Assembly (NCBI GenBank): GCA_041659685.1
Contig: JBAZXV010000002.1
Location: forward strand, 39,527 to 103,526
Reading direction: 5' to 3'
Source of the DNA: Parcubacteria group bacterium
Lineage (GTDB): Bacteria > Patescibacteriota > Minisyncoccia > Moranbacterales > UBA11712
Length of the DNA stretch: 64,000 nt
The notes beneath the pieces are model-generated. The model did no database searches. It saw only the letters and a program-made list of their open reading frames with translations, and was not told the DNA's origin. The translations under genes were made by a program, and so were the position numbers. This document shows, one piece after another, positions 1 to 64,000 of the stretch; position 1 is the stretch's first letter, and the number at the start of each line of letters is the position of its first letter.

Positions 1-657
1 AAGGAGTTGCATAGGCAAGGACTATTGCCAACTGATATTACTCACAATGTAAAATCATTCAAGCAAGATAAAAAGCATAAGAAAGACGGCCTAAATAGTG
101 AAGAAATGCAAATTCTTTCTTCGGCGATACACCAATCACCGGCAACACCTGATAATATGTGACTACGAGCTATCCTAAGCCTTCTGGCGCTGCAAGGATT
201 GAGGCAATGCGAAGTTATAAGGCTTGATTTTAAAGATGTCGACTTTATCGCTAAGACCGCGTTTATCACAGGCAAAGGAAGGGATGACAAAGAATTAATC
301 GATCTTCATCCTGAAACAGTTCAGGTGCTAAAGGAATATGTGAAGGCATGCAATATAGCGGATGGGCCGTTATTCGCAAGTCGGAGCAACAACAGCAAGG
401 GCAGACGGTTGACTACAAGGGCTTTGCGGGGGATTGTGCAAGTGTTTCTCAAAGGCTTGGGGATCGAAAAGGTTGTACATGGCTTCCGGCACTACTTCAC
501 GACCACTCTAGTCAAGAATTACAAGGGAGATCTACTTCAGGTTGCTAAATATACAAGACACCGGAGCCTTGAGATGCTTCAAGTCTACAATGACGATATA
601 AAGAGTAAAGATGACCTGCCAAGGTATTATGATGCGTTTAAAGAGATCGTTTTTTAG
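1..657 (+). pseudogene. Tyrosine recombinase (XerC/D-like integrase), 5'-truncated by the window edge and interrupted by an in-frame TGA at 160-162
   Basis: Frame-1 translation from nt 1 aligns with the catalytic domain of the intact paralog at 16891-17814 (KELHRQGLLPTDIT..., then LRAILSLLALQGLRQ..HGFRHYFTT..LEMLQVYND). The TGA aligns with an Arg codon of the paralog, so it looks like a CGA/AGA to TGA change. TGA is a real stop elsewhere in this window. Confidence 0.6.
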
Positions 658-676
658 CTTCAACTTCTCATAATCC

Positions 677-740
677 TAATTACAGGAAGTAGGAAAAGTA
701 TGACCAAACAGTCATGCTTTCCAAAACAAAGGAACGTCTT
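677..740. repeat. Integrase-proximal att-like site, copy 1 (TAATTACAGGAAGTAGGAAAAGTATGACCAAACAGTCATGC...CCAAAACAAAGGAACG); homologous to 18272-18330
   Basis: About 60 bp, roughly 75% identical to the sequence downstream of the paralogous integrase at 16891-17814. It contains an imperfect inverted repeat ATGAC/GTCAT. Flanking sequence over the next ~150 bp is also related. Confidence 0.45.
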
Positions 741-859
741 GAAGCGCTCTTTTTTTGTAAATTTTTTATAGAAAGAGAATTAGGCACCCTATGGCATCAC
801 CCCCGCCGGCAGCTTCGGGGCAAAATTAGGGGACCCTATAGTCGTATCGCGCCAAAACA

Positions 860-894
860 AAAAAGGGCTTCCGCCCGCGCAAAAAATAAAAAAG
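860..894. repeat. Short A-rich repeat with GGGCTTCCGCCCGC hairpin core (copy 1); the same motif recurs at 2667-2706
   Basis: AAAACAAAAAAGG(G)CTTCCGCCCGC(G/T)CAAAAAA(T/C)AAAAAAG is present on both sides of gene 934-2532. A GGGC/GCCC stem flanked by A-runs could act as a weak bidirectional terminator. Confidence 0.4.
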
Positions 895-933
895 GTGCCA
901 CTACTATTTATTGCTAAAATTAAGCATCGCTAA

Positions 934-2532
934 CTAATCCGTATCTAGATGCGGATTGTCCTTGTCGCAATATGTTTCCATAGTGTCATATAACTTCATA
1001 ATTTTTTTCTCGTATGATTGAATTACCTCAAGCAAGGCTTCTCTGTCTGCACGGATTCCCTTTTTTAGTAGCTTGTAAAGATTGTCATTCAGACGTTTAT
1101 TAGATGGATAATAGAAGTTTTGCAATTCTCTCATTTTTTTAAAACTTGGCGTATAGATAACTTGGTTTCCCATTACCATTGAGAAACTCAACCGATACGT
1201 TCTCTTCATAAACTCCCTTGCAATGGAGGACAACTGGTTATCAGAAAGGGCTAACGCTTTATCTTTAAGCTTTTCTTTTATTTTTGCGACATAATCTTTA
1301 AAGTCCTTATTTAGCAGCCACGCCAAATTAAAACAGACTTTTGGCGTTTTTTCTTTTTTAAGCAAATCTTCTCCTAATATCAGCATGCCATCTGTAAGAC
1401 AAAAAAACCGTATTTTTTCGGATGAAGGCGCCATGAATTTCTCCTCCGGCAATATTTTGCTCTCTAAAAAAATGTTTGCATTTTTTGATAGTATGTCCAA
1501 TACAAGTTTGGCGAGCAGTTCTTCTTTCTTATTATTCTCTCGCATTATGACGATAACATTCAAATTAGAAACGCCAGGGATAAAATCATCCCGAAAAATG
1601 CTACCAGTAAGGTAAACCGCACGTAAATTCTCTTTAAAAATTTTAGTTAAAATCTTATCAGCTAATCCAATAATAAATCTATTCGCTGAAGAAATAGAAC
1701 TAAGGCTATATGAGCTTCTCTTTGCTCTAACTAAATCATCTAATTTTAGGTATTCATTTATCAATTCGGCGCCTTTTTTCAAAGTAGGAAATCTGAAGTA
1801 ATTGATTGTGACCCTCGCCACTTCATCTACATTTTTTTCTATGGCACCCAAAGTATCTTTCATTTTATTTGAACCATCAGTCTGCCACAGCTGCACATTC
1901 TCCTCCATTTTTTCTGCAAGTTTCTTTTTACCATATTCACTTAAATGACTTTCGAATTTTGGATCCAACATGGACTTGAAAGAACTAGCACGCATATAGC
2001 TTTCCACCTTTGGAAGCGGATTTTTATAGTGGTGATAATGCGTCCTCTTTTTAAGAGCTTTTGCTATTACTCCATTTTGAGTATTGTCATCCCATTCTCT
2101 CAATAAATTTAGTAGTTTGGGTATTTTTTCTACATTTGGACTCTTGAGTAATCCCCTGAGGGTAGTTTTATTTTCGATTTTTTTCTTCAAGTAGTCCTTC
2201 CTCGGTGTTGCGATCGCTCCGACCATTTGGCAAAGTTTATCTTTTAACTGATGAGTGAGATCAAGAAAGTAGCCTTGATGGTACATGATGTAATCTTCGC
2301 GACTAATGGAGTGGTCTTTCAAAAAAGCCTCCTCCGGTAAACTTGAAACAAAAGACGCCGCAGCCCTTAACTCCCGGATAATCCTTTCAATATCATAAAT
2401 GTATTGTTGCGCTATGTTCCAATGGGAATGACCTTTGGGCACACGCCCCATTGCATAATTTTGGGGCTGCCTTAAATCACCTTTAATGCTTACTAAAATA
2501 AGCGACAGCTTCAATTTTTCAAACCAATTCAT
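934..2532 (-). CDS. Hypothetical protein (532 aa); possible degenerate minimal-nucleotidyltransferase-like segment (GS-x10-SNLNV)
   Basis: Long uninterrupted ORF with coding-like composition. The LTGSIFRDDFIPGVSNLNVIVIM segment resembles the MNT GS...DxD motif but with Asn in place of Asp. No confident family assignment. Confidence 0.5.
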   Translation of the reverse strand: MNWFEKLKLSLILVSIKGDLRQPQNYAMGRVPKGHSHWNIAQQYIYDIERIIRELRAAASFVSSLPEEAFLKDHSISREDYIMYHQGYFLDLTHQLKDKLCQMVGAIATPRKDYLKKKIENKTTLRGLLKSPNVEKIPKLLNLLREWDDNTQNGVIAKALKKRTHYHHYKNPLPKVESYMRASSFKSMLDPKFESHLSEYGKKKLAEKMEENVQLWQTDGSNKMKDTLGAIEKNVDEVARVTINYFRFPTLKKGAELINEYLKLDDLVRAKRSSYSLSSISSANRFIIGLADKILTKIFKENLRAVYLTGSIFRDDFIPGVSNLNVIVIMRENNKKEELLAKLVLDILSKNANIFLESKILPEEKFMAPSSEKIRFFCLTDGMLILGEDLLKKEKTPKVCFNLAWLLNKDFKDYVAKIKEKLKDKALALSDNQLSSIAREFMKRTYRLSFSMVMGNQVIYTPSFKKMRELQNFYYPSNKRLNDNLYKLLKKGIRADREALLEVIQSYEKKIMKLYDTMETYCDKDNPHLDTD

Positions 2533-2666
2533 TGTTTTTATATAATGTTTCCATTGTAATAACGGATAACCCCTGGACTTAATATAGGCCTTATTGTGCC
2601 CAAAAACAAGCGTTTTCGGTCAAAATATAAGGTATTTTATTAGTTAAAACCGTAGAATAATCCCTA

Positions 2667-2706
2667 AAACAAAAAAGGCTTCCGCCCGCTCAAAAAACAA
2701 AAAAGT
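2667..2706. repeat. Second copy of the AAAAAAGGCTTCCGCCCGC-containing repeat
   Basis: Near-identical 40-bp match to 860-894. Confidence 0.4.
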
Positions 2707-2718
2707 AGTCTCTAACAA

Positions 2719-4314
2719 CTAATCATTAAAAGAAAAAGTTTTTATTGACTTATTTATTCTAGCCTTATTATCATCAGCATCCTTTCCTTTTTCGTATGTA
2801 CCTAAAATTCGATACAACTTATTATCATAAACCGTATAATAGACGCTATCACCTAACCCTCCGAATTCACCGTTTTGTTTTTCGACCGACCAAGCTGTTC
2901 TGTAATAAACAGATTTTTTGTTGTCTATAAAAGCAATGCCTTTCTCCATTATTTTATGATCTGGAAACTTACTCGAAAAATCTGAAACTATACCCTCAAG
3001 ATATTTTTTGGCATTCTCATTGGAAGGATGATTTAAATCAAGCGAAGATAGTTCGTCTTTTTCTTGGCCTAAAATGTCTTTTTTAACGTCCGAATTTTCA
3101 GGTGTTTTATATACTATGACTTTCACAGATGTCATGAAAGAATCTCTTTTTTCTGATTCTATTGAAAAGAAATCCTCTGTTTTGTCGTTTGTATAAAGTT
3201 TCCATTCAATTGGTAGTTTTATACTAAATTTATAATCATCGTTTTTATATATTTTAGCTTCATTATCAGCAAAATCCTCTCTTAGCAAATTTACCAAATC
3301 TTCAAACGGCTGAATTATGCCTAGGTTTTCATAATTGCCATGACTTAACCAAGTTGGAACACCAGCTAAACAAACTTGATTATTAATTTTGGAAACAGCA
3401 AGGCCGCCAGAATTTCCTGAATCTATCTTGGCATCCGTATAAAAATTACCTTCTTCATTTATTCCACTGACGAGCCCTGATGTAATAATCAAGTGATAAT
3501 CTCGAGCTTCATTTTCCAATGTTCCATCGCTACCAGTTTTAAATGCAGCACTTGGGAAACCAAAAATGTAAATTTTATTCCCAACCATTTTATCTTTTGG
3601 ACAAGAAGGATAATTCTTTAGCATCCTATCTCTTAGGGTGAAATCGGTAGTATAAGGTCTTTCCTGCATTTCACCTCCAATTTTTTCAGCATACTTAAGC
3701 AACGCTACATCAAATTTCCCGTCCAAAAAATGACTACTGTCGTTATAATTATAAGTCCTAATCACTTCTTTGCGATTAAAAGAAGCGACACAGGCGTTTA
3801 GGTCTGGATTAGATGAGGCGTCTTTTAATTCAGCCACATGTCCATTTGTTAAAATGTAAGTGTTTTTATAATTAAATTCTTTTTCGTCAAAAGACTTTCC
3901 TTCTAATATATTTTTATCCAAAAGAGTTCCCGAACCAAAGATTGAGCCAAAGGTATTGTCCCCCGATCTTTCTTTACTAAAGCAATGAAGCAAAACTAAA
4001 GATTTAGAAATTTTATCTATTTCTTGACTATTAAGCTCGCCAGTTTGGCTGCTAGGGGAATCATCCCTCGATATTTTTTCGGCACTATTGATTAAGCTAC
4101 TATTAAAAAAATTAATTGGATTTTTAATAAAATAAAGAGAAATTAACGCAACTATTATTATGATGAAAAGCCCTACTGCATACCAGACTATTTTTTTAAC
4201 CTCTCTTTTTCTATGATTATAAGGATTACTTCTGGAAGTTAAATAGCTGCCACAATATTTGCATTTTATTGCCTCGTCTTGAATTTCTTCTGCGCAAAAG
4301 GGGCATTGTTTCAT
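2719..4314 (-). CDS. Membrane-anchored trypsin-like (S1/chymotrypsin-fold) serine protease with N-terminal zinc-ribbon
   Basis: N-terminus [23 protein letters not shown] is a CxxC...CxxC zinc ribbon, followed by one TM helix (VGLFIIIIVALISLYFI). Catalytic-triad contexts are TNGHVAELK (His), DVALLKY (Asp) and GNSGGLAVS (Ser). Confidence 0.75.
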   Translation of the reverse strand: MKQCPFCAEEIQDEAIKCKYCGSYLTSRSNPYNHRKREVKKIVWYAVGLFIIIIVALISLYFIKNPINFFNSSLINSAEKISRDDSPSSQTGELNSQEIDKISKSLVLLHCFSKERSGDNTFGSIFGSGTLLDKNILEGKSFDEKEFNYKNTYILTNGHVAELKDASSNPDLNACVASFNRKEVIRTYNYNDSSHFLDGKFDVALLKYAEKIGGEMQERPYTTDFTLRDRMLKNYPSCPKDKMVGNKIYIFGFPSAAFKTGSDGTLENEARDYHLIITSGLVSGINEEGNFYTDAKIDSGNSGGLAVSKINNQVCLAGVPTWLSHGNYENLGIIQPFEDLVNLLREDFADNEAKIYKNDDYKFSIKLPIEWKLYTNDKTEDFFSIESEKRDSFMTSVKVIVYKTPENSDVKKDILGQEKDELSSLDLNHPSNENAKKYLEGIVSDFSSKFPDHKIMEKGIAFIDNKKSVYYRTAWSVEKQNGEFGGLGDSVYYTVYDNKLYRILGTYEKGKDADDNKARINKSIKTFSFND

Positions 4315-4361
4315 GGGTTTTCCTAGTTAAAGTAAAATACTGCCTCGCTATTTGCTAAAAA

Positions 4362-5168
4362 TTACCAATATCTCGTTGCCTCGATAGCTTTCAAGTCCGC
4401 ATCATATTTTGCTCTTAATGCATCGCAGTCTATTGTAAACTGATTTCGAACCGCTTCGGCTCCACCGGAAAATGTCATGCCCCTATTGTTAAGATCCTCC
4501 ATTGTTGCGTCATAGGCTATCTGCAGTTTTCTTAGATCTCTATTATAATCATTTTCTAACTCCACAATGGATAAATTATAATCTGCTTTATCAAGTTCCA
4601 GCATTTTCGCGGCGTAAGTTGCGGCCTCTTCAGCTTCCCTTAATCTTTTTGCTTCGTCTTGCCTTGCTTGTTCAGCCGCCAAATCCGCTAAGCGCTTCGC
4701 TAAATCTGCTTGTATTTTTGCAAATTCGTCATTCCCCGAAGCAATGATAGGAGCAGTCGGACTGGCGATGATTTTTCCAGTTCTTTTCACTACTTTCGAA
4801 AGTGTTTGCGTAATAGTTCCGTTAGTCGCCTGCACACTCACCGTATTCACCGCCGAATCGAGAGGCACATTATATTTAAATGCGCCTTTTTTATTTGCTG
4901 TCAGGGTTGTTTTCTCTTGTCCGTTCACGCTGATTATCACCGTAAAGTACGCGCCCGTTTTCCCTGTTAGCTTAATTGAAGATTTTTTTGTTTTCTTTTT
5001 TACGCTAACTTTTAATTTAACGGCCTTTGCTTTCTTTTTAAGCGCATTGTAGGTTTTTGAATTTGCTGTGGATGCGCTGGAACTTGGAATCGAAATCGCC
5101 AAGCCGAATAAAAAAACAGCCAAAAAGACTGCGAGGGGAAGGCATACTTTTTTACGAGAGATTTTCAT
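4362..5168 (-). CDS. Secreted/lipoprotein-like hypothetical protein with C-terminal coiled coil
   Basis: N-terminal signal peptide MKISRKKVCLPLAVFLAVFLFGLAISIPSSSAS. Lys-rich beta-rich middle region. The C-terminal region is coiled-coil-like (AEQARQDEAKRLREAEEA). Confidence 0.55.
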   Translation of the reverse strand: MKISRKKVCLPLAVFLAVFLFGLAISIPSSSASTANSKTYNALKKKAKAVKLKVSVKKKTKKSSIKLTGKTGAYFTVIISVNGQEKTTLTANKKGAFKYNVPLDSAVNTVSVQATNGTITQTLSKVVKRTGKIIASPTAPIIASGNDEFAKIQADLAKRLADLAAEQARQDEAKRLREAEEAATYAAKMLELDKADYNLSIVELENDYNRDLRKLQIAYDATMEDLNNRGMTFSGGAEAVRNQFTIDCDALRAKYDADLKAIEATRYW

Positions 5169-5350
5169 TTTAATTATTTTAAGGATAAAAAAAGGACAAC
5201 CCTACTGGTTGTCGGACCCAACTAGGCAGGTTATGCCCAATTGTTTTAAGCAAGGTTGCCCATTTTCTGGCACAACCCTACTTTTGCTCGATAAAGAAAA
5301 GTTTATTTAGTTGGATCCGACACTTAAAAAATACCACCTAAATCACAAAA

Positions 5351-6199
5351 ATGCAACTTTTTGAGTTGATTTTTTCCCTTATTTACGGTAAAATAAGAGA
5401 AATTAAGATTAAAATGATGGATATAGTTGAGGTCAAAGAAAAAAAATGGGCGATGCTACTTGTTTTAGCCAGAATGTTAGATTATGAAATATCTGAAGAG
5501 AATGCAATTCTCCCTTTAATTTTAATCAGAGGTGAAACACGCAAGATTAAGAAAAATGTTACTGTAGATGACATAACCTACGAGATTGAAAATAATCTTT
5601 TAGAAAAAATTGTATTTGAATTACAAGTAGAAGGTATAATTCATCCTCCCTTGCTAACTCATAAAGGTTATTCATACTCAATTAGAAATAGAGAAAAGAT
5701 AGGACAAAGAATGGCAGAGCTTAATTCAATGGAGATTACATTGGATAAAATCCGGGATCGCTATGTCAAGAATGAAGCCATTGATAATAAAAAAAGACTT
5801 AAATCAATTCATCTTGTGACTAAATCTGTGGCCGTAGAGAATGTGATATTTCTGGTACTTGACGAAAGATTTGAAATGCCTATTCGTTTTGATACAAAAA
5901 ATCGCAAGGGAGAAGATACTACTATAAAAAAACTCCACGATATTGCGTATTTCGTGAACGCTCCGGGAAAGAGAGTCGGTTATAGCGAAAGGCTTGCTGA
6001 TAATATCAATAATGGGATTTTTAAAAAAAGACCAATTAAGGATTATATGAAAACGAATAAATTTGAAAAACCGACACTCGTGCAAAAATCAGAAGATGGA
6101 AATATTTTAGTTTTAAAAAATGAAATACTGATTAAAACAATGTTAATAAATGCTGTTCCAACGCAATATCAATCGTTGTATAAAGACAAGATAAAATAA
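5351..6199 (+). CDS. Hypothetical protein (first gene of a replication/integration module)
   Basis: 282-aa ORF followed by a rho-independent terminator. No recognisable motif. Confidence 0.45.
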   Translation: MQLFELIFSLIYGKIREIKIKMMDIVEVKEKKWAMLLVLARMLDYEISEENAILPLILIRGETRKIKKNVTVDDITYEIENNLLEKIVFELQVEGIIHPPLLTHKGYSYSIRNREKIGQRMAELNSMEITLDKIRDRYVKNEAIDNKKRLKSIHLVTKSVAVENVIFLVLDERFEMPIRFDTKNRKGEDTTIKKLHDIAYFVNAPGKRVGYSERLADNINNGIFKKRPIKDYMKTNKFEKPTLVQKSEDGNILVLKNEILIKTMLINAVPTQYQSLYKDKIK

Positions 6200-6247
6200 T
6201 CGATTTTCCGAATATCGTCCGAGAGAAAGCAGGTTAATAGTCAGAAT

Positions 6248-6275
6248 CACCTCGAAAAGGTGGTTTTTTTGTTTT
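6248..6275 (+). terminator. Rho-independent terminator (CACCTCGAAAAGGTGG followed by a T-run)
   Basis: 4-bp GC stem CACC/GGTG with a GAAAAG loop and TTTTTTTGTTTTG tail, downstream of gene 5351-6199. Confidence 0.5.
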
Positions 6276-6342
6276 GTTATCCGACCGCTCGGATAGATAT
6301 GATTTATGCAGATAGTCAGTTAATCACTCAAATTTAAATTAT

Positions 6343-6564
6343 ATGAAAAAAATAAAAGATCTAAACCAAGCTGCCTTCTTAAAGTTGAAAAAGCTCAAAC
6401 TACTTGGAGAATTGGAATGGTCTGATGATGTCGCTTACTTTGTTTTCGAAGATAATGGCCAAGCTGATCAACTAATTGAAACTTACATTAATAGCGAAGC
6501 TACTGGAAATCTCAAGGAATTTGCTGAAATTCAAAGAAGTTTGAAGCAAATGTTATTTAAATAA
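6343..6564 (+). CDS. Small hypothetical protein (73 aa)
   Basis: ORF in the same orientation and spacing as the surrounding module. No motif. Confidence 0.3.
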   Translation: MKKIKDLNQAAFLKLKKLKLLGELEWSDDVAYFVFEDNGQADQLIETYINSEATGNLKEFAEIQRSLKQMLFK

Positions 6565-6589
6565 CTCTTAAAATTAATATTTAAAAAAG

Positions 6590-6883
6590 ATGAAAATTTA
6601 TAATGAAAACCAAATAATAGAAAATCTAAAGAAATGTCCTCATTTCGATTTTTGTTCGCGTAATTTTTGTTCTCTAGATTTGGAGCTTCATTTTAGAAGC
6701 GGACGGGAACAGGATAAGTGTCGGTATATGAGATCGCCTCGATTAACAAAAGTGAAAGATAAGGAATTTATCACGGGAGGAGCCACTATGTCAGACGCGG
6801 TACTTAATTTCGTGCCTAGCGAGAATTTGGAGCGCTTAAACAAAGCTTCTCAAGAGCGTTGGCGAGAACTTAACGAAAATTAA
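6590..6883 (+). CDS. Small hypothetical Cys-containing protein (97 aa)
   Basis: Its stop abuts the start of the next gene at 6885, suggesting operon organisation. Confidence 0.35.
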   Translation: MKIYNENQIIENLKKCPHFDFCSRNFCSLDLELHFRSGREQDKCRYMRSPRLTKVKDKEFITGGATMSDAVLNFVPSENLERLNKASQERWRELNEN

Positions 6884-6884
6884 T

Positions 6885-7448
6885 ATGAATATGAAATATC
6901 AACCGCCAAAATTTAGAGATAAAGAACTTTTGGAAATATTCCCAGAGGCTCGAGAAATAATTCCCGAAAAAATAGGGGAATGGAAAATTGAGCTACGCAT
7001 GAATGAGCAGATTATTGAAGATTGCTTGGCTTCTATATATGGACAGGCAACAGATGATTTTTCGATCTGGTTTTCTGAAGAAGCGGCAAAAACTTTCTTG
7101 ATGCCTCCGATCATGGAGGCCGAAAAACACATTTTGCGATTAAAGAGGATGCTATCTATTTTCAGCCCAAGTGGGAAGAGGCTGGAACGCTGGCAGGATA
7201 AAATGGAAATCGCGCGACAGTACCCGATTTATGAGATCGCAAGCGGCAACCTTACGCTAAAACAGTCCGGGGATAAATTTTTGTCCCTTTGCCCATTCCA
7301 CGATGAAAAGCACGCTAGTTTTTTTATCTTTACCAAAACTAACACATTTCATTGTTTCGGATGTCAGGAACACGGCGATGTAATCAAATTAACAATGTAT
7401 TTGCACGGAATCAACTTCAAAGAGGCCGTGAGAATGCTACAAAATTAA
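6885..7448 (+). CDS. DNA primase-type CHC2 zinc-finger protein (phage/plasmid primase N-terminal domain)
   Basis: CPFHDEKHASFFIFTKTNTFHCFGCQEHGDVIKL matches the DnaG/phage-primase zf-CHC2 signature CPFH..PSF......CFGCG..GDVI. Confidence 0.6.
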   Translation: MNMKYQPPKFRDKELLEIFPEAREIIPEKIGEWKIELRMNEQIIEDCLASIYGQATDDFSIWFSEEAAKTFLMPPIMEAEKHILRLKRMLSIFSPSGKRLERWQDKMEIARQYPIYEIASGNLTLKQSGDKFLSLCPFHDEKHASFFIFTKTNTFHCFGCQEHGDVIKLTMYLHGINFKEAVRMLQN

Positions 7449-7449
7449 T

Positions 7450-8517
7450 ATGAATATTGAAGAAAAAAAGTTTGAAGAGATTAAAAATGAGGTCAAAAGC
7501 AAAGAGCATTTGAAGGACACTTTCAAGGCGATCAGCTTGAACCAGCTTTACTCCATGGAATTTCCAGCGAGCAAGTGGGTAATTGAAAAACTCATCCCAC
7601 ATGAAAGTATAACTATTATTTCCGGCGCTCCGGCGAGCTTCAAGTCATGGCTAATCCTAAGAATGGCTTTAGATATTGCCAAGGGAGAAAGCCTACTGGG
7701 TCAATTCAAATGCGAGAAATACAAAGTTCTAATTATCGATGAAGAAAATCATTTGCGTTTAGTCCAAGATAGGTTAAAGCGTTTGGGAGCTGAAGACAAT
7801 CTTCCTATCTTCTTTTTATCTCAAAAAGGATTTTTAGTTTCCAAAAAGGGAATGATCGAAAATGTGCTAGAGATATGCGGACAAGAAGAAATCGATGTTA
7901 TTTTTATTGATTCACTAGTTAGGATCAGTAAAGCGGAAGAAAATGATGCTTCCCAAATGTCAGAAGTTTTCAGAGGCATTAAGCAATTTTGCCAGAATGG
8001 TAAAACAGTAATTATTACTCATCACGAACGAAAAGAAGGCGCGGTAAAAGGTACTGCGCAAGCTAGATTAAGGGGATCTTCAGATATACAAGCCTCTGTT
8101 GATTGCCATTTGGCACTTCGAAGAGATAAAAATGATAAAACTAAATTAGTGGTAGAGCAAGCCAAGCTTCGAACAGATGAAGAAGCCGAATCATTTGAAG
8201 TGGCTGTTCAGAAGGTTGAAGGAAAAACAGAGTTTAGCTTTCTCGGCATGTATTCAAAAGACAAAAGCAAAATGGAGACAGCTAAAGAAATTATCCAATC
8301 TGTTTTGGAAGAAGAACAAGATGGGCTGTGCAGAAAAGAAATATTCCAGCGCGTGAGGGAGATTGAGAACATTAATGATAAGAGCATCAGAGAGGCCATC
8401 GAATACCTTTTGAGTGAGAAAATTATACTGGAAAAGAAAGGAGAAGGAAACACAAAAATATGTTATCTCGCAAAGTTTTATCAAGAAGAAATAGATCCGC
8501 AAGAAGCCTTAATCTAA
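7450..8517 (+). CDS. RecA-like AAA_25/RepA-DnaB-type helicase ATPase (mobile-element replicative helicase)
   Basis: Walker A-like IISGAPASFKSWLILRMALDIAKG and Walker B VLIIDEENH. The architecture is typical of phage P4-like or integrative-element primase-helicase pairs. Its start overlaps the stop of the upstream primase zinc-finger gene. Confidence 0.55.
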   Translation: MNIEEKKFEEIKNEVKSKEHLKDTFKAISLNQLYSMEFPASKWVIEKLIPHESITIISGAPASFKSWLILRMALDIAKGESLLGQFKCEKYKVLIIDEENHLRLVQDRLKRLGAEDNLPIFFLSQKGFLVSKKGMIENVLEICGQEEIDVIFIDSLVRISKAEENDASQMSEVFRGIKQFCQNGKTVIITHHERKEGAVKGTAQARLRGSSDIQASVDCHLALRRDKNDKTKLVVEQAKLRTDEEAESFEVAVQKVEGKTEFSFLGMYSKDKSKMETAKEIIQSVLEEEQDGLCRKEIFQRVREIENINDKSIREAIEYLLSEKIILEKKGEGNTKICYLAKFYQEEIDPQEALI

Positions 8518-8568
8518 AACGGCAAAACGGCAGTATATATATACATTGCCAAATTGCCGATTTAAAAA

Positions 8569-9507
8569 ATGAATCAGGATAATCTCGTCAAAATTGAAGA
8601 ATGTTTTCGAAACGCCAGTATCACTGACGAGCTTTGTCTTGCTTCCATAAAAAAATATACGAGTTCAATGAGAAAGTTTTTTGCAGTTATCGGCGACAAG
8701 AAGCTGGAAGATTTAAGTAATGAAGATATTGATAATTTTATAATTAAAATGAAAGGAGGTATTGATAATTCAACAATTAGAAGCGTAATTTATGCAGTCA
8801 AATGGATTGTAAAAAGCATGCAGAATAGGAGGGTGGTTTTTCAGCACTTAGATTTATTATTAATTAAACAACCCAAAATTATGAAAAAAGAAGTCAATTA
8901 TCTCACGGAAAATGAGATCGAGCAATTCATAAATTGTATCAAGAAAGATATTGATAAAAGGGAGACTGTGAAAAAAATCAGGTTTATGGCTTTTGTGATG
9001 TTGCTTTTGCAAACGGGGGCAAGAATTGGAGAAGTATTGTCTATAAATATTGAAGATATAAACAGGCAAAATAAAGAAATTCCGATTATTGGAAAAGGAA
9101 ATAAACCCGGGACGCTATTTTTGAGAGACGAGACAATAAATTGGATCATTAAATATCTATCAGTAAGAGGGGGTAATAACAAAGCATTATTCACTACCCT
9201 TAATGGAGAATCGCGATGGGAGCAAACAGATGCAGGCCGGTCTTTTAGGAGATACAGGAAAATGTCGGGGATAGCGAAGAAATTTACTATTCATACTCTA
9301 CGACATACCTTTGCCACCCATCTTTTGCAGGAAGGAAAACCACTGCCTACAGTTCAGGCCGCATTAAGGCATTCCGATCCGATGACGACACTTAGATTTT
9401 ATTCCGGCGCCGTTGAGAAAGCTAAAGTCAAAGAAATGATCAACGACCGACATTTTGATTTTATCCCACAGTCAGCCCTGAAAGCTGAGCCAAAAGTGGA
9501 TATATAG
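8569..9507 (+). CDS. Tyrosine site-specific recombinase / integrase
   Basis: C-terminal catalytic motifs HTLRHTFATHLLQEGKPLPTVQAALRHSDPMTTLRFY (the R..H..R..Y box) and ARIGEVLSINIEDI (box I Arg). Confidence 0.8.
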   Translation: MNQDNLVKIEECFRNASITDELCLASIKKYTSSMRKFFAVIGDKKLEDLSNEDIDNFIIKMKGGIDNSTIRSVIYAVKWIVKSMQNRRVVFQHLDLLLIKQPKIMKKEVNYLTENEIEQFINCIKKDIDKRETVKKIRFMAFVMLLLQTGARIGEVLSINIEDINRQNKEIPIIGKGNKPGTLFLRDETINWIIKYLSVRGGNNKALFTTLNGESRWEQTDAGRSFRRYRKMSGIAKKFTIHTLRHTFATHLLQEGKPLPTVQAALRHSDPMTTLRFYSGAVEKAKVKEMINDRHFDFIPQSALKAEPKVDI

Positions 9508-9625
9508 TAAAAGGATCAACTCAATAGGCATTTCTGAAAAACAAGCTTGTAATAGGCTTGTTTTGCTTTACTTTGCAGCTTTTTAGCAGTAAGATAAGTT
9601 TATATAAGGGATTATAGGATAATCT

Positions 9626-11179
9626 ATGCCTTCATTAAACTGGATCGGGAAAGAAGCCGTTGCAAACCACGATAAAGAGGTACCTTTTAAGCTGCTCCGA
9701 AAAGTTAAATCGGCCTCGGTAGGTGAAAATTCGCAAAATTTAATAATGCACGGGGATAATCTTGAGGCGCTGAAAGCCCTCATGCCTTTTTATGTTGGAA
9801 AAATAAAATGTATATACATTGATCCGCCGTACAATACCGGCAATGAAAAATGGATATATAACGACAGGGTTAATTCACCGAAAATAAGAAAGTGGATTGG
9901 TAGGGTGGTTGGAAGCGAAGCAGAAGATCTATCACGTCATGACAAATGGCTTTGCATGATGTATCCACGGCTAAAAATGTTGAAAGATTTATTGAGTAAT
10001 AACGGTGCTATATTTATCTCAATTGACGATGATGAGGGGCATTATTTGAAAGCTTTGTTGGATGATATTTTTGGTAGAGAAAATTTTGTCGCAAATATTA
10101 TTTGGGAAAAAAAGTATTCCCCTCAAAATGATGCGAAGTGGTTGTCCGATAGTCATGATCATATTTTGTTGTATGCAAAAGAGAAAGCCGTATGGCGCCC
10201 CAATCTATTGCCCCGAACGGAAGAGATGAATAATCGGTATAAAAATCCAGATAATGATCCACGTGGTTTATGGAAGTCGAGTGGTTTAGATGTGAAAACA
10301 TATTCAGCACATTATGATTTTCCAATAACAACACCCTCTGGCAGAACGGTGCAACCACCGCGAGGTGCTTGTTGGCGTGTATCAAAAGATCGATTTAAAG
10401 AATTAGTTGAGGATAATAGGATTTGGTTCGGGCCTGCAGGAAATAATGTGCCGTCAATAAAAAGATTTTTATCAGAAGTTCAAGATGGTGCAGTTTCTAA
10501 GACTATTTGGCTTAGAAAGGAAGTTGGTGACAATCAAGAGGCGAGGCAAATTTTGAAAGAACTTTTTCCTGAAAAGCACACTGATCTTTTTAATACGCCT
10601 AAACCCGTTAGACTCATTAATCGCATTCTTCAACTTTCGGTTGGCAAGAATGATTTGATCCTTGACTCCTTTGCCGGATCTGGGACAACTGGCCATGCGG
10701 TTTTGAATTTGAATAAGGAAGACGGCGGGAATAGGAAATTTATTTTAGTTGAAATGGAAGATAAAGTTGCCAAAGACATTACTGCCGAACGGGTAAAACG
10801 GGCGATCAAGAAATATAGATATAAAGACGGATTTGAATATTGCGAGCTAGATAAACCGCTGTTCAATGAAAAAGGGCAAATTGAGGAATCATGCGACTTT
10901 AACCAGTTTGCCACTTATATTTATTTCACGGAAACACAAAGGAACATTGATAAGAAAAGAATTAAAGGCAATTTTATTGGAGAGCTTGGCGGAACGGAAT
11001 ACCATCTGATCTATAAGGAAAAATATAAAAATGTTTTAAATGAATCTTTCTTAAAAAAGATTAAAAAAAGTGATAATAAAAAAGTGATTTATGCGGATAA
11101 GTGCCTGCTGGATGATGAAACACTAGCGAAATACAATATCCAGTTTAAGCAAATTCCGTATGAGGTTAAGGTTTATTGA
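9626..11179 (+). CDS. mod: Type III restriction-modification methyltransferase (Mod, N6-adenine)
   Basis: DPPYNTG motif IV. FDSFAGSGTTGHAV is an FxGxG SAM-binding motif located C-terminal to the DPPY motif (beta-class permutation). Followed by a DEAH helicase-nuclease Res gene. Confidence 0.85.
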   Translation: MPSLNWIGKEAVANHDKEVPFKLLRKVKSASVGENSQNLIMHGDNLEALKALMPFYVGKIKCIYIDPPYNTGNEKWIYNDRVNSPKIRKWIGRVVGSEAEDLSRHDKWLCMMYPRLKMLKDLLSNNGAIFISIDDDEGHYLKALLDDIFGRENFVANIIWEKKYSPQNDAKWLSDSHDHILLYAKEKAVWRPNLLPRTEEMNNRYKNPDNDPRGLWKSSGLDVKTYSAHYDFPITTPSGRTVQPPRGACWRVSKDRFKELVEDNRIWFGPAGNNVPSIKRFLSEVQDGAVSKTIWLRKEVGDNQEARQILKELFPEKHTDLFNTPKPVRLINRILQLSVGKNDLILDSFAGSGTTGHAVLNLNKEDGGNRKFILVEMEDKVAKDITAERVKRAIKKYRYKDGFEYCELDKPLFNEKGQIEESCDFNQFATYIYFTETQRNIDKKRIKGNFIGELGGTEYHLIYKEKYKNVLNESFLKKIKKSDNKKVIYADKCLLDDETLAKYNIQFKQIPYEVKVY

Positions 11180-11966
11180 TATGACTAAAAAGGGAAACGA
11201 AAGGATAGAGAAGTTAATAAAGGAAAGCGGAAATAATTTTCATTATCAGGTTGTAAATTTTTTACGTGAAAAGGCTTGGACTGTTTTAGTGAGTCCATAC
11301 TATAATGATTCTTTATCTGATAAATCCAAAGAGATTGATATAGTTGCAGAAAAGATTATCAACATTAAGGATAAGGTATTCGGAACAACTTTCGGTCAGC
11401 TTAAAATACGTTTTTTCATTGAATGTAAATACATAAATAATGATATTGCATTTTGGTTTGATGAAAGGGATAAAAATAAGGCTCGAGAATTAGTTATAAA
11501 GTCAACACCCTTAAAAGAGAATAATAGTTTTACGGACAAACACCATTATTTGGTTGATCAACCGGTGGCGAAACTATTTAGCTCAAATGCTAATAAGGAG
11601 GATGTAATATATAAAGCTCTGTCTCAAAGCCTTAATTCAATGATATATTTTGAAGGTAATCGTATTATTGTTGGCGAAGATTTTAGATCGGAAAATTATT
11701 ACACAATAAAATATCCAATAATTCTGTGCAATGGTTTTTCAAAATTTTACAAAGTAGAAGGAAGTGATTATTCACCCATTGATTATAATTTCCAATTGGA
11801 AGTGAACTACGCATACTTAGATAAAAATAAAAATAGCAGAAATGATTATCATTTGATAGATATTATTGACTTCAACAAACTGGATAATTTCTTAATAGAT
11901 TTAGAAAATGCAGACATTTCTGCGATTAGCGAAGTGCTTGCTTGGGATTGGAAAAACAATAATTAA
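11160..11966 (+). CDS. Hypothetical protein inserted between mod and res; possible PD-(D/E)xK nuclease-like core
   Basis: Overlaps the mod stop, and its own stop lies 6 nt before the res start. EIDIVAEK...FFIECKY resembles a D...E-x-K nuclease motif. Very AT-rich. The real start is probably M at 11181 (MTKKGNER). Confidence 0.4.
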   Translation: MRLRFIDMTKKGNERIEKLIKESGNNFHYQVVNFLREKAWTVLVSPYYNDSLSDKSKEIDIVAEKIINIKDKVFGTTFGQLKIRFFIECKYINNDIAFWFDERDKNKARELVIKSTPLKENNSFTDKHHYLVDQPVAKLFSSNANKEDVIYKALSQSLNSMIYFEGNRIIVGEDFRSENYYTIKYPIILCNGFSKFYKVEGSDYSPIDYNFQLEVNYAYLDKNKNSRNDYHLIDIIDFNKLDNFLIDLENADISAISEVLAWDWKNNN

Positions 11967-11971
11967 CCTAT

Positions 11972-14236
11972 ATGCAACTCAAAAAATATCAACAAAGGAC
12001 AATTGAAAAAGTTCAGGATTATTTGAAAGAACTTGCGAAGGCTGAGCCGAAATATGCTTTTATGGGATTGACTAATCAGCCATATAATAGCGACTTCTTC
12101 GGAGAAGTACCCTTTGTTTGCATAAAAATTCCAACTGGTGGTGGAAAGACGCTGGTCGGTTGTCATGTTGTCCGAGAAATTATGCAAACAATTCTTAAGC
12201 ATAAGATGGAACGGGGAATTGTGATGTGGTTTGTCCCTTCAGAAGCAATCAAGAGCCAAACACTTCGGAAATTCAAAGATCGCACGGATTGGCATAGGAG
12301 AATTTTGGATGAATCCTTTGAAAACGGAGTGAGGATTTTTTCCAATGAAGAGGCTTTGCGAATTAGGAAAGCGGACGTGAAGGACAATTTATGCATTATC
12401 ATTTCCAGCCTGGACGCTTTCCGAAAAGAAAAGAAGTTGCAGAATAAATACAAAGTCTATCAGGAAAATGGGGCATTGCTGGATCACTTTGAAAATATTC
12501 AAGAAAATGACGTTTTGGAAAAGGACGAGGAGAAAACGGTTATTAACTCACTAGCGAACGTGGTGAGGATGGATAACCCGCTTGTGGTGGTGGACGAGGG
12601 GCATAAAACAAAAACCCAGCTTTCCATTGATTTCTTGAAAGACTTGAATCCCAGTTTTATCATCGAGTACACGGCCACACCAAGAGGCGGAAGCAATATT
12701 TTGGTTGATATTTCTGCTTCCGAACTCAAAGAGGAACAAATGGTTAAAATTCCGATTGTGCTGGAAAGCGTCACGCAATGGCAGAATGCCGTGTCGGAAG
12801 GAATCGCTAAAAGGAAAGAATTGGAAAAAGAAGCCAAAAAACTCAAAGGTGAATATATCCGTCCGATAGTGCTATTGCAAGCCCAGCCGAAAAGCACGAC
12901 AAGCAATAATATTACAGTGGAACAGCTCAAGGAATTTTTACTAAATGCCAAGATAGCCGAAGACGAGATCGCCATCAAAACATCCGAAAGGAATGACATT
13001 GAGGGGGTGGATTTATTCAGCCGGAAATGCAAAATCCGCTATATTATTACGGTCAATGCTTTGGCCGAAGGATGGGATTGCTCCTTTGCCTATGTTTTAG
13101 TATCAGTTGCCAATTTGGGAGCTAAAATCGCCGTAGAGCAGATTATAGGGCGCATTATACGTATGCCAGAAGCAAAGAAAAAAGAGATCGAAGATTTAAA
13201 CCGCTCTTATATTTTTGCGTCAGCCCGGAACTTCAACGAATCAGCCACACAAATTATTTCCGGTTTGGAACACAATGGATACAGCCGGTTTGATCTAATC
13301 GCTTCAAAGCAAATTGGCGAAGCATATGAGTTAGAAGTTGAGCGTACAGTTAATAAAGATTTTTATGCTTCCATGATGAGCTTTGGGAACAAAATGCTAA
13401 CTTTTGAGGAATTGATAGGCGAAGATTTTGAACTGGCCAAACAGAATGCCGAATTTGACTTTGAAAATCACTATGACAATGACGGGCGGGCAATTATTGA
13501 TATTAGGGAGGATAAATGGATCAAGGGTAAACAGCAGACGTTGAAACTAACCATTCACGACAAAAATTTTTCCAAGGAGGAGCTAATTCAATGGCTGGAC
13601 AAGAGATTACGATTTATTTTGCTAGATAAAAGCGACAAAGTTGGATTTATCACGAAGGCCTTGGATTATCAATTAAAACACCGGTCTCTATTAGAGCTTT
13701 CAATTAATCGTTTTATCTTTTTGGAAAAACTCAATGAAGTGATAAATGGGATCTTGGAGGCATATGCAAAAAAGCGGTTTGATAAATTTATTGCTAGTAA
13801 GAAAATTTCAGTCAAGACATTTGATAAATTTCCAAAGACAATAATTTTGAATCAAGAAATACCTCAAGAGTTCAATAAAAGCTACTACAAGAAAATAGAC
13901 AAACTTAATAAAGAAGAATTAGCAATGATAGACAGGCTAGATTTGCAAACTTTGCCTAATATTGATTTCTGGATTCGCAACAGGGAAAAGAAAGACCCGT
14001 TTTATATTCAGGGCTGGCGGAAAGGAAAATTCTATCCAGACTTCATCGCTATTACCAAGAAAGGAAATATTGTCGCATTGGAATGGAAGGGAGAAGACAG
14101 AATTAGCAATGAAGACACGGGCTACAAAGTTTTGATTGGCGAACAATGGGCGAAATTAGGAAAAGGAAAATCGTATTTCTTTTTGGTGCATAATAAAAAT
14201 ATAGAGGAAGTGTTAAGCGGTTTGAAAAAATTATAG
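11972..14236 (+). CDS. res: Type III restriction enzyme Res subunit (SF2 helicase plus C-terminal PD-ExK endonuclease)
   Basis: Walker A IKIPTGGGKTLVGCH, DEAH-box VVVDEGHKT, helicase motif VI-like QIIGRIIRM. C-terminal FYPDFIAITKKGNIVALEWKGED is a PD...ExK motif. Confidence 0.85.
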   Translation: MQLKKYQQRTIEKVQDYLKELAKAEPKYAFMGLTNQPYNSDFFGEVPFVCIKIPTGGGKTLVGCHVVREIMQTILKHKMERGIVMWFVPSEAIKSQTLRKFKDRTDWHRRILDESFENGVRIFSNEEALRIRKADVKDNLCIIISSLDAFRKEKKLQNKYKVYQENGALLDHFENIQENDVLEKDEEKTVINSLANVVRMDNPLVVVDEGHKTKTQLSIDFLKDLNPSFIIEYTATPRGGSNILVDISASELKEEQMVKIPIVLESVTQWQNAVSEGIAKRKELEKEAKKLKGEYIRPIVLLQAQPKSTTSNNITVEQLKEFLLNAKIAEDEIAIKTSERNDIEGVDLFSRKCKIRYIITVNALAEGWDCSFAYVLVSVANLGAKIAVEQIIGRIIRMPEAKKKEIEDLNRSYIFASARNFNESATQIISGLEHNGYSRFDLIASKQIGEAYELEVERTVNKDFYASMMSFGNKMLTFEELIGEDFELAKQNAEFDFENHYDNDGRAIIDIREDKWIKGKQQTLKLTIHDKNFSKEELIQWLDKRLRFILLDKSDKVGFITKALDYQLKHRSLLELSINRFIFLEKLNEVINGILEAYAKKRFDKFIASKKISVKTFDKFPKTIILNQEIPQEFNKSYYKKIDKLNKEELAMIDRLDLQTLPNIDFWIRNREKKDPFYIQGWRKGKFYPDFIAITKKGNIVALEWKGEDRISNEDTGYKVLIGEQWAKLGKGKSYFFLVHNKNIEEVLSGLKKL

Positions 14237-14256
14237 GCATTTTATCAAAAGATAAC

Positions 14257-14886
14257 TTGAATAAACCAGAACATAAAAAAAGATTTGAAGAGTTGTTCAG
14301 ACTATTTACAGAAGCCCATTTATGCTTTTTTGTATGGAGGGGATTGCAGAAGAAAGAATACGAGAAATACTGGAAAAGAGATTCAAATTTTTGGAATGCC
14401 GTAATTTATTCATTACAAAGAACTTGGTTTCAAGCACTTGCTAATATTTATGAAGATTCGTCATATAGTAAAAAGAATAAAGTTATATCCGTTTACTCCC
14501 TTGTTTTGTTTCAAGAGGATGAGAAAAGAAGATCGGAATTAGAGAATATTTTGGATTCCAATAAAGTAGTTATTGAAAATATATCAAAACTTCGCCATCA
14601 TCAGTTATCTCATAATAATGCGAACTTCTTGTTAAATCCTAAATTAATGCTTCAGAAGTTTCCAATTAAACATGGTGATATTGAAAGACTTTTGCAATCA
14701 ACCGAAGAATTGCTTCGCTATCTCCATCCAGAAAATAATCATAGTTTTGCAATTTCAGGATTTGATGAAAAATGCGAAAAAGATTCCGGTAATATAATGA
14801 AAAAAATAGAATATTATCTTAAAAGAGAGAGGGAACACCAAGAAGAGATTCATTCAGGTAAAAAACCATATTCTGATTTTCCGTAG
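14257..14886 (+). CDS. Hypothetical protein; possible HEPN/AbiU2-like abortive-infection protein
   Basis: Immediately downstream of the Type III R-M system. Contains R-x5-H (KLRHHQLSHNNAN), compatible with a HEPN Rx4-6H motif. Weak. Confidence 0.35.
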   Translation: MNKPEHKKRFEELFRLFTEAHLCFFVWRGLQKKEYEKYWKRDSNFWNAVIYSLQRTWFQALANIYEDSSYSKKNKVISVYSLVLFQEDEKRRSELENILDSNKVVIENISKLRHHQLSHNNANFLLNPKLMLQKFPIKHGDIERLLQSTEELLRYLHPENNHSFAISGFDEKCEKDSGNIMKKIEYYLKREREHQEEIHSGKKPYSDFP

Positions 14887-15026
14887 CAATTGATATTCCC
14901 TATTGTAATTTCTTAAAAAGTGTAGTAGAATGTAAGTGTAAATTAACAACTTAATTCAGCTTTACATAAACAAGTTGATTCTTTGATCAACTTTTGCGAA
15001 AGTCCTGCTTCTTTTCTCCCGGAGAA

Positions 15027-15132
15027 CACCTCCTTTCTAGGGAGATACGGTGATATAGTGATATTCGTATCACTACAAACCTATACGGTCGTTAATAGAT
15101 TCAAGGCATACAGGGCAACCGCAAAAATTTGC
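15027..15132 (+). repeat. R1 element copy a (conserved ends CACCTCCTTTCTAGGGAGATACGGTG ... GGCAACCGCAAAAATTTGC; internal hairpin TAGTGATA-TTCG-TATCACTA)
   Basis: Member of a five-copy family (38811-38946, 42133-42261, 44184-44350, partial 50606-50626). The hairpin sequences differ between copies but complementarity is maintained. Confidence 0.6.
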
Positions 15133-15206
15133 AATTACAAGCTGAAAAATACCTCTTTGGTAATTTTTGGGCAAGAAGACTTACAGTTTCCGAATTGTAG
15201 GTCTTT

Positions 15207-16295
15207 TTGTTTATGAACGCCGAAAACAACATCTCCCCAAGAAGAGCTAGTTCCTACGCACATACGGATAGGGAGACTTGCTACATTTCCGACCATTTGG
15301 AAGGGTTTATGGAATACGGTGAGTATGAGCTGAATCTCGCGAAAATCACGATGGTCAAATACAAGGACGGGCTGATACATTTCACGAAGTATATCGGCGA
15401 CAAGGATGTGCGCGACATCACGCAGGCGGACATCATCAAGCTGAAACGCCTTATGCGGGAAAAGGGAGTGGGAGCATTGAGAGTCGGGACGGTTATTTGG
15501 GCTTTGCGAAGTTTTATGAATTATTGCAACAATTTTTTGGGCGTGCGGACTATAAACCCGAAATCAATAAGACCCCCGCGTGCCCCGAAGAGAGAAGTGA
15601 TTTTCCTCACGAAAGAGGAAGTCGGGCAGTTCGTCGATTCAATCGACACCTCAAAATTGATGGGGCTTCGTTTCAGGGCGTTGGTGGAAATCATTCTTGG
15701 GACGGGAATGAGAATCAGCGAAGTCTTGTCGCTCAACAGAAAAAACATCCCCTGGGAAAGCAAGGAAGCGAAAATCATCGGAAAAGGCAACAAGGAACGC
15801 GCGGTTTTCTTTACGGACAGGGCTTTAACTTGGATTCGGCGGTATTTGGAAAAAAGGTTTGATTCCAACGAGGCGGTGTTCGCGACGGAAGACGGGATGA
15901 GAAGGCTGAAACTGGACGACATATCGAAGTTTTTCATCGCGGCGCGGAAGAAGGCGGGAATGGACAAGCTCATCACGCCCCACATTTTGCGCCACACCGT
16001 TGCGACGAATTTGGTTTTCAATGGCTGTCCGCTTCCGCACGTCAAGGAGATTTTGGGGCACGAACTGCTGGATACGACTTGCAAATACTACCTTGGCGTG
16101 GACAAGGAACAAGCGAAAAAAGCTCATCGCGAATATCTAACTTTTAACACTTGGGAATCAAGACCAAGAAATGACCAACAACTACGAGAAAAAAGAGAAC
16201 GGCAAGAACGCGACCGGCAGGCCGCCGAAGTTCAGTTCGCCCGAAGAAATGGAAAGGATGGGAATGGAGCATATCGAGGAATGCAGGAAGAATGA
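15207..16295 (+). CDS. Tyrosine recombinase / integrase (GC-rich, likely foreign)
   Basis: RISEVLSLNRKNI (box I) and HILRHTVATNLVFNGCPLPHVKEILGHELLDTTCKYY (box II with catalytic Tyr). About 50% GC against a ~33% background. The 3' end probably lies before 16295 and overlaps the next ORF. Confidence 0.75.
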   Translation: MFMNAENNISPRRASSYAHTDRETCYISDHLEGFMEYGEYELNLAKITMVKYKDGLIHFTKYIGDKDVRDITQADIIKLKRLMREKGVGALRVGTVIWALRSFMNYCNNFLGVRTINPKSIRPPRAPKREVIFLTKEEVGQFVDSIDTSKLMGLRFRALVEIILGTGMRISEVLSLNRKNIPWESKEAKIIGKGNKERAVFFTDRALTWIRRYLEKRFDSNEAVFATEDGMRRLKLDDISKFFIAARKKAGMDKLITPHILRHTVATNLVFNGCPLPHVKEILGHELLDTTCKYYLGVDKEQAKKAHREYLTFNTWESRPRNDQQLREKRERQERDRQAAEVQFARRNGKDGNGAYRGMQEE

Positions 16296-16596
16296 CAAAC
16301 CTATCACCATTACGGGAATTTGCCTAAAACTGGACACAACCCGCCAGACTTTGCTGGATTATGAGAGGAAGAACGAGTTTTCTGACACGGTAAAAAGGCT
16401 TAAACTGCACGCCGAGAACTATGCCGAGGAAACTTTATACAACAAGAACGGGCGGGCGGTAGTCGGCGCGATTTTCGCGCTCAAGAATTTCGGCTGGAGC
16501 GACAAAATGGAATTTGAAAACAGCTACAAGCCTCAAATTATGACCGAGGAAGAACGGGAGAAAATGCGCGAGAGAATAAGGAATTTTGATGAGTAG
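16171..16596 (+). CDS. Phage terminase small subunit-like protein (prophage remnant)
   Basis: GRPPKFSSPEEMERMGMEHIEECRKNDKPITITGICLKLDTTRQTLLDYE...AVVGAIFALKNFGWSDK matches the conserved TerS pattern (GRP.kf....., HTH, ..FaLKn.GW.DK). No large terminase or structural genes follow. Confidence 0.55.
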   Translation: MTNNYEKKENGKNATGRPPKFSSPEEMERMGMEHIEECRKNDKPITITGICLKLDTTRQTLLDYERKNEFSDTVKRLKLHAENYAEETLYNKNGRAVVGAIFALKNFGWSDKMEFENSYKPQIMTEEEREKMRERIRNFDE

Positions 16597-16842
16597 AACT
16601 TTGAAAACGAAAGGCAAGTTGGTTGTGTTTTTGGTTTTTTGGCGTATAATATAGATACAATTGAATGTCCTAACCCTAGCGGATTTTCCCTAGGTATGGC
16701 GCATAATCCACTGCAACATAGAGACGGCTTTCTGTCTCGTTATCGCGTTGCAGTGGTTGCCGCCCGAAAGGGTGGTAGGTGAGTTCCGAAAGGCACTTAC
16801 CGACGAGCGGGAAGCCTTTTGTGTTTGTTGGAGGCTATGACG

Positions 16843-16888
16843 CCGTTATAACATTGCTTTCCGTTATAACATTTCACGTTATAACAGC
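16843..16888 (+). promoter_or_regulatory. Three direct repeats of CGTTATAACA (17-bp phasing) immediately upstream of the integrase start; candidate arm-type/operator sites
   Basis: CCGTTATAACATTGCTTTCCGTTATAACATTTCACGTTATAACAGCC. Each repeat has a palindromic GTTATAAC core. The integrase ATG is at 16891. Confidence 0.4.
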
Positions 16889-16890
16889 CT

Positions 16891-17814
16891 ATGGACATAA
16901 AATCATTAGAAACTATGCAAGACATAGATTTTCTCCAATATACGGCGAAGCGGATTTTTGATTTGCTGGATATAAGCGAAAACACCCGCGAAGACTATAA
17001 GTCGCGGGTTTATTTGTATTTGCGATTTGTTCAAGAAAACGGATACAACTTTAACAGCTTTCTCGACTTCAAAAGGGAATTGGAAAAAAGAACGGATTTG
17101 AGCACGGCGACAAAAAACAAATACTTGGCGACGGCAAAGATATTTCTCAAGGAACTGAATCGGCAAGGAATTATTCCCGCTGACATTACGCAAAATATAA
17201 AAACCTTCAAGCAAAGCAAGAAGCATAAACGGGAAGGCTTGAATGATGGTGAAATAAAATTGCTGGTTGATAGGTTCAAGCAGTTGCCAGCCACATCCGA
17301 AAGCACCCGTCTCAAAGCTATTTTAAGTCTGTTGATTTTTCAGGGGCTTCGCCAGATTGAAATTGTAAGGCTGGATATAAAGGATTTAGACTTCACGGCA
17401 AAGATGGCTTTCGTGCTAGGCAAAGGAAGGGACGACAAGGAATCGATAGATTTGCATCCTGAAACAATCAGGAATCTCAAGGAATACCTCAAAACAAACA
17501 AAATAGCGGACGGCGCGTTATTCACAAATAGAAGCAACAATGGAAAGGGTAAAAGAATCACGACCCGTGCTTTACGCGGTATAATCAAAACCATCCTTAA
17601 AGATTTGAAAATTGACAAGACTACGCACGGCTTCCGCCATTATTTCACTTCGAAGCTCATTGAGACTTACAAGGGCGATTTGCTGGAAGTTGCCCGCTAT
17701 ACCCGCCATAAGAGCCTTGAAATGTTGCAAGTCTACAATGACAACATCAAGCGCAAAGCCGATTTGCCGAGATATTATGAGACTTTCGGGGGCATAAAGT
17801 TATCAAGCGATTAG
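16891..17814 (+). CDS. Tyrosine recombinase XerC/D-like integrase (intact paralog of the pseudogene at 1-657)
   Basis: LRQIEIVRLDIKDLDF (box I region) and HGFRHYFTSKLIETYKGDLLEVARYTRHKSLEMLQVYND (box II with catalytic Tyr). About 70% amino-acid identity to the fragment at the window start. Confidence 0.85.
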   Translation: MDIKSLETMQDIDFLQYTAKRIFDLLDISENTREDYKSRVYLYLRFVQENGYNFNSFLDFKRELEKRTDLSTATKNKYLATAKIFLKELNRQGIIPADITQNIKTFKQSKKHKREGLNDGEIKLLVDRFKQLPATSESTRLKAILSLLIFQGLRQIEIVRLDIKDLDFTAKMAFVLGKGRDDKESIDLHPETIRNLKEYLKTNKIADGALFTNRSNNGKGKRITTRALRGIIKTILKDLKIDKTTHGFRHYFTSKLIETYKGDLLEVARYTRHKSLEMLQVYNDNIKRKADLPRYYETFGGIKLSSD

Positions 17815-17840
17815 TTTGAAATAAAAAGTAAAATAAAAAT

Positions 17841-18242
17841 ATGTTCTACGAAACATTCAGTTGGTGGGGATTGTTAGTTGTTTGCGTTGCGCTGGGATAT
17901 TCGCAGCAAATCGGAGCTTACGGCAGGGGACGGAAAAGCACGAAAATAGAAAACGTTTCCAATTTGCTGATTGTTATCGTATTCGTTGTCTCTTTTTTCA
18001 TAAGCGGTGTTTGGGGCGGAGTATTTCTTGTTTTGGCTTTCATTGTGGTAAATTCGACCATCACAAAATATATTATAAAGGCGACATTCCAAAAATCAAT
18101 CCGCTATACGCCGTTGGATAGGGAGGAAGTGCAAAGGCAGGTTATGGATGAGTTTATGGAGAAAAACAAAAATGTCGGCGATGGGTTCAGTATCGTGGAT
18201 GTTGAGAGGGAAGTAAGGAGGAGATTGAACATCAAAGATTGA
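17841..18242 (+). CDS. Small integral membrane protein (about 3 TM), hypothetical
   Basis: Hydrophobic helices WWGLLVVCVALGY, LLIVIVFVVSFFISGVWGGVFLVLAFIVV. Confidence 0.4.
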   Translation: MFYETFSWWGLLVVCVALGYSQQIGAYGRGRKSTKIENVSNLLIVIVFVVSFFISGVWGGVFLVLAFIVVNSTITKYIIKATFQKSIRYTPLDREEVQRQVMDEFMEKNKNVGDGFSIVDVEREVRRRLNIKD

Positions 18243-18271
18243 ACGGATTTCAGCCTTGAACTTCCGATAAC

Positions 18272-18330
18272 TATAATTACAGGAAATAGAAAAATATGAC
18301 CAAATGGTCATATCCAAAACACGGAAAAAC
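18272..18330. repeat. Integrase-proximal att-like site, copy 2, with perfect palindrome ATATGACC-AAAT-GGTCATAT (18294-18313)
   Basis: Homologous to 677-740. 8-bp perfect inverted arms separated by 4 bp. Confidence 0.5.
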
Positions 18331-18476
18331 GAAGCGAGCGGAAGCAAAGAAATAATTTTTTCGACACGCAAAACAAACCCGACCATCACCCCCCCACCCC
18401 CGTCTTGCCAATTAAAGTAGTATGTCGACGCTTGCCTCGCGCAAAAATAAAAAGACCTAAAAAATAAAATAAGAAA

Positions 18477-19148
18477 ATGAACAGAAAAATAAAAAGGTTT
18501 TTCAAAAGGCACTGGATAGAGATAATCATCCTCGCGGGAATTTATGCAATAGCGTTCGACAACAGGATTCCTTCGGGATTGGAATACAGACTGGGAAGAG
18601 GATATTTCGTTCCTTACGACAGCCATTTCCTTTTTTGGGTGAAACGAGGAACGCTCATAACTACGCGGGAATTGAGGTATTGGGCGATTATCTCGCCTTT
18701 GCAGTATGTTTTTTTGGCACTGGGACTAGTATTGCTTTTCAGGAAATACGTTCTGCCTTCGGTGAAGAAAGAGGGGCAAAAAAGAATCGTGCTTGTAGAC
18801 GACGAACAATTTATGCTGGATGTGTATAAAAATAAATTTCAAGAAAACGGCTATGCGGTTAAAACATACTTTATCCTTGAAGATGATTTCATAAAAGAGA
18901 TAGCCGACTTCAAGCCCGATGTTATTATGACCAACATCACGATGCCAAACATTGACGGCTTCCAATTCACGGAAAAACTCAAAAATAACGAAATGACCAA
19001 AAACATCAAAGTCGTCGCTTTAACCACTTGCAGCAGCCGTGAGGATAAAAGGAAAGGCTTTGCAGTCGGTATGGAGGATTATCTCGTCAAATCCAAATTC
19101 ACCCCCGATGAGGTTGTGAGGGAGATTGGCGATATTTTAAGGGATTGA
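18477..19148 (+). CDS. Membrane-anchored response-regulator receiver-domain protein (atypical: Asn at the phospho-acceptor position)
   Basis: Two N-terminal TM helices, then REC-domain motifs RIVLVDDE, ...PDVIMTNITMPNIDG, ALTTCSS, YLVKSKF. The position aligned to the phospho-Asp of DxxMP is N in MTNITMP. Confidence 0.65.
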   Translation: MNRKIKRFFKRHWIEIIILAGIYAIAFDNRIPSGLEYRLGRGYFVPYDSHFLFWVKRGTLITTRELRYWAIISPLQYVFLALGLVLLFRKYVLPSVKKEGQKRIVLVDDEQFMLDVYKNKFQENGYAVKTYFILEDDFIKEIADFKPDVIMTNITMPNIDGFQFTEKLKNNEMTKNIKVVALTTCSSREDKRKGFAVGMEDYLVKSKFTPDEVVREIGDILRD

Positions 19149-19313
19149 AATGCAGGAGTGTGAGAGATTATAATATCACCACGCCACCACCTTGTTATTA
19201 TGCAACTGCCTTGCGAAAAAAGAAAAAGACCCCTCAAATAAGCGGAAAAACTTTACTTTTCGCGGTTTTCAGAGTAGAGTGGAAAAGGAAATGGTTGAAA
19301 TAAAAAGGAAATT

Positions 19314-20798
19314 ATGCCCAAAATATCGCTTAAAGAGCTGGAGTCTTTTCTTTGGAAAAGCGCTGATATTCTTCGAGGAAAAATCGATTCCAGTGATTAT
19401 AAAAAATACATTTTCGGACTGCTTTTCTATAAGCGGATAAGTGATGTTTGGCTTGAAGAGCACGAGGAGTTTGCGAAAGAATATAAAAACACGGGCGCGG
19501 AAGAAGAGCCTTTTCACCGCTTCCAACTTCCCGAAGACGCACGCTGGGAAATTATTCAAAATGCTTCGCAGGAAATTGGCGTGAAACTCGACAAAATTTT
19601 TGACAAACTCACCAACGCCAACAGCCCGAAACTCGACAAAATTTTCGACGACCTCAACTTCGCTGATGCCGACCGCTTCCCGAACGATGTTCTTCAAAGA
19701 CTGATAAACCATTTTTCGCAATACAATTTCGGAAACACCTATATCAACTCGGACATTCTCGGCGACGCTTACGAATATCTCATCAAGCACTTTGCCGCCG
19801 ATGCGGGCAAAAAAGGCGGCGAGTTCTACACCCCGCGCGAAGTGGAGCGAGTAATAATCCAAATTTTGAAGCCCCACGAAAAAGACCATATCTATGACCC
19901 CACTTGCGGAAGCGGTGGTTTTTTATTGGAAGCCTATCATTTCGTCAAAGAAAAATACGGCAAGGAAGCGACGAGAAAAATATATCTTTATGGGCAGGAG
20001 ATGAACATCGGCACATACGCCATCGCTAAAATAAATATGTTTCTTCACGGGCTGGACGGCTCGGATATCAGGCGAGAGGACACTTTGCGAGAACCGCTTT
20101 TTAAAGACGAACTGGGCAACCTCAAGACTTTCGATATTGTCGTAGCTAATCCACCCTACTCAATCAAAGAATGGGCGCACGAACTTTTCGAAGCCGACAA
20201 ATTCGGCAGAAAAGACGGCTTTGACACCCCGCCCAGAAAAAACGCCGACTATGCTTTCGTCCTTCATATGATTGCCTCACTCAACAAAAACGGCAAAGCG
20301 GGAATCGTCCTGCCGCACGGCGTGCTTTTCCGAGGCGGAGCGGAAGGAAGAATCAGAAAACAGATAATCGACAAGGATTTGTTTGAGGCGATTGTGGCGC
20401 TTCCAGCAAAACTTTTCTATGGCACGGGCATTCCCGCTTGCATTTTGATACTGAATAAAAATAAGCCGAAGGAGCATAAAAATAAAATCTTGTTCATCGA
20501 CGCGGAAAAGGATTATCTTGAAGGCAAAAATCAAAATAGCTTGCGGGAGCAGGACATTGAAAAAATCATCAAAGCCTTTGACGGCTACAAGGATATTGTG
20601 AAATATGCGCGTGTTATCGGCTATGAGGAACTGAAAGAAAATGATTTCAATCTCAATGTGCGGCGTTATGTCGAAAATGGCGAAGATGAAGAAAAAATTG
20701 ATGTGAAAAAAGTTTGGGCAGAGCTCAAGGAGCTTGAAAAAGAGCGGGAGAAAATCGATGGGGAAGTGGCAGGGTTTATAAAAGAATTAGGATATTGA
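19314..20798 (+). CDS. hsdM: Type I restriction-modification methyltransferase subunit HsdM
   Basis: N-terminal HsdM_N-like LWKSADILRG. Motif I DPTCGSGGFL. Motif IV VVANPPYS. Confidence 0.9.
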   Translation: MPKISLKELESFLWKSADILRGKIDSSDYKKYIFGLLFYKRISDVWLEEHEEFAKEYKNTGAEEEPFHRFQLPEDARWEIIQNASQEIGVKLDKIFDKLTNANSPKLDKIFDDLNFADADRFPNDVLQRLINHFSQYNFGNTYINSDILGDAYEYLIKHFAADAGKKGGEFYTPREVERVIIQILKPHEKDHIYDPTCGSGGFLLEAYHFVKEKYGKEATRKIYLYGQEMNIGTYAIAKINMFLHGLDGSDIRREDTLREPLFKDELGNLKTFDIVVANPPYSIKEWAHELFEADKFGRKDGFDTPPRKNADYAFVLHMIASLNKNGKAGIVLPHGVLFRGGAEGRIRKQIIDKDLFEAIVALPAKLFYGTGIPACILILNKNKPKEHKNKILFIDAEKDYLEGKNQNSLREQDIEKIIKAFDGYKDIVKYARVIGYEELKENDFNLNVRRYVENGEDEEKIDVKKVWAELKELEKEREKIDGEVAGFIKELGY

Positions 20799-20799
20799 A

Positions 20800-21057
20800 A
20801 TGGGAAAAGATTATAAGCTTGAAATATCGGAATCAATAAAACTTGACGACTGGTCAAGAAATTTAGGCAAGTCGGGAGAAAAAGTTAAAGGTAAGCCCAA
20901 AAGGGAAATTGAGCAATATGTCGGGAATAGAGATAAGAACGTCGTTTCGGAATTTGAAAGATTGAGAGAAAAAAACAAAAAAACGAAAGTGATTCATAGG
21001 TTATGGAGAAGATTTGGGAATATTTTCAAAAAAGTTCACGAACACGAAAAAGAATAA
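20800..21057 (+). CDS. Small basic hypothetical protein (85 aa) within the Type I R-M operon
   Basis: Start adjoins the hsdM stop. No motif. Confidence 0.3.
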   Translation: MGKDYKLEISESIKLDDWSRNLGKSGEKVKGKPKREIEQYVGNRDKNVVSEFERLREKNKKTKVIHRLWRRFGNIFKKVHEHEKE

Positions 21058-21066
21058 ATTAACAAT

Positions 21067-21564
21067 ATGTCGGACGATAATAAAAATACTAAAGATGAGG
21101 AAATAAAAGAAAGAATAAGAGATGAAGATTTCAAAGCTTTGTGTAAGCAAAGAGAATCTCTTGATAAAGCGAGAATCCAAATGTCCAATGTCTTCGACAA
21201 GTATCTTCTAACTTTTTCGACTGGTGGTTTATTTTTGTCGGTTAGTTTCACAAATACGATTATAGGGAATGAAATAAACCAGAAGAATCTTTTGTCTATA
21301 GGCTGGATATTTTTGATAGTATCAATAATTTCAGTTTTATTTTCTTTCAATTTTAGTGAATATGCTCACGAAAGGCATATACAAATAGTCGATGCTCTTA
21401 TCAAAACCAAACGAAAAAAGAATAGCGAAGAAGGAGTGAATATAATTGTGAATATGGAAAATTGTTGGAAGAAGCCCTTGTTTATTTTTAGGTGGCTTGC
21501 GATTTTTGCTTTTATAAGCGGGATAATAATATTAAGCAGATTTTATTTCTTAAACATAAAATAA
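21067..21564 (+). CDS. Hypothetical membrane protein (about 3 TM) within the Type I R-M operon
   Basis: Charged N-terminus then TM helices (GGLFLSVSF..., IGWIFLIVSIISVLF, WLAIFAFISGIIILS). Confidence 0.4.
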   Translation: MSDDNKNTKDEEIKERIRDEDFKALCKQRESLDKARIQMSNVFDKYLLTFSTGGLFLSVSFTNTIIGNEINQKNLLSIGWIFLIVSIISVLFSFNFSEYAHERHIQIVDALIKTKRKKNSEEGVNIIVNMENCWKKPLFIFRWLAIFAFISGIIILSRFYFLNIK

Positions 21565-21750
21565 TGACAAATCAACCAAACGAGAAAAAAAGACCGACGG
21601 AAGAGCCTAAACCAGAGCCCTCCATCCCAGAAAGAGAAATTCCTGATTCTCCTCGCAGAGGGAGCGAACCACTCACGCCTGGAAGAGATGATAAAGGGCT
21701 GAATCCAAATGACATTTTTCCCGTTGAGGGAGGAGATAAAAAATAGATTT

Positions 21751-22989
21751 ATGTCAAAAGTCAGAGAAAAGCTAAAAGAAGAATGGATAAGAGTAAAGCT
21801 GGCAGATATAAGCCAGATAAAGAGAGGAGCATCTCCAAGACCAATTGGCGACCCTCGATATTTTTCAGATAAAGGAAGAGGTTGGATAAGAATATCCGAT
21901 GTATCAAAATCATATAAATATTTGAAAAGAACTAAACAATATTTATCTGAACTAGGAGAAGAGAGAAGTGTGAAGGTAGACAGAGGAGATTTAATTATGA
22001 GTATATGCGCTACGGTTGGCAAACCAATAATGATAAAAATACCAGCTTGTATTCACGATGGTTTTGTTTTGTTTGACAAATTGCATAAAAAAAAAGTTGA
22101 TACAGAGTTTCTTTTTTATGCTTTGCTAAATTCCGAGAATACATTTTTAGGAAGCGGGCAAACTGGCTCACAGAAAAACCTAAATACTACAATCGTAGGA
22201 AATACAGAAATTTTATTGCCTCCTATTTACAAGCAGAAAATAATCGCTGAAATTTTATCGAAGGTTGACGAGGATATCGAAAAAACGTGTGAGGTGATAA
22301 AAAAGTCGGAAAAAATAAAGAAGGGTTTAATGCGAGAACTTTTTACAAAAGGAATCGGACATAAAAAATTAAAAAAAACAAAATTGGGAATGATTCCTGA
22401 AGAGTGGGAGGTTTTATCACTAGGGGAAATGGGAATCTTTTCAAAAGGAAAAGGAATTTCAAAAAAAGAATTGATACCGACTGGTTTACCCGCAATACGA
22501 TACGGGGAAATATATACCAAGCATAATTTTATTATAAAAAAGTTTTATTCTTTTATATCTAAAAAAACAGCAAGTGAGAGCATTTCTATAAAAAAAGGCG
22601 ATATTCTGTTCACTGGTTCAGGAGAGACTCCAGAAGAAATTGGTAAATCTGTTGCATATTTAGGTGATGAGAAGGCGTATGCGGGGGGTGATATTATTAT
22701 ATTTTCGCCAAGTAAAGGCAACAGCCTCTTTTTGAGCTACCTCTTTAACAGTCCTTTGGTTAGAAATGATTTAACGAAATTGGGTCAGGGAAATTCAGTA
22801 GTGCATATGTATAAGGGGCTTCTGGAAAAAATAAAAGTTGCTATACCAAATATTGATGAACAAAATAATATCGCTGGAATCATTTCAAAGATTGATGAAA
22901 AAATTGATGGGTATAAAAAAACAAAGTCTAAACTTGAAACCCTCAAAAAAGGATTGATGCAGGATTTATTAAGTGCAAAAAATTTATGA
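21751..22989 (+). CDS. hsdS: Type I restriction-modification specificity subunit HsdS (two target-recognition domains)
   Basis: Canonical N-terminus EEWIRVKLADISQIKRGASP and central conserved LPPIYKQKIIAEILSKVDEDIEKT, with a repeated C-terminal LETLKKGLMQDLLS. The start is chosen at the ATG preceded by a GAGGGAGGAG Shine-Dalgarno sequence. The ORF track's alternative start is 21709. Confidence 0.85.
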   Translation: MSKVREKLKEEWIRVKLADISQIKRGASPRPIGDPRYFSDKGRGWIRISDVSKSYKYLKRTKQYLSELGEERSVKVDRGDLIMSICATVGKPIMIKIPACIHDGFVLFDKLHKKKVDTEFLFYALLNSENTFLGSGQTGSQKNLNTTIVGNTEILLPPIYKQKIIAEILSKVDEDIEKTCEVIKKSEKIKKGLMRELFTKGIGHKKLKKTKLGMIPEEWEVLSLGEMGIFSKGKGISKKELIPTGLPAIRYGEIYTKHNFIIKKFYSFISKKTASESISIKKGDILFTGSGETPEEIGKSVAYLGDEKAYAGGDIIIFSPSKGNSLFLSYLFNSPLVRNDLTKLGQGNSVVHMYKGLLEKIKVAIPNIDEQNNIAGIISKIDEKIDGYKKTKSKLETLKKGLMQDLLSAKNL

Positions 22990-24053
22990 AGAAGTATTTA
23001 TTCATCGATACAAATATATACATTCAGTGCTGCTTATTGGAACTAGAAGGAGATAATCTGGACACACTTAATGATTTAGAGAAGCTGTTGGAAAAAAATA
23101 AAGTGAAATTATTACTGCCCGAAGTGGTTGAGTTGGAATTTTACAAAAGGATAGAAGAGAAGATGGAAGAACTTAAAAATAAAATAGGAAGTTATAAAGA
23201 AAGCATCAACAAGGGAGATTTGGATAAAAAGATAAAGAAAGACCTGATAAAAAAATTGGGCGAGTGTATGAAGGATAGGGAAAAGAATACCGAAAAGGTA
23301 AAGAAGAAAATGGAAGAAATTTTTGAAAACAAAAAGTTTACAATCAAAAAGAATCTAGAAATAAACGAAAATAATTTAATAAACTCATACAAAACATTTT
23401 TATCTGGGAAGAAGCCATACAAAAAGGAAGGGAAAGGAGAAATACAACCAGATTGTTTAATTATTGAAACACTCGTCTCGTTCTTCAATGGAATCAGAAA
23501 ATACGATTTATTTTTTTGTAGTTCCAATAAAAAAGATTTTGCTCAACATCAAGGTGATAAAAAAGATTTGATAATTCATAGCGAAGTCGCAAAAAGATTC
23601 AAAAACATAAAATACTACGAAAATTTGTTCGAACTATTAAATGCAGAATTTGGTGGACAATATTCGGAGGAATCGATAAAGGAATTGAATGAAAAAGAAG
23701 CGGATATTTTTTATACAAAAAGTCCGTCCATAGATGCACTTGCGAGCATTAGAGGAACTGAATCGCCTACGAGATTAGGGGGCTTGGCTGATTATTACAA
23801 AGAGTGTCGGGCTTCTTTTGCAGATGTCAATAACGGAATAATACCCAATTCCGCGGCAATGAGAACTGGTAAAGATTCTTTGTCTCTTTTTGATGCGTCT
23901 TGTGCAATTCCCGAAGATAGTTTTCATCACGCTAGTTTTCGCCTAATGCCGCTAAAACGCTGCAAGAAATGTGGTGAATCATATGAGATTGGAGAGAATC
24001 GTTTGGTAGACGACGGATTATGTGATAAGTGTAGGAATAAAGGGTTAATGTAA
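22986..24053 (+). CDS. PIN-like N-terminal domain protein with central coiled coil and C-terminal Cys4 zinc ribbon (inserted between hsdS and hsdR)
   Basis: N-terminus MKKYLFIDTNIYIQC is a PIN-like acidic strand. Lys/Glu-rich coiled coil. C-terminal CKKCGESYEIG...CDKCRN. The ATGA start overlaps the hsdS stop. Confidence 0.45.
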   Translation: MKKYLFIDTNIYIQCCLLELEGDNLDTLNDLEKLLEKNKVKLLLPEVVELEFYKRIEEKMEELKNKIGSYKESINKGDLDKKIKKDLIKKLGECMKDREKNTEKVKKKMEEIFENKKFTIKKNLEINENNLINSYKTFLSGKKPYKKEGKGEIQPDCLIIETLVSFFNGIRKYDLFFCSSNKKDFAQHQGDKKDLIIHSEVAKRFKNIKYYENLFELLNAEFGGQYSEESIKELNEKEADIFYTKSPSIDALASIRGTESPTRLGGLADYYKECRASFADVNNGIIPNSAAMRTGKDSLSLFDASCAIPEDSFHHASFRLMPLKRCKKCGESYEIGENRLVDDGLCDKCRNKGLM

Positions 24054-24073
24054 ATTTATTGAACGAATAAAAA

Positions 24074-24937
24074 ATGAGCGATGAGTATATGGGCATACAA
24101 GAATATTTAGATAAAATAAAAGACGAATCAGAGGAGCGTTTCAATAATTTTGATATTGAGGAAATTGGTAGCAAAAGCATTAAATATATTTCTGACAACG
24201 CGTATCTAGAAAAACCAGTATGGTTAGGAGGAGACAATAAATATGTGTGTTTGTTTATTGATTTAGATAATTCATCAAAACTATCTTTCAAAAAACATCC
24301 AGCAACAATGGCGAAGATTTATGATTATTTTACTCAAAATATAGTCAATATTATGAGTGAAGGCGGTATAAACGCTGATTATATCGATATAAAAGGCGAT
24401 GGCGCGTTCGGGATATTTGAAGGTGAAAATGCTGTTTGGAAAGCTTTATGTTGCGCAGCTACTTTTAAAACATTTTTTGATAAGTATATTAGAAAAAAGT
24501 TCCAGACTGATTCGGATATAATAAATTGTAAAATGGCGATTGATATAGATAAAATACTGGTTAGAAAGTTGGGTAAAAAGGGGGATAAAAATAATAATGA
24601 GGTTTGGGCAGGCAGGGTTGTAAATAACACTGCAAAGATTTCCTCTCTAGCAAACGAAATTTACGATAAAGATGCGGGGATAAATAAAAATAGCAGAAGC
24701 TTGGTAATAATATCGGATAAAATTTATAGCAAACTTTTTGAAAAGCAAAACTACACGATAATCAGTTGCGGTTGTGATGGAAGCGGCGTTAAGACAAATA
24801 AAGCCAATATCTGGAGGGAATACAATTGTAGCGATAATAATAATGTAAATTGTGAAAAAGTATATTATACATCAACTCAATGGTGCGATATTCACGGAGA
24901 CGAATATATGAGTGAAATTTTGAAAAAAAATAATTAA
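24074..24937 (+). CDS. Class III nucleotidyl cyclase-homology (CHD) protein, copy 1; candidate Pycsar-like pyrimidine/purine cyclase
   Basis: CLFIDLDNSSKL matches the F.DI.GFT metal-Asp strand. IKGDGAFGIFEG matches the K..GDaymavf second-Asp strand. EVWAGRVVNNTAKISSLA matches the dvwGd.VN.AaR transition-state region. C-terminal Cys-rich tail. Confidence 0.55.
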   Translation: MSDEYMGIQEYLDKIKDESEERFNNFDIEEIGSKSIKYISDNAYLEKPVWLGGDNKYVCLFIDLDNSSKLSFKKHPATMAKIYDYFTQNIVNIMSEGGINADYIDIKGDGAFGIFEGENAVWKALCCAATFKTFFDKYIRKKFQTDSDIINCKMAIDIDKILVRKLGKKGDKNNNEVWAGRVVNNTAKISSLANEIYDKDAGINKNSRSLVIISDKIYSKLFEKQNYTIISCGCDGSGVKTNKANIWREYNCSDNNNVNCEKVYYTSTQWCDIHGDEYMSEILKKNN

Positions 24938-24945
24938 ATATAACT

Positions 24946-25656
24946 ATGGGATTAAAAGAGGAGATTACGGAAAAAGTAAAAGGTTATATGGGCTCTGCCT
25001 ACGAAATTACTGATGGCAATGTTATACCCGACAAGCAAAGCATTGGTTTTGGCGCAAAAGCGAAAAGATTAAAACACGCAATAGTTATGTATGCTGATTT
25101 GAGAGGTTCGAGGGGGATATTATCTGATAATACCAAACTATTAACCTGTAGAGCGCACAAATCTTTTTTATATGCCGCTGCCAAGTGCATAAGAAATGAA
25201 GATGGTCATTTGAGAAGTTTTAACGGCGATAGCTTATTGGCATTTTTTATCGGAGAAGATGCCGCGAAAAGAGCTGTTAGAGCGGCAATGAAAATTAAAT
25301 TTGCTGTTGTGAAAATCATCAATCCAATTTTAGAGGAAAAGGGAAAGAAAAAATTAAATTTTGGAATTGGTATCGGGCAGGGAGAAATTATGGTTGTTAA
25401 GAGCGGAGTTCCTGGCGAAGAAATGTATCAGGATTTGATATGGATTGGATGGGCGACATATCACGCTTTTGAATACGGCGACAGAGCAAGGTCTCCTCGG
25501 AATATCTGGATTTCAAAAAATGTCTATAAAACTATAGAGGATGATAAGAGCTTGACTCAATCTAATGGAAAAAGTATCTGGGTTTATAATGACGACCAAG
25601 AATTTTCTTTTGGGAAAGTTAGAGTATATAAAACCAGTTATCACTGGAATATATAA
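24946..25656 (+). CDS. Class III nucleotidyl cyclase-homology protein, copy 2 (possibly the degenerate partner of a heterodimer)
   Basis: AIVMYADLRGSRGI and SFNGDSLLAFFIGED reproduce the two Asp-containing strands. The downstream G..G...w.G region is present (GIGIGQGEIMVV...DLIWIGWATYHAF), but the Asn/Arg positions are not conserved. Confidence 0.5.
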   Translation: MGLKEEITEKVKGYMGSAYEITDGNVIPDKQSIGFGAKAKRLKHAIVMYADLRGSRGILSDNTKLLTCRAHKSFLYAAAKCIRNEDGHLRSFNGDSLLAFFIGEDAAKRAVRAAMKIKFAVVKIINPILEEKGKKKLNFGIGIGQGEIMVVKSGVPGEEMYQDLIWIGWATYHAFEYGDRARSPRNIWISKNVYKTIEDDKSLTQSNGKSIWVYNDDQEFSFGKVRVYKTSYHWNI

Positions 25657-25658
25657 AT

Positions 25659-26120
25659 ATGGAGCAACTGAAATTTATTCACAACACAATAATACATTGG
25701 ATAGACAAGACTGATAGCAAAGCGAATATAATACTCGCCTTGAAGCTTTTTATTTTGGGATATTTTTTGAAGGAGTTTCATATTCAAGATGTGGAGAAAT
25801 TTAAGCAATTTATTCTATTCATTTTTTTCTTTTCGTCTGCTCTATCATTCTTTTTTGTATTGAAAATAGTATATCCAAAGCTGTCTACGGGAGAGGCAAG
25901 TTCACTTCTTTATTTTAAGCATATTTCAGATAAATACAAATTTAATAAAAAGCAGGGAGCAGCTGACTACAAAAATCTAACCCCAGATAAATTAGAGCTA
26001 GATACTATAAATCAAATAATTTCGTTATCTATTGTCGCAACCGAAAAATATAGAGATTTACAAAAAAGCATTATCCTTTTATTTGTGGAAGTTATCTCGT
26101 TAACTATTCTATTTTTATGA
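25659..26120 (+). CDS. Small 3-TM membrane protein; candidate membrane-disrupting effector of the cyclase cassette
   Basis: 153 aa. Helices ANIILALKLFILGYFL, FILFIFFFSSALSFFFVLKIV and SIILLFVEVISLTILFL. Its start lies 3 nt after the stop of cyclase 2, and its stop lies 8 nt before the hsdR start. Confidence 0.45.
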   Translation: MEQLKFIHNTIIHWIDKTDSKANIILALKLFILGYFLKEFHIQDVEKFKQFILFIFFFSSALSFFFVLKIVYPKLSTGEASSLLYFKHISDKYKFNKKQGAADYKNLTPDKLELDTINQIISLSIVATEKYRDLQKSIILLFVEVISLTILFL

Positions 26121-26127
26121 AATAATT

Positions 26128-29049
26128 ATGCGTTTCAACGAACAGCACACAATCGAAAACCACATAATCAAATACTTCAAAAACGATTTGAAGTATGAAT
26201 ATGTAAAGCCTGATGAATTTGCCGAACTTCGCGAATTTGAAAATGAATACCTTATAACCCCGCTTTTTCAAGAATCAATCAAAAAACTCAACGGCATCGA
26301 GGACGACAATCTCGTTCAGCTTCTTGTGAAAGAACTCAAGAAAATCGACAACAATGAGGAATTTCTGAATGCCTTGCGAAACGGCATAAACCGCAAAGAC
26401 CCGAAGACAAACAAGAAAACCGACTACAAAGTCATCGATTTTGAAAAGCCTGAAAACAATCGTTTCATCATCACCAACCAATTCTATTTCGAGGGCAACA
26501 CCGAAAACATCCGCCCCGATATGATGATTTTCGTGAACGGCATTCCGATTGCGGACATCGAAGCGAAAAGCCCCACGGCTTCGGCGAGCGTGAGCTGGGA
26601 AAACGCCGTCGGGCAAATCAAGCGATACGAGAATGTCGCCCCGCGCCTTTTCATCCCTAACTGCTTCAATGTCGCGACTGACGGGACGGAGGCGGGCACG
26701 AGATATGGAGCGACAAATTCGCCGATTCAATACTTTTTTCAATGGAAAGACGAAGAGAACGCCAAGAAATTTGCGGGGAATCTGGAACTTGCGCTTTGGA
26801 ATCTTTTCGACAAAAGCCAGCTTCTCGACATCCTTAAGAATTTTATCGTCTTTGAAAAAGAGGAAGGAAAAACTATCAAGAAAATGTGCCGCTATCAGCA
26901 ATACCGCGCCGCCAACAGAATCCTTAAGAGAGTGGAGGATGGGAAAAAAAGAAAAGGGCTCATCTGGCACACGCAAGGGAGCGGAAAATCTTTGACAATG
27001 TTTTTCACGGCTTGGAAACTGCGCTATGCCGAGGGGCTCAAAAATCCCAAGGTTTTCATTTTAGTTGACCGCATTGACCTGGACGACCAGATTCACGACA
27101 CTTTCACAGCCTGCGGTGGGAAAAATATCATCAGAATCACTTCAAGAAAAAAACTTGAGGAAAAAATTACCAATGACGAACGGGGAATTTTCATCACAAC
27201 CATTCAGAAGTTCGCGGAGCTGGGAAGCGGCGTTCAAAACGAGAACAGCAATCTCATCGTGCTTGCCGACGAAGCCCATCGCACGAACGAGGGCATTTCG
27301 GGAATCAACGCCCGCTTTTCCTTTCGGGACGCTTTTTGGTTCGGCTTCACGGGAACGCCGATTGACAAGACGACTCTCAACACGCATCGCAATTTCGGAG
27401 AAGAGGGAGAGCGGTATTTGGACTACTATTCAATCCAGCAGGCGATTGACGACGGCGCGACGCTGCCCGTATATTTTGAAACAAGACTCTCGAAATATTT
27501 CATAAACGAAGAAGAATTAGACAAACAATTCGAGGAACTCACGGCGGGGCTTTCAGAAAAGCAAAAAGAAGAGCTCAAAAAAACGCACGGCAAAAAGGAA
27601 GCCATCGTGAAACTTGTGAAAAGAATCAGCGCTATCGCGACCGACATTGCCGAACACTACAAAATATATGTCCTGCCGAACAATTTCAAGGCGCAAGTGG
27701 TTTGCTACGACAAAGAGGCGTGTTTGATGTATAAAACGGCTCTCGACAAAATCATTCCTGAAAACTGGTCAAAAATTATCTATTCCACGGGCGACCCGAA
27801 TATTGAAGATTCTGAAATAAAGAAACACTACACCGCCAAAGACCAGCGCCGAAATATTATCGAGGCTTTCAAGGACAAAAACCAAGAGCCGAAAATCCTG
27901 ATTGTCTGCGATATGCTTCTCACGGGCTTTGACGCACCCATCGAGCAGGTGATGTATCTCGACAAGCCGCTTTTCGACCACAGCCTCTTGCAAGCTATCG
28001 CAAGGACGAATCGGGTATATCCAAATAAAGGCTGCGGGAAAATCATCGACTATTACGGCATTACGCGAAGTCTTGAAAAAGCCCTGGATTTTGACGAGAG
28101 CATTCTTGATTCGGCGTTGATTGACATTGCGCGGCTCAAAGAGCAGTTCAAGCAAAAACTCAAAGAATGCCTCGACTTGTTCGGCGGCATCAATATCGAA
28201 GACCCGTCCCTTGAGAACTTGCGGCGGGCTTTGCGGATTTTCGCCGACAACAAAGACAAGCAGAAACTTTTTGAAAATCTGTTCGCGAAAATCAAGCTGA
28301 TGTTTGAGATAATCTCGCCCGACCCGTTTTTGAAGCCGTATATCCGCCAAGTGGAATGGCTTACGAGTTTCAGCCTCGCGTATAATCGGGAGTTCAAAGC
28401 GCCGACCGAGGAAGAAATACGGATGGAAGAATATGGCGAGAAAATCAAGCAGCTTATTCAGGAAAAAGTGGATTTGCAAGGAATCATCAGAACTTTCAAA
28501 GAAATCAGCATCACGGATTTGTATCAGATGAAGCAACTTGAAAAAATGGAAGCCGAAGACAAGGCGCGGGCTCTTGAGAAAATGCTCAAGAGCGAAATAT
28601 CGATAAACATCGAAACCAACCCGACCTATCACAAATTCAGCGAGCGGCTGGTGAAAATCAAACGGGACTTCGAGGACAATCAGATTGATTTGGACAAAAA
28701 AATTCAAGAGCTTTGGAAATTGCGGGAGGATTTGGTGGACAAGCGGGATGAAGCCAAAAAACTGGGATATAATTTACAGGAATACGGCGTGTATGTGATT
28801 TCGCAAGAGTTTCTCGAAAACATTGAAACGAACAAAGAAATAAAGCCGTTCATTCAGGATATGGTGGAGGCTATCACCGAAACTCTCGACAAGGGCTGGC
28901 AGGAATCCTCAAAGCGGGAGGAGTTCGTGAAGGAAATTAAGCGCAAACTCACAAAACTTATTCTCAAAGATTACAAAGACAAAATTCAGGTTCGGGATTT
29001 TCCGAAATATATCAACAGGATAATAGATGTTGTTCAGCGAAAATTTTGA
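26128..29049 (+). CDS. hsdR: Type I restriction enzyme R subunit HsdR (SF2 DEAD/DEAH helicase-nuclease)
   Basis: N-terminal nuclease region (MMIFVNGIPIADIEAK is a PD-ExK-like motif). Walker A WHTQGSGKSLTMFF. DEAH LADEAHRTNEG. Motif VI-like QAIARTNRV. Confidence 0.9.
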   Translation: MRFNEQHTIENHIIKYFKNDLKYEYVKPDEFAELREFENEYLITPLFQESIKKLNGIEDDNLVQLLVKELKKIDNNEEFLNALRNGINRKDPKTNKKTDYKVIDFEKPENNRFIITNQFYFEGNTENIRPDMMIFVNGIPIADIEAKSPTASASVSWENAVGQIKRYENVAPRLFIPNCFNVATDGTEAGTRYGATNSPIQYFFQWKDEENAKKFAGNLELALWNLFDKSQLLDILKNFIVFEKEEGKTIKKMCRYQQYRAANRILKRVEDGKKRKGLIWHTQGSGKSLTMFFTAWKLRYAEGLKNPKVFILVDRIDLDDQIHDTFTACGGKNIIRITSRKKLEEKITNDERGIFITTIQKFAELGSGVQNENSNLIVLADEAHRTNEGISGINARFSFRDAFWFGFTGTPIDKTTLNTHRNFGEEGERYLDYYSIQQAIDDGATLPVYFETRLSKYFINEEELDKQFEELTAGLSEKQKEELKKTHGKKEAIVKLVKRISAIATDIAEHYKIYVLPNNFKAQVVCYDKEACLMYKTALDKIIPENWSKIIYSTGDPNIEDSEIKKHYTAKDQRRNIIEAFKDKNQEPKILIVCDMLLTGFDAPIEQVMYLDKPLFDHSLLQAIARTNRVYPNKGCGKIIDYYGITRSLEKALDFDESILDSALIDIARLKEQFKQKLKECLDLFGGINIEDPSLENLRRALRIFADNKDKQKLFENLFAKIKLMFEIISPDPFLKPYIRQVEWLTSFSLAYNREFKAPTEEEIRMEEYGEKIKQLIQEKVDLQGIIRTFKEISITDLYQMKQLEKMEAEDKARALEKMLKSEISINIETNPTYHKFSERLVKIKRDFEDNQIDLDKKIQELWKLREDLVDKRDEAKKLGYNLQEYGVYVISQEFLENIETNKEIKPFIQDMVEAITETLDKGWQESSKREEFVKEIKRKLTKLILKDYKDKIQVRDFPKYINRIIDVVQRKF

Positions 29050-29606
29050 TGAAAAGGCAAATCAAGCTCAAAAACAAGCAAGTCGAATATCTCGTGCGCA
29101 AAAGCCAGCGAGCCAAGCGGTTGCGCCTCGCGGTTTATTGTGATGGGAGTTTCGTCATCACCGTTCCGCAAGGACTGGATATACCGCGCGTCGAGGAATA
29201 CATTTTACGAAAAGCCGAGTGGGTGCTGGAGAAACTCAAGATAATGAAGAAGCGAAGCCGAAACGCCGCATTCGCAAAGCACAGCAAACGGGACTATGTG
29301 AAACTCAAAGAAAAGGCTTTGAAAATCGCCGAGCAAAAAGTGGATGAGTTCAACAAAATCTACGGATTCAAATTCAACAAAATTGCCATCAAGAACCAGA
29401 AGACCAGATGGGGGAGCTGTTCAAAGAAAGGGAATTTGAATTACAACTTCAAAATTGCGCTCCTTCCCGAAAAACACGCCGACTACATCATCGTTCACGA
29501 ACTGTGCCATTTGAAAGAGTTCAATCATTCGCGGAGATTTTGGAATCTCGTCGAACGATTAATTCCCGATTTCAAGGAGAGGATAAAGGAGATAAAAAAT
29601 TTGTAA
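29046..29606 (+). CDS. DUF45/YgjP-family zinc metallohydrolase (SprT-like), commonly linked to hsdR
   Basis: HExxH motif in IIVHELCHLKEFNHS. Its start overlaps the hsdR stop. Confidence 0.7.
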   Translation: MMKRQIKLKNKQVEYLVRKSQRAKRLRLAVYCDGSFVITVPQGLDIPRVEEYILRKAEWVLEKLKIMKKRSRNAAFAKHSKRDYVKLKEKALKIAEQKVDEFNKIYGFKFNKIAIKNQKTRWGSCSKKGNLNYNFKIALLPEKHADYIIVHELCHLKEFNHSRRFWNLVERLIPDFKERIKEIKNL

Positions 29607-29612
29607 AAAAAT

Positions 29613-29927
29613 ATGAAAAAATGTCAGTTTTGTGCGGAAGAAATACAAGATGAAGCAATAAAATGCCGATTTTGCGGTAGCTTATTAAATGGAAATACAT
29701 CCGCAGAAGCCCCAGCCATTCAAGTCGAAGTTCGTCCTCCCATTAAACAATTGAAAAAGGCATTTGGTTGTATAACAGCTGTGGTGATAGTCGTTTGGCT
29801 TTTAGAAGCAATGATTTTTATTCCCTGGGCTGTATTTTCTCACTCTTTTTTTCCAATAGCACTCCTAATATTCTTTGGTTTAGCGGGATTTGGCTTAATA
29901 GCATTTTGGAAGTGGTTTTATAAATAA
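29613..29927 (+). CDS. Small zinc-ribbon plus 2-TM membrane protein
   Basis: N-terminus [25 protein letters not shown] is nearly identical to the N-terminus of the protease at 2719-4314. Two hydrophobic helices follow. Confidence 0.5.
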
Positions 29928-29941
29928 ATATCATTAACAAT

Positions 29942-30862
29942 ATGCCAATATTCAAAATTGAAAAAAACAAACTCGCGCCGATAAATGAGAAAAAAATTGA
30001 CCTTGAAAAGGATATTCAGAAAATAACCGAAGAAAATCTCGAAACAGTTTTTAGTTTGAAGTTTGTGAGTTCAGAGTTCGCGCTTCACGGCTTTCGTATT
30101 GATACACTGGCTTTTGACAATGAGGCAAAATCTTTCGTGATTATAGAATTTAAGCGCGACAGGAGTTTCAGCGTTGTTGACCAGGGTTTTGCCTATCTTG
30201 CTTTGATGGTGAATAATAAATCGGATTTTATTTTGGAGTTCAATGAAAAGACAAGCAAGAATCTCAAACGGGAAGATGTTGACTGGTCGCAGTCGAGAGT
30301 AATGTTTGTTGCAAATTCTTTCACAAATTATCAGCAAAATGCAATCAACTTCAAAGATTTGCCGATTGAGCTTTGGGAAACGAAAGTCTTCGACAACGAC
30401 ACGATTTATTTTAATCAGATAATATCTTCCAACTCGCAGGAATCAATCAACAAATTGGTGAAAAATAAGGAAATTGAAAAAGTAAGTCGCGAAATAAAAA
30501 AATACGCGATTGATGACCACTTCAAAAAGGACTGGATACACACGAGGGAATTATTTGAGGAAATTCGAGAGAAGATATTGGCACTCGACGGCAGAATCGA
30601 GGAATCCGTGAAGAAATACTATATTGGCTATAAAATAGGGTTTTATAATATCTGTTCAATTCACTCCTACAAATCAAAGCTGATATTGCATCTTGTGAGA
30701 GTTGAGAAAAATGATTTGAAAGACCCCGAAAACAAAATTGAAATTATTCCTTGGGAGCAAAGAGGCTGGGGAAAACTTTGCGGCTATACAATTTCAAAAT
30801 CAGAAGACATAGATTATGCGCTGTTTCTCATTAAGCAGGTCTATGAAAAATTTTATAAATAA
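29942..30862 (+). CDS. Hypothetical protein with PD-(D/E)xK nuclease-like core
   Basis: RIDTLAFDNEAKSFVIIEFKR has a D...E-x-K spacing typical of restriction-endonuclease-fold proteins. Confidence 0.4.
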   Translation: MPIFKIEKNKLAPINEKKIDLEKDIQKITEENLETVFSLKFVSSEFALHGFRIDTLAFDNEAKSFVIIEFKRDRSFSVVDQGFAYLALMVNNKSDFILEFNEKTSKNLKREDVDWSQSRVMFVANSFTNYQQNAINFKDLPIELWETKVFDNDTIYFNQIISSNSQESINKLVKNKEIEKVSREIKKYAIDDHFKKDWIHTRELFEEIREKILALDGRIEESVKKYYIGYKIGFYNICSIHSYKSKLILHLVRVEKNDLKDPENKIEIIPWEQRGWGKLCGYTISKSEDIDYALFLIKQVYEKFYK

Positions 30863-30964
30863 TATGAAAATATCCAAACTAAAAAAAGGAAAAATTAAAA
30901 ATCGCAGAGGACAAAACATAGCAGTTTTGTTAGAAGAAGCCGAAAATCCGAAAGGTCTGCTTTT

Positions 30965-31642
30965 GTGATGCACGGACTTGGGGGGTTCAAAGAGCAACCG
31001 CATATCGAAACTTTCGCCCAAGCCTTCAAAGAAAAACATTACACGGTCATTCGCTTTGATACGACTAATACCTTTGGCGAAAGCGACGGCGATTATCAAG
31101 ATGCCACTACAACGAATTATTATGAGGATTTAGAGGATGTTATCAAGTGGGCTAAAGCGCAAGTTTGGTATAAAGAGCCGTTTGTTTTAGCTGGTCATAG
31201 TCTGGGAGGAATATGTTCTGCTCTTTATGCCGAGAAATATCCAAAAAAAGTTAAAGCTCTCGCTCCAATATCCACGGTTGTTTCAGGCGAATTGACTTTG
31301 AAAACCGATAGGGAAGATGTCAAAAATTGGGAAAAAACAGGCTGGAGAATTTCGCAGAGCAAATCAAAGCCAGGCGTGATAAAAAGGTTGCCTTGGTCGC
31401 ATATGGGAGACCGCTTGAAATATGATTTATTGCCCAATGTGAAAAAACTCACAATGCCAGTGTTGCTCATTGTGGGCGAAAAAGATAACTCAACTCCTCC
31501 AGAGCACCAAAAGATTCTTTTTGATAAACTGCCTGGCAAAAAGGAACTTCATATCATTAAAGGTTCTGAACACACCTTTAGGGAGCAGAAACATTTGGAT
31601 AAAATAAAACAAATTTTTCTTGATTGGATTGACAAGTTATAG
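30965..31642 (+). CDS. Alpha/beta-hydrolase-fold esterase/peptidase; the N-terminal about 34 codons appear to lie in another frame (30864-30968)
   Basis: LAGHSLGG nucleophile elbow (G-H-S-x-G), catalytic His near KGSEHTF. Upstream frame-0 ORF MKISKLKKGKIKNRRGQNIAVLLEEAENPKGLLL* reads like the missing beta1/oxyanion strand, which implies a -1 shift at a T-run. Confidence 0.65.
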   Translation: MMHGLGGFKEQPHIETFAQAFKEKHYTVIRFDTTNTFGESDGDYQDATTTNYYEDLEDVIKWAKAQVWYKEPFVLAGHSLGGICSALYAEKYPKKVKALAPISTVVSGELTLKTDREDVKNWEKTGWRISQSKSKPGVIKRLPWSHMGDRLKYDLLPNVKKLTMPVLLIVGEKDNSTPPEHQKILFDKLPGKKELHIIKGSEHTFREQKHLDKIKQIFLDWIDKL

Positions 31643-31919
31643 TTTTATGGCAACCATTCGCAAAAAAGTTTGGAAGGAATACTTTGGGAAGATAATCGCC
31701 AGAGAAAAGAGATTCGAGCTTCGCTTGGCTGATTTTGAAATCAACGAGGGCGACACTTTTGTTTTGGAAGAATGGGACAATGAAAAACAGGAATACACTG
31801 GTAGGAAAACTGAAACGACTGCAACCTACATACTCAAAACCAAAGACCTGCCATTTTGGTCGCAGGAAGAGGTTGATAAGTATGGTTTTCAAATAATTCA
31901 GTTTGATATAAAAAAATAA
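31620..31919 (+). CDS. DUF3850/ASCH-like PUA-fold small protein
   Basis: TIRKKVWKEYFGKIIAREKRFELRLADFEINEGDTFVLEEWD matches the DUF3850 K.W.e.F..i..G.K.fE.R.nD pattern. Confidence 0.45.
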   Translation: MIGLTSYSFMATIRKKVWKEYFGKIIAREKRFELRLADFEINEGDTFVLEEWDNEKQEYTGRKTETTATYILKTKDLPFWSQEEVDKYGFQIIQFDIKK

Positions 31920-31928
31920 ATAAAACTT

Positions 31929-32471
31929 ATGAAAAACGCAATAATATTACACGGCACGGGAGATTCGCCAAATGATTTTTGGTTTCCTTACCTTAAAAGA
32001 GAGTTAGAAGCACGAGGATATGAGGTGTGGATTCCCAGCCTTCCAAATGCAGACAATCCAAATTTGAAAGATTGGCTTCCATTTATCCTCGAAAATGGGA
32101 AGTTTTCTGCTGATACGATAATTATTGGTCATTCGGCTGGTGCTCAAATAATTTTGAGTCTTCTTGAAAAGATTGATGTAAAAGTCAGTCAGGTTATTTT
32201 AGTGTCTGGCTATGCTAAAGCACTCCGTAAGGATATGAACAGCGAAAAAAATGTTGATGAATATAACTGGGAGGAAATAAAACCAAAATCCCAGCGGTTT
32301 ATATTCATTAATTCCGATAATGACCCTTGGACTTGTGATGACAAGCAGGGAAGAATAATGTTTGATAATCTTGGCGGAATGCAGATTATTCTTCACGAGG
32401 GGCATATGGGTTCGACCACATATAAACAACCCTATAAGGAATTTCCATTATTACTAAATCTTATTAGCTAA
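31929..32471 (+). CDS. Serine hydrolase of the RBBP9/YdeN (Ser_hydrolase) alpha/beta family
   Basis: ILHGTGDSPNDFWFP..., IIIGHSAGAQ (GHSxG), and an LHEGHM catalytic-His region. Confidence 0.6.
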   Translation: MKNAIILHGTGDSPNDFWFPYLKRELEARGYEVWIPSLPNADNPNLKDWLPFILENGKFSADTIIIGHSAGAQIILSLLEKIDVKVSQVILVSGYAKALRKDMNSEKNVDEYNWEEIKPKSQRFIFINSDNDPWTCDDKQGRIMFDNLGGMQIILHEGHMGSTTYKQPYKEFPLLLNLIS

Positions 32472-32500
32472 CCCAATAAATATTATTTACAGATATTATA

Positions 32501-33402
32501 ATGGAACAGCCTAAATTTATAGAATTTAAAACGAAGGACGGACTAAAATTGCCTGGTCTGTTGTATGGGGTGAAAAAAACCGAAAAAATTGCTATATATT
32601 TGCACGGCAATGGAAGTTCATCAGTTTTTTATGACAAGACTGAAAATAAGATATTGGCGGATGCTCTTAAAAAACATAATATCTCAATAATGTTTTTCAA
32701 CAATAGAGGTGCTAACATTGTTAAGAAACTCGATGTGAAAAAAGGCGAAAGAAAAGAAAGAAAAAAATATGGAATGGCATTTGAGAAAATCAAAGAATGC
32801 ATTGAAGATATTGACGGAGCAATTTATTTTTTGGGCAAGCTGGGTTATAAAGAATTTTATTTGATTGGTTCGTCCACAGGGGCTAATAAAGTTTGCGTAT
32901 ATAATTTCTATAAACCTAAAAATCAAATTATTAAGTATGTTTTGCTTTCTGGTGGTGATGATACAGGTATTTATTACCAATTACTTGGAAAAAAGAGATT
33001 TGTCGAATTGTTGTCTAAAGCGAATAAAAAAATCAAAGCTGGCAAGGGTGAAGAAATTATTTCCGAGCTATTAGCTTATGACCTTATATTTTCCCACAAA
33101 GGTTTCTATGATATTGCCAATCCTGATGGGGACTATAATGTATTTCCGTTTTACGAAGAATTGAAAAAAATAATTTATCCACCAAAATCCGCTTTCGACA
33201 TTTTAAATCAATAAAAAAGCCGACATTAGTTGTATATGGTGAGTTGGACAAATATACTTGGGGAGATGCCAATAAGGTCGTGAGTATTTTGAGAGATTTT
33301 AAACCAAATTTCAAATACGAAGTTATAAAGGGAGCGGGTCATTCATTTGAAAAATACGAAGCTCAAATGGCTAAGACTGTGGCTGGCTGGCTTAACCGCT
33401 AG
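32501..33402 (+). pseudogene. Alpha/beta-hydrolase gene split by a -1 frameshift near 33200-33215 (N-terminal part 32501-33214, C-terminal part to 33402)
   Basis: N-terminal ORF has IYLHGNGSS and LIGSSTGANKV motifs. The downstream frame encodes KKPTLVVYGELD...KGAGHSFEKYE, the catalytic-His strand typical of this fold. The junction lies in an A6-7 homopolymer. Confidence 0.55.
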
Positions 33403-33498
33403 TATAATTTCAACAGAAAAAGCGAAGGTGATTACGAAAAAAATGTGTGAGTAGGCTATAAGGCAAATAGATAAGATACTCTGGAATTTGTATGCGCT

Positions 33499-34098
33499 AT
33501 GAGACAAAAATTTTCAAAAAAAATATTTTCGGATGAGGATGCATTCCATATGAGCACTCCCGAAATTATCGGAGAACATATTTCAAATCAATTAGCTCAT
33601 TATAAGACTTGTGCCGAGTTATGCTGTGCTGTTGGTATGCTTTCGGTTCAATTGGCAAAGCGAATGGATAAAGTTTTTGCGATTGATATTGACGAGAAGA
33701 GAATAAGCGATAGCAGAAAAAATGCTGAGCTTTATGGAGTTGCCGAAAAAATAAAATTCATCAAGGGTAATGTATTGGATGAACATTTACTCAAAAAATT
33801 AACAGCAGAGGTCGTTATCCTTGACCCTGACTGGAGTAGGAAAGGGATGTCCAAATCATTGCACGTGGTAAGTATTGACGATACCCAACCAAGTTTACGA
33901 GAAATGTTTAACTTAGCGAAGAAGCTTATCTCGAAAAATATTGTAGTGAGAATTCCAAAAACCTTTAACCTCTCGACTATTTCAGAGTTGGGGATTTGTA
34001 AAATCGAGAATATTATTTGGGATGGAGAAATAAAATTCAAAATAGCTTATTTTTTGGAAGGAATAAATAGCAGTGAGGAAGTCGATTTCGTATTTTAA
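33499..34098 (+). CDS. Class I SAM-dependent methyltransferase (amino-methyltransferase-like, DPDW motif)
   Basis: Motif I-like ELCCAVGMLSVQLA, acidic FAIDID, and motif IV-like VVILDPDW (compare DPPW/DPPY). Confidence 0.45.
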   Translation: MRQKFSKKIFSDEDAFHMSTPEIIGEHISNQLAHYKTCAELCCAVGMLSVQLAKRMDKVFAIDIDEKRISDSRKNAELYGVAEKIKFIKGNVLDEHLLKKLTAEVVILDPDWSRKGMSKSLHVVSIDDTQPSLREMFNLAKKLISKNIVVRIPKTFNLSTISELGICKIENIIWDGEIKFKIAYFLEGINSSEEVDFVF

Positions 34099-34230
34099 TT
34101 TCTGCTATAAAACAATGAAAGACAAATTAGAAGTATATTTGAAAGAGAAGATACTGCCTGATTTAGAAAAAAGTCGTGAAAGAGGAATCGAAGCCAAAGC
34201 AGTATTTCATAAAATTTTCAGACTGATTTT

Positions 34231-35229
34231 ATGAATAAGAAAGTTAAATTCGGCATAATATTGGGAATAGGCTTGCTTCTTATTGCAGGATTATTCATAG
34301 CATATCGAATACTTTTTGGTGCGCCTCAAAAGCAAGGGGGAAGCGAAATTTTTACGGTTGGGATGAAGCAGGATGAATCGCAAATTTTGGATAAACTAAA
34401 GAGCCAAGGCTTTATCAGAAATAAGTTGGCATTCAATTTAGTTCTGTCTCTTACACGCCAGCACGGAAAGATAACTCCTGGCGGATATAACTTATCCAAA
34501 AATTTAAGCGTTTGGCAATTGGAAAATAAAATAACCGCTGCTCCTGATATGAAATGGGTTGTAATTCCCGAAGGCTGGAGAAAAGAACAAGTAGGGGAAC
34601 TTCTGACGAAAACTTTCAACTGGAGCGATGATGAGCTTGTGAAATGGAATACGGTCTACACCAAAATGAGGATTGATTATATTGAAGGAACATATTTTCC
34701 CGACACTTATCTCATTCCAGTAAACGAAAACGGCTTGGATGTTGCCAATCGGATGGCAAGACGTTTTGATGAACAATTCGCTCCCTATATCAACCAATTT
34801 GCCCAGCAAAACATTGTCTGGACAACGGGAATCAAAATGGCTTCGATTATCCAGCGGGAAGCTGGAGGGAAAGATGATATGCCCATCATTGCGGGGATAA
34901 TGTGGAATCGGCTTAATCAGGGAATGAATTTGGAGGTGGATGCGACTGTTCAGTATGCACGAGGGAAAACTGATACAGGTTGGTGGGCGCCTATCAAGCC
35001 AGAAGACATAACCAACATTGATTCTCCGTATAACACTTATAAATATAAAGGCTTGCCCCCGCATCCAATTGACAGTCCTGGAATTGATGCGATTGAGGCG
35101 GTCTTGCATCCCGCGGAAACGGACTGCCTATATTATTTGCACGATAGCAATCGGCAAATTCATTGTGCCAAAACATACGAAGGGCACCAAGCAAATATTG
35201 AGCAATATTTAGAAAAAGTGGAAAAATAA
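34231..35229 (+). CDS. mltG: Endolytic murein transglycosylase MltG (YceG family)
   Basis: N-terminal TM helix. YceG-family signatures IPEGWRKEQVGELL, YFPDTYLI, SIIQREAG, YNTYKYKGLPPHPIDSPG. Confidence 0.8.
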   Translation: MNKKVKFGIILGIGLLLIAGLFIAYRILFGAPQKQGGSEIFTVGMKQDESQILDKLKSQGFIRNKLAFNLVLSLTRQHGKITPGGYNLSKNLSVWQLENKITAAPDMKWVVIPEGWRKEQVGELLTKTFNWSDDELVKWNTVYTKMRIDYIEGTYFPDTYLIPVNENGLDVANRMARRFDEQFAPYINQFAQQNIVWTTGIKMASIIQREAGGKDDMPIIAGIMWNRLNQGMNLEVDATVQYARGKTDTGWWAPIKPEDITNIDSPYNTYKYKGLPPHPIDSPGIDAIEAVLHPAETDCLYYLHDSNRQIHCAKTYEGHQANIEQYLEKVEK

Positions 35230-35292
35230 TAAGGATTATCCCAAGCGTCCCCGTCTTTCTTATATAATCTCATACAATCTTATATAGTCGGA

Positions 35293-35502
35293 ATGAGCAA
35301 GAAAAAAATCAAAAAAGAAATCGAGATGTATGTTAAGTGCTTAAAATGCGGCGAGGAAATCAAGGGTGATACAAATAAGAAGATGATTCCCTGCAAATGC
35401 GGCACAATTGAGGTTGACGGGTGCGAATTTTATATACGGATTATCGGCAACAAGCAGGATTATAAAATGATTCCGCGAAAATTAAAGAATAGCACGAACT
35501 GA
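35293..35502 (+). CDS. Small zinc-ribbon protein (69 aa)
   Basis: CLKCGEEI...CKCGTIEVDGC is a CxxC...CxC arrangement. Confidence 0.35.
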   Translation: MSKKKIKKEIEMYVKCLKCGEEIKGDTNKKMIPCKCGTIEVDGCEFYIRIIGNKQDYKMIPRKLKNSTN

Positions 35503-35755
35503 ACTTCCCTATTTGACAAGAAATATGAGGGGTATATAATAACACTAACGTTCGGGGATGCGGTTTTCGAAAGGCTAGACGGGGATGAGCGAGAACTGCA
35601 AGAACTGTAAAAAAGATTTTCAAAAGACACTAAAAAGACGCTCAAGAGGCATTGAGAAGATGTCCAAAAGCTTATTTTAGTGTCTTTTTTTTGTTATCAA
35701 AAGAACGCGCGTAAATCTCGTTTTTAAAAGTTAATAATTTTTTAAGTTAAAATTT

Positions 35756-36118
35756 ATGAAAATGCCAAAGAGACCTCGAAACTTCGAGGTATTCGTCAGA
35801 GAAAGGGTGAGAGAGCCTGTGCCGTATTACTCATTTTTTCTTGATATGGTCGACGGCGAGAGTGTGCCAGCCGCGCTGGTTATGTCACTCATTTACGACG
35901 CCTATTGCCAAAGAAATGGGAAAGACAATGTATTGTATTTGGAAGATGATATTGCGTATCGCACGGGTTTGCCGAAAGAGCAATGCGAAGATGCTATTGA
36001 AATTTGGGAACGGATGGGGGTCTTGAAGGTTGATAAAATGAGCGAGGAAAAGGCAGTGTATGAAGTCAACTTGAAGTTGATTTTCGAGTTCTTGGTCAGT
36101 GGTTATTTTGGCAGGTAA
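35756..36118 (+). CDS. Hypothetical protein (GC-rich mobile module)
   Basis: ORF with elevated GC, upstream of a Rep-like gene and an integrase. Confidence 0.35.
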   Translation: MKMPKRPRNFEVFVRERVREPVPYYSFFLDMVDGESVPAALVMSLIYDAYCQRNGKDNVLYLEDDIAYRTGLPKEQCEDAIEIWERMGVLKVDKMSEEKAVYEVNLKLIFEFLVSGYFGR

Positions 36119-36165
36119 ACGTGGTTGTCTAAAAAAACGTGCAGACGGCAAGCCACGGATATTAA

Positions 36166-37299
36166 GTGAGTTCCAAAAAGATTTTCACGAGAAATTTTAT
36201 GTCCGATTCCCTCAAAATTTATGCGCACAAAGAACGCGGGCACATCTTCATAAATTTTTTTGAGGGAATAGAAAAATGGGAAGCTGTAGAATTACTAAAG
36301 GATGTCGTTATTCCTAAATTCCGGTTTCAAGTCAGTAGCAGGCGCGAGGAAGGGAGCTGGGGAAGCATCATATCGGTTTTTTGGAAGGGACGGAGACTTG
36401 GAGGAATCAATTTGAAAACGGGTAAATTTTCCGTTGATACGAAACAGGGTTTGAGGCAAGGTGTGGAAGAACTGCTGGCGCAACTAGGGAAATACATCCC
36501 ACTCGATGTTTCGTGGATACATTACGATTATGTCGAAATTTGCACCCGTTTTCCGCGGGAACACTTCCAAAGAGCCGTCGAGATAATGCGGGAATTTAAG
36601 GAGAAATACCGAACCACCCAGTCGATATTGCATACGAAGGAACACGATTCCATAGACGGAGTTGCCGAATGTCTAGCCAATAATATGTTGTTTTCCAATC
36701 GCGTGCTAAATCTGAAAATTTACAGATTTTACGATTATGACACGGACAAGAAGTTTCGTTTTAAGAACATACGGGGCGAATCGCTTTTGAAAAATCCTAA
36801 ATTTGAAATTCAGATAGATGAGCCAGAGACGATGGAAAATGCCCTCCGCGAAGCCGTGCCGATTATGATTGCCTTTTTCAAAGAATTAGGTTGTGAGCCG
36901 ACAGCGATGGATGAGACGGATGAAATTGACGATTATCAACTGGTTGAGCAGACGGCGGGATTTGAGAAATACGGGCAAAAGATTTTTGACAACATTTCTA
37001 GGGGAAACAAAATTTATATCCCGCATTTATACGGCTTCGATTTTACGGGAGGAAGGGAGGCGAGGAGAAACAAAATGCTTGCGCTGGTTGCGAAGAAACC
37101 GCGGACAATAAAGGAAATAAAGGAGGAATTGAATGTTTGCAGAAACACGATAAGCGCGGATTTGAAATGGCTGGAAGAGAGGAGGCTAATTGAAGTTCGC
37201 GGACGGCACGGTCTGGCGCATTATCACGCCGCAACCCTGCCGCGAGACTGGGATAACATACCCGCCCCAGCCTGCTCAAACGCAAATATCAAGTTATAA
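36166..37299 (+). CDS. Hypothetical protein with C-terminal winged-helix DNA-binding domain (possible replication initiator or regulator of the element)
   Basis: C-terminal ALVAKKPRTIKEIKEELNVCRNTISADLKWLEERRLIEV is a wHTH. Confidence 0.4.
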   Translation: MSSKKIFTRNFMSDSLKIYAHKERGHIFINFFEGIEKWEAVELLKDVVIPKFRFQVSSRREEGSWGSIISVFWKGRRLGGINLKTGKFSVDTKQGLRQGVEELLAQLGKYIPLDVSWIHYDYVEICTRFPREHFQRAVEIMREFKEKYRTTQSILHTKEHDSIDGVAECLANNMLFSNRVLNLKIYRFYDYDTDKKFRFKNIRGESLLKNPKFEIQIDEPETMENALREAVPIMIAFFKELGCEPTAMDETDEIDDYQLVEQTAGFEKYGQKIFDNISRGNKIYIPHLYGFDFTGGREARRNKMLALVAKKPRTIKEIKEELNVCRNTISADLKWLEERRLIEVRGRHGLAHYHAATLPRDWDNIPAPACSNANIKL

Positions 37300-37311
37300 C
37301 CGATTATATCA

Positions 37312-38307
37312 ATGGATGAGAAGACAAAAAATCTAGTCGAAGAATTTCTGCTCAAATCCGAAGCGAAGGGAGAAATTTCTGACTCCACGGTCGTGAAGTA
37401 TCGAAGTCTCCTTCTTTACTTTTTCAAATTGATGGGCAAAAGCATTTTCAATTTGACGGCTGGAGACTTTGATAATTTCATAGTCCAGAAGAAGAATTAC
37501 GAAGAGAAGCCTGTCCTAGCTACAACGCTTCGAAACTACGCTTTCGCTCTTCGGAAATTCGTCGCTTATCTCAAAAAAAACGGCGTGGATTTGAAAATCG
37601 GTGCAAGCGATATTGAGATTCCCAAGGATAAGCGGAAGCGCAAGCCCGTTTATCTGACCGATGAAGAGGTGCTTCGTTTCCTTGCCGCTATTTCGGAAGA
37701 CGGGACTGAATTGCGTGTAGTTCGGTTCTATACTCTTGTTCAGCTCCTGCTTGATTCGGGGTCAAGAATCAGCGAAGCATTGTCCGTAAAGGTAAAAGAC
37801 ATTGACTGGGAGAAGCGGACGGTGGATATTGTCGGCAAGAATGACAAGGAGAGGACGCTTATGTTTGGAAGCGAAGCTGAACAATGGCTCAAACGATATT
37901 TGGCGAGGCGCAAGAGCGATAACGAGTATCTGTTCACTACGATAGACGGCAAGAGGCAATGGAAGAAGTTTGAGATTGATGACCTCTTTCGACGATACGC
38001 CAAGAAGGCTGGGATAACCAAGCAAACGACCGCCCACGCTATGCGCAGGACTTGTGCCACGCGGATGTTGCGCAGGGGTCTTAAAATCAACGATGTTTCA
38101 TATCTGCTGGGACACGCAGATTCGCAGACCACTCTAAAGTATTATATCGGCGTTCCCACTACAGACGAGTTGCGCGAGAAGATAACCGACGACTACTACA
38201 AGTTCGCTCCCGAATCGGAACTGAAAAGGCTCGGCTTTCAAAACAAGGCTGGTTTAGCTGGTGCGGGCGACGCTAATGATGATTTGCCCCATTGTCCCAA
38301 ATGGTAG
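37312..38307 (+). CDS. Tyrosine recombinase / integrase
   Basis: SRISEALSVKVKDI (box I) and HAMRRTCATRMLRRGLKINDVSYLLGHADSQTTLKYY (box II with catalytic Tyr). Confidence 0.8.
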   Translation: MDEKTKNLVEEFLLKSEAKGEISDSTVVKYRSLLLYFFKLMGKSIFNLTAGDFDNFIVQKKNYEEKPVLATTLRNYAFALRKFVAYLKKNGVDLKIGASDIEIPKDKRKRKPVYLTDEEVLRFLAAISEDGTELRVVRFYTLVQLLLDSGSRISEALSVKVKDIDWEKRTVDIVGKNDKERTLMFGSEAEQWLKRYLARRKSDNEYLFTTIDGKRQWKKFEIDDLFRRYAKKAGITKQTTAHAMRRTCATRMLRRGLKINDVSYLLGHADSQTTLKYYIGVPTTDELREKITDDYYKFAPESELKRLGFQNKAGLAGAGDANDDLPHCPKW

Positions 38308-38326
38308 CGTCGCCCGCGCCAGCTAA
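38254..38326. repeat. 22-bp near-perfect inverted repeat (TTAGCTGGTGCGGGCGACGCTA / TAGCGTCGCCCGCGCCAGCTAA) forming a long hairpin across the integrase stop codon
   Basis: One mismatch in 22 bp, 29-nt loop. Candidate terminator or att/recombination site. Confidence 0.5.
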
Positions 38327-38810
38327 ATGGTATAGCATCACTAAATAAATGAAATCAATCGAACGAAAATTTAAGGAGATTAAGGGAAAGAAGCCGTGGC
38401 TAAGTTCGCATAGTCATTTCGTCGAGGCGATAACGGGCAAGAGATTCAGCTCAAAGACAATGCGGATTTGGTTTTATAAACTTGTCGAAAAAGACGACTA
38501 CGACAAAAGCAACAAAAAAGAGGTGTTGGAATATCTGGAGTCGCGATTGAAACCTTTGAGGACGGAAAAAAACAGGGGGTAAAGGGGTCTAGGAGACGCG
38601 AAAAAAACGAAGACGGTGTATTTTGCATTCCAGGGAGATATGAAACGCTGGGCGCGAGAATAAAAAAATTGACAACTCGAAAATTTTTTGCTAGACTTCT
38701 TTTAGAAAGTGATGATATTTCCCAAAGATAATCAATTTTTTGCAATCGAGATTCGGTAAGTCGACTTGTCCACAATTCAAATTTTTGGCTTGTCCTAAGT
38801 CCGCCCCACT

Positions 38811-38946
38811 CACCTCCTTTCTAGGGAGATACGGTGAAAGAGTTGATGTTCAGCATCAACTTCTCAATCCTAAATGGTCGTTCGTTAGCCTTCGGGCTGA
38901 TGGATAAAATAGACTCAAAAGCATCAGGACAACCGCAAAAGTTTGC
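38811..38946 (+). repeat. R1 element copy b (hairpins AGTTGATG-TTCAG-CATCAACT, AGCC-TTCG-GGCT, CTGATG...CATCAG)
   Basis: Same conserved 5' (CACCTCCTTTCTAGGGAGATACGGTG) and 3' (GACAACCGCAAAAGTTTGC) ends as the other copies. Confidence 0.6.
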
Positions 38947-39074
38947 GAATAAAATTATGAAAGCATCAATTTGCCAAAAACACATGCATCAAATCAATCC
39001 TTCTTTCAAGGTTGGTTTTTGATGTGACTTTTTTGCATAGACACTAAAGACGAGCCCTGAAACGGGCTCGTCTT

Positions 39075-39971
39075 TTGAATTTCAACATTCTGGAGGAAAG
39101 AAAAATGAGTTCTTTGCAAAAATTTGTTTTGGGAATCCCGAATCCCGGCAGCAGCCTTTTTGATTCAACAGTTCAGCTGTTTAATAAAATTGGCGTGCAA
39201 GTTGCCTATAACGGGCGGGCCTTCGAGGGAGAGATTGAGGGCGTTGATATATTCGGTAAGGCATGTTTGATGCGCCCTCAGGATATTCCCAATGCTATCT
39301 CGAAAGGCACCCTCGATTGTGGCATCTGCGGGTGGGATTGTGTTGTGGAGAGCGGCTTAGAAAATAAGCTTGTGAAGATTTCTGAGCTGAATTACGGCAA
39401 GAAATTGACAAAACCTGTGAGGATTGTGGCTTTTTCAAGAAAATTCTCAACCCTTAAAGAAAATGAGAGTATTACCGTCACCACCGAATACCCCAACATT
39501 ACGAGGGCGGCTTTCAAAAACATTCCTCAGGAAAACATTGATTTTTCCTACGGGACTACGGAGGCAAAGGTTGCAGCAGGAATGTATGATTATGGGGTCT
39601 GCGTGACCGAAGGGGGGAAAAGCCTAATTGATAACAACCTGCAAATTGTTCGGGTGCTCTTGGTTTCACCGACCGTGTTCATGGCAAAACTCGAAGCACC
39701 GGAACTGGAAAGTTTCGGGAAGATGTTGGAAGGGGCATTGCTTGCGAAAAAATTACAACTCATCACAATGAATGCCGATGCAAGCGTGAAGGATGAGATA
39801 CTTTCGATTCTTCCCGCGCTAAAATCCCCAACGGTCAGCAGGTTGGAGGATGGGGGGTACAGCATTTCGACCGTAGTCGAAACTAAGGATGTGGCAAATC
39901 TCTTGCTCAAACTGAGACAGCTCGGAGCAGCGGGTATTATCGGAACTGATATCAACTTCGCTATCAAATGA
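39075..39971 (+). CDS. hisG: ATP phosphoribosyltransferase, long form (HisG)
   Basis: KFVLGIPNPGSSLFDSTVQLFNKIG and LMRPQDIPNAISKGTLDCGICGWDCVVESG match the HisG R..DIP..V..G..D.GI.G.D...E block. C-terminal regulatory domain present. Confidence 0.7.
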   Translation: MNFNILEERKMSSLQKFVLGIPNPGSSLFDSTVQLFNKIGVQVAYNGRAFEGEIEGVDIFGKACLMRPQDIPNAISKGTLDCGICGWDCVVESGLENKLVKISELNYGKKLTKPVRIVAFSRKFSTLKENESITVTTEYPNITRAAFKNIPQENIDFSYGTTEAKVAAGMYDYGVCVTEGGKSLIDNNLQIVRVLLVSPTVFMAKLEAPELESFGKMLEGALLAKKLQLITMNADASVKDEILSILPALKSPTVSRLEDGGYSISTVVETKDVANLLLKLRQLGAAGIIGTDINFAIK

Positions 39972-39984
39972 TTTATCACTAGAA

Positions 39985-40416
39985 TTGCCTGATGCCGTTC
40001 GCTTCCAAAAAATGGGAGATAAACCAATGAAATGTGAGAAGTGTGTGTCGAGGTGCGCATGGTGCAAAAAACCAATATGTGACAGGTGCAATTTTACTTC
40101 ACAGAGTTATCTATCGGAAAGGTACAGGAAATGGAGGGAAGTCAAAAAAATAGGGATAATAATTCTTCGTGAATACGAGGAAGAAACACGTTTCATCGGA
40201 TTTTGTTCTTTGCTCCTCGGGGATTTTGCCAGGCGGAATAACCTAATTGTGGAATGCAGAGTGAGAGATTCTCCGTTCCGCAATCAAAGAGTTCTTTATC
40301 TTCACTTAGAAGAGGGAGGTACGTGCCATACCTTAGAAATTTCCAAGAAAAAGAAAATAATTTCTTTCAGCTGGCATTTTCCCATCGAGATCCTTAGGAA
40401 TGTCGATGCCAGATAG
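39985..40416 (+). CDS. Hypothetical Cys-rich protein
   Basis: N-terminal CEKCVSRCAWCKKPICDRC cluster. Confidence 0.3.
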   Translation: MPDAVRFQKMGDKPMKCEKCVSRCAWCKKPICDRCNFTSQSYLSERYRKWREVKKIGIIILREYEEETRFIGFCSLLLGDFARRNNLIVECRVRDSPFRNQRVLYLHLEEGGTCHTLEISKKKKIISFSWHFPIEILRNVDAR

Positions 40417-40500
40417 GCCGGTTTGAAATCGGCAAGCCAGCCGCAGAACAGCCCGAAGCATTGCTCCGGGCTCTTACTTTTTGTTTGAATTCAGCCGCGG

Positions 40501-41157
40501 ATGCTATACAATGCTAATATGATCTATCTAATAGGCGGGCCGCCCAAATGCGGCAAAACAACACTGGCGAAAAAATTGTCCAAACATCTGGAAGTGCAAT
40601 GGATCTCAGCGGACACCTTGCAATCCATAGCTTTTGCATACACTGTGAAAAAAGATGTGCCAAAAAAGTTTCCATGGCGAGTCGCGAGGAAAAAGGCGGG
40701 CAGAGGCAATGACCTGGCATTCTCTGCATATTCTTCTGCTCAAATTGTCAGGAAGTACCGATCGCAAGCCAAAGCAACATGGCCAGCAATTGATATGGTT
40801 GCGGCATCGGAAATAAATGATAGGAATGACTATATAATCGAGGGTTATCAAGTCGAGCCCAGGCTGGCGGACAAGCTTACGAAGAAATACGGAAAGAAAA
40901 ACATTCGGACGATTTTTCTGATTCGAACCGACAAACAAACTTTATTAAAAGATATCAAGAAAAGCACAACACTGAATGATTGGATAAAGTCCAGGACGAA
41001 AAACGAGGAAACTTTTGGAAAAATAGCAGAGATGATATCCAGGTACGGCTTGGAGATCGGGAGGGAGACAAAAAAATATAAGATCCCGGCTTTAAACATG
41101 GATAAGAATTTTGAGGGACAAATAAGGGAAGTAATAAAATTCTTAAAACAGAATTAA
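40501..41157 (+). CDS. P-loop NTPase / small-molecule kinase-like protein
   Basis: Walker A IGGPPKCGKTTLAKKL. Confidence 0.5.
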   Translation: MLYNANMIYLIGGPPKCGKTTLAKKLSKHLEVQWISADTLQSIAFAYTVKKDVPKKFPWRVARKKAGRGNDLAFSAYSSAQIVRKYRSQAKATWPAIDMVAASEINDRNDYIIEGYQVEPRLADKLTKKYGKKNIRTIFLIRTDKQTLLKDIKKSTTLNDWIKSRTKNEETFGKIAEMISRYGLEIGRETKKYKIPALNMDKNFEGQIREVIKFLKQN

Positions 41158-41357
41158 TCGCAAAAACTTGCGATACTTTAGATAGCTGAAATAGGGATAA
41201 AACCCTGTTTCAGCGTTATCACCCAGGAGATGATTCATTTCAAGGGAGATTTTTGGAGTCCGCTTCGCTTGACTTCAGATTCGCTTGTTGATAGCATTTA
41301 ATGAGGCTAAAAAGGGGGATTCAGTCCCTTACAAACTAAAAGAAAAGGGGGCATATT

Positions 41358-41837
41358 ATGCCTGAAAAGCCAAATTATGACGTGTCAATTTACGGTGGTC
41401 GTCTTTTGACCTTAGATACAGTTGTCCCAGAGAAATATGTCTGGGAATTTATGAAGGAATTTGGGGAAGCTTGGGAAGTTGAAAAACAGGGGCTTCCTTT
41501 CAAATCCGTGGATGGCTATTATAAGCATCCTAATGGTTGGCACGTCCAGGTGAAAATTGGCGACATAGATGAAGAAAAGTTTTATAATTTCATCCGTGGA
41601 TTCTGTCAACAAAGAGGTCTTTCATTCCGTGAACCGACCAGATACCTTCTCGGTTTCTTGCGGACTTTGCGGCAGCTGGAGGAAAGAGCCAACAAGACCC
41701 CCGCACCAGACCTGCTGGATATTTTGCCGCCTAAGGATGAAATTGAGCGGCTTCTGCAAATCGCTCAACATCTAAATTTCCTCTACCTAAACCATCAGGG
41801 GTTCCAAATTACCGAAAAATACCAGAAGAAGGTTTAA
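41358..41837 (+). CDS. Hypothetical protein
   Basis: 159-aa ORF preceded by GGGGG Shine-Dalgarno-like sequence. Confidence 0.4.
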   Translation: MPEKPNYDVSIYGGRLLTLDTVVPEKYVWEFMKEFGEAWEVEKQGLPFKSVDGYYKHPNGWHVQVKIGDIDEEKFYNFIRGFCQQRGLSFREPTRYLLGFLRTLRQLEERANKTPAPDLLDILPPKDEIERLLQIAQHLNFLYLNHQGFQITEKYQKKV

Positions 41838-42132
41838 GGGGGGAGAATGGCAGCCTACACTGCGTGCATCAGTTATGGGCAGAGAAAAAGTCTGCTTTTT
41901 CCCTTGTGTGGTGCGAAGTCCTTCAGTGCTCGCTGTGCGACTGATGAAGAAGCCATTAGAACATTTCGAAGTATTGCCATCAAAGATTTCTTTTGCATGT
42001 TTCACAAAATCACGGTTGCAATACACCAGGGTCAGCGGTTTGTATTTGAAGGCTGCGTACAACCACTTTAACTTTCCAGGGCAACTGCCCAGCCAGGCTT
42101 TCACGAGTCTGGCTTTTTTCTTTCCAGATTTT

Positions 42133-42261
42133 TTTCTAGGGAGATACGGTTGAGAGCTCCGACTTATCGGAGTAAGAACCCATACAGTCGTTAGACTTCT
42201 TGGCAGCCCGCCTGCGCTCTTCTGAGCTACGGCGAGGCGAAGGACAACCGCAAAAGTTTGC
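42133..42261 (+). repeat. R1 element copy c (hairpin CTCCGA-CTTA-TCGGAG); left direct repeat of the Fic cassette
   Basis: About 111 bp near-identical to copy d at 44238-44350. Confidence 0.65.
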
Positions 42262-42296
42262 GGGTATTTTAATAGCAAGAGCACCTTCTTTACTGG

Positions 42297-42854
42297 GTGT
42301 TTTTCTGTTATTATTTCGATATGAACAAAATATATTTCATCAGTGGTGTTTGCGGCGTCGGGAAATCAACTATAATGCCTTATCTAAAATTATCGCTTCC
42401 TCAGAGTGAGTACAGGGTCTTCGATTTCGATGAAAGAGGCGTTCCTGAAAATGCCGACCGCAACTGGAGGATTTCTGAATCAAAACATTGGATTGAGGAA
42501 GGGAATAAATTGTTGCAAGAAAATATAAACACTGTTATTTGCGGCTTCATAAAACCTGATGACCTTCCGAATTCATCAGATGAAAAATCAGCTGAAATCA
42601 GACTGATTCTTTTGAATGCGGAACCAGAAATAATCCGCCAAAGACTTATAAAGCGATATACCAAAAACAATGTTTTTGACGAATCGCAAAAAGTAATCGG
42701 CAAACCAGTTAATGAGTTTATTGAGAGCAATGTTTATTTTTCCACGAATATGAGAGATATTTTCAAAGAACGAGGCTGTCTGATAGTGGATACTTCAAAT
42801 CTAACGCCCGAGGAAGTGGCAAGAGAAGTGGTAAATATTATCTTAAAAGACTGA
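42297..42854 (+). CDS. P-loop kinase-like ATPase (AAA_33/zeta-toxin-like fold), first gene of the Fic cassette
   Basis: Walker A ISGVCGVGKSTIMPYL. Confidence 0.5.
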   Translation: MFFCYYFDMNKIYFISGVCGVGKSTIMPYLKLSLPQSEYRVFDFDERGVPENADRNWRISESKHWIEEGNKLLQENINTVICGFIKPDDLPNSSDEKSAEIRLILLNAEPEIIRQRLIKRYTKNNVFDESQKVIGKPVNEFIESNVYFSTNMRDIFKERGCLIVDTSNLTPEEVAREVVNIILKD

Positions 42855-42888
42855 CTGCAAAAGTTTATAATAATCTTGCGCTTGCCGG

Positions 42889-42945
42889 TTTGTATACATC
42901 TGTTGACATAATGTATACAAACTACTATACTTTGTATACATTATT
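42889..42945 (+). promoter_or_regulatory. Three TTGTATACA palindromic repeats upstream of the fic start codon; candidate operator
   Basis: GTTTGTATACATCTGTTGACATAATGTATACAAACTACTATACTTTGTATACATTA. A TTGACA -35-like hexamer is embedded. Confidence 0.45.
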
Positions 42946-42964
42946 AATTGAATGTAAACAAACT

Positions 42965-44107
42965 ATGAAAAACATCAAAATTGGCTCGTATATAGCTCAA
43001 AAGGAAGGTTTTAAGGCTTTTACCCCCAATCCATTCCCTCCAAAGGGCGGCTTTGATTTTGAACCGAAAATTTCGAAAAAAAATGATGAAGCGACCCGAC
43101 TATTGGGAAAGCTGGATGGAATTACAAAACTGCTGCCTGATTCCGATTTCTTCCTTTTGATGTATCTGCGAAAAGATGCCGCATCTTCAAGTCAAATTGA
43201 AGGGACAAGGGCGTCTATGATAGACGCAATTGCCGCAGAAGCGGATATAGATACGAATATGCCAGAGGATGTAGACGACATATTGCATTACATCAAAGCT
43301 CTTAATTATGGAATGAAGCGGGTAACTGATGATAATTTTCCTATGACTTTGCGGTTTATTCGTGAGCTTCACAGACAGTTGATGCATAAAGCACGCTCAA
43401 CTCATTTTTCCGACCCTGGAGAATTTCGTAAAAGTCAAAATTGGATTGGCGGCACTCGTCCAGATAATGCTCGTTTTGTTCCGCCGTCTATCATTGATAT
43501 GCAAAAAGCTCTCGGTGATTTGGAAAAATTTATTCATACCGAGGATAATATCCCGACTGTGATCAAAGCAGGAATTATTCACGCCCAATTCGAGACTGTC
43601 CATCCTTTTTTGGATGGAAACGGCAGAACTGGCAGGATGCTAATTACTTTTTATCTTTGGAAAGAGGGATATCTGGAGAAGCCAGTGTTGTTTTTGTCTT
43701 CCTTTTTCAAAAAACACCAAAAACTTTATTACGAAAAACTTTTCGGCTACCACAACGGAAATATTTTCGAGTGGATAGATTTTTTTCTTGACGGTGTTAT
43801 TGAAATTGCCAATGAAGCCATAGATATCGTGGGAAAAATTACCATCCTGCGTCAAAAAGATATAATGAAAATCCAAAAATTGGGCAAGCGATCTTCTGAA
43901 AGCGGAGCCGTTGTTTTGCCGAAATTATACGGTCAGCCGATTGTGAATGCCAATGTTATCCAAAAGTGGACTGGATTTACTCGTGCTGGGGCGCAAACTG
44001 TAATCGACAGATTTATCAAAATGGGAATCCTGGTTCCTAAGGATAAAGACAAAAAATACGGACAGGCGTATATTTACAAGGAATATGTGGATATATTTAA
44101 CGAATAG
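42965..44107 (+). CDS. fic: Fic/Doc-family protein (AMPylation toxin family) with C-terminal winged-helix
   Basis: Canonical Fic motif VHPFLDGNGRTGR. The ORF track gives 42890 as the start. The ATG at 42965 (MKNIKIG) lies downstream of the operator repeats and is preferred. Confidence 0.8.
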   Translation: MKNIKIGSYIAQKEGFKAFTPNPFPPKGGFDFEPKISKKNDEATRLLGKLDGITKLLPDSDFFLLMYLRKDAASSSQIEGTRASMIDAIAAEADIDTNMPEDVDDILHYIKALNYGMKRVTDDNFPMTLRFIRELHRQLMHKARSTHFSDPGEFRKSQNWIGGTRPDNARFVPPSIIDMQKALGDLEKFIHTEDNIPTVIKAGIIHAQFETVHPFLDGNGRTGRMLITFYLWKEGYLEKPVLFLSSFFKKHQKLYYEKLFGYHNGNIFEWIDFFLDGVIEIANEAIDIVGKITILRQKDIMKIQKLGKRSSESGAVVLPKLYGQPIVNANVIQKWTGFTRAGAQTVIDRFIKMGILVPKDKDKKYGQAYIYKEYVDIFNE

Positions 44108-44183
44108 GAGGAGATTGAAAAATAAAATCAACACGACATCCTCGATCCTCCATGAATCACCTCCCTGCACAAGGCAGGTAAAC

Positions 44184-44350
44184 TTTCTGGGGAGATCTTT
44201 ATCCCGTAGTAAAGCATCAGCTTTTACTGCTGGGATAGTTGAGAGCTCCGATCTATCGGAGTAAGAACCCATACAGTCGTTAGACTTCTTGGCAGCCCGC
44301 CTGCGCTCTTCTGAGCTACGGCGAGGCGAAGGACAACCGCAAAAGTTTGC
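44184..44350 (+). repeat. R1 element copy d with an extra inserted hairpin (TATCCC...GGGATA); right direct repeat of the Fic cassette
   Basis: 3' 113 bp near-identical to copy c. 5' TTTCTGGGGAGAT conserved. Confidence 0.65.
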
Positions 44351-44508
44351 TATTTCAAAGAGCACCACATCAGGTGCTTTCTGTGTTATTTGCCAAGAAG
44401 CGACCGACCAGAGGGAGATATTTAGAGTCCGCTCCGCTTGACGATAATTTTATTTATTTACGCAAAAGTATATTCGGAGTAAAATATAGTGGTAAAAACC
44501 AAAATTAA

Positions 44509-45732
44509 ATGTGCCATACTGACTTAATTCTATTCATATTTTCTTTTTCCATATTGCTTTTTGCGGCGATTGTTTTCGGTCGCTTGGCTCAAAAACTCAG
44601 AATGCCGAAAATAATAGGAGAACTCTTGGGAGGAATTGTGTTCGGGCCGACAATTTTGGGAACATTTTTTCCCGAGATTCAAACTTGGCTCTTTTCTTAT
44701 TCCGACTCGATTCTTGTTTCCAGAGATGTTCTGATAAAATTTGGTGCGATTCTGCTTCTTTTTGTAATCGGTCTGGAAGTCAATCTTTCCAAAATTAAAG
44801 AACTTAAAAAAACTATCGTTTGGACAAGCATCTTTGGTTCGGCATTTCCATTTATTTTAGGAGCAGCGTCTGTTTTTCTTTTTCCGAGAGTCTGGAATTA
44901 TATTCCTTCTGAAAACGAGTGGCTTTTGCCTTTGTTTATCGGAACTGCCCTGTCCATTTCCGCTCTTCCTGTTATTGCAAGGATTCTGATGGATTTGGGG
45001 ATACTTAAAAGCAAGGTCGGCTCAATTATCTTGGCTACCGCTACGATTGACGACATTGTCGGCTGGATTCTTTTTGCCCTCATTACTGCATATTTCGTTC
45101 CAGCGGGAGTCAGTCAGATAAATCCTCTGATAACGGTAGCTGTTGTTTTGGCGATGTTTTTCTTTGCTATTACTTATGGTAACAGATTAACCAAAAAATT
45201 TATTGCTTGGAGCGAAAAAATGGAAGACGGAGACAATATTTTTTTAGGATTAACCTTGGTTTTAGTCCTTGTTTTTTCCGCTTTGGCGGAACGAATCGGT
45301 ATTCACGCAGTTCTGGGAGCTTTTCTTGTCGGCTTGGCTTTTTCTAATTGCGAACCGCACAAAATGCACGACTCGCTTCGCAAAGTGGTGATGTCGGTTT
45401 TTTCTCCTTTGTATTTCGTTTCAGTCGGATTGGGAGTGAACCTAATCAAAAATTTCGATTTGACTTTGGCATTGATTGTCTTGGGAATTGCCATCATTGG
45501 AAAAGTTGGCGGAGTTTGGCTGGGAGCCAGAATATCCAAATTAAGCGACAGGGAATCACTGGCGATTGGATTCGGAATGAACGCCAGAGGAGCGGTGGGA
45601 ATTATTCTCGTCACCTCAGCCCATCAGGCGGGAATAATAGACGAGAGAGTGTATGTGGCTCTTTTGGTAATGGCGATATTGACCAGTCTTATCAGCGGTC
45701 CGATGATGAAAAAAATACTCCAAGGCGGGTAA
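44509..45732 (+). CDS. CPA2-family cation:proton antiporter (KefB/NapA-like Na+/H+ exchanger)
   Basis: About 12 TM helices with typical Na_H_Exchanger segments LGGIVFGPTILG, ATIDDIVGWILFALI, GMNARGAVGIIL. Confidence 0.7.
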   Translation: MCHTDLILFIFSFSILLFAAIVFGRLAQKLRMPKIIGELLGGIVFGPTILGTFFPEIQTWLFSYSDSILVSRDVLIKFGAILLLFVIGLEVNLSKIKELKKTIVWTSIFGSAFPFILGAASVFLFPRVWNYIPSENEWLLPLFIGTALSISALPVIARILMDLGILKSKVGSIILATATIDDIVGWILFALITAYFVPAGVSQINPLITVAVVLAMFFFAITYGNRLTKKFIAWSEKMEDGDNIFLGLTLVLVLVFSALAERIGIHAVLGAFLVGLAFSNCEPHKMHDSLRKVVMSVFSPLYFVSVGLGVNLIKNFDLTLALIVLGIAIIGKVGGVWLGARISKLSDRESLAIGFGMNARGAVGIILVTSAHQAGIIDERVYVALLVMAILTSLISGPMMKKILQGG

Positions 45733-45934
45733 ATTTTAATTTCACCGCAAACGCCTTAGATGGCGTTTTTGCTGTCTGCCCTGCTTCGAGTGGATTGACC
45801 TAATAATATATTCAAGATAAAATTCAATAAAGCTATCTTTCAATATCCCAGACGTTTCCCCAAGCGTCGCCAATGGGATTGATACGCTCCTCTGATTGGG
45901 AAGGCAAAGGTCGAGCTAATCAACCATCAAATCA

Positions 45935-46144
45935 ATGAAAAAAATGGAACAAGATGAAAAGGAAAACTTCGAAAAAGAAGCATCGGAGGCAGTCAAGAAA
46001 AGAATTCTTGATAATCTCTCATCTAATAGAAATTGGAGGAGCTGGGGTTCCTGGTTCAGCTGGGGCTCGCCCGTGGGACTGGGATTATTCCTAATCTCCA
46101 TCGGTATCTTCATTCTTCTTCTGCATTATTCGGGAATTTTCTAG
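45935..46144 (+). CDS. Small Trp-rich single-TM protein (69 aa)
   Basis: WRSWGSWFSWGS followed by a TM helix. A hairpin/T-run terminator follows at 46163-46195. Confidence 0.35.
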   Translation: MKKMEQDEKENFEKEASEAVKKRILDNLSSNRNWRSWGSWFSWGSPVGLGLFLISIGIFILLLHYSGIF

Positions 46145-46162
46145 ACCGAATATTTGCAGGCA

Positions 46163-46195
46163 AAAAACCGTCAGAAATGGCGGTTTTTTTGCTGT
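46163..46195 (+). terminator. Rho-independent terminator (AAAAAACCG...CGGTTTTTTT)
   Basis: Stem with A/U extension and a 7-T tail. Confidence 0.45.
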
Positions 46196-46510
46196 CTACT
46201 CCGGAGCGGACAACTCGTCCGTTTTGACCCGAAACACTTTCTGCGGAACTATCATCCAGAAAGCATTTCCTTAAATACGTATTTTAATACTTACCTCGGT
46301 AAGTATTTTTTTTGGCCGAAGCACCTAGCACTAACACCGCCCTGCAATGTTTTTAATATGCTTGAAAAAACAGAATAAAACCCTGTTTTTTTTCGAAGCC
46401 ATCGACACAGGCGGATAGAACTGAATCGGTAAGCGATTTTAATGCATATAGGCCTTCGGACATAAGCAAATAATGATGTATAATAGAGCCAGGACATTTT
46501 GGAATAACTT

Positions 46511-49500
46511 ATGTTTATAGAAGTAAAATCCGAGGAGAGGAAAATAGGGCCGGAATCAGTTGAACAGATGGAAAGCGCGGAAACTATTGCCAAAGAGAAG
46601 ACGCCGGAAGAACAGCGGGCAGAGAATATTGAACTCATGACTCAAAGAGCCAGGCATTTTATTGCGGAAAAAAAAGCCGAAAAGGAGAAAAAAAATGCCC
46701 GCAGGGAACTGGAATCCGTTCCGCAGGATGTAGACCGGCCGGAAGGGCGGCAGAATGAAGAAGCGGAAGATGCACAAGAAAAACCGGGAGAGCAGAAGGG
46801 AATCATTTCAGGATTGAAAGATAAATACAGGCTATGGAAGCTGAAGCGGAGCGGATTTCCTGATCCCGGGAAAGCCTTGGGATTTTTTGAATATATAAGC
46901 AGCAGGGCAGATTCAACTTTAAAATTCGACAGCGACACCCTGAATCTGATAAGGGATACATTCAGAGCGACAAACGACCCGATTGCTTTTTATGAAAAAA
47001 TAAAGCAGCTGAACTTAAAGATCGCGCAGCCGATTATCAAACCCAATTACGGCTTAGGAACTTTGATGAGGGATCCGGATATATTTAAGAAGCTTGACCT
47101 TTGGCAGTCAGTCAATGAATCACTGGGATTTGGCGATGCAAATTCTTCGGGAGACGATCTCAGATATTTTTGCGGAGAAACCGAACTGCACGCCGGATTA
47201 TCCGCTGAAAATTTGAACCGGATCAGTCAATTGCGGAATTTATCGGGGTCGCTTTTTTCTGTGAGCGATCTGAACTGGCTGGCAAATTGCGTGGAGGACA
47301 GGCATACTTTTGAGTCGTTGGGAAAACTCTTGGGAAGTGAATATGCAAAAAACCTCAGAGACAAAAATATACTCAGAGTGGAAGACTTGGCAAAAAAACT
47401 GAAAGATCTCGACGCGAGCGGAATGACAGAGAGTCTGTTAATCGGAGCCGATATGAATTTGGATGTCGGGAGCGCCATAAGAGAGCTGACCTCCGAAGAT
47501 GAAGAAGAAAAAGCGGCGAGTGTCGAAAAAACAAAGGCATTGGAGCTGGAAGAACGAGCGAAAGACGAAAAATTCCGGGAGCTCGCCGGGGATCTCTCGC
47601 TCTTTTCCGGAAAGGATTTTGGAATAAATGAATACCAAAAATTGGAGAGCCTTTACCAATGGCACAAGGATTACGCGCTGGCTTTTGCGCAAGCTTTTGA
47701 GGATTTGGGTATCCTTAATCGATCCCAGGAAGGAACACTAAACCTTGAAGAATTCGAAGACACCCTGGGCCATTGGAAAAATGAGGCCGGATATGGCAGT
47801 CCGGAAGTTTTTTTCGCCCTTCTGGATCCTTCGTTCAATGAAATGATCTCAATTTTGAAAAGAGAGAAAGGCGACTTCAAGACAAGGGATATATTCAGAT
47901 ATGCTTTCCTGTATGCCCGAGAGCCGGAAGTCATTAAATCTTTGGAATCGGATGAAGGCAAAGAACTCCTGCAATTTTTTACGGAACGCGGAATGGATTT
48001 TCTGGGACACGCAGAATTTTTTAAGCATCCCGGAATTGCCAAAATGCTCAAAGGATATGATGAATTTTTTGATATTCAAAAAGGTTGGTCGCTAGACGGA
48101 TTTTTGGAGTTGTATAATCGAGGTGAGACGGCCAATGAATTATTAGATTACCTGAAAGAAAATAAATTCAAACCGGATGGAAAATTTGAGATCAATAAAA
48201 TCCCGCTTCTCGTTAAAATTCACAGCATCAAGGATTCCATCGATGCCGAATACTTCAGGAAATATCCCAATTTTTTTCTCAGCGAAAAGACTGTGGACTT
48301 TATAATAAGCGATCCAAGCAAAGCTCCCGACGTTTTTTCCTTGGCCGAAGACGGCTATCTTGAAGGGCAGAATTTCCAATCCATAAGGTGGTTTCTTCAA
48401 GACAACCTTGAAGACATTCTTGCTATTCCCCGTGAAAAAAGAGACACATATATGAAGCTTTACCGCCGATTGGACGGCTCTCCTTCTCAGGAGATACAAC
48501 GGCTGAAAAAAGAGCTTACCAGGGAACTGTTGAAACTGGATGAACCGGAAAGTGCATACCAGAGAATAGAAGAAATATTTATCACGAACAATTTGCCGCC
48601 GGTCGGAAAGATTTATAAAGTATTTGCGGTAATTCATTCTCCTGCCGCAATGCAAGAACTCCTGGAAAGCAACGACAGGCTTAGTCCGTGTCTCAGGGAG
48701 TCTTCGGTGAGAAAAAGATATACTACAATATACAGAGATCTTTTGAACATTCACATCAAGTCCGGGAACCGGATTCTGAGAGATTATCTGGAAGTCGCGA
48801 ATGAGGGACAGGGCATCTTCGACAAGATGGAAACAGAGGGCGAGGAAAGCCTGAATAATGAAGAGAGGAGAAAGGCGGAATTTGTCCTGAAAAAACTGAA
48901 AACGCTGTGGGAAAATTCATCGCGAGGGATGCGAATGGATCCAAACAATCTCAGCATAAACGACGGGCTTGGCAATTTTTATAATAATTTGAAGACATCA
49001 ATAGGTGCCAAGGAAGGGCAGACGGTCACGGCCCGAATTTCCCAAATGTTTTTAGCGCCTGCCGGATACCAAAGCATAGAGCACGTGTTGGCCGCAATGA
49101 ATGAAGCCAAAGGAAAGGCCGGCACGCGCGGTCTCGAAACGGCAGATCTCCTGCGAAAAGGAGAATTTAATATCAAGGCGGGAGATGTCATCAAAGGCAT
49201 GCCATCTGGCAGGATGGGAGCAATCTTGCAGGGCGGAGCGGTGGCAGGAGAATATTTAGGCAGTGAATCATCATCGGATTCCACTCCTTATGACTCCGAT
49301 GTTTTCAGGGTGTCTGATTTAGGGGGAAATGCGGATTTTTCGGAAAATATCAAAAAATATTTTGGTGAGGGATACGGAGATGTCAATATTATTGTAAGAG
49401 ACAGGGGCCAATTCGACGAAACTTCCAAAGGAAGCTCCAGGGGGTATGATCCTTCCAAGCTGGAACTGTTCAGAACCGGAGTGATTTCGAACGAACATTA

Positions 49501-50587
49501 CGGGATTCGGACCGGCTTTCCTTCAAGTGAGATAGACTTGATGGTTGTCAGCGAAAACACCAAACAAGATGAAAAAAGGATGTCAAAGCTCTTTTTTGAT
49601 ATCGCCGAAAACGGATTTTATATCCCCGTTGCTGATACTTCCGGGAAATTGATTTTTAGTCCGGAGCAATATGAAGAATACCGAAGAATATTCAGAGGCC
49701 TGGAAAGATTTGATGGAAACAAGTTTGAATATCTGAACACGAAAGAAGGCGATCAAAACTACGATGAGGTGGAGAGGATTCGAAGGGAATTCAAAGAGGA
49801 TAGGGACCGCGTTGCGGCTCTGTCTCAGAAAATTAGAGACATGATAACCGACGTGTTGCGACAGCACGAAGTCACGTTGCGGGATAATCTGGACAACAGC
49901 ATCTTAGGCGCCGAACTAATGGACATAGGGTCCACGGCGAGGCATACTAATGCGATCGGGGATTATGATTTTGACCTGACTTTGCGGCTGGATGACCGGG
50001 ACATGGACAAAATAGGTGATATTGTCCGGGACCTCCAGGCCGGATTGCAGGCTGAAAGTTATTCAGATTCTCACGGAGATGAAAAAGGTGGCTACCAATT
50101 GAGGGCTAAACAGGGCCGCTTGTCCGGAGAAAATCCGGCGGATATCGACATTGGCTTTGTCCGCAAGTCCGACCTCGTTTATTTCGGATCTCACGAAGCC
50201 GTGCAGGAGCGTTTGGATTGGATAAAAAATAATATTAGCGAAGAGGCTTATGAAAAAACGATTGCGAACGTTATTCTGGCAAAAAAAATTCTGAAAGAAG
50301 GCAAAGCTTATAAGCGCGTGGAAGACGGCGGGATGGGCGGCATCAGTGTTGAGAATTGGATATTGCTCAACAGCGGCAATCTTGTCGAAGCATTCAGAAC
50401 TTTTTTGGCTGCTGCGATCGATGAAAACGGAACCCAGGTTCCGTTGGATGAATTCAAGCAGAAATACAAGATCCTTAATCCGGGAATGAATCTCAAAAAG
50501 CTTTATCATGACAATTATACGATGAATTTGAAGGAAGGGGGATATAACGCAATGATAAAAACCATTGAAAATTATCTCAAAGGTTGA
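46511..50587 (+). CDS. Giant (1358 aa) acidic protein with C-terminal Pol-beta-superfamily nucleotidyltransferase domain; candidate secreted/effector NTase (AMPylase-like)
   Basis: N-terminal charged coiled coil. At about aa 1140, MDIGSTARHTNAIGDYDFDLTLRL is the hG[GS]-x9-13-DhD NTase motif. A downstream third acidic strand ADIDIGFVRK. About 47% GC. Confidence 0.6.
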   Translation: MFIEVKSEERKIGPESVEQMESAETIAKEKTPEEQRAENIELMTQRARHFIAEKKAEKEKKNARRELESVPQDVDRPEGRQNEEAEDAQEKPGEQKGIISGLKDKYRLWKLKRSGFPDPGKALGFFEYISSRADSTLKFDSDTLNLIRDTFRATNDPIAFYEKIKQLNLKIAQPIIKPNYGLGTLMRDPDIFKKLDLWQSVNESLGFGDANSSGDDLRYFCGETELHAGLSAENLNRISQLRNLSGSLFSVSDLNWLANCVEDRHTFESLGKLLGSEYAKNLRDKNILRVEDLAKKLKDLDASGMTESLLIGADMNLDVGSAIRELTSEDEEEKAASVEKTKALELEERAKDEKFRELAGDLSLFSGKDFGINEYQKLESLYQWHKDYALAFAQAFEDLGILNRSQEGTLNLEEFEDTLGHWKNEAGYGSPEVFFALLDPSFNEMISILKREKGDFKTRDIFRYAFLYAREPEVIKSLESDEGKELLQFFTERGMDFLGHAEFFKHPGIAKMLKGYDEFFDIQKGWSLDGFLELYNRGETANELLDYLKENKFKPDGKFEINKIPLLVKIHSIKDSIDAEYFRKYPNFFLSEKTVDFIISDPSKAPDVFSLAEDGYLEGQNFQSIRWFLQDNLEDILAIPREKRDTYMKLYRRLDGSPSQEIQRLKKELTRELLKLDEPESAYQRIEEIFITNNLPPVGKIYKVFAVIHSPAAMQELLESNDRLSPCLRESSVRKRYTTIYRDLLNIHIKSGNRILRDYLEVANEGQGIFDKMETEGEESLNNEERRKAEFVLKKLKTLWENSSRGMRMDPNNLSINDGLGNFYNNLKTSIGAKEGQTVTARISQMFLAPAGYQSIEHVLAAMNEAKGKAGTRGLETADLLRKGEFNIKAGDVIKGMPSGRMGAILQGGAVAGEYLGSESSSDSTPYDSDVFRVSDLGGNADFSENIKKYFGEGYGDVNIIVRDRGQFDETSKGSSRGYDPSKLELFRTGVISNEHYGIRTGFPSSEIDLMVVSENTKQDEKRMSKLFFDIAENGFYIPVADTSGKLIFSPEQYEEYRRIFRGLERFDGNKFEYLNTKEGDQNYDEVERIRREFKEDRDRVAALSQKIRDMITDVLRQHEVTLRDNLDNSILGAELMDIGSTARHTNAIGDYDFDLTLRLDDRDMDKIGDIVRDLQAGLQAESYSDSHGDEKGGYQLRAKQGRLSGENPADIDIGFVRKSDLVYFGSHEAVQERLDWIKNNISEEAYEKTIANVILAKKILKEGKAYKRVEDGGMGGISVENWILLNSGNLVEAFRTFLAAAIDENGTQVPLDEFKQKYKILNPGMNLKKLYHDNYTMNLKEGGYNAMIKTIENYLKG

Positions 50588-50605
50588 TGAATGGACTTAG
50601 CGGCA

Positions 50606-50626
50606 GGGACAACCGCAAAAGTCTGC
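50606..50626 (+). repeat. Partial R1 3'-end copy e (GGGACAACCGCAAAAGTCTGC) immediately after the giant-gene stop, followed by two hairpins
   Basis: Matches only the conserved 3' end of R1. Hairpins GCTATA/TATAGC and GACAGG/CCTGTC follow. Confidence 0.45.
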
Positions 50627-50989
50627 TATAGCTTCGTATAGCGGAGACAGGGGTAAGGTCCTGTCCCAATGAGCCTTTTTATATTAAAAACAAATCCAGA
50701 GATGATTTCAAAACAGCTCTCGATTTCTGGTGCAATCACGCTTTGGTTTATGATTCAAAGGCAATGGATTATGCCTTCGAATCTTCGGTAATTTGCGGGG
50801 TTGATTTCGGGCATACCACGCCGATAATTACTTTTCCGATAGGAGGCAAAGCGAAACTTATGGCAGGAAAAGACGGCATAAAGCTGGAAATTATCGAGCA
50901 TTGATCTGAAAGCATAGCTTTATATATCGCAGATAATCATGACAGTTATATAAAGTATTTATCCGAAACTAGCAAAATACTATTAAAAA

Positions 50990-51541
50990 ATGACCAAAAA
51001 AGCTAAAAAAATAATATTGATTCCAAGCAACGATATCAGTTCCTTGAATCAATTATCAGGCACGAATACTCTGCTGAGGTGTGAAGAAGCCCTAAAGCTG
51101 TGGAAAACGGGCGGGTATGATGTCATTGTTGCTTCGGGAGGCCGCACCTGCAAAAAAGAAATCCAAACCATTCCCGCCGCCGATATCATGAAGCAATGGC
51201 TGATTTTAAATAAAGTCGATGAAAGCAAGATCTTGAGTGAAAATAAGTCGCTTGATACTTATACAAATATGCATTACTCTCTGAAATTGCTGGAAAAAAA
51301 TAATATTTCCTCTAAAAATTTAACTGTTGTCAGCCATTGGGCGCATTTACTCAGGATAAAAATAATTTTACGGAGAAATTATGAGATTAGACCCATTTGC
51401 GTTCCAGTTAAATATAAATTATCGATTGTTGGATGGCTGCGAGAAATTATTTGGTTCTTCTATCACTTAATGGATAAGACGGGCAATGGCTTTCTTGAAC
51501 AAGAAGTGCGAAAAATAGTTGAAAAGAGAGCCTCTTCGTAG
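50990..51541 (+). CDS. DUF218/YdcF (ElyC/SanA)-family protein
   Basis: IILIPSNDIS...DVIVASGG...SLDTYTNMHYS...VVSHWAHLLR pattern. Confidence 0.5.
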   Translation: MTKKAKKIILIPSNDISSLNQLSGTNTLLRCEEALKLWKTGGYDVIVASGGRTCKKEIQTIPAADIMKQWLILNKVDESKILSENKSLDTYTNMHYSLKLLEKNNISSKNLTVVSHWAHLLRIKIILRRNYEIRPICVPVKYKLSIVGWLREIIWFFYHLMDKTGNGFLEQEVRKIVEKRASS

Positions 51542-51748
51542 CCGCTTTATATCGGCGGGCAATATTTTAAGACTCCAGGCTTCCCAGTCCTGATTATTAT
51601 TTTGACTTGGATCGAATTTGATTCTTTCAAAATTAAACGGATTGTCTTCTTTTTTCCAAAAATAAATATCGAATAACGATTGACATAACGCCAAAAAAGA
51701 TTAGAATAATAATTTGGAGTAAATATAAAGAGATGGAGGAAGATTTGC

Positions 51749-52240
51749 ATGTGGGTTGCTATCAGTGGAAGCTGGAGAAGGATCAACGGGGCGGTGAAAC
51801 GGGATGTGGAGACAACAGTGAGTCAGATATTGTCCCGCGGAGACGGAATAGTTTCAGGAGGTTTTCCCGGGGTCGATTATGTCGCGACCGTAAAAGCGCT
51901 CCGGCATTGTCCCAATGCCGAGAAAATAAGAATCATTCTTCCCGTCACGCTGGAGCTCTATGCTCTGCAATATGCCGATTGGGTGGGGGAAGGGGCCGTT
52001 AGCGACAGGCAGGCCCGGTCGGTTCTTATGCAGCTTTCGGAGCTGAAAGAAATCAACCCGAGGTCCATTGTGGAAAATAGAAATAGCGCGCTAGCTTGCT
52101 GTTCTGGCCGCAATACGGCTATGATTCGGCGGGCTGACTCCCTGGAGGCGTTCTATATTAACTTGAGCAAAGGCGAAGATACCATTAACACTGCTTTCGC
52201 CAAGGGAATTCCCGTCAGAGTCAGGACCTACGCGATATAA
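51749..52240 (+). CDS. Rossmann-fold DprA/Smf/LOG-like (SLOG superfamily) small protein
   Basis: GIVSGGFPGVDYVATVKAL resembles the DprA vvSG.A.GID..aH..AL motif. Confidence 0.4.
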   Translation: MWVAISGSWRRINGAVKRDVETTVSQILSRGDGIVSGGFPGVDYVATVKALRHCPNAEKIRIILPVTLELYALQYADWVGEGAVSDRQARSVLMQLSELKEINPRSIVENRNSALACCSGRNTAMIRRADSLEAFYINLSKGEDTINTAFAKGIPVRVRTYAI

Positions 52241-52267
52241 AGGGGTATCTGCCCATAAATTTTTTTA

Positions 52268-52303
52268 AGTCCCGAAGACAGCGATCTTCGGGACTGTATT
52301 TTT
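52268..52303 (+). terminator. Rho-independent terminator (AGTCCCGAAGA-CAGCGA-TCTTCGGGACT followed by GTATTTTT)
   Basis: 11-bp perfect stem and T-rich tail, 28 nt after the stop of gene 51749-52240. Confidence 0.6.
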
Positions 52304-52695
52304 AATGGGTCCCAAAAAATAATTTTTTGGGATTGGACTGGCCAAAATAATCATCCGTCTTGGCGGAATGGATAAAATAGGCTTTAAAGTATATGCCAGG
52401 TTTAACCGAAAAAGTTTGCAAATACCTTGAGAAGACAAGCAAAAAAACGTCCGAAATATGGTGTTTTTTCGTTGCGGAAAATCTGTTGGTAATGTCTCTG
52501 TTTTTTGGTAAGATAAACGGGCAGACAGTGGTTGGATGAAATTGATACAATAAAAATGATCAAGATTTACGATAAAAATTGCAGAGATATTTTTCAATAC
52601 TTATTTTTGAGAAAGAAATTAAGACCAATTTTATTTACTTGGAGCTTTGAGTATTTTTGATGTTGGAAGGATGATAATTCCATAAAATATCAAAA

Positions 52696-53718
52696 ATGAC
52701 AAAAATCAATTTTTCAAAGGTTTCTTCCGGAGCAGAAGGAACGAGTTTTAAAGCAATAAAGCGGTTTATCGACGACAATTTTCTTCACTTCAATGCTGCG
52801 GCGCTCAAAGACGCTTCGCAAGGATACATTGATCATTTGGAAAGAGGCGGAAAAATGATGGTGACCCTCGCAGGAGCAATGAGTACGGCGGAACTTGGCA
52901 TTACGCTCTCCGAAATGATCCGGCAGGACAAGATTAACGCAATCACCTGCACTGGAGCAAATCTCGAAGAGGATATTTTCAATTTGGTCGCCCATGAACA
53001 TTACAAGCGAGTTCCAAATTACAGGGATTTGTCCCCGGAGGACGAAGAAAGGCTCTTCAGCGAAAAATTCAATCGGGTGACGGACACTTGTATTCCGGAA
53101 GAGGAAGCGATGAAGCGGATTGAAGTGCAGATGTGGGATTTGTGGCAGGCGGCCGATAGCGCGGGAGAAAGACTGTTTCCTTATGAATATATGTACCAGT
53201 TGCTTCGTTCGGGCCGTCTCGAAAAATATTTTCAGATCAATCCGAAAAACTCTTGGCTGCTCGCGGCCGCGGAGAAAAATCTGCCAATCTTCGTTCCCGG
53301 CTGGGAAGATTCGACGCTGGGCAATATGTTTGTCGCCTTTGTCAGGAGGGAAAAGGTTTCAGGATTCCAAATTGTAAAAAGCGGAACGGAAACAATGGAT
53401 TTTCTTGTGGATTGGTATTTGGAGAATACAAAAAGAAGTTCTATCGGATTTTTTCAGATCGGCGGCGGCATTGCGGGTGATTTTCCGATTTGCGTTGTTC
53501 CGCTGATTCAGCAGGACTTGAAAGAAGATTGCCGTCTCTGGGGATATTTTTGCCAGATTTCTGACAGCACAACATCCTATGGATCATACAGCGGGGCTGT
53601 TCCGAACGAGAAAATTACCTGGGGAAAGCTCGGAAAAGACACTCCGCGATTTGTAATTGAAAGCGATGCCAGCATTGTCGCGCCGCTTATGTTCGCGTAC
53701 ATACTTGGAAGAAACTGA
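52696..53718 (+). CDS. Deoxyhypusine synthase-like protein (DHS family)
   Basis: ITCTGANLEEDIFNL matches the TTAGGVEEDL block of deoxyhypusine synthases. Glycine-rich GGGIAGDFP NAD-binding region. Confidence 0.7.
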   Translation: MTKINFSKVSSGAEGTSFKAIKRFIDDNFLHFNAAALKDASQGYIDHLERGGKMMVTLAGAMSTAELGITLSEMIRQDKINAITCTGANLEEDIFNLVAHEHYKRVPNYRDLSPEDEERLFSEKFNRVTDTCIPEEEAMKRIEVQMWDLWQAADSAGERLFPYEYMYQLLRSGRLEKYFQINPKNSWLLAAAEKNLPIFVPGWEDSTLGNMFVAFVRREKVSGFQIVKSGTETMDFLVDWYLENTKRSSIGFFQIGGGIAGDFPICVVPLIQQDLKEDCRLWGYFCQISDSTTSYGSYSGAVPNEKITWGKLGKDTPRFVIESDASIVAPLMFAYILGRN

Positions 53719-54261
53719 AATATTGGAAATAATTGCAGAAACTTGTGATATAAACAAAGATAAATCTGTCACAATAAGGCCTTGCAACCGAAAAAATCCG
53801 CAACTTCCAATTGCGATTTTTTCGTTTGTGAGATATTTAAAATACAATCATGGGGAAAAATCGATTTCGGATTATCAAAAAAGACTTATAGATGGGAATC
53901 AAGAAATAATATCCCATAAAAATTGTATGCAATTTTAGAAAAACAATTTTATTCTCCGGCCTAAGAATATTTTGATCAAAACATGAAAAATCCTAACAAA
54001 AAATGAATTATGCCTTATTCATCACGGCCGCCAAGCGTCACTTATAAAGTGAAACCTCGAAGAAACGGATGGATACTTCGTGTGTAAGCCCGGGGAGCTT
54101 CATTGATTGAAAAATAAAATATTTTTTTGGAAGAGTTTTCGGGTCTCTTCCTTGCTATATCTTTCGGTTTGGATTTTAGAAAAAAATTTTGATATAATAA
54201 ATACAACAAAGTCCATAATCTTTTGCGCCTTGTTTTATTAATAAGATAGCCGTTTAAATTT

Positions 54262-55254
54262 ATGCGAAAACAAAAAACAAAAACATTTTTTGCGGAACTA
54301 ATCTCTCCGATAAAAAATCTCTTTAATCATGACCAAGAGCCTCTTCTTCATACGATTGAATGGGTTTTTATTTTGTTTGCGTTTTTTATAATTGGATTTT
54401 CGGTAATATATTACCAGAACACGATTAAACTGTATGAAAAATTCAGCGATAAATTTCTTGGAAGCAAGGAGGCGCTGATACAAACCCCCGAAGAAGAAAA
54501 ATTATTTACGGGAGAAGTTGTTCCTGAGCCGGTTGATACCACTGATTGGGACGCCTATCAAAACAAATGGTACGGTTTCGAAATCAAGCATCCGGATTCC
54601 TGGAAAAACAACACGCAATATAAAACGGCAACCGAAAAGAGCGCCGTCTATGAGACTATCTATAAATTTAGAAAAGAAGGAGAAGGCACGGATGAGGCTT
54701 TTGCGGGGTATGATGTAAAAATATACTTGGCGAAAAAGGTCCAAAAAATTGAAAATACCAATGATGTTCACAAGAAAGACGGGGCGCCTGAAGATGCAGG
54801 CGAATGCCCCTTGCCTTCGGAAGAAATTAAATCGGAAGGTAATGACCTGGAGCTCCAAAAAATCAGCATCGATGACATCAATTCCTGTTATGAACCGGCC
54901 TATTTCTACAGCATTGCGAAAGGAGACTATATTTATAATATCGTTCCGGCTGTTTCCGAAAGCGGCGAAAGATATTCCAATCCGGAAAAAGAAACAAGCG
55001 TGCAGTTCCCGGAATATAAAGAGGCTGTCAATTCTTTCGGATTTATTCCGGTAGTCAGGCCCCAATCCAAGCCCAAGCCAAAAATAACGGCGAGAAAACC
55101 GGTTGCGGCTAAGTTGGTGAACGGAAAACTGGTTTGTGCGAAGAAGAACGATAAGCCTCATAAAAGCAAAAAGAAAAGTCACAAGCCGGGGCATCTTGAC
55201 CTTGAATGTTGCCTTGATCCGGATGAGACTCCGAATCCTTGGTGTACTTATTGA
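54262..55254 (+). CDS. Membrane-anchored hypothetical protein with Lys/Pro-rich linker and C-terminal Cys cluster
   Basis: N-terminal TM helix WVFILFAFFIIGFSVIYY. C-terminal ECCLDPDETPNPWC. Followed by a terminator. Confidence 0.45.
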   Translation: MRKQKTKTFFAELISPIKNLFNHDQEPLLHTIEWVFILFAFFIIGFSVIYYQNTIKLYEKFSDKFLGSKEALIQTPEEEKLFTGEVVPEPVDTTDWDAYQNKWYGFEIKHPDSWKNNTQYKTATEKSAVYETIYKFRKEGEGTDEAFAGYDVKIYLAKKVQKIENTNDVHKKDGAPEDAGECPLPSEEIKSEGNDLELQKISIDDINSCYEPAYFYSIAKGDYIYNIVPAVSESGERYSNPEKETSVQFPEYKEAVNSFGFIPVVRPQSKPKPKITARKPVAAKLVNGKLVCAKKNDKPHKSKKKSHKPGHLDLECCLDPDETPNPWCTY

Positions 55255-55273
55255 GAAAACAAAAAATATTCAA

Positions 55274-55298
55274 AAAACCCGCCTGGCGGGTTTTTTGT
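55274..55298 (+). terminator. Rho-independent terminator (AAAAACCCGCC-TG-GCGGGTTTTTTG)
   Basis: Perfect 6-bp GC stem with flanking A/T runs. Confidence 0.65.
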
Positions 55299-55346
55299 GG
55301 AATACAGCCGCTTGACAATATCAATGTGTATTGATATAATCTTATT

Positions 55347-55658
55347 ATGACGAAAGGATGCTGCCGGGAAAATTCAAAAGAAACGAAAGGGATCCTAAGG
55401 CTGAATGAATTTTTAAGAATCATTTCGGACGTAAACCGTTTGCGGATTTTGTGCCTTCTGACCAAAGGGGAGCGTTGTGTATGTGAGATATTTGAAGCAT
55501 TGAAATTGCCCCAAAATTTGGTTTCCCATCATTTGGCGAAACTCAAAAAACTATTATTAGTGGATGAGCGGCGGGAAGGCACATTCGTCGTCTACAGCAT
55601 TAACCGGAAAGCTCTGAAGCAGTATAAGGCTTTGTTTAATCAAATAATCAGAAACTAG
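55347..55658 (+). CDS. arsR: ArsR/SmtB-family metalloregulatory transcriptional repressor
   Basis: RLRILCLLTKGERCVCEIFEALKLPQNLVSHHLAKL is an ArsR HTH with CVC metal-sensing cysteines. Confidence 0.75.
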   Translation: MTKGCCRENSKETKGILRLNEFLRIISDVNRLRILCLLTKGERCVCEIFEALKLPQNLVSHHLAKLKKLLLVDERREGTFVVYSINRKALKQYKALFNQIIRN

Positions 55659-55662
55659 TCCT

Positions 55663-55896
55663 ATGGATATCAAAATTCTGGGTACGGGCTGTCCCAATTG
55701 CCGGAAACTGGAAGCCAACACAGAACAAGCGTTGGAAGAATTAAAAATAAAAGCGGACATAGAAAAAGTCACCGAAATTAAGGATATTATGAGCTATGGC
55801 ATATTGGGAACGCCGGCGCTGGTTGTCGATGGAGAAATAAAAGTATATGGACGAGTGCCTGAGACGAAGGAAATTAAGGAATTATTAAAAAAATAA
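55663..55896 (+). CDS. Thioredoxin-fold redox-active disulfide protein (77 aa)
   Basis: GTGCPNC CxxC motif. GTPALVVDG thioredoxin-like strand. Confidence 0.6.
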   Translation: MDIKILGTGCPNCRKLEANTEQALEELKIKADIEKVTEIKDIMSYGILGTPALVVDGEIKVYGRVPETKEIKELLKK

Positions 55897-55898
55897 TT

Positions 55899-56867
55899 AT
55901 GAGCATATTCTATCCCGTTCAAATATTTTCCGACTGGCTGACGCATTCTGTTTTTGGAATTGCTCAAAATACACTGCTGGCTTCGGCAGTCAATTTCTTC
56001 ATTTTTGACACCATCAAAATTTTCCTGCTTCTGGCTGTGATAATTTTTGCAGTTTCCATTATTCGTTCTTTTCTTCCGCCGGAGAAAATCAGAACAATAC
56101 TTTCCAGCGAAAAAAAATATTTTGGCAATGTTTTGGCTTCGCTCCTTGGAATAATTACTCCGTTTTGCACCTGTTCGGCTATTCCTTTGTTTTTGGGATT
56201 TCTTGAGGCCGGAGTGCCCCTGGGAACAACTTTTTCCTTTCTTGTCGCCTCTCCGATGATAAACGAAGTGGCCCTGGTCTTGCTTTTTGGTCTTTTTGGG
56301 TGGAAAATTACCCTGCTGTATATTTTCAGCGGATTGATAATTTCCATTCTTTCGGGAATTGTCATCGGGCATCTGAAAGTGGAAAATCTCGTTGAAGAAT
56401 TTGTTTATAAGAACAAACAAAGCGGACAATTGAAACTGCCGGAGATGACATGGAAACAGAGAGCGGACTACGCCAGAAATTATACAATCGGAATAATTAA
56501 AAAAGTTTGGATATATGTAATTATCGGAATTGGCATCGGAGCCTGGATTCACGGCTATGTGCCGACTGACTTCCTGGCCCGATACGCGTCTTCGGATAAA
56601 TGGTATGCCGTGCCCTTGGCGGTTTTAGTGGGTATACCGCTCTACTCAAATGCAGCAGGTATAATACCTTTGGTAAGCGTCCTCACGGAGAAGGGGGTAA
56701 GTCTTGGGACGACACTGGCTTTTATGATGGCGGTAACGGGACTCTCGCTTCCGGAATTTATGATTCTTAAAAAGGTAATGAAGCTTAAACTGATTGTCAT
56801 TTTTGCAGGAATTGTGGGGATTGGCATACTTTTCACGGGGTATTTGTTTAATCTAGTATTGCGCTGA
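55899..56867 (+). CDS. arsP: ArsP-like permease (putative organoarsenical efflux permease)
   Basis: Multi-TM protein with the ITPFCTCSAIPLF motif, similar to the TPFCSCS signature of ArsP permeases. Located in an arsR-trx operon. Confidence 0.55.
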   Translation: MSIFYPVQIFSDWLTHSVFGIAQNTLLASAVNFFIFDTIKIFLLLAVIIFAVSIIRSFLPPEKIRTILSSEKKYFGNVLASLLGIITPFCTCSAIPLFLGFLEAGVPLGTTFSFLVASPMINEVALVLLFGLFGWKITLLYIFSGLIISILSGIVIGHLKVENLVEEFVYKNKQSGQLKLPEMTWKQRADYARNYTIGIIKKVWIYVIIGIGIGAWIHGYVPTDFLARYASSDKWYAVPLAVLVGIPLYSNAAGIIPLVSVLTEKGVSLGTTLAFMMAVTGLSLPEFMILKKVMKLKLIVIFAGIVGIGILFTGYLFNLVLR

Positions 56868-57079
56868 AAATCATTTTTAATTTTCGAAAGAGCGCGCCCT
56901 GTTTATTATCCTGCGACGGCTAAATCGCGGCTGTCGCATCAACTTCGAAAAATATTTCTTTGTATAATCCGGGGTTTGGCGGAAACGCGAATATTAAGAT
57001 TAATGAGGCAGGCAAAGCTTTCCGCTTTGCTTCGGTCCATGTTTTTGTAATAAAATAAGAAACATTAAGAATTAAAAAA

Positions 57080-57328
57080 ATGGTGACTTTCTTTGGTATT
57101 ACAGCAGGCGTTCTCAATACAATCAGGCTTTTTCCCCAGGTTTGGAAAAGCTGGAAAACAAAAAAGACCCGGGATCTTTCCGGGTATTTTGTGGCCATTC
57201 TTTTTTTCCAGTCCGTTTTTATTATTCTCTATGGAATCTACAAGCCGGATCATATTATACTTTGGACAAACGTGAGTCCGCTTGTTTGCTCAGTCTTTTT
57301 GGCGAGATTCAAAATAAAGTATAAATAA
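57080..57328 (+). CDS. SemiSWEET (PQ-loop/MtN3) sugar transporter, 3-TM
   Basis: 82 aa. PQ-loop motif RLFPQVWKSWKTKKTRDLS. Confidence 0.65.
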   Translation: MVTFFGITAGVLNTIRLFPQVWKSWKTKKTRDLSGYFVAILFFQSVFIILYGIYKPDHIILWTNVSPLVCSVFLARFKIKYK

Positions 57329-57364
57329 TATTCTTCAGGCGAAAAATCCTCAGGAAGTTGTTTT

Positions 57365-58375
57365 TTACTGAGTGTTGTTGAGAACTTCTTTAGCCGCCTT
57401 CCAAAATTCGGGGCGGTTCTGTTTTGTTTTCAGCCAATACCACCATTCGGCGCCCCAAAGATAATTTTCGGGAAAACCGACTTGTTCGGCGTAAGAAATA
57501 TTTTCCTGAAACTGAGCGAGGTTCATTGATTTTTCCTGCTCTTCAAGTGTGAGATCATAAATCAGCTTCGGCCCCCACGGTTCGGCCTGGAGTTCAGAAA
57601 CAACAATCGGTTTTTCAGGGTTGAACAAATGGACAACATTGGCTTTGAACCAGAAAAATCTGGGCGGCAAAGGGTAATGAAAATAGCCTCCGGCTTTGGG
57701 GCTATAAATAACGCGGTACATTGTCGTCCCGAAAATATCCGCTCGATTGGCGGCCGGCACCCAAATAGAAAGTTCGCCGCTGTCGGTCACCATGATTTTG
57801 TGGTTCGGATCTGCTTCACGGACAAGCGCCACTTCCCGGTCCAGGAAGTTTTTATCCGTTATTGCGCATTCTCCAAACGAAAGGAAGGGTTCATTGTCCA
57901 CTTGCCAGAGATAAAGGTTGGGGATATCCCGATACCGCTTTACGGATTCGGACATGAAGTTTATTAAATCATCCTCTTTCTCATTTTCAGGAAGTTTATC
58001 CGTCCAGACCGGAGCATGGCATTCCGGCCATCGGGGAAGCTTCCGTCCCGCGACCAAAATCAATTCAACATCCCGTTTTTTCGCTTCTTCAATCATCCAA
58101 TCATAATCAGCAAAATTATATTTTCCCGCCTGAGACTCAATATCCTGCCAGTAAAGGGGGAGGCGGACCCTTTTTACGCCGAGGTCATCAAGAACGGCAA
58201 GATAATTTTCCCGCCAGTCGAGCCCCATTTCCGTCGAAAAAGGTTTTGAAAAAGCGACGCCCCATTTAATGTCGTCGGGATTATCGGCGAGCCCGGTTGG
58301 CCTTCTGATAAGATAAAGAAACGCCAGCGCAAAAACGGCGAGAATAATAATTGTTTTTTTGAACCCTATTTTCAT
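57365..58375 (-). CDS. Secreted glycoside hydrolase, TIM-barrel GH5-like (clan GH-A)
   Basis: N-terminal signal/anchor. WQVDNEPF contains the NEP acid/base motif of clan GH-A. Confidence 0.5.
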   Translation of the reverse strand: MKIGFKKTIIILAVFALAFLYLIRRPTGLADNPDDIKWGVAFSKPFSTEMGLDWRENYLAVLDDLGVKRVRLPLYWQDIESQAGKYNFADYDWMIEEAKKRDVELILVAGRKLPRWPECHAPVWTDKLPENEKEDDLINFMSESVKRYRDIPNLYLWQVDNEPFLSFGECAITDKNFLDREVALVREADPNHKIMVTDSGELSIWVPAANRADIFGTTMYRVIYSPKAGGYFHYPLPPRFFWFKANVVHLFNPEKPIVVSELQAEPWGPKLIYDLTLEEQEKSMNLAQFQENISYAEQVGFPENYLWGAEWWYWLKTKQNRPEFWKAAKEVLNNTQ

Positions 58376-58398
58376 ATTTTTTTATTTAAGAGTGTTTT

Positions 58399-59295
58399 TT
58401 AAAGAAAAACGAGGATTGTTCCGGCGGTAATCAGGGCTATCCCGGCGGCCTTGGAAAAAACATTTGCGAAACTTTTATGCCGAATGAATACTTTTCTGAA
58501 GTAAAAAGACATTCCGAAAGCGAAAACGAAGGTCAGAAGATACTGTACGGAAACAAGCGCGCTGACCACAGCGACGCTTCCAAGGAAAATTCCATAATTA
58601 ATGAGCAGCATCCCTATTCCCGCGATAGTTTTGGCCGTTATTGTTCCGAACAGATTGACAAGGCTGCGTTTTACGGATTTTCTTTTCCAATTGGCGCGTA
58701 TCTCTTTTCGGAAAGAAGGGAGTACGAGAGACAAAAGAGCGCCGGAAAAAATTCCGAGCCGGTTGAAAACATAGCCCGCCAGAAAATTTTGCCCGTTATA
58801 AGAATATTTGAGCATCACGAGGGAAATCGACGAGAGGAGAGCGGCCAGAAGCACCATCTGCCATCCTGAAAAAAATCTTTTCCTGTAGAATTTAAAAGAA
58901 ATAAAAAAACCTCCGGCGACGAGGAGAAGAATGGCGATTAATATCAGCTGATGAATTTGTTCATGGAGAAAAAGGAAGCAAAAAAGCAGAGTAAGGAGCG
59001 TTATCGCCGCTCCCTGCAGAGTATAAACTCTTTCAGCTGATGACCGGAGGAGAGCGCTGAAGAGAAGCCCCAGCGAGACATAGAAAATAATTCCGGAGGA
59101 ATAGGTTATTAAAAAAGGAGTCAAGCCGCCCCACTTGAGACCGAAAGGAGAGAGCGCGACAGTAAAAAGAGAAAAAAAACCGGTATAGAAAGTATAGAGG
59201 CGCCAACCCTTGAGTCTTCCGGCCAGAAGATATTTACTGATGATCGCTTCGACTGCGAGAAGCGCGTATCCCGAAATGGCGAACGAAATCCACAT
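58399..59295 (-). CDS. Integral membrane transporter, DMT/EamA-like
   Basis: About 10 TM helices in two halves. No catalytic motifs. Confidence 0.4.
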   Translation of the reverse strand: MWISFAISGYALLAVEAIISKYLLAGRLKGWRLYTFYTGFFSLFTVALSPFGLKWGGLTPFLITYSSGIIFYVSLGLLFSALLRSSAERVYTLQGAAITLLTLLFCFLFLHEQIHQLILIAILLLVAGGFFISFKFYRKRFFSGWQMVLLAALLSSISLVMLKYSYNGQNFLAGYVFNRLGIFSGALLSLVLPSFRKEIRANWKRKSVKRSLVNLFGTITAKTIAGIGMLLINYGIFLGSVAVVSALVSVQYLLTFVFAFGMSFYFRKVFIRHKSFANVFSKAAGIALITAGTILVFL

Positions 59296-59425
59296 ATGAT
59301 TTAATCTTTGATATTTATTTTATCCGTTTGCTGCAATGCGTCAGCGCATTGCAACAGGATTGACTCTGTCTTTTTGCGCTAAATTGGAAGAATTTCCCTG
59401 AAAATCTCATCAAAAGAATAAAAAA

Positions 59426-60697
59426 TTACGGTTCAGCGCGGGGAGTCAGTTTGTTTTCTTTGCAAATTTTCGCGAATTCATACGCGCTGGGACGAATTCT
59501 GCGTTCCATGGTTTTATAGTCCACTTCAATGAGTCCGAATCGCGGCCAAAAACCGCGCACTTCCGGCATTTCAAAGTTATCCAAGAATGACCAGTAAAGA
59601 TAACCTCTCACATCCACTCCGTCTTGGATGGCCCGGTGAATCCAATAAAGATGTTCCTTCACAAATCTTTCCCGTTGAACATCCGCGGAGTCCGCCAATC
59701 CGTTTTCGGTAATATAAATCGGGAGATTGTATTTATGGATTTTTTTCAGGACATGATAAATTCCCTTTGGACAGATCTCCCAACCGAGGTCCGTTTTATC
59801 CTTCAGGGGAATTTTTCTCTCCCTATGAGCGACTATGATTCTGATGTAATAGTTATAGCCTATAAAGTCCAGGTAACCCTTGGATCTTTTGAGAAAAAAA
59901 TTACTGAAACCGCTCAGAAAAGAGGCTAATAATTTATTGATGGGTTTCCATATTTCAACTTGGAAAAAAACTGCGCTATGCGCGAAGCCCGCCTTGGATT
60001 TTGGACTGATATTGTGAATAATTCCATATGATTTTTTGTAGGCTTTCAGCAGATTAAAGTATGCTTTCAGAAAATAGAAAGGGTTCTTTTTTCCGGGCGG
60101 TTGGGTGCCTAACAAATAACTGAATCCCGTGTAAACATTGGGCTCGTTTATCACAAGCCAGAATCTCACGTCTTCTCCCAAAGATCTCAATATCTTTTCA
60201 ATGTATCTTTCGAAGAATGACACTGATTTTTTTGAAACCCATCCTCCTTTTTCATTGAACCAGACGGGATTAGTGAAATGCCAAAGCGTCACGAACGGTT
60301 CCATACCGCGCGCGCGGATCGCACGGATGACTTTTCGGTAGTGTTCTATTTCGTGTTCGTCGAACTCTCCTTCTTTGGGCTCGATTCGCGACCATTCGAT
60401 GGAAATGCGGAAGGCATTCATGTTCAACGATTCAGCAATATCAAAATCTTTCTCGTAGCGGTTATAATGTTCGCAGGCGCGGCCGGAAATATAATTTTCG
60501 GGATCAAACATTTCGGGAAATTTTTCTTGCTGCCAGCGCGCCCATTTCGTTTTTGCTTTGCCGGCAAGGCGCTTTGCGTTTTCCTTTTCCCACTCCGTCC
60601 AATCATTCATATTTCCTCCTTCGACTTGGTGGGCCGAAATCGCCGCCCCCCAAAGGAATCCTTTCGGAAATCGCAAAGATTTATTTTTATCTTCCAT
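59426..60697 (-). CDS. bglA: Glycoside hydrolase family 1 beta-glucosidase
   Basis: Acid/base LVINEPNV (NEP) and nucleophile YITENG. N-terminal FLWGAAISAHQVEG. Confidence 0.85.
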   Translation of the reverse strand: MEDKNKSLRFPKGFLWGAAISAHQVEGGNMNDWTEWEKENAKRLAGKAKTKWARWQQEKFPEMFDPENYISGRACEHYNRYEKDFDIAESLNMNAFRISIEWSRIEPKEGEFDEHEIEHYRKVIRAIRARGMEPFVTLWHFTNPVWFNEKGGWVSKKSVSFFERYIEKILRSLGEDVRFWLVINEPNVYTGFSYLLGTQPPGKKNPFYFLKAYFNLLKAYKKSYGIIHNISPKSKAGFAHSAVFFQVEIWKPINKLLASFLSGFSNFFLKRSKGYLDFIGYNYYIRIIVAHRERKIPLKDKTDLGWEICPKGIYHVLKKIHKYNLPIYITENGLADSADVQRERFVKEHLYWIHRAIQDGVDVRGYLYWSFLDNFEMPEVRGFWPRFGLIEVDYKTMERRIRPSAYEFAKICKENKLTPRAEP

Positions 60698-60789
60698 ACT
60701 CTAATTTTATCACAAATGAGGATATTCAGGTATTAAGAGGTTATTTTGTGCTATAATTCAAATAAGGCTAAAATTAATGCCAAAAATAT

Positions 60790-61527
60790 ATGAAACAAAA
60801 AGAAAACGGACCATCCCAAAGCAATAGTATTCCGGCTTCTCCTCAAAAAAACAGCAATAAGACGCTTTTTTGGATATTGGGCGGATGCCTGGCGCTGTTT
60901 ATAATAACCATACTTGTTGTCGGGGGACTGGTTTTTTGGGGGTATAAGAAAATTAATCGGGCAGCCGATTATAATAAACGCCAAATTGAAGAGCGGCAAA
61001 ACGAGATGAATAAACCAAAAGAGAGTCCGCAAAGCATAAGCGAGCCGGCGCCGAAGGTTATCAGCGAAGAGCCGCAGATCAATTCCGGCGGGGCGCAAAG
61101 CGCAGAGGGCGCGCAGCCTTTTGCAGGGGAAAGACAAATCGGATACATCAAAAAAGTTTACGCAAAAAACGGCGTTGATTATATTGATATAGATTATATC
61201 CAATGGCTTACGGGAACGGAAGCGGAGAAAGCCATGCGCGAGGACGGTGAATGCCCGAAAACGGGAGAATGCGTCGTGCTGGACGATTATTATATCCGAA
61301 ACGTCAATTCTCTGATTCGCACTTTTGAAATTGCGGCGGATGCGGAAATTACAATGCAAACTTATTCAATGGAGAAAACCGGGAAAATTCAGCCCGAAAA
61401 AATAAGTTTTGACCAGTTGAGCCGTCTGTTTGCGCCAAGCGCGGATCCAAGATTTAAAGATGTTCCCTATATTGTCGAAATCAGCAGCAATAAAATCACA
61501 AAAATAAACGAGCAATACATTCCCTGA
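60790..61527 (+). CDS. Membrane-anchored or secreted hypothetical protein
   Basis: N-terminal TM helix LFWILGGCLALFIITILVVGGLVFW. Ser/Pro-rich linker. Cys-containing C-terminal domain. Confidence 0.4.
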   Translation: MKQKENGPSQSNSIPASPQKNSNKTLFWILGGCLALFIITILVVGGLVFWGYKKINRAADYNKRQIEERQNEMNKPKESPQSISEPAPKVISEEPQINSGGAQSAEGAQPFAGERQIGYIKKVYAKNGVDYIDIDYIQWLTGTEAEKAMREDGECPKTGECVVLDDYYIRNVNSLIRTFEIAADAEITMQTYSMEKTGKIQPEKISFDQLSRLFAPSADPRFKDVPYIVEISSNKITKINEQYIP

Positions 61528-61679
61528 TGCGGCGGTGGCACTCCAAAAAAATCCGGGTTTGATATTTAGGCTTGCGGCGGCCAGGAGCGGGAGATGCATA
61601 GACAGATTATCAAGTATTTGGGATAATTATTTCAGATAAATTTTAAGTTGGAGGCCGGTCCTCCTTTTATTTAATAAAA

Positions 61680-63206
61680 ATGAAAAACATTCAAATTCTA
61701 ATCGTGGATATGGGGTCGCAATACACTTTGGTCATCGGAAGAACGCTCAGAGAGATGGGATACCGGAGCGCGATTTTGTCTCCGGGAAAAACTGAAGGCT
61801 GGCTCAAATCCAATAAACCAAGCGCAATTATCCTGTCAGGCGGGAGCGCGAGCGTCTATGAAGAAAATTCTCCGCAGCCCCCCAAAAATATCTTTAAAAT
61901 AAATGTTCCTGTTCTGGGCGTGTGCTATGGCATGCAATGGATCGCGCACACCGGGGGCGGCCGGGTCATCTCACACCATGAGCGAAAAGAATATGGTGAA
62001 GCGACAGCAGAGTTTGACACAAAAGACCTCTTGTTCCATGGCATAAAAAAGAAAAGTGTGGTTTGGGCAAGTCATGGAGACAGCGTGGAAAAAGTGCCGG
62101 ATGGATTCAAGGTAATTGCCAGATCCGGGGATGGGAAAATAATCGAAGCCATGAGCAGTCCGGCAAAAAAAATATGGGGCGTTCAATTTCATCCCGAGGT
62201 TACGCATTCCAGGGAAGGCAAAAAAGTTTTGATTAACTTTATCGAACGAATCGCAAGATGTGAAAAAGATTGGCAGCCGGCAGACATGATTAACGACATT
62301 CGAAATGAAGTTTCGAAAGCGATGCAAACTAAAAAGGCCATTATTGGCTTTAGCGGCGGAGTTGATTCAACAGCGCTTTCGGCCGTCATTGCGCCGGTCT
62401 CCGGGAAAAATCTCTTGGCCGTCTGCATCGATACGGGAGGACTCCGCAGAAATGAACTCGAAGAAATAAAATTTAATGCCCAGGCGGCAGGCGTAAAACT
62501 GAAAATCGTAAAAGCCTCAGATCGGTTTCAAAAAGCAATCGGGAAGCAGACCCATTCGGAACTGAAGCGCAAAAATTTCAAAAAAATTTACGGCCGTATT
62601 TTTGAGGAAGAAGCCAGGAAGTTCAAAGCTGATTTCATTGTGCAGGGGAGTCTTGCCACCGATCTTATCGAATCGGGATCCGCCGGAAAAGCCGACCTTA
62701 TAAAATCACACCACAACGTGGGGCTTAATCTTAAAGTGAAGGAATTGCATCCATTCCGAAATCTCTTTAAGTATGAAGTGCGGGAACTGGCGCGGTCGCT
62801 CAAGCTTCCGCAGTCCGTTTCGGGAAGGCAGCCCTTTCCGGGCCCGGGTCTTTTCATCCGAGTAATTGGAGAACCGCCGACAAAAGACAGGCTTGAAATT
62901 GTCCGTTGGGCGGACGGTGAGGTAACCGATATTCTCAAAAAACATAAGGTCTATCAGGGTGTTTCCCAGCTCATCGTGGCGCTGGACTGCCAGCGGACAG
63001 TCGGTATCAAGGGTGATGGGCGCGTCTATGCCTATTCAGTTATTGTGCGCGGAGTGAAAACTCTGGATTTTATGACCGCCGAAGGTTATCAATTTTCAGC
63101 CGATGTCCGGCGTGAGATATCAAACTCCGTCACCAAGCATCCAAGGATTGTCCGTGTCTTTTTCGACGAAACCAATAAGCCGCCGGCGACGACGGAGATG
63201 GAGTAA
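61680..63206 (+). CDS. guaA: GMP synthase (glutamine-hydrolysing)
   Basis: GATase catalytic Cys block GVCYGMQ. ATP-PPase P-loop GFSGGVDS. C-terminal dimerisation domain. Confidence 0.9.
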   Translation: MKNIQILIVDMGSQYTLVIGRTLREMGYRSAILSPGKTEGWLKSNKPSAIILSGGSASVYEENSPQPPKNIFKINVPVLGVCYGMQWIAHTGGGRVISHHERKEYGEATAEFDTKDLLFHGIKKKSVVWASHGDSVEKVPDGFKVIARSGDGKIIEAMSSPAKKIWGVQFHPEVTHSREGKKVLINFIERIARCEKDWQPADMINDIRNEVSKAMQTKKAIIGFSGGVDSTALSAVIAPVSGKNLLAVCIDTGGLRRNELEEIKFNAQAAGVKLKIVKASDRFQKAIGKQTHSELKRKNFKKIYGRIFEEEARKFKADFIVQGSLATDLIESGSAGKADLIKSHHNVGLNLKVKELHPFRNLFKYEVRELARSLKLPQSVSGRQPFPGPGLFIRVIGEPPTKDRLEIVRWADGEVTDILKKHKVYQGVSQLIVALDCQRTVGIKGDGRVYAYSVIVRGVKTLDFMTAEGYQFSADVRREISNSVTKHPRIVRVFFDETNKPPATTEME

Positions 63207-63209
63207 AAA

Positions 63210-64000
63210 ATGAATTTATCACTTCTCGAAAAACTGAAAAAGTGGCAAAACGAGCGGGCGCGGCGGGATAATATCGAAGCCTATCGCGTTTTGCCTTATT
63301 TGACGCTGGAAGAAATCGCGAGGCGTGAGCCCCGGACATCTGCGGAACTTCTTGAAGTCAAAGGAATTAAAGAAAAGAAAATGGCGCGGTACGGAAAGGA
63401 AATTCTGGCGATTGTGAATGAAGCGCCGGATGATCAAGGCTTGACCTTTCTCCCCCCGACGTTACGTCGGGGTTCCTCAAGGTCGAACCTTGCAGACGAC
63501 AATATTTTTGAAGTCGGGGAATATTTGGATTTTTTGAATCTGAAGCTCCTTGACGCCGAGGCGAAAATAAAAGGAGAAGTGTCCAGTGTTGAAAATCGGG
63601 GAAACTATATTTTTTTTGGGATAAAGGATAAAGAGAACGAAAGCCTTTTGAATTGTTTTATCTGGGGAAATGACTATCGGATCAGCGGCGTAGAGCTTGA
63701 AGAGGGAATGGAAGTCGTCATCTGGGGCTATCCAAATGTGTATAAACCGAGCGGGAGACTTTCATTTCAAACCAAACTCATTGAAATTGTGGGAGAAGGA
63801 GCGCTTAAAAAAGCCTATGACGAGCTGAAAAGAAAGCTGGAAAGTGAGGGTGTGTTTGCGCCGGAGCGAAAAAAAATAATTCCCGATTTTTCCCATAAAA
63901 TAGGGCTTATCACATCACATCAGGGCGCAGCGATCGGAGATTTCACGTCTAATCTGGGAAGTTACGGTTTTCAGATAAAATTCTATGACACCCGAGTGGA
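63210..64000 (+). CDS. xseA: Exodeoxyribonuclease VII large subunit with an N-terminal HRDC-like domain; 3'-truncated by the window end
   Basis: ORF is open to the window end. The XseA OB-fold/catalytic block is NYIFFGIKDKENESLLNCFIWG...VVIWGYPNVYKPSGRLSFQ...IGLITSHQGAAIGDF. It is preceded by IEAYRVLPYLTLEEIARREPRTSAELLEVKGIKEKKMARYGKEILAIV, an HRDC consensus. Confidence 0.7.
   Translation, partial: MNLSLLEKLKKWQNERARRDNIEAYRVLPYLTLEEIARREPRTSAELLEVKGIKEKKMARYGKEILAIVNEAPDDQGLTFLPPTLRRGSSRSNLADDNIFEVGEYLDFLNLKLLDAEAKIKGEVSSVENRGNYIFFGIKDKENESLLNCFIWGNDYRISGVELEEGMEVVIWGYPNVYKPSGRLSFQTKLIEIVGEGALKKAYDELKRKLESEGVFAPERKKIIPDFSHKIGLITSHQGAAIGDFTSNLGSYGFQIKFYDTRV

Follow-up and report, generated by a model that had tools for sequence, protein, structure and literature searches.

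Does the reading frame that runs off the 3' end of this stretch of DNA encode a single protein in which an HRDC domain precedes the large subunit of exonuclease VII (XseA), and, if it does, what would such a domain do for the nuclease? The window, by which we mean the whole stretch of 64,000 nucleotides that was analysed, holds the 5' part of the gene (Table 1). We conclude that HRDC-XseA is a real, conserved and so far undescribed variant of a known enzyme, whose sequences are already present in the databases as XseA. As to what the variant is for, we lean, with some reserve, towards a genuine and selectively maintained XseA in which a RecQ-type HRDC domain is flexibly tethered N-terminal to the OB fold and acts as an accessory nucleic-acid-binding module, the binding itself being something that we infer.

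The gene and its reading frame

From the ATG at position 63210 to the window end, the frame runs uninterrupted through 263 codons. The sequence-only reading that preceded this work had described the gene as truncated by the window end, and so it is: the frame is still open at position 64000, and the match to the XseA catalytic domain family (Exonuc_VII_L) stops at profile position 48 of 315. Intact relatives of HRDC-XseA are 475-582 aa long. The window covers 263 of roughly 480-500 residues, and the counterparts of E. coli R205, H238 and D241, the stalk, the C-terminal domain and xseB are known from relatives only.

A true start downstream of the HRDC segment, which the same reading had named as one way in which its proposal might fail, is not what we found. 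The start precedes the HRDC, is backed by homologues that align from residue 1-5, and is kept in relatives. There is no in-frame start near the OB-fold boundary and no plausible internal start that would yield a canonical XseA, nor does the 64-kb window contain a second HRDC-coding ORF. No terminator-like site was predicted between xseA and the upstream guaA gene, and a promoter-like site lies ahead of guaA, so that co-transcription of the two genes is likely. Among close relatives, guaA is found upstream of xseA in two loci only (L007 and L009), and the linkage of the two genes is thus local to the closest relatives.

Table 1. Features of the HRDC-xseA locus and of its upstream neighbour, in window positions.
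Feature	Position	Strand	Remarks
Promoter-like site	61599-61627		upstream of guaA
guaA (GMP synthase; GATase + GMP_synt_C)	61680..63206	+	upstream neighbour; ATG of xseA 3 nt past guaA stop
GGAG, Shine-Dalgarno-like	63200..63203	+	6 nt before ATG, within final guaA codons
xseA 5' part, HRDC-XseA fusion	63210..64000	+	cut at window end; 263 aa present
HRDC domain	63210..63425	+	residues 1-72; Pfam match 3-69; five-helix bundle predicted
Interdomain linker	63426..63509	+	residues 73-100 (about 71-100 in the AlphaFold2 model), pLDDT 46-60, predicted disordered
58-nt nested palindrome	63435..63492	.	encodes most of linker, peptide QGLTFLPPTLRRGSSRSNL
XseA N-terminal OB fold	63510..63794	+	residues about 101-195, pLDDT > 92
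Connecting helix and first part of XseA catalytic domain	63795..63998	+	residues 196-263; remainder beyond window

Identity and predicted fold of the N-terminal domain

About 75 N-terminal residues had been assigned to an HRDC domain in the sequence-only reading, and profile searches over residues 1-75 gave the assignment strong support. The Pfam HRDC family (PF00570) matches residues 3-69 over profile positions 2-68 of 68, with E=2.3e-19 and 69.5 bits against a gathering threshold of 23.8. Among NCBIfam models, residues 4-71 match the C-terminal HRDC part of the RecQ model TIGR01389 (positions 523-590 of 591, E=5.5e-12), and the match to RNase D is weaker than that to RecQ (7.7e-6), involving the HRDC part of the rnd models only. 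Among PDB sequences, the RecQ HRDC domains 2rhf (3.8e-10), 1wud (8.3e-8) and 2ma1 (2.1e-7) were matched. For the part of the protein inside the window, Pfam returned no match to a DEAD/Helicase_C core, a zinc-binding domain, an RQC domain or a DEDD 3'-5' exonuclease (DNA_pol_A_exo1), and the absence of helicase and DEDD domains means that the protein is neither a RecQ nor an RNase D.

The predicted fold likewise falls on the RecQ HRDC. In a two-domain AlphaFold2 model (HRDC and OB fold), built from a 36-sequence alignment, residues 1-70 form five helices with pLDDT 92-97, and across this model and a model of the HRDC alone the HRDC helices have pLDDT 82-97. The predicted helices are H3-20, H24-27, H30-39, H44-48 and H55-70. 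The HRDC was modelled alone since the fold search with the two-domain model filled with OB-fold matches. With the HRDC-only model, the best Foldseek match is the HRDC of E. coli RecQ, 1wud (TM 0.86-0.90, rmsd 0.5 A over 70 columns, 33% identity), followed by the HRDC3 of D. radiodurans RecQ (2rhf), BLM, WRN, RNase D and Rrp6, with the RNase D and Rrp6 domains at ranks 15-32. By its sequence matches and its predicted structure, the N-terminal domain is a bona fide RecQ-type HRDC.

Two features of this domain concern nucleic-acid binding. Y25 (63282-63284) aligns with the Tyr of the RecQ motif PPYVVF and corresponds to Y555 by residue count along the 1wud chain; 94 of 112 fusion proteins have Y or F there, a figure that counts for little by itself because an aromatic residue at this position is common in HRDC domains generally. 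The window HRDC has a net charge of +4 and a pI of 9.57, and the HRDC domains of the 112 fusion proteins have a median net charge of +4 and a median pI of 9.46, with a pI above 8 in 96% of them (E. coli RecQ HRDC for comparison: +4, pI 9.87).

Between the two domains, a linker of about 20 aa had been proposed. The earlier layout was essentially right in its coordinates, in the order of the parts and in their rough sizes; the stretch that AlphaFold2 leaves disordered is about 30 aa long. The pTM of the whole two-domain model is 0.46, and this value together with the disordered linker points to two well-folded domains without a fixed mutual orientation. Linkers in the fusion proteins have a median length of 19 aa (range 0-84) and are acidic in 82% of cases.

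The XseA part and its partner gene

The remainder of the translated sequence, described earlier as the XseA OB fold and catalytic region, was recognised as such by Pfam, by the family model TIGR00237, by way of the closest full-length relative, and by fold. The family tRNA_anti_2 (PF13742, the XseA OB fold) matches residues 114-191 with E=2.8e-13 and 50.4 bits against a gathering threshold of 27. Exonuc_VII_L (PF02601) matches residues 215-260 with E=6.3e-8 and 32.9 bits, which is below its gathering threshold of 35.9 because the window cuts the domain so early in the profile. The NCBIfam xseA model TIGR00237 covers residues 117-260 (E=1.5e-35), its score of 123 against a cut-off of 180 being a shortfall due to the same cut. 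E. coli ExoVII (8txr) tops the fold matches of the two-domain model, and other OB folds come after it.

Inside the window, D244 (63939-63941, in the motif GAAIGD) corresponds to E. coli D155 and is the sole residue of the catalytic set. The closest full-length relative, L004, is 79% identical and 475 aa long, and aligns with E. coli XseA (8txr_A) at 6.5e-40, its residues 104-377 falling on E. coli 28-302 and its C-terminal residues 407-475 on 378-447. All four catalytic equivalents (4/4) are kept in L004, namely D155, R205 and H238/D241 in the motifs GAAIGD, RGGGS and GHEKD; position 238 is Ala in the 8txr sequence, as that structure was solved from the H238A mutant. Complete fusion ORFs cover the XseA core through its end, and xseB (PF02609) lies immediately 3' of HRDC-xseA in nearly all of the relatives' loci that reach far enough.

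Compared with canonical XseA (E. coli, 8txr), the window thus has the OB fold and the D155 equivalent in common, and R205, H238, D241, the stalk and the C-terminal domain are found in the closest full-length relative. The difference lies in about 100 extra N-terminal residues (HRDC and linker), the E. coli protein beginning a few residues before its OB fold. In every feature of the sequence open to testing, the protein belongs to the XseA family. Since the OB fold, the catalytic D/R/H/D, the XseB-binding stalk, the C-terminal barrel and xseB are all ordinary, it most likely assembles and cuts ssDNA like ExoVII.

Distribution of the fusion

One genome per GTDB species was scanned, and of the 67 loci found, 58 have the HRDC and the XseA core together in one unbroken ORF. 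The peptide patterns employed, [IV]KGIKEKK and NY[IL]FFx[IVL]KD, were taken from a 6-sequence alignment and are both lineage-specific, and the 58 species-level genomes are therefore a lower bound. The sequence-only reading could not say how widespread the fusion is and had proposed a taxonomic check; the answer is that no fewer than 58 species-level genomes of Patescibacteria carry it.

Protein searches also returned many proteins with PF00570, PF13742 and PF02601 together. The closest group, to which L004 belongs, is labelled Moraniibacteriota/Moranbacteria; L006 (Moranbacteria GW2011_GWC2_40_12) is 78% identical to the window protein and L005 (RIFOXYB1_FULL_43_19) 76%. Further fusions bear the labels Parcubacteria group, Taga-, Yonath-, Nomura- and Azambacteria, Paceibacterota and 'Patescibacteria group', and more carriers from the protein searches belong to Taylor-, Staskawicz- and Woesebacteria as well as Moranbacteria. 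The labels Bdellovibrionales, Gammaproteobacteria and Bathyarchaeia, all on TPA_asm records, were judged unreliable, as these are short contigs with an XseA nested within Patescibacteria. Where the labels are credible, the sequences place the fusion, as found here with scan patterns that are lineage-specific, only in Patescibacteria (CPR).

When the HRDC alone was used in a HMMER search of 1.84 billion cluster representatives (50% identity), 3,693 matches were obtained at E<=1e-3 and 122 at <=1e-10. Of the single-copy HRDC domains, those closest to the query (45-54% identity) stand at the N-terminus of proteins of 495-566 aa, which are XseA fusions. An XseA core is present in at least 26 of the 148 proteins newly listed by the HRDC-only search, and P0134 has the HRDC, tRNA_anti_2 and a full-length Exonuc_VII_L by Pfam.

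In the databases, the fusion proteins go by the name 'exodeoxyribonuclease VII large subunit' and include members from the GW2011 and RIFOXYB1 genome series. The searchable literature on HRDC together with exonuclease VII or XseA yielded incidental co-mentions only and no description of the fusion, and that on RecQ in Patescibacteria added nothing of use. The 2024 ExoVII structure paper, which includes a phylogenetic survey, mentions no HRDC fusion; its survey of about 340 species reports variation in stalk length and does not report N-terminal domains (PMC10835039).

Selection, loss and the reality of the fusion

Compared with its closest relatives, the window gene has a dN/dS of 0.09-0.14 for the HRDC (where dS could be estimated) and of 0.03-0.08 for the OB fold, which places the HRDC under purifying selection that is somewhat looser than that on the OB fold. 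The HRDC core residues L9, W12, A17, P41, K51, G52, K57 and G62 are invariant among 17-33 diverse fusions.

Not every XseA in these lineages carries the domain. In a neighbour-joining (NJ) tree of the OB fold and catalytic core from 157 sequences, which is to be taken as indicative only, most clades contain some of the 79 HRDC-positive sequences, between which HRDC-negative ones are nested, and one large clade (including sequences labelled Paceibacterota and Minisyncoccia) is HRDC-negative throughout. Some candidates for absence were rejected: the P0010 locus encodes an HRDC with a 1-nt frameshift upstream of the called start, and the proteins P0040, P0042 and P0051 begin mid-HRDC. The cases of P0010, P0040 and P0042 show that the precomputed Pfam column undercounts the fusion. 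At the DNA level, the HRDC is absent from L059-L063 and L067. Only the first-helix motif LLQKLK is retained in P0044 and P0065, and several HRDC-less relatives have Lys/Arg-rich N-terminal tails instead. Several sub-lineages have lost the HRDC or retain an eroded form of it, so that it is dispensable in some backgrounds. The simplest reading of these sequences is an old fusion within part of Patescibacteria that was followed by repeated loss, and the NJ tree also leaves room for several independent gains of the HRDC.

Two explanations would make the arrangement a product of error or a relic. One is that it is an artefact, either because a mistake in assembly or sequencing joined two neighbouring genes or because the true start lies downstream and the HRDC is not translated with XseA. 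The window gene is indeed cut off and comes from an uncultured-type genome, and one relative (L003/P0010) has a frameshift inside the HRDC segment. Even so, we regard an artefact as next to negligible, given the uninterrupted single ORF in the window and in 58 independent species-level genomes, the GGAG 6 nt before the ATG at 63210 with no in-frame start by the OB-fold boundary, a dN/dS of about 0.1 over the HRDC codons, and xseB as the next gene downstream in nearly every complete locus. The other is that the HRDC is a functionless leftover decaying in the lineage, in favour of which stand the half domains (P0040, P0042, P0051), the bare LLQKLK motif (P0044, P0065) and the outright absences (L059-L063), nested as they are among HRDC-positive sequences. 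Decay is a very unlikely account of the domain all the same, since in the clade of the window the HRDC is complete at 69.5 bits, is predicted to fold with pLDDT > 92, and has the dN/dS of 0.09-0.14 given above. A selectively maintained fusion is the reading that we carry forward.

Possible roles of the HRDC in exonuclease VII

E. coli ExoVII is an XseA4XseB24 spindle with a central head, where the N-terminal OB folds form dimers and are exchanged between pairs of XseA, which leaves the enzyme autoinhibited sterically; ssDNA splits this assembly into XseA2XseB12 halves, in which the OB and nuclease domains are mobile (PMC10835039). By analogy, an appendage N-terminal to these OB folds, which lie in the central head and become mobile upon DNA binding, would sit at the substrate entry. 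The HRDC of E. coli RecQ binds ssDNA, and the Y555A substitution abolishes this binding; a second mode, docking on the helicase core, is known for the HRDC of RecQ and of BLM (PMC4464074).

Because the HRDC of the fusion is basic and keeps the aromatic residue equivalent to Y555, its likeliest role would be accessory binding of ssDNA or structured DNA on a flexible tether. Each complex would then have four HRDC domains on flexible tethers around the head, by the substrate entry, and the HRDC would add a second, probably low-affinity, site for ssDNA or for DNA with a ss/ds junction beside the OB fold and the nuclease head. Such a site might concentrate substrate locally or give the enzyme a preference for structured ends (flaps, forks, overhangs), and its effect on ExoVII could be much like that of the HRDC in bacterial RecQ. 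The Lys/Arg-rich tails seen in HRDC-less relatives are, as far as their sequences go, in keeping with DNA binding by N-terminal appendages.

Some HRDC domains bind no DNA and work through protein contacts. The main rival to accessory DNA binding is a role of this kind, mainly regulatory or in protein interaction, in which the HRDC would either tune an autoinhibited assembly of the XseA4XseB24 type by docking on the head or neck of XseA, or recruit ExoVII to a repair or replication protein. E. coli ExoVII is autoinhibited via OB-fold swapping and opens with DNA (PMC10835039), the HRDC of RecQ and BLM toggles between a DNA-bound and a core-bound state and suppresses ATPase activity (PMC4464074), and an acidic linker beside a basic domain could aid intramolecular contacts. 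We nevertheless rate such a role as possible rather than likely: in the AlphaFold2 model the HRDC and the OB fold have no fixed orientation to each other (pTM 0.46, disordered linker), and a linker that varies from 0 to 84 aa and tolerates repeat insertions argues, if mildly, against a precise docking geometry, while the surface is consistently basic, like that of the DNA-binding E. coli RecQ HRDC. The fold matches to the RNase D and Rrp6 HRDC domains (ranks 15-32) and the sequence match to RNase D (7.7e-6) might instead suggest that the HRDC steers the enzyme to RNA or RNA-DNA hybrids, as in RNase D/Rrp6; this seems to us highly improbable, as the HRDC is nearer to RecQ than to RNase D/Rrp6 in sequence (5.5e-12 vs 7.7e-6) and ExoVII is, as far as known, DNA-specific. 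Accessory binding of DNA remains our preferred reading.

A more far-reaching version of it is doubtful, and we mention it as speculation. In the genome-reduced Patescibacteria, the HRDC might make ExoVII a structure-targeted enzyme (acting at forks, flaps, gaps and recombination intermediates) that would partly replace RecQ/RecJ-type end processing, with loss of the domain and basic tails then reflecting lineage-specific rewiring of repair; or the HRDC might gate the autoinhibited ExoVII assembly.

Comparison with other HRDC proteins

The HRDC domains of bacterial RecQ (E. coli 1wud; D. radiodurans 2rhf and 2ma1) have the same five-helix fold and are 33-41% identical to that of the window, and the window domain is basic like E. 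coli's and has a Tyr at the Y555 position. Unlike in RecQ, the HRDC of the window is N-terminal and not C-terminal, and it is joined to a nuclease and not to a helicase. RNase D and Rrp6 are of like design, i.e., an exonuclease with an HRDC, and their HRDC folds match. However, their nuclease fold is unrelated, their substrate is RNA, their HRDC is C-terminal and packed on the nuclease, and the sequence match is weaker than to RecQ.

Outside XseA, the nearest HRDC partners are a GIY-YIG nuclease (with 4xHRDC), UvrD (3xHRDC), Pif1, RecQ, a PhoH-like ATPase (with an N-terminal HRDC) and a DinG-like helicase. These other fusions have different catalytic partners and their HRDC is often in tandem, whereas the HRDC of XseA fusions gives the most similar single-copy matches. 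To judge from these sequences, the HRDC is evidently a promiscuous, mobile accessory module on many DNA-processing enzymes, and the present fusion adds a nuclease partner to a repertoire that consists mostly of helicases plus RNase D/Rrp6.

The first structure of ExoVII dates only from 2024, and its choice of substrate is poorly understood; a natural fusion with a putative DNA-recognition module, which would lie at the substrate-entry side, offers a ready-made probe. The N-terminus of XseA in Patescibacteria is plastic, bearing an HRDC, a basic tail or nothing, and this plasticity bears on how minimal repair gene sets diversify the few enzymes that they retain. In practical terms the gain is modest, and the finding implies no new chemistry.

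A palindromic repeat in the linker

Most of the linker of the window protein is encoded by a nested palindrome (Table 1), with outer arms CAAGGCTTGACCTT/AAGGTCGAACCTTG and inner arms CCCCGACGT/ACGTCGGGG. Its RNA is predicted to fold at -33.9 kcal/mol (z = -4.5), and none of 200 shuffled sequences was equally stable. A role as terminator was considered and rejected, as no terminator was called there, and the 64-kb window contains no second copy of the palindrome. From its sequence, it looks like a small dispersed palindromic repeat element that is able to insert in frame into a tolerant linker, and we take it to be reminiscent of the Rickettsia palindromic elements. Its in-frame insertion gives independent support for the linker as an unstructured tether.

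The outer arms AAGGTTCGACCTT/AAGGTCGAACCTT also occur in related Moranbacteria loci, in two settings. They are in frame at the same linker position in L006, L009 and L013, and they are at the xseA 3' end or near xseB in L004, L005 and L009; in L004, one arm of the palindrome provides the last xseA codons and the stop. The linkers of L004, L007 and L008 are without a palindrome insertion. In other relatives this spot of the linker is taken by perfect palindromes of unrelated sequence, e.g., in L012, with 22-bp arms and a predicted folding energy of -39.7 kcal/mol.

A probable palindromic repeat element in the HRDC-OB linker

In the window's exonuclease VII large subunit (XseA) gene, the stretch coding for the linker between the HRDC domain and the OB fold is a nested palindrome of 58 nt, with a predicted RNA fold energy of -33.9 kcal/mol (z=-4.5). 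Its outer arms are AAGGYTYGACCTT/AAGGTCGAACCTT, its inner hairpin is variable, and its in-frame translation reads 'QG(S/L)TF....SSRSNL'. Copies occupy the linker in three related loci, and the insertion is patchy among close relatives, being absent from L004 (the closest full-length relative), L007 and L008. The palindrome has the appearance of a short palindromic repeat that entered the gene without disturbing its reading frame.

In related Moranbacteria genomes, the arms were also found where xseA ends and in the surroundings of xseB, so the element is dispersed rather than specific to the linker. In L004, one arm supplies the final codons of xseA (KVEP) and its stop codon. Within the 64-kb window, no second copy was found. 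In three further homologous loci (L010, L012 and L018), the corresponding place in the linker is occupied by perfect palindromes unrelated to that of the window. Several homologue linkers hold peptides such as 'IPAKAGIQ..SRLRGNDK' and 'IPAYAGMT', of a type typical of translated repeat elements.

Palindromes and other features in the window and in related loci (coordinates per locus)
Feature	Locus	Position	Strand	Detail
Linker palindrome	window	63435-63492
Linker palindrome	L006	3227-3285
Linker palindrome	L009	from 3227
Linker palindrome	L013	around 2202
Arms, xseA 3' end/xseB	L004	4414-4471
Arms, xseA 3' end/xseB	L005	4465-4477; 4753-4789
Arms, xseA 3' end/xseB	L009	4444-4456
Unrelated linker palindrome	L012			22-bp arms; -39.7 kcal/mol
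Unrelated linker palindrome	L018			12-bp arms
Unrelated linker palindromes	L010			two, nested
Split HRDC	L003	about 70-270
LOOT RNA (RF03000)	window	16667-16797	+
1358-aa ORF	window	46511-50587	+
Deoxyhypusine synthase-like ORF	window	52696-53718	+
GH5-like glycoside hydrolase	window	57365-58375	-
GH1 glycoside hydrolase	window	59426-60697	-

Distribution of the HRDC domain

The relative P0010 is listed as HRDC-less, but the domain is in fact encoded upstream of its annotated start (locus L003), where a 1-nt frameshift within a run of A splits it. The frameshift reflects a mistake in the assembly or else a mutation that is turning the gene into a pseudogene. Three other relatives (P0040, P0042 and P0051) have starts that fall partway through HRDC, and with the P0010 frameshift this means that precomputed domain tables undercount the fusion. 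In genuinely HRDC-less XseA proteins from related Patescibacteria (N-termini from L059, i.e., P0035, and from L060, P0024, P0025, P0041, P0059 and P0066), Lys/Arg-rich N-terminal tails of 25-50 aa often precede the OB fold. All that is left in P0044 and P0065 is an 'LLQKLK' motif similar to HRDC helix 1.

Among the TPA_asm genome records with HRDC-XseA genes of the Patescibacteria type, several have titles that name Bdellovibrionales, Gammaproteobacteria or Bathyarchaeia (L010, L011, L013, L025, L032, L051 and L053-L058), probably through wrong automatic labelling or mis-binning of contigs. Outside XseA, the closest HRDC domains occur in unusual architectures (P0121, P0122, P0127, P0267 and L068), namely a GIY-YIG nuclease with a zinc knuckle and four HRDC domains, UvrD with three, three HRDC domains with Pif1, an N-terminal HRDC domain with a PhoH-like ATPase, and a DinG-like helicase with HRDC.

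Other features of the window

The window has a GC content of 40.0%, and ARAGORN detected no tRNA genes in its 64 kb. The only Rfam family above threshold was LOOT RNA, matched over the full model with E=2.4e-8 and a score of 58.2 bits against a gathering threshold of 46.4. The 1358-aa ORF retrieved nothing at E<=1e-4 in a Pfam search. Another ORF matches deoxyhypusine synthase (PF01916, 6e-41), a family most familiar from archaea and eukaryotes. Two glycoside hydrolase genes lie shortly upstream, on the minus strand.
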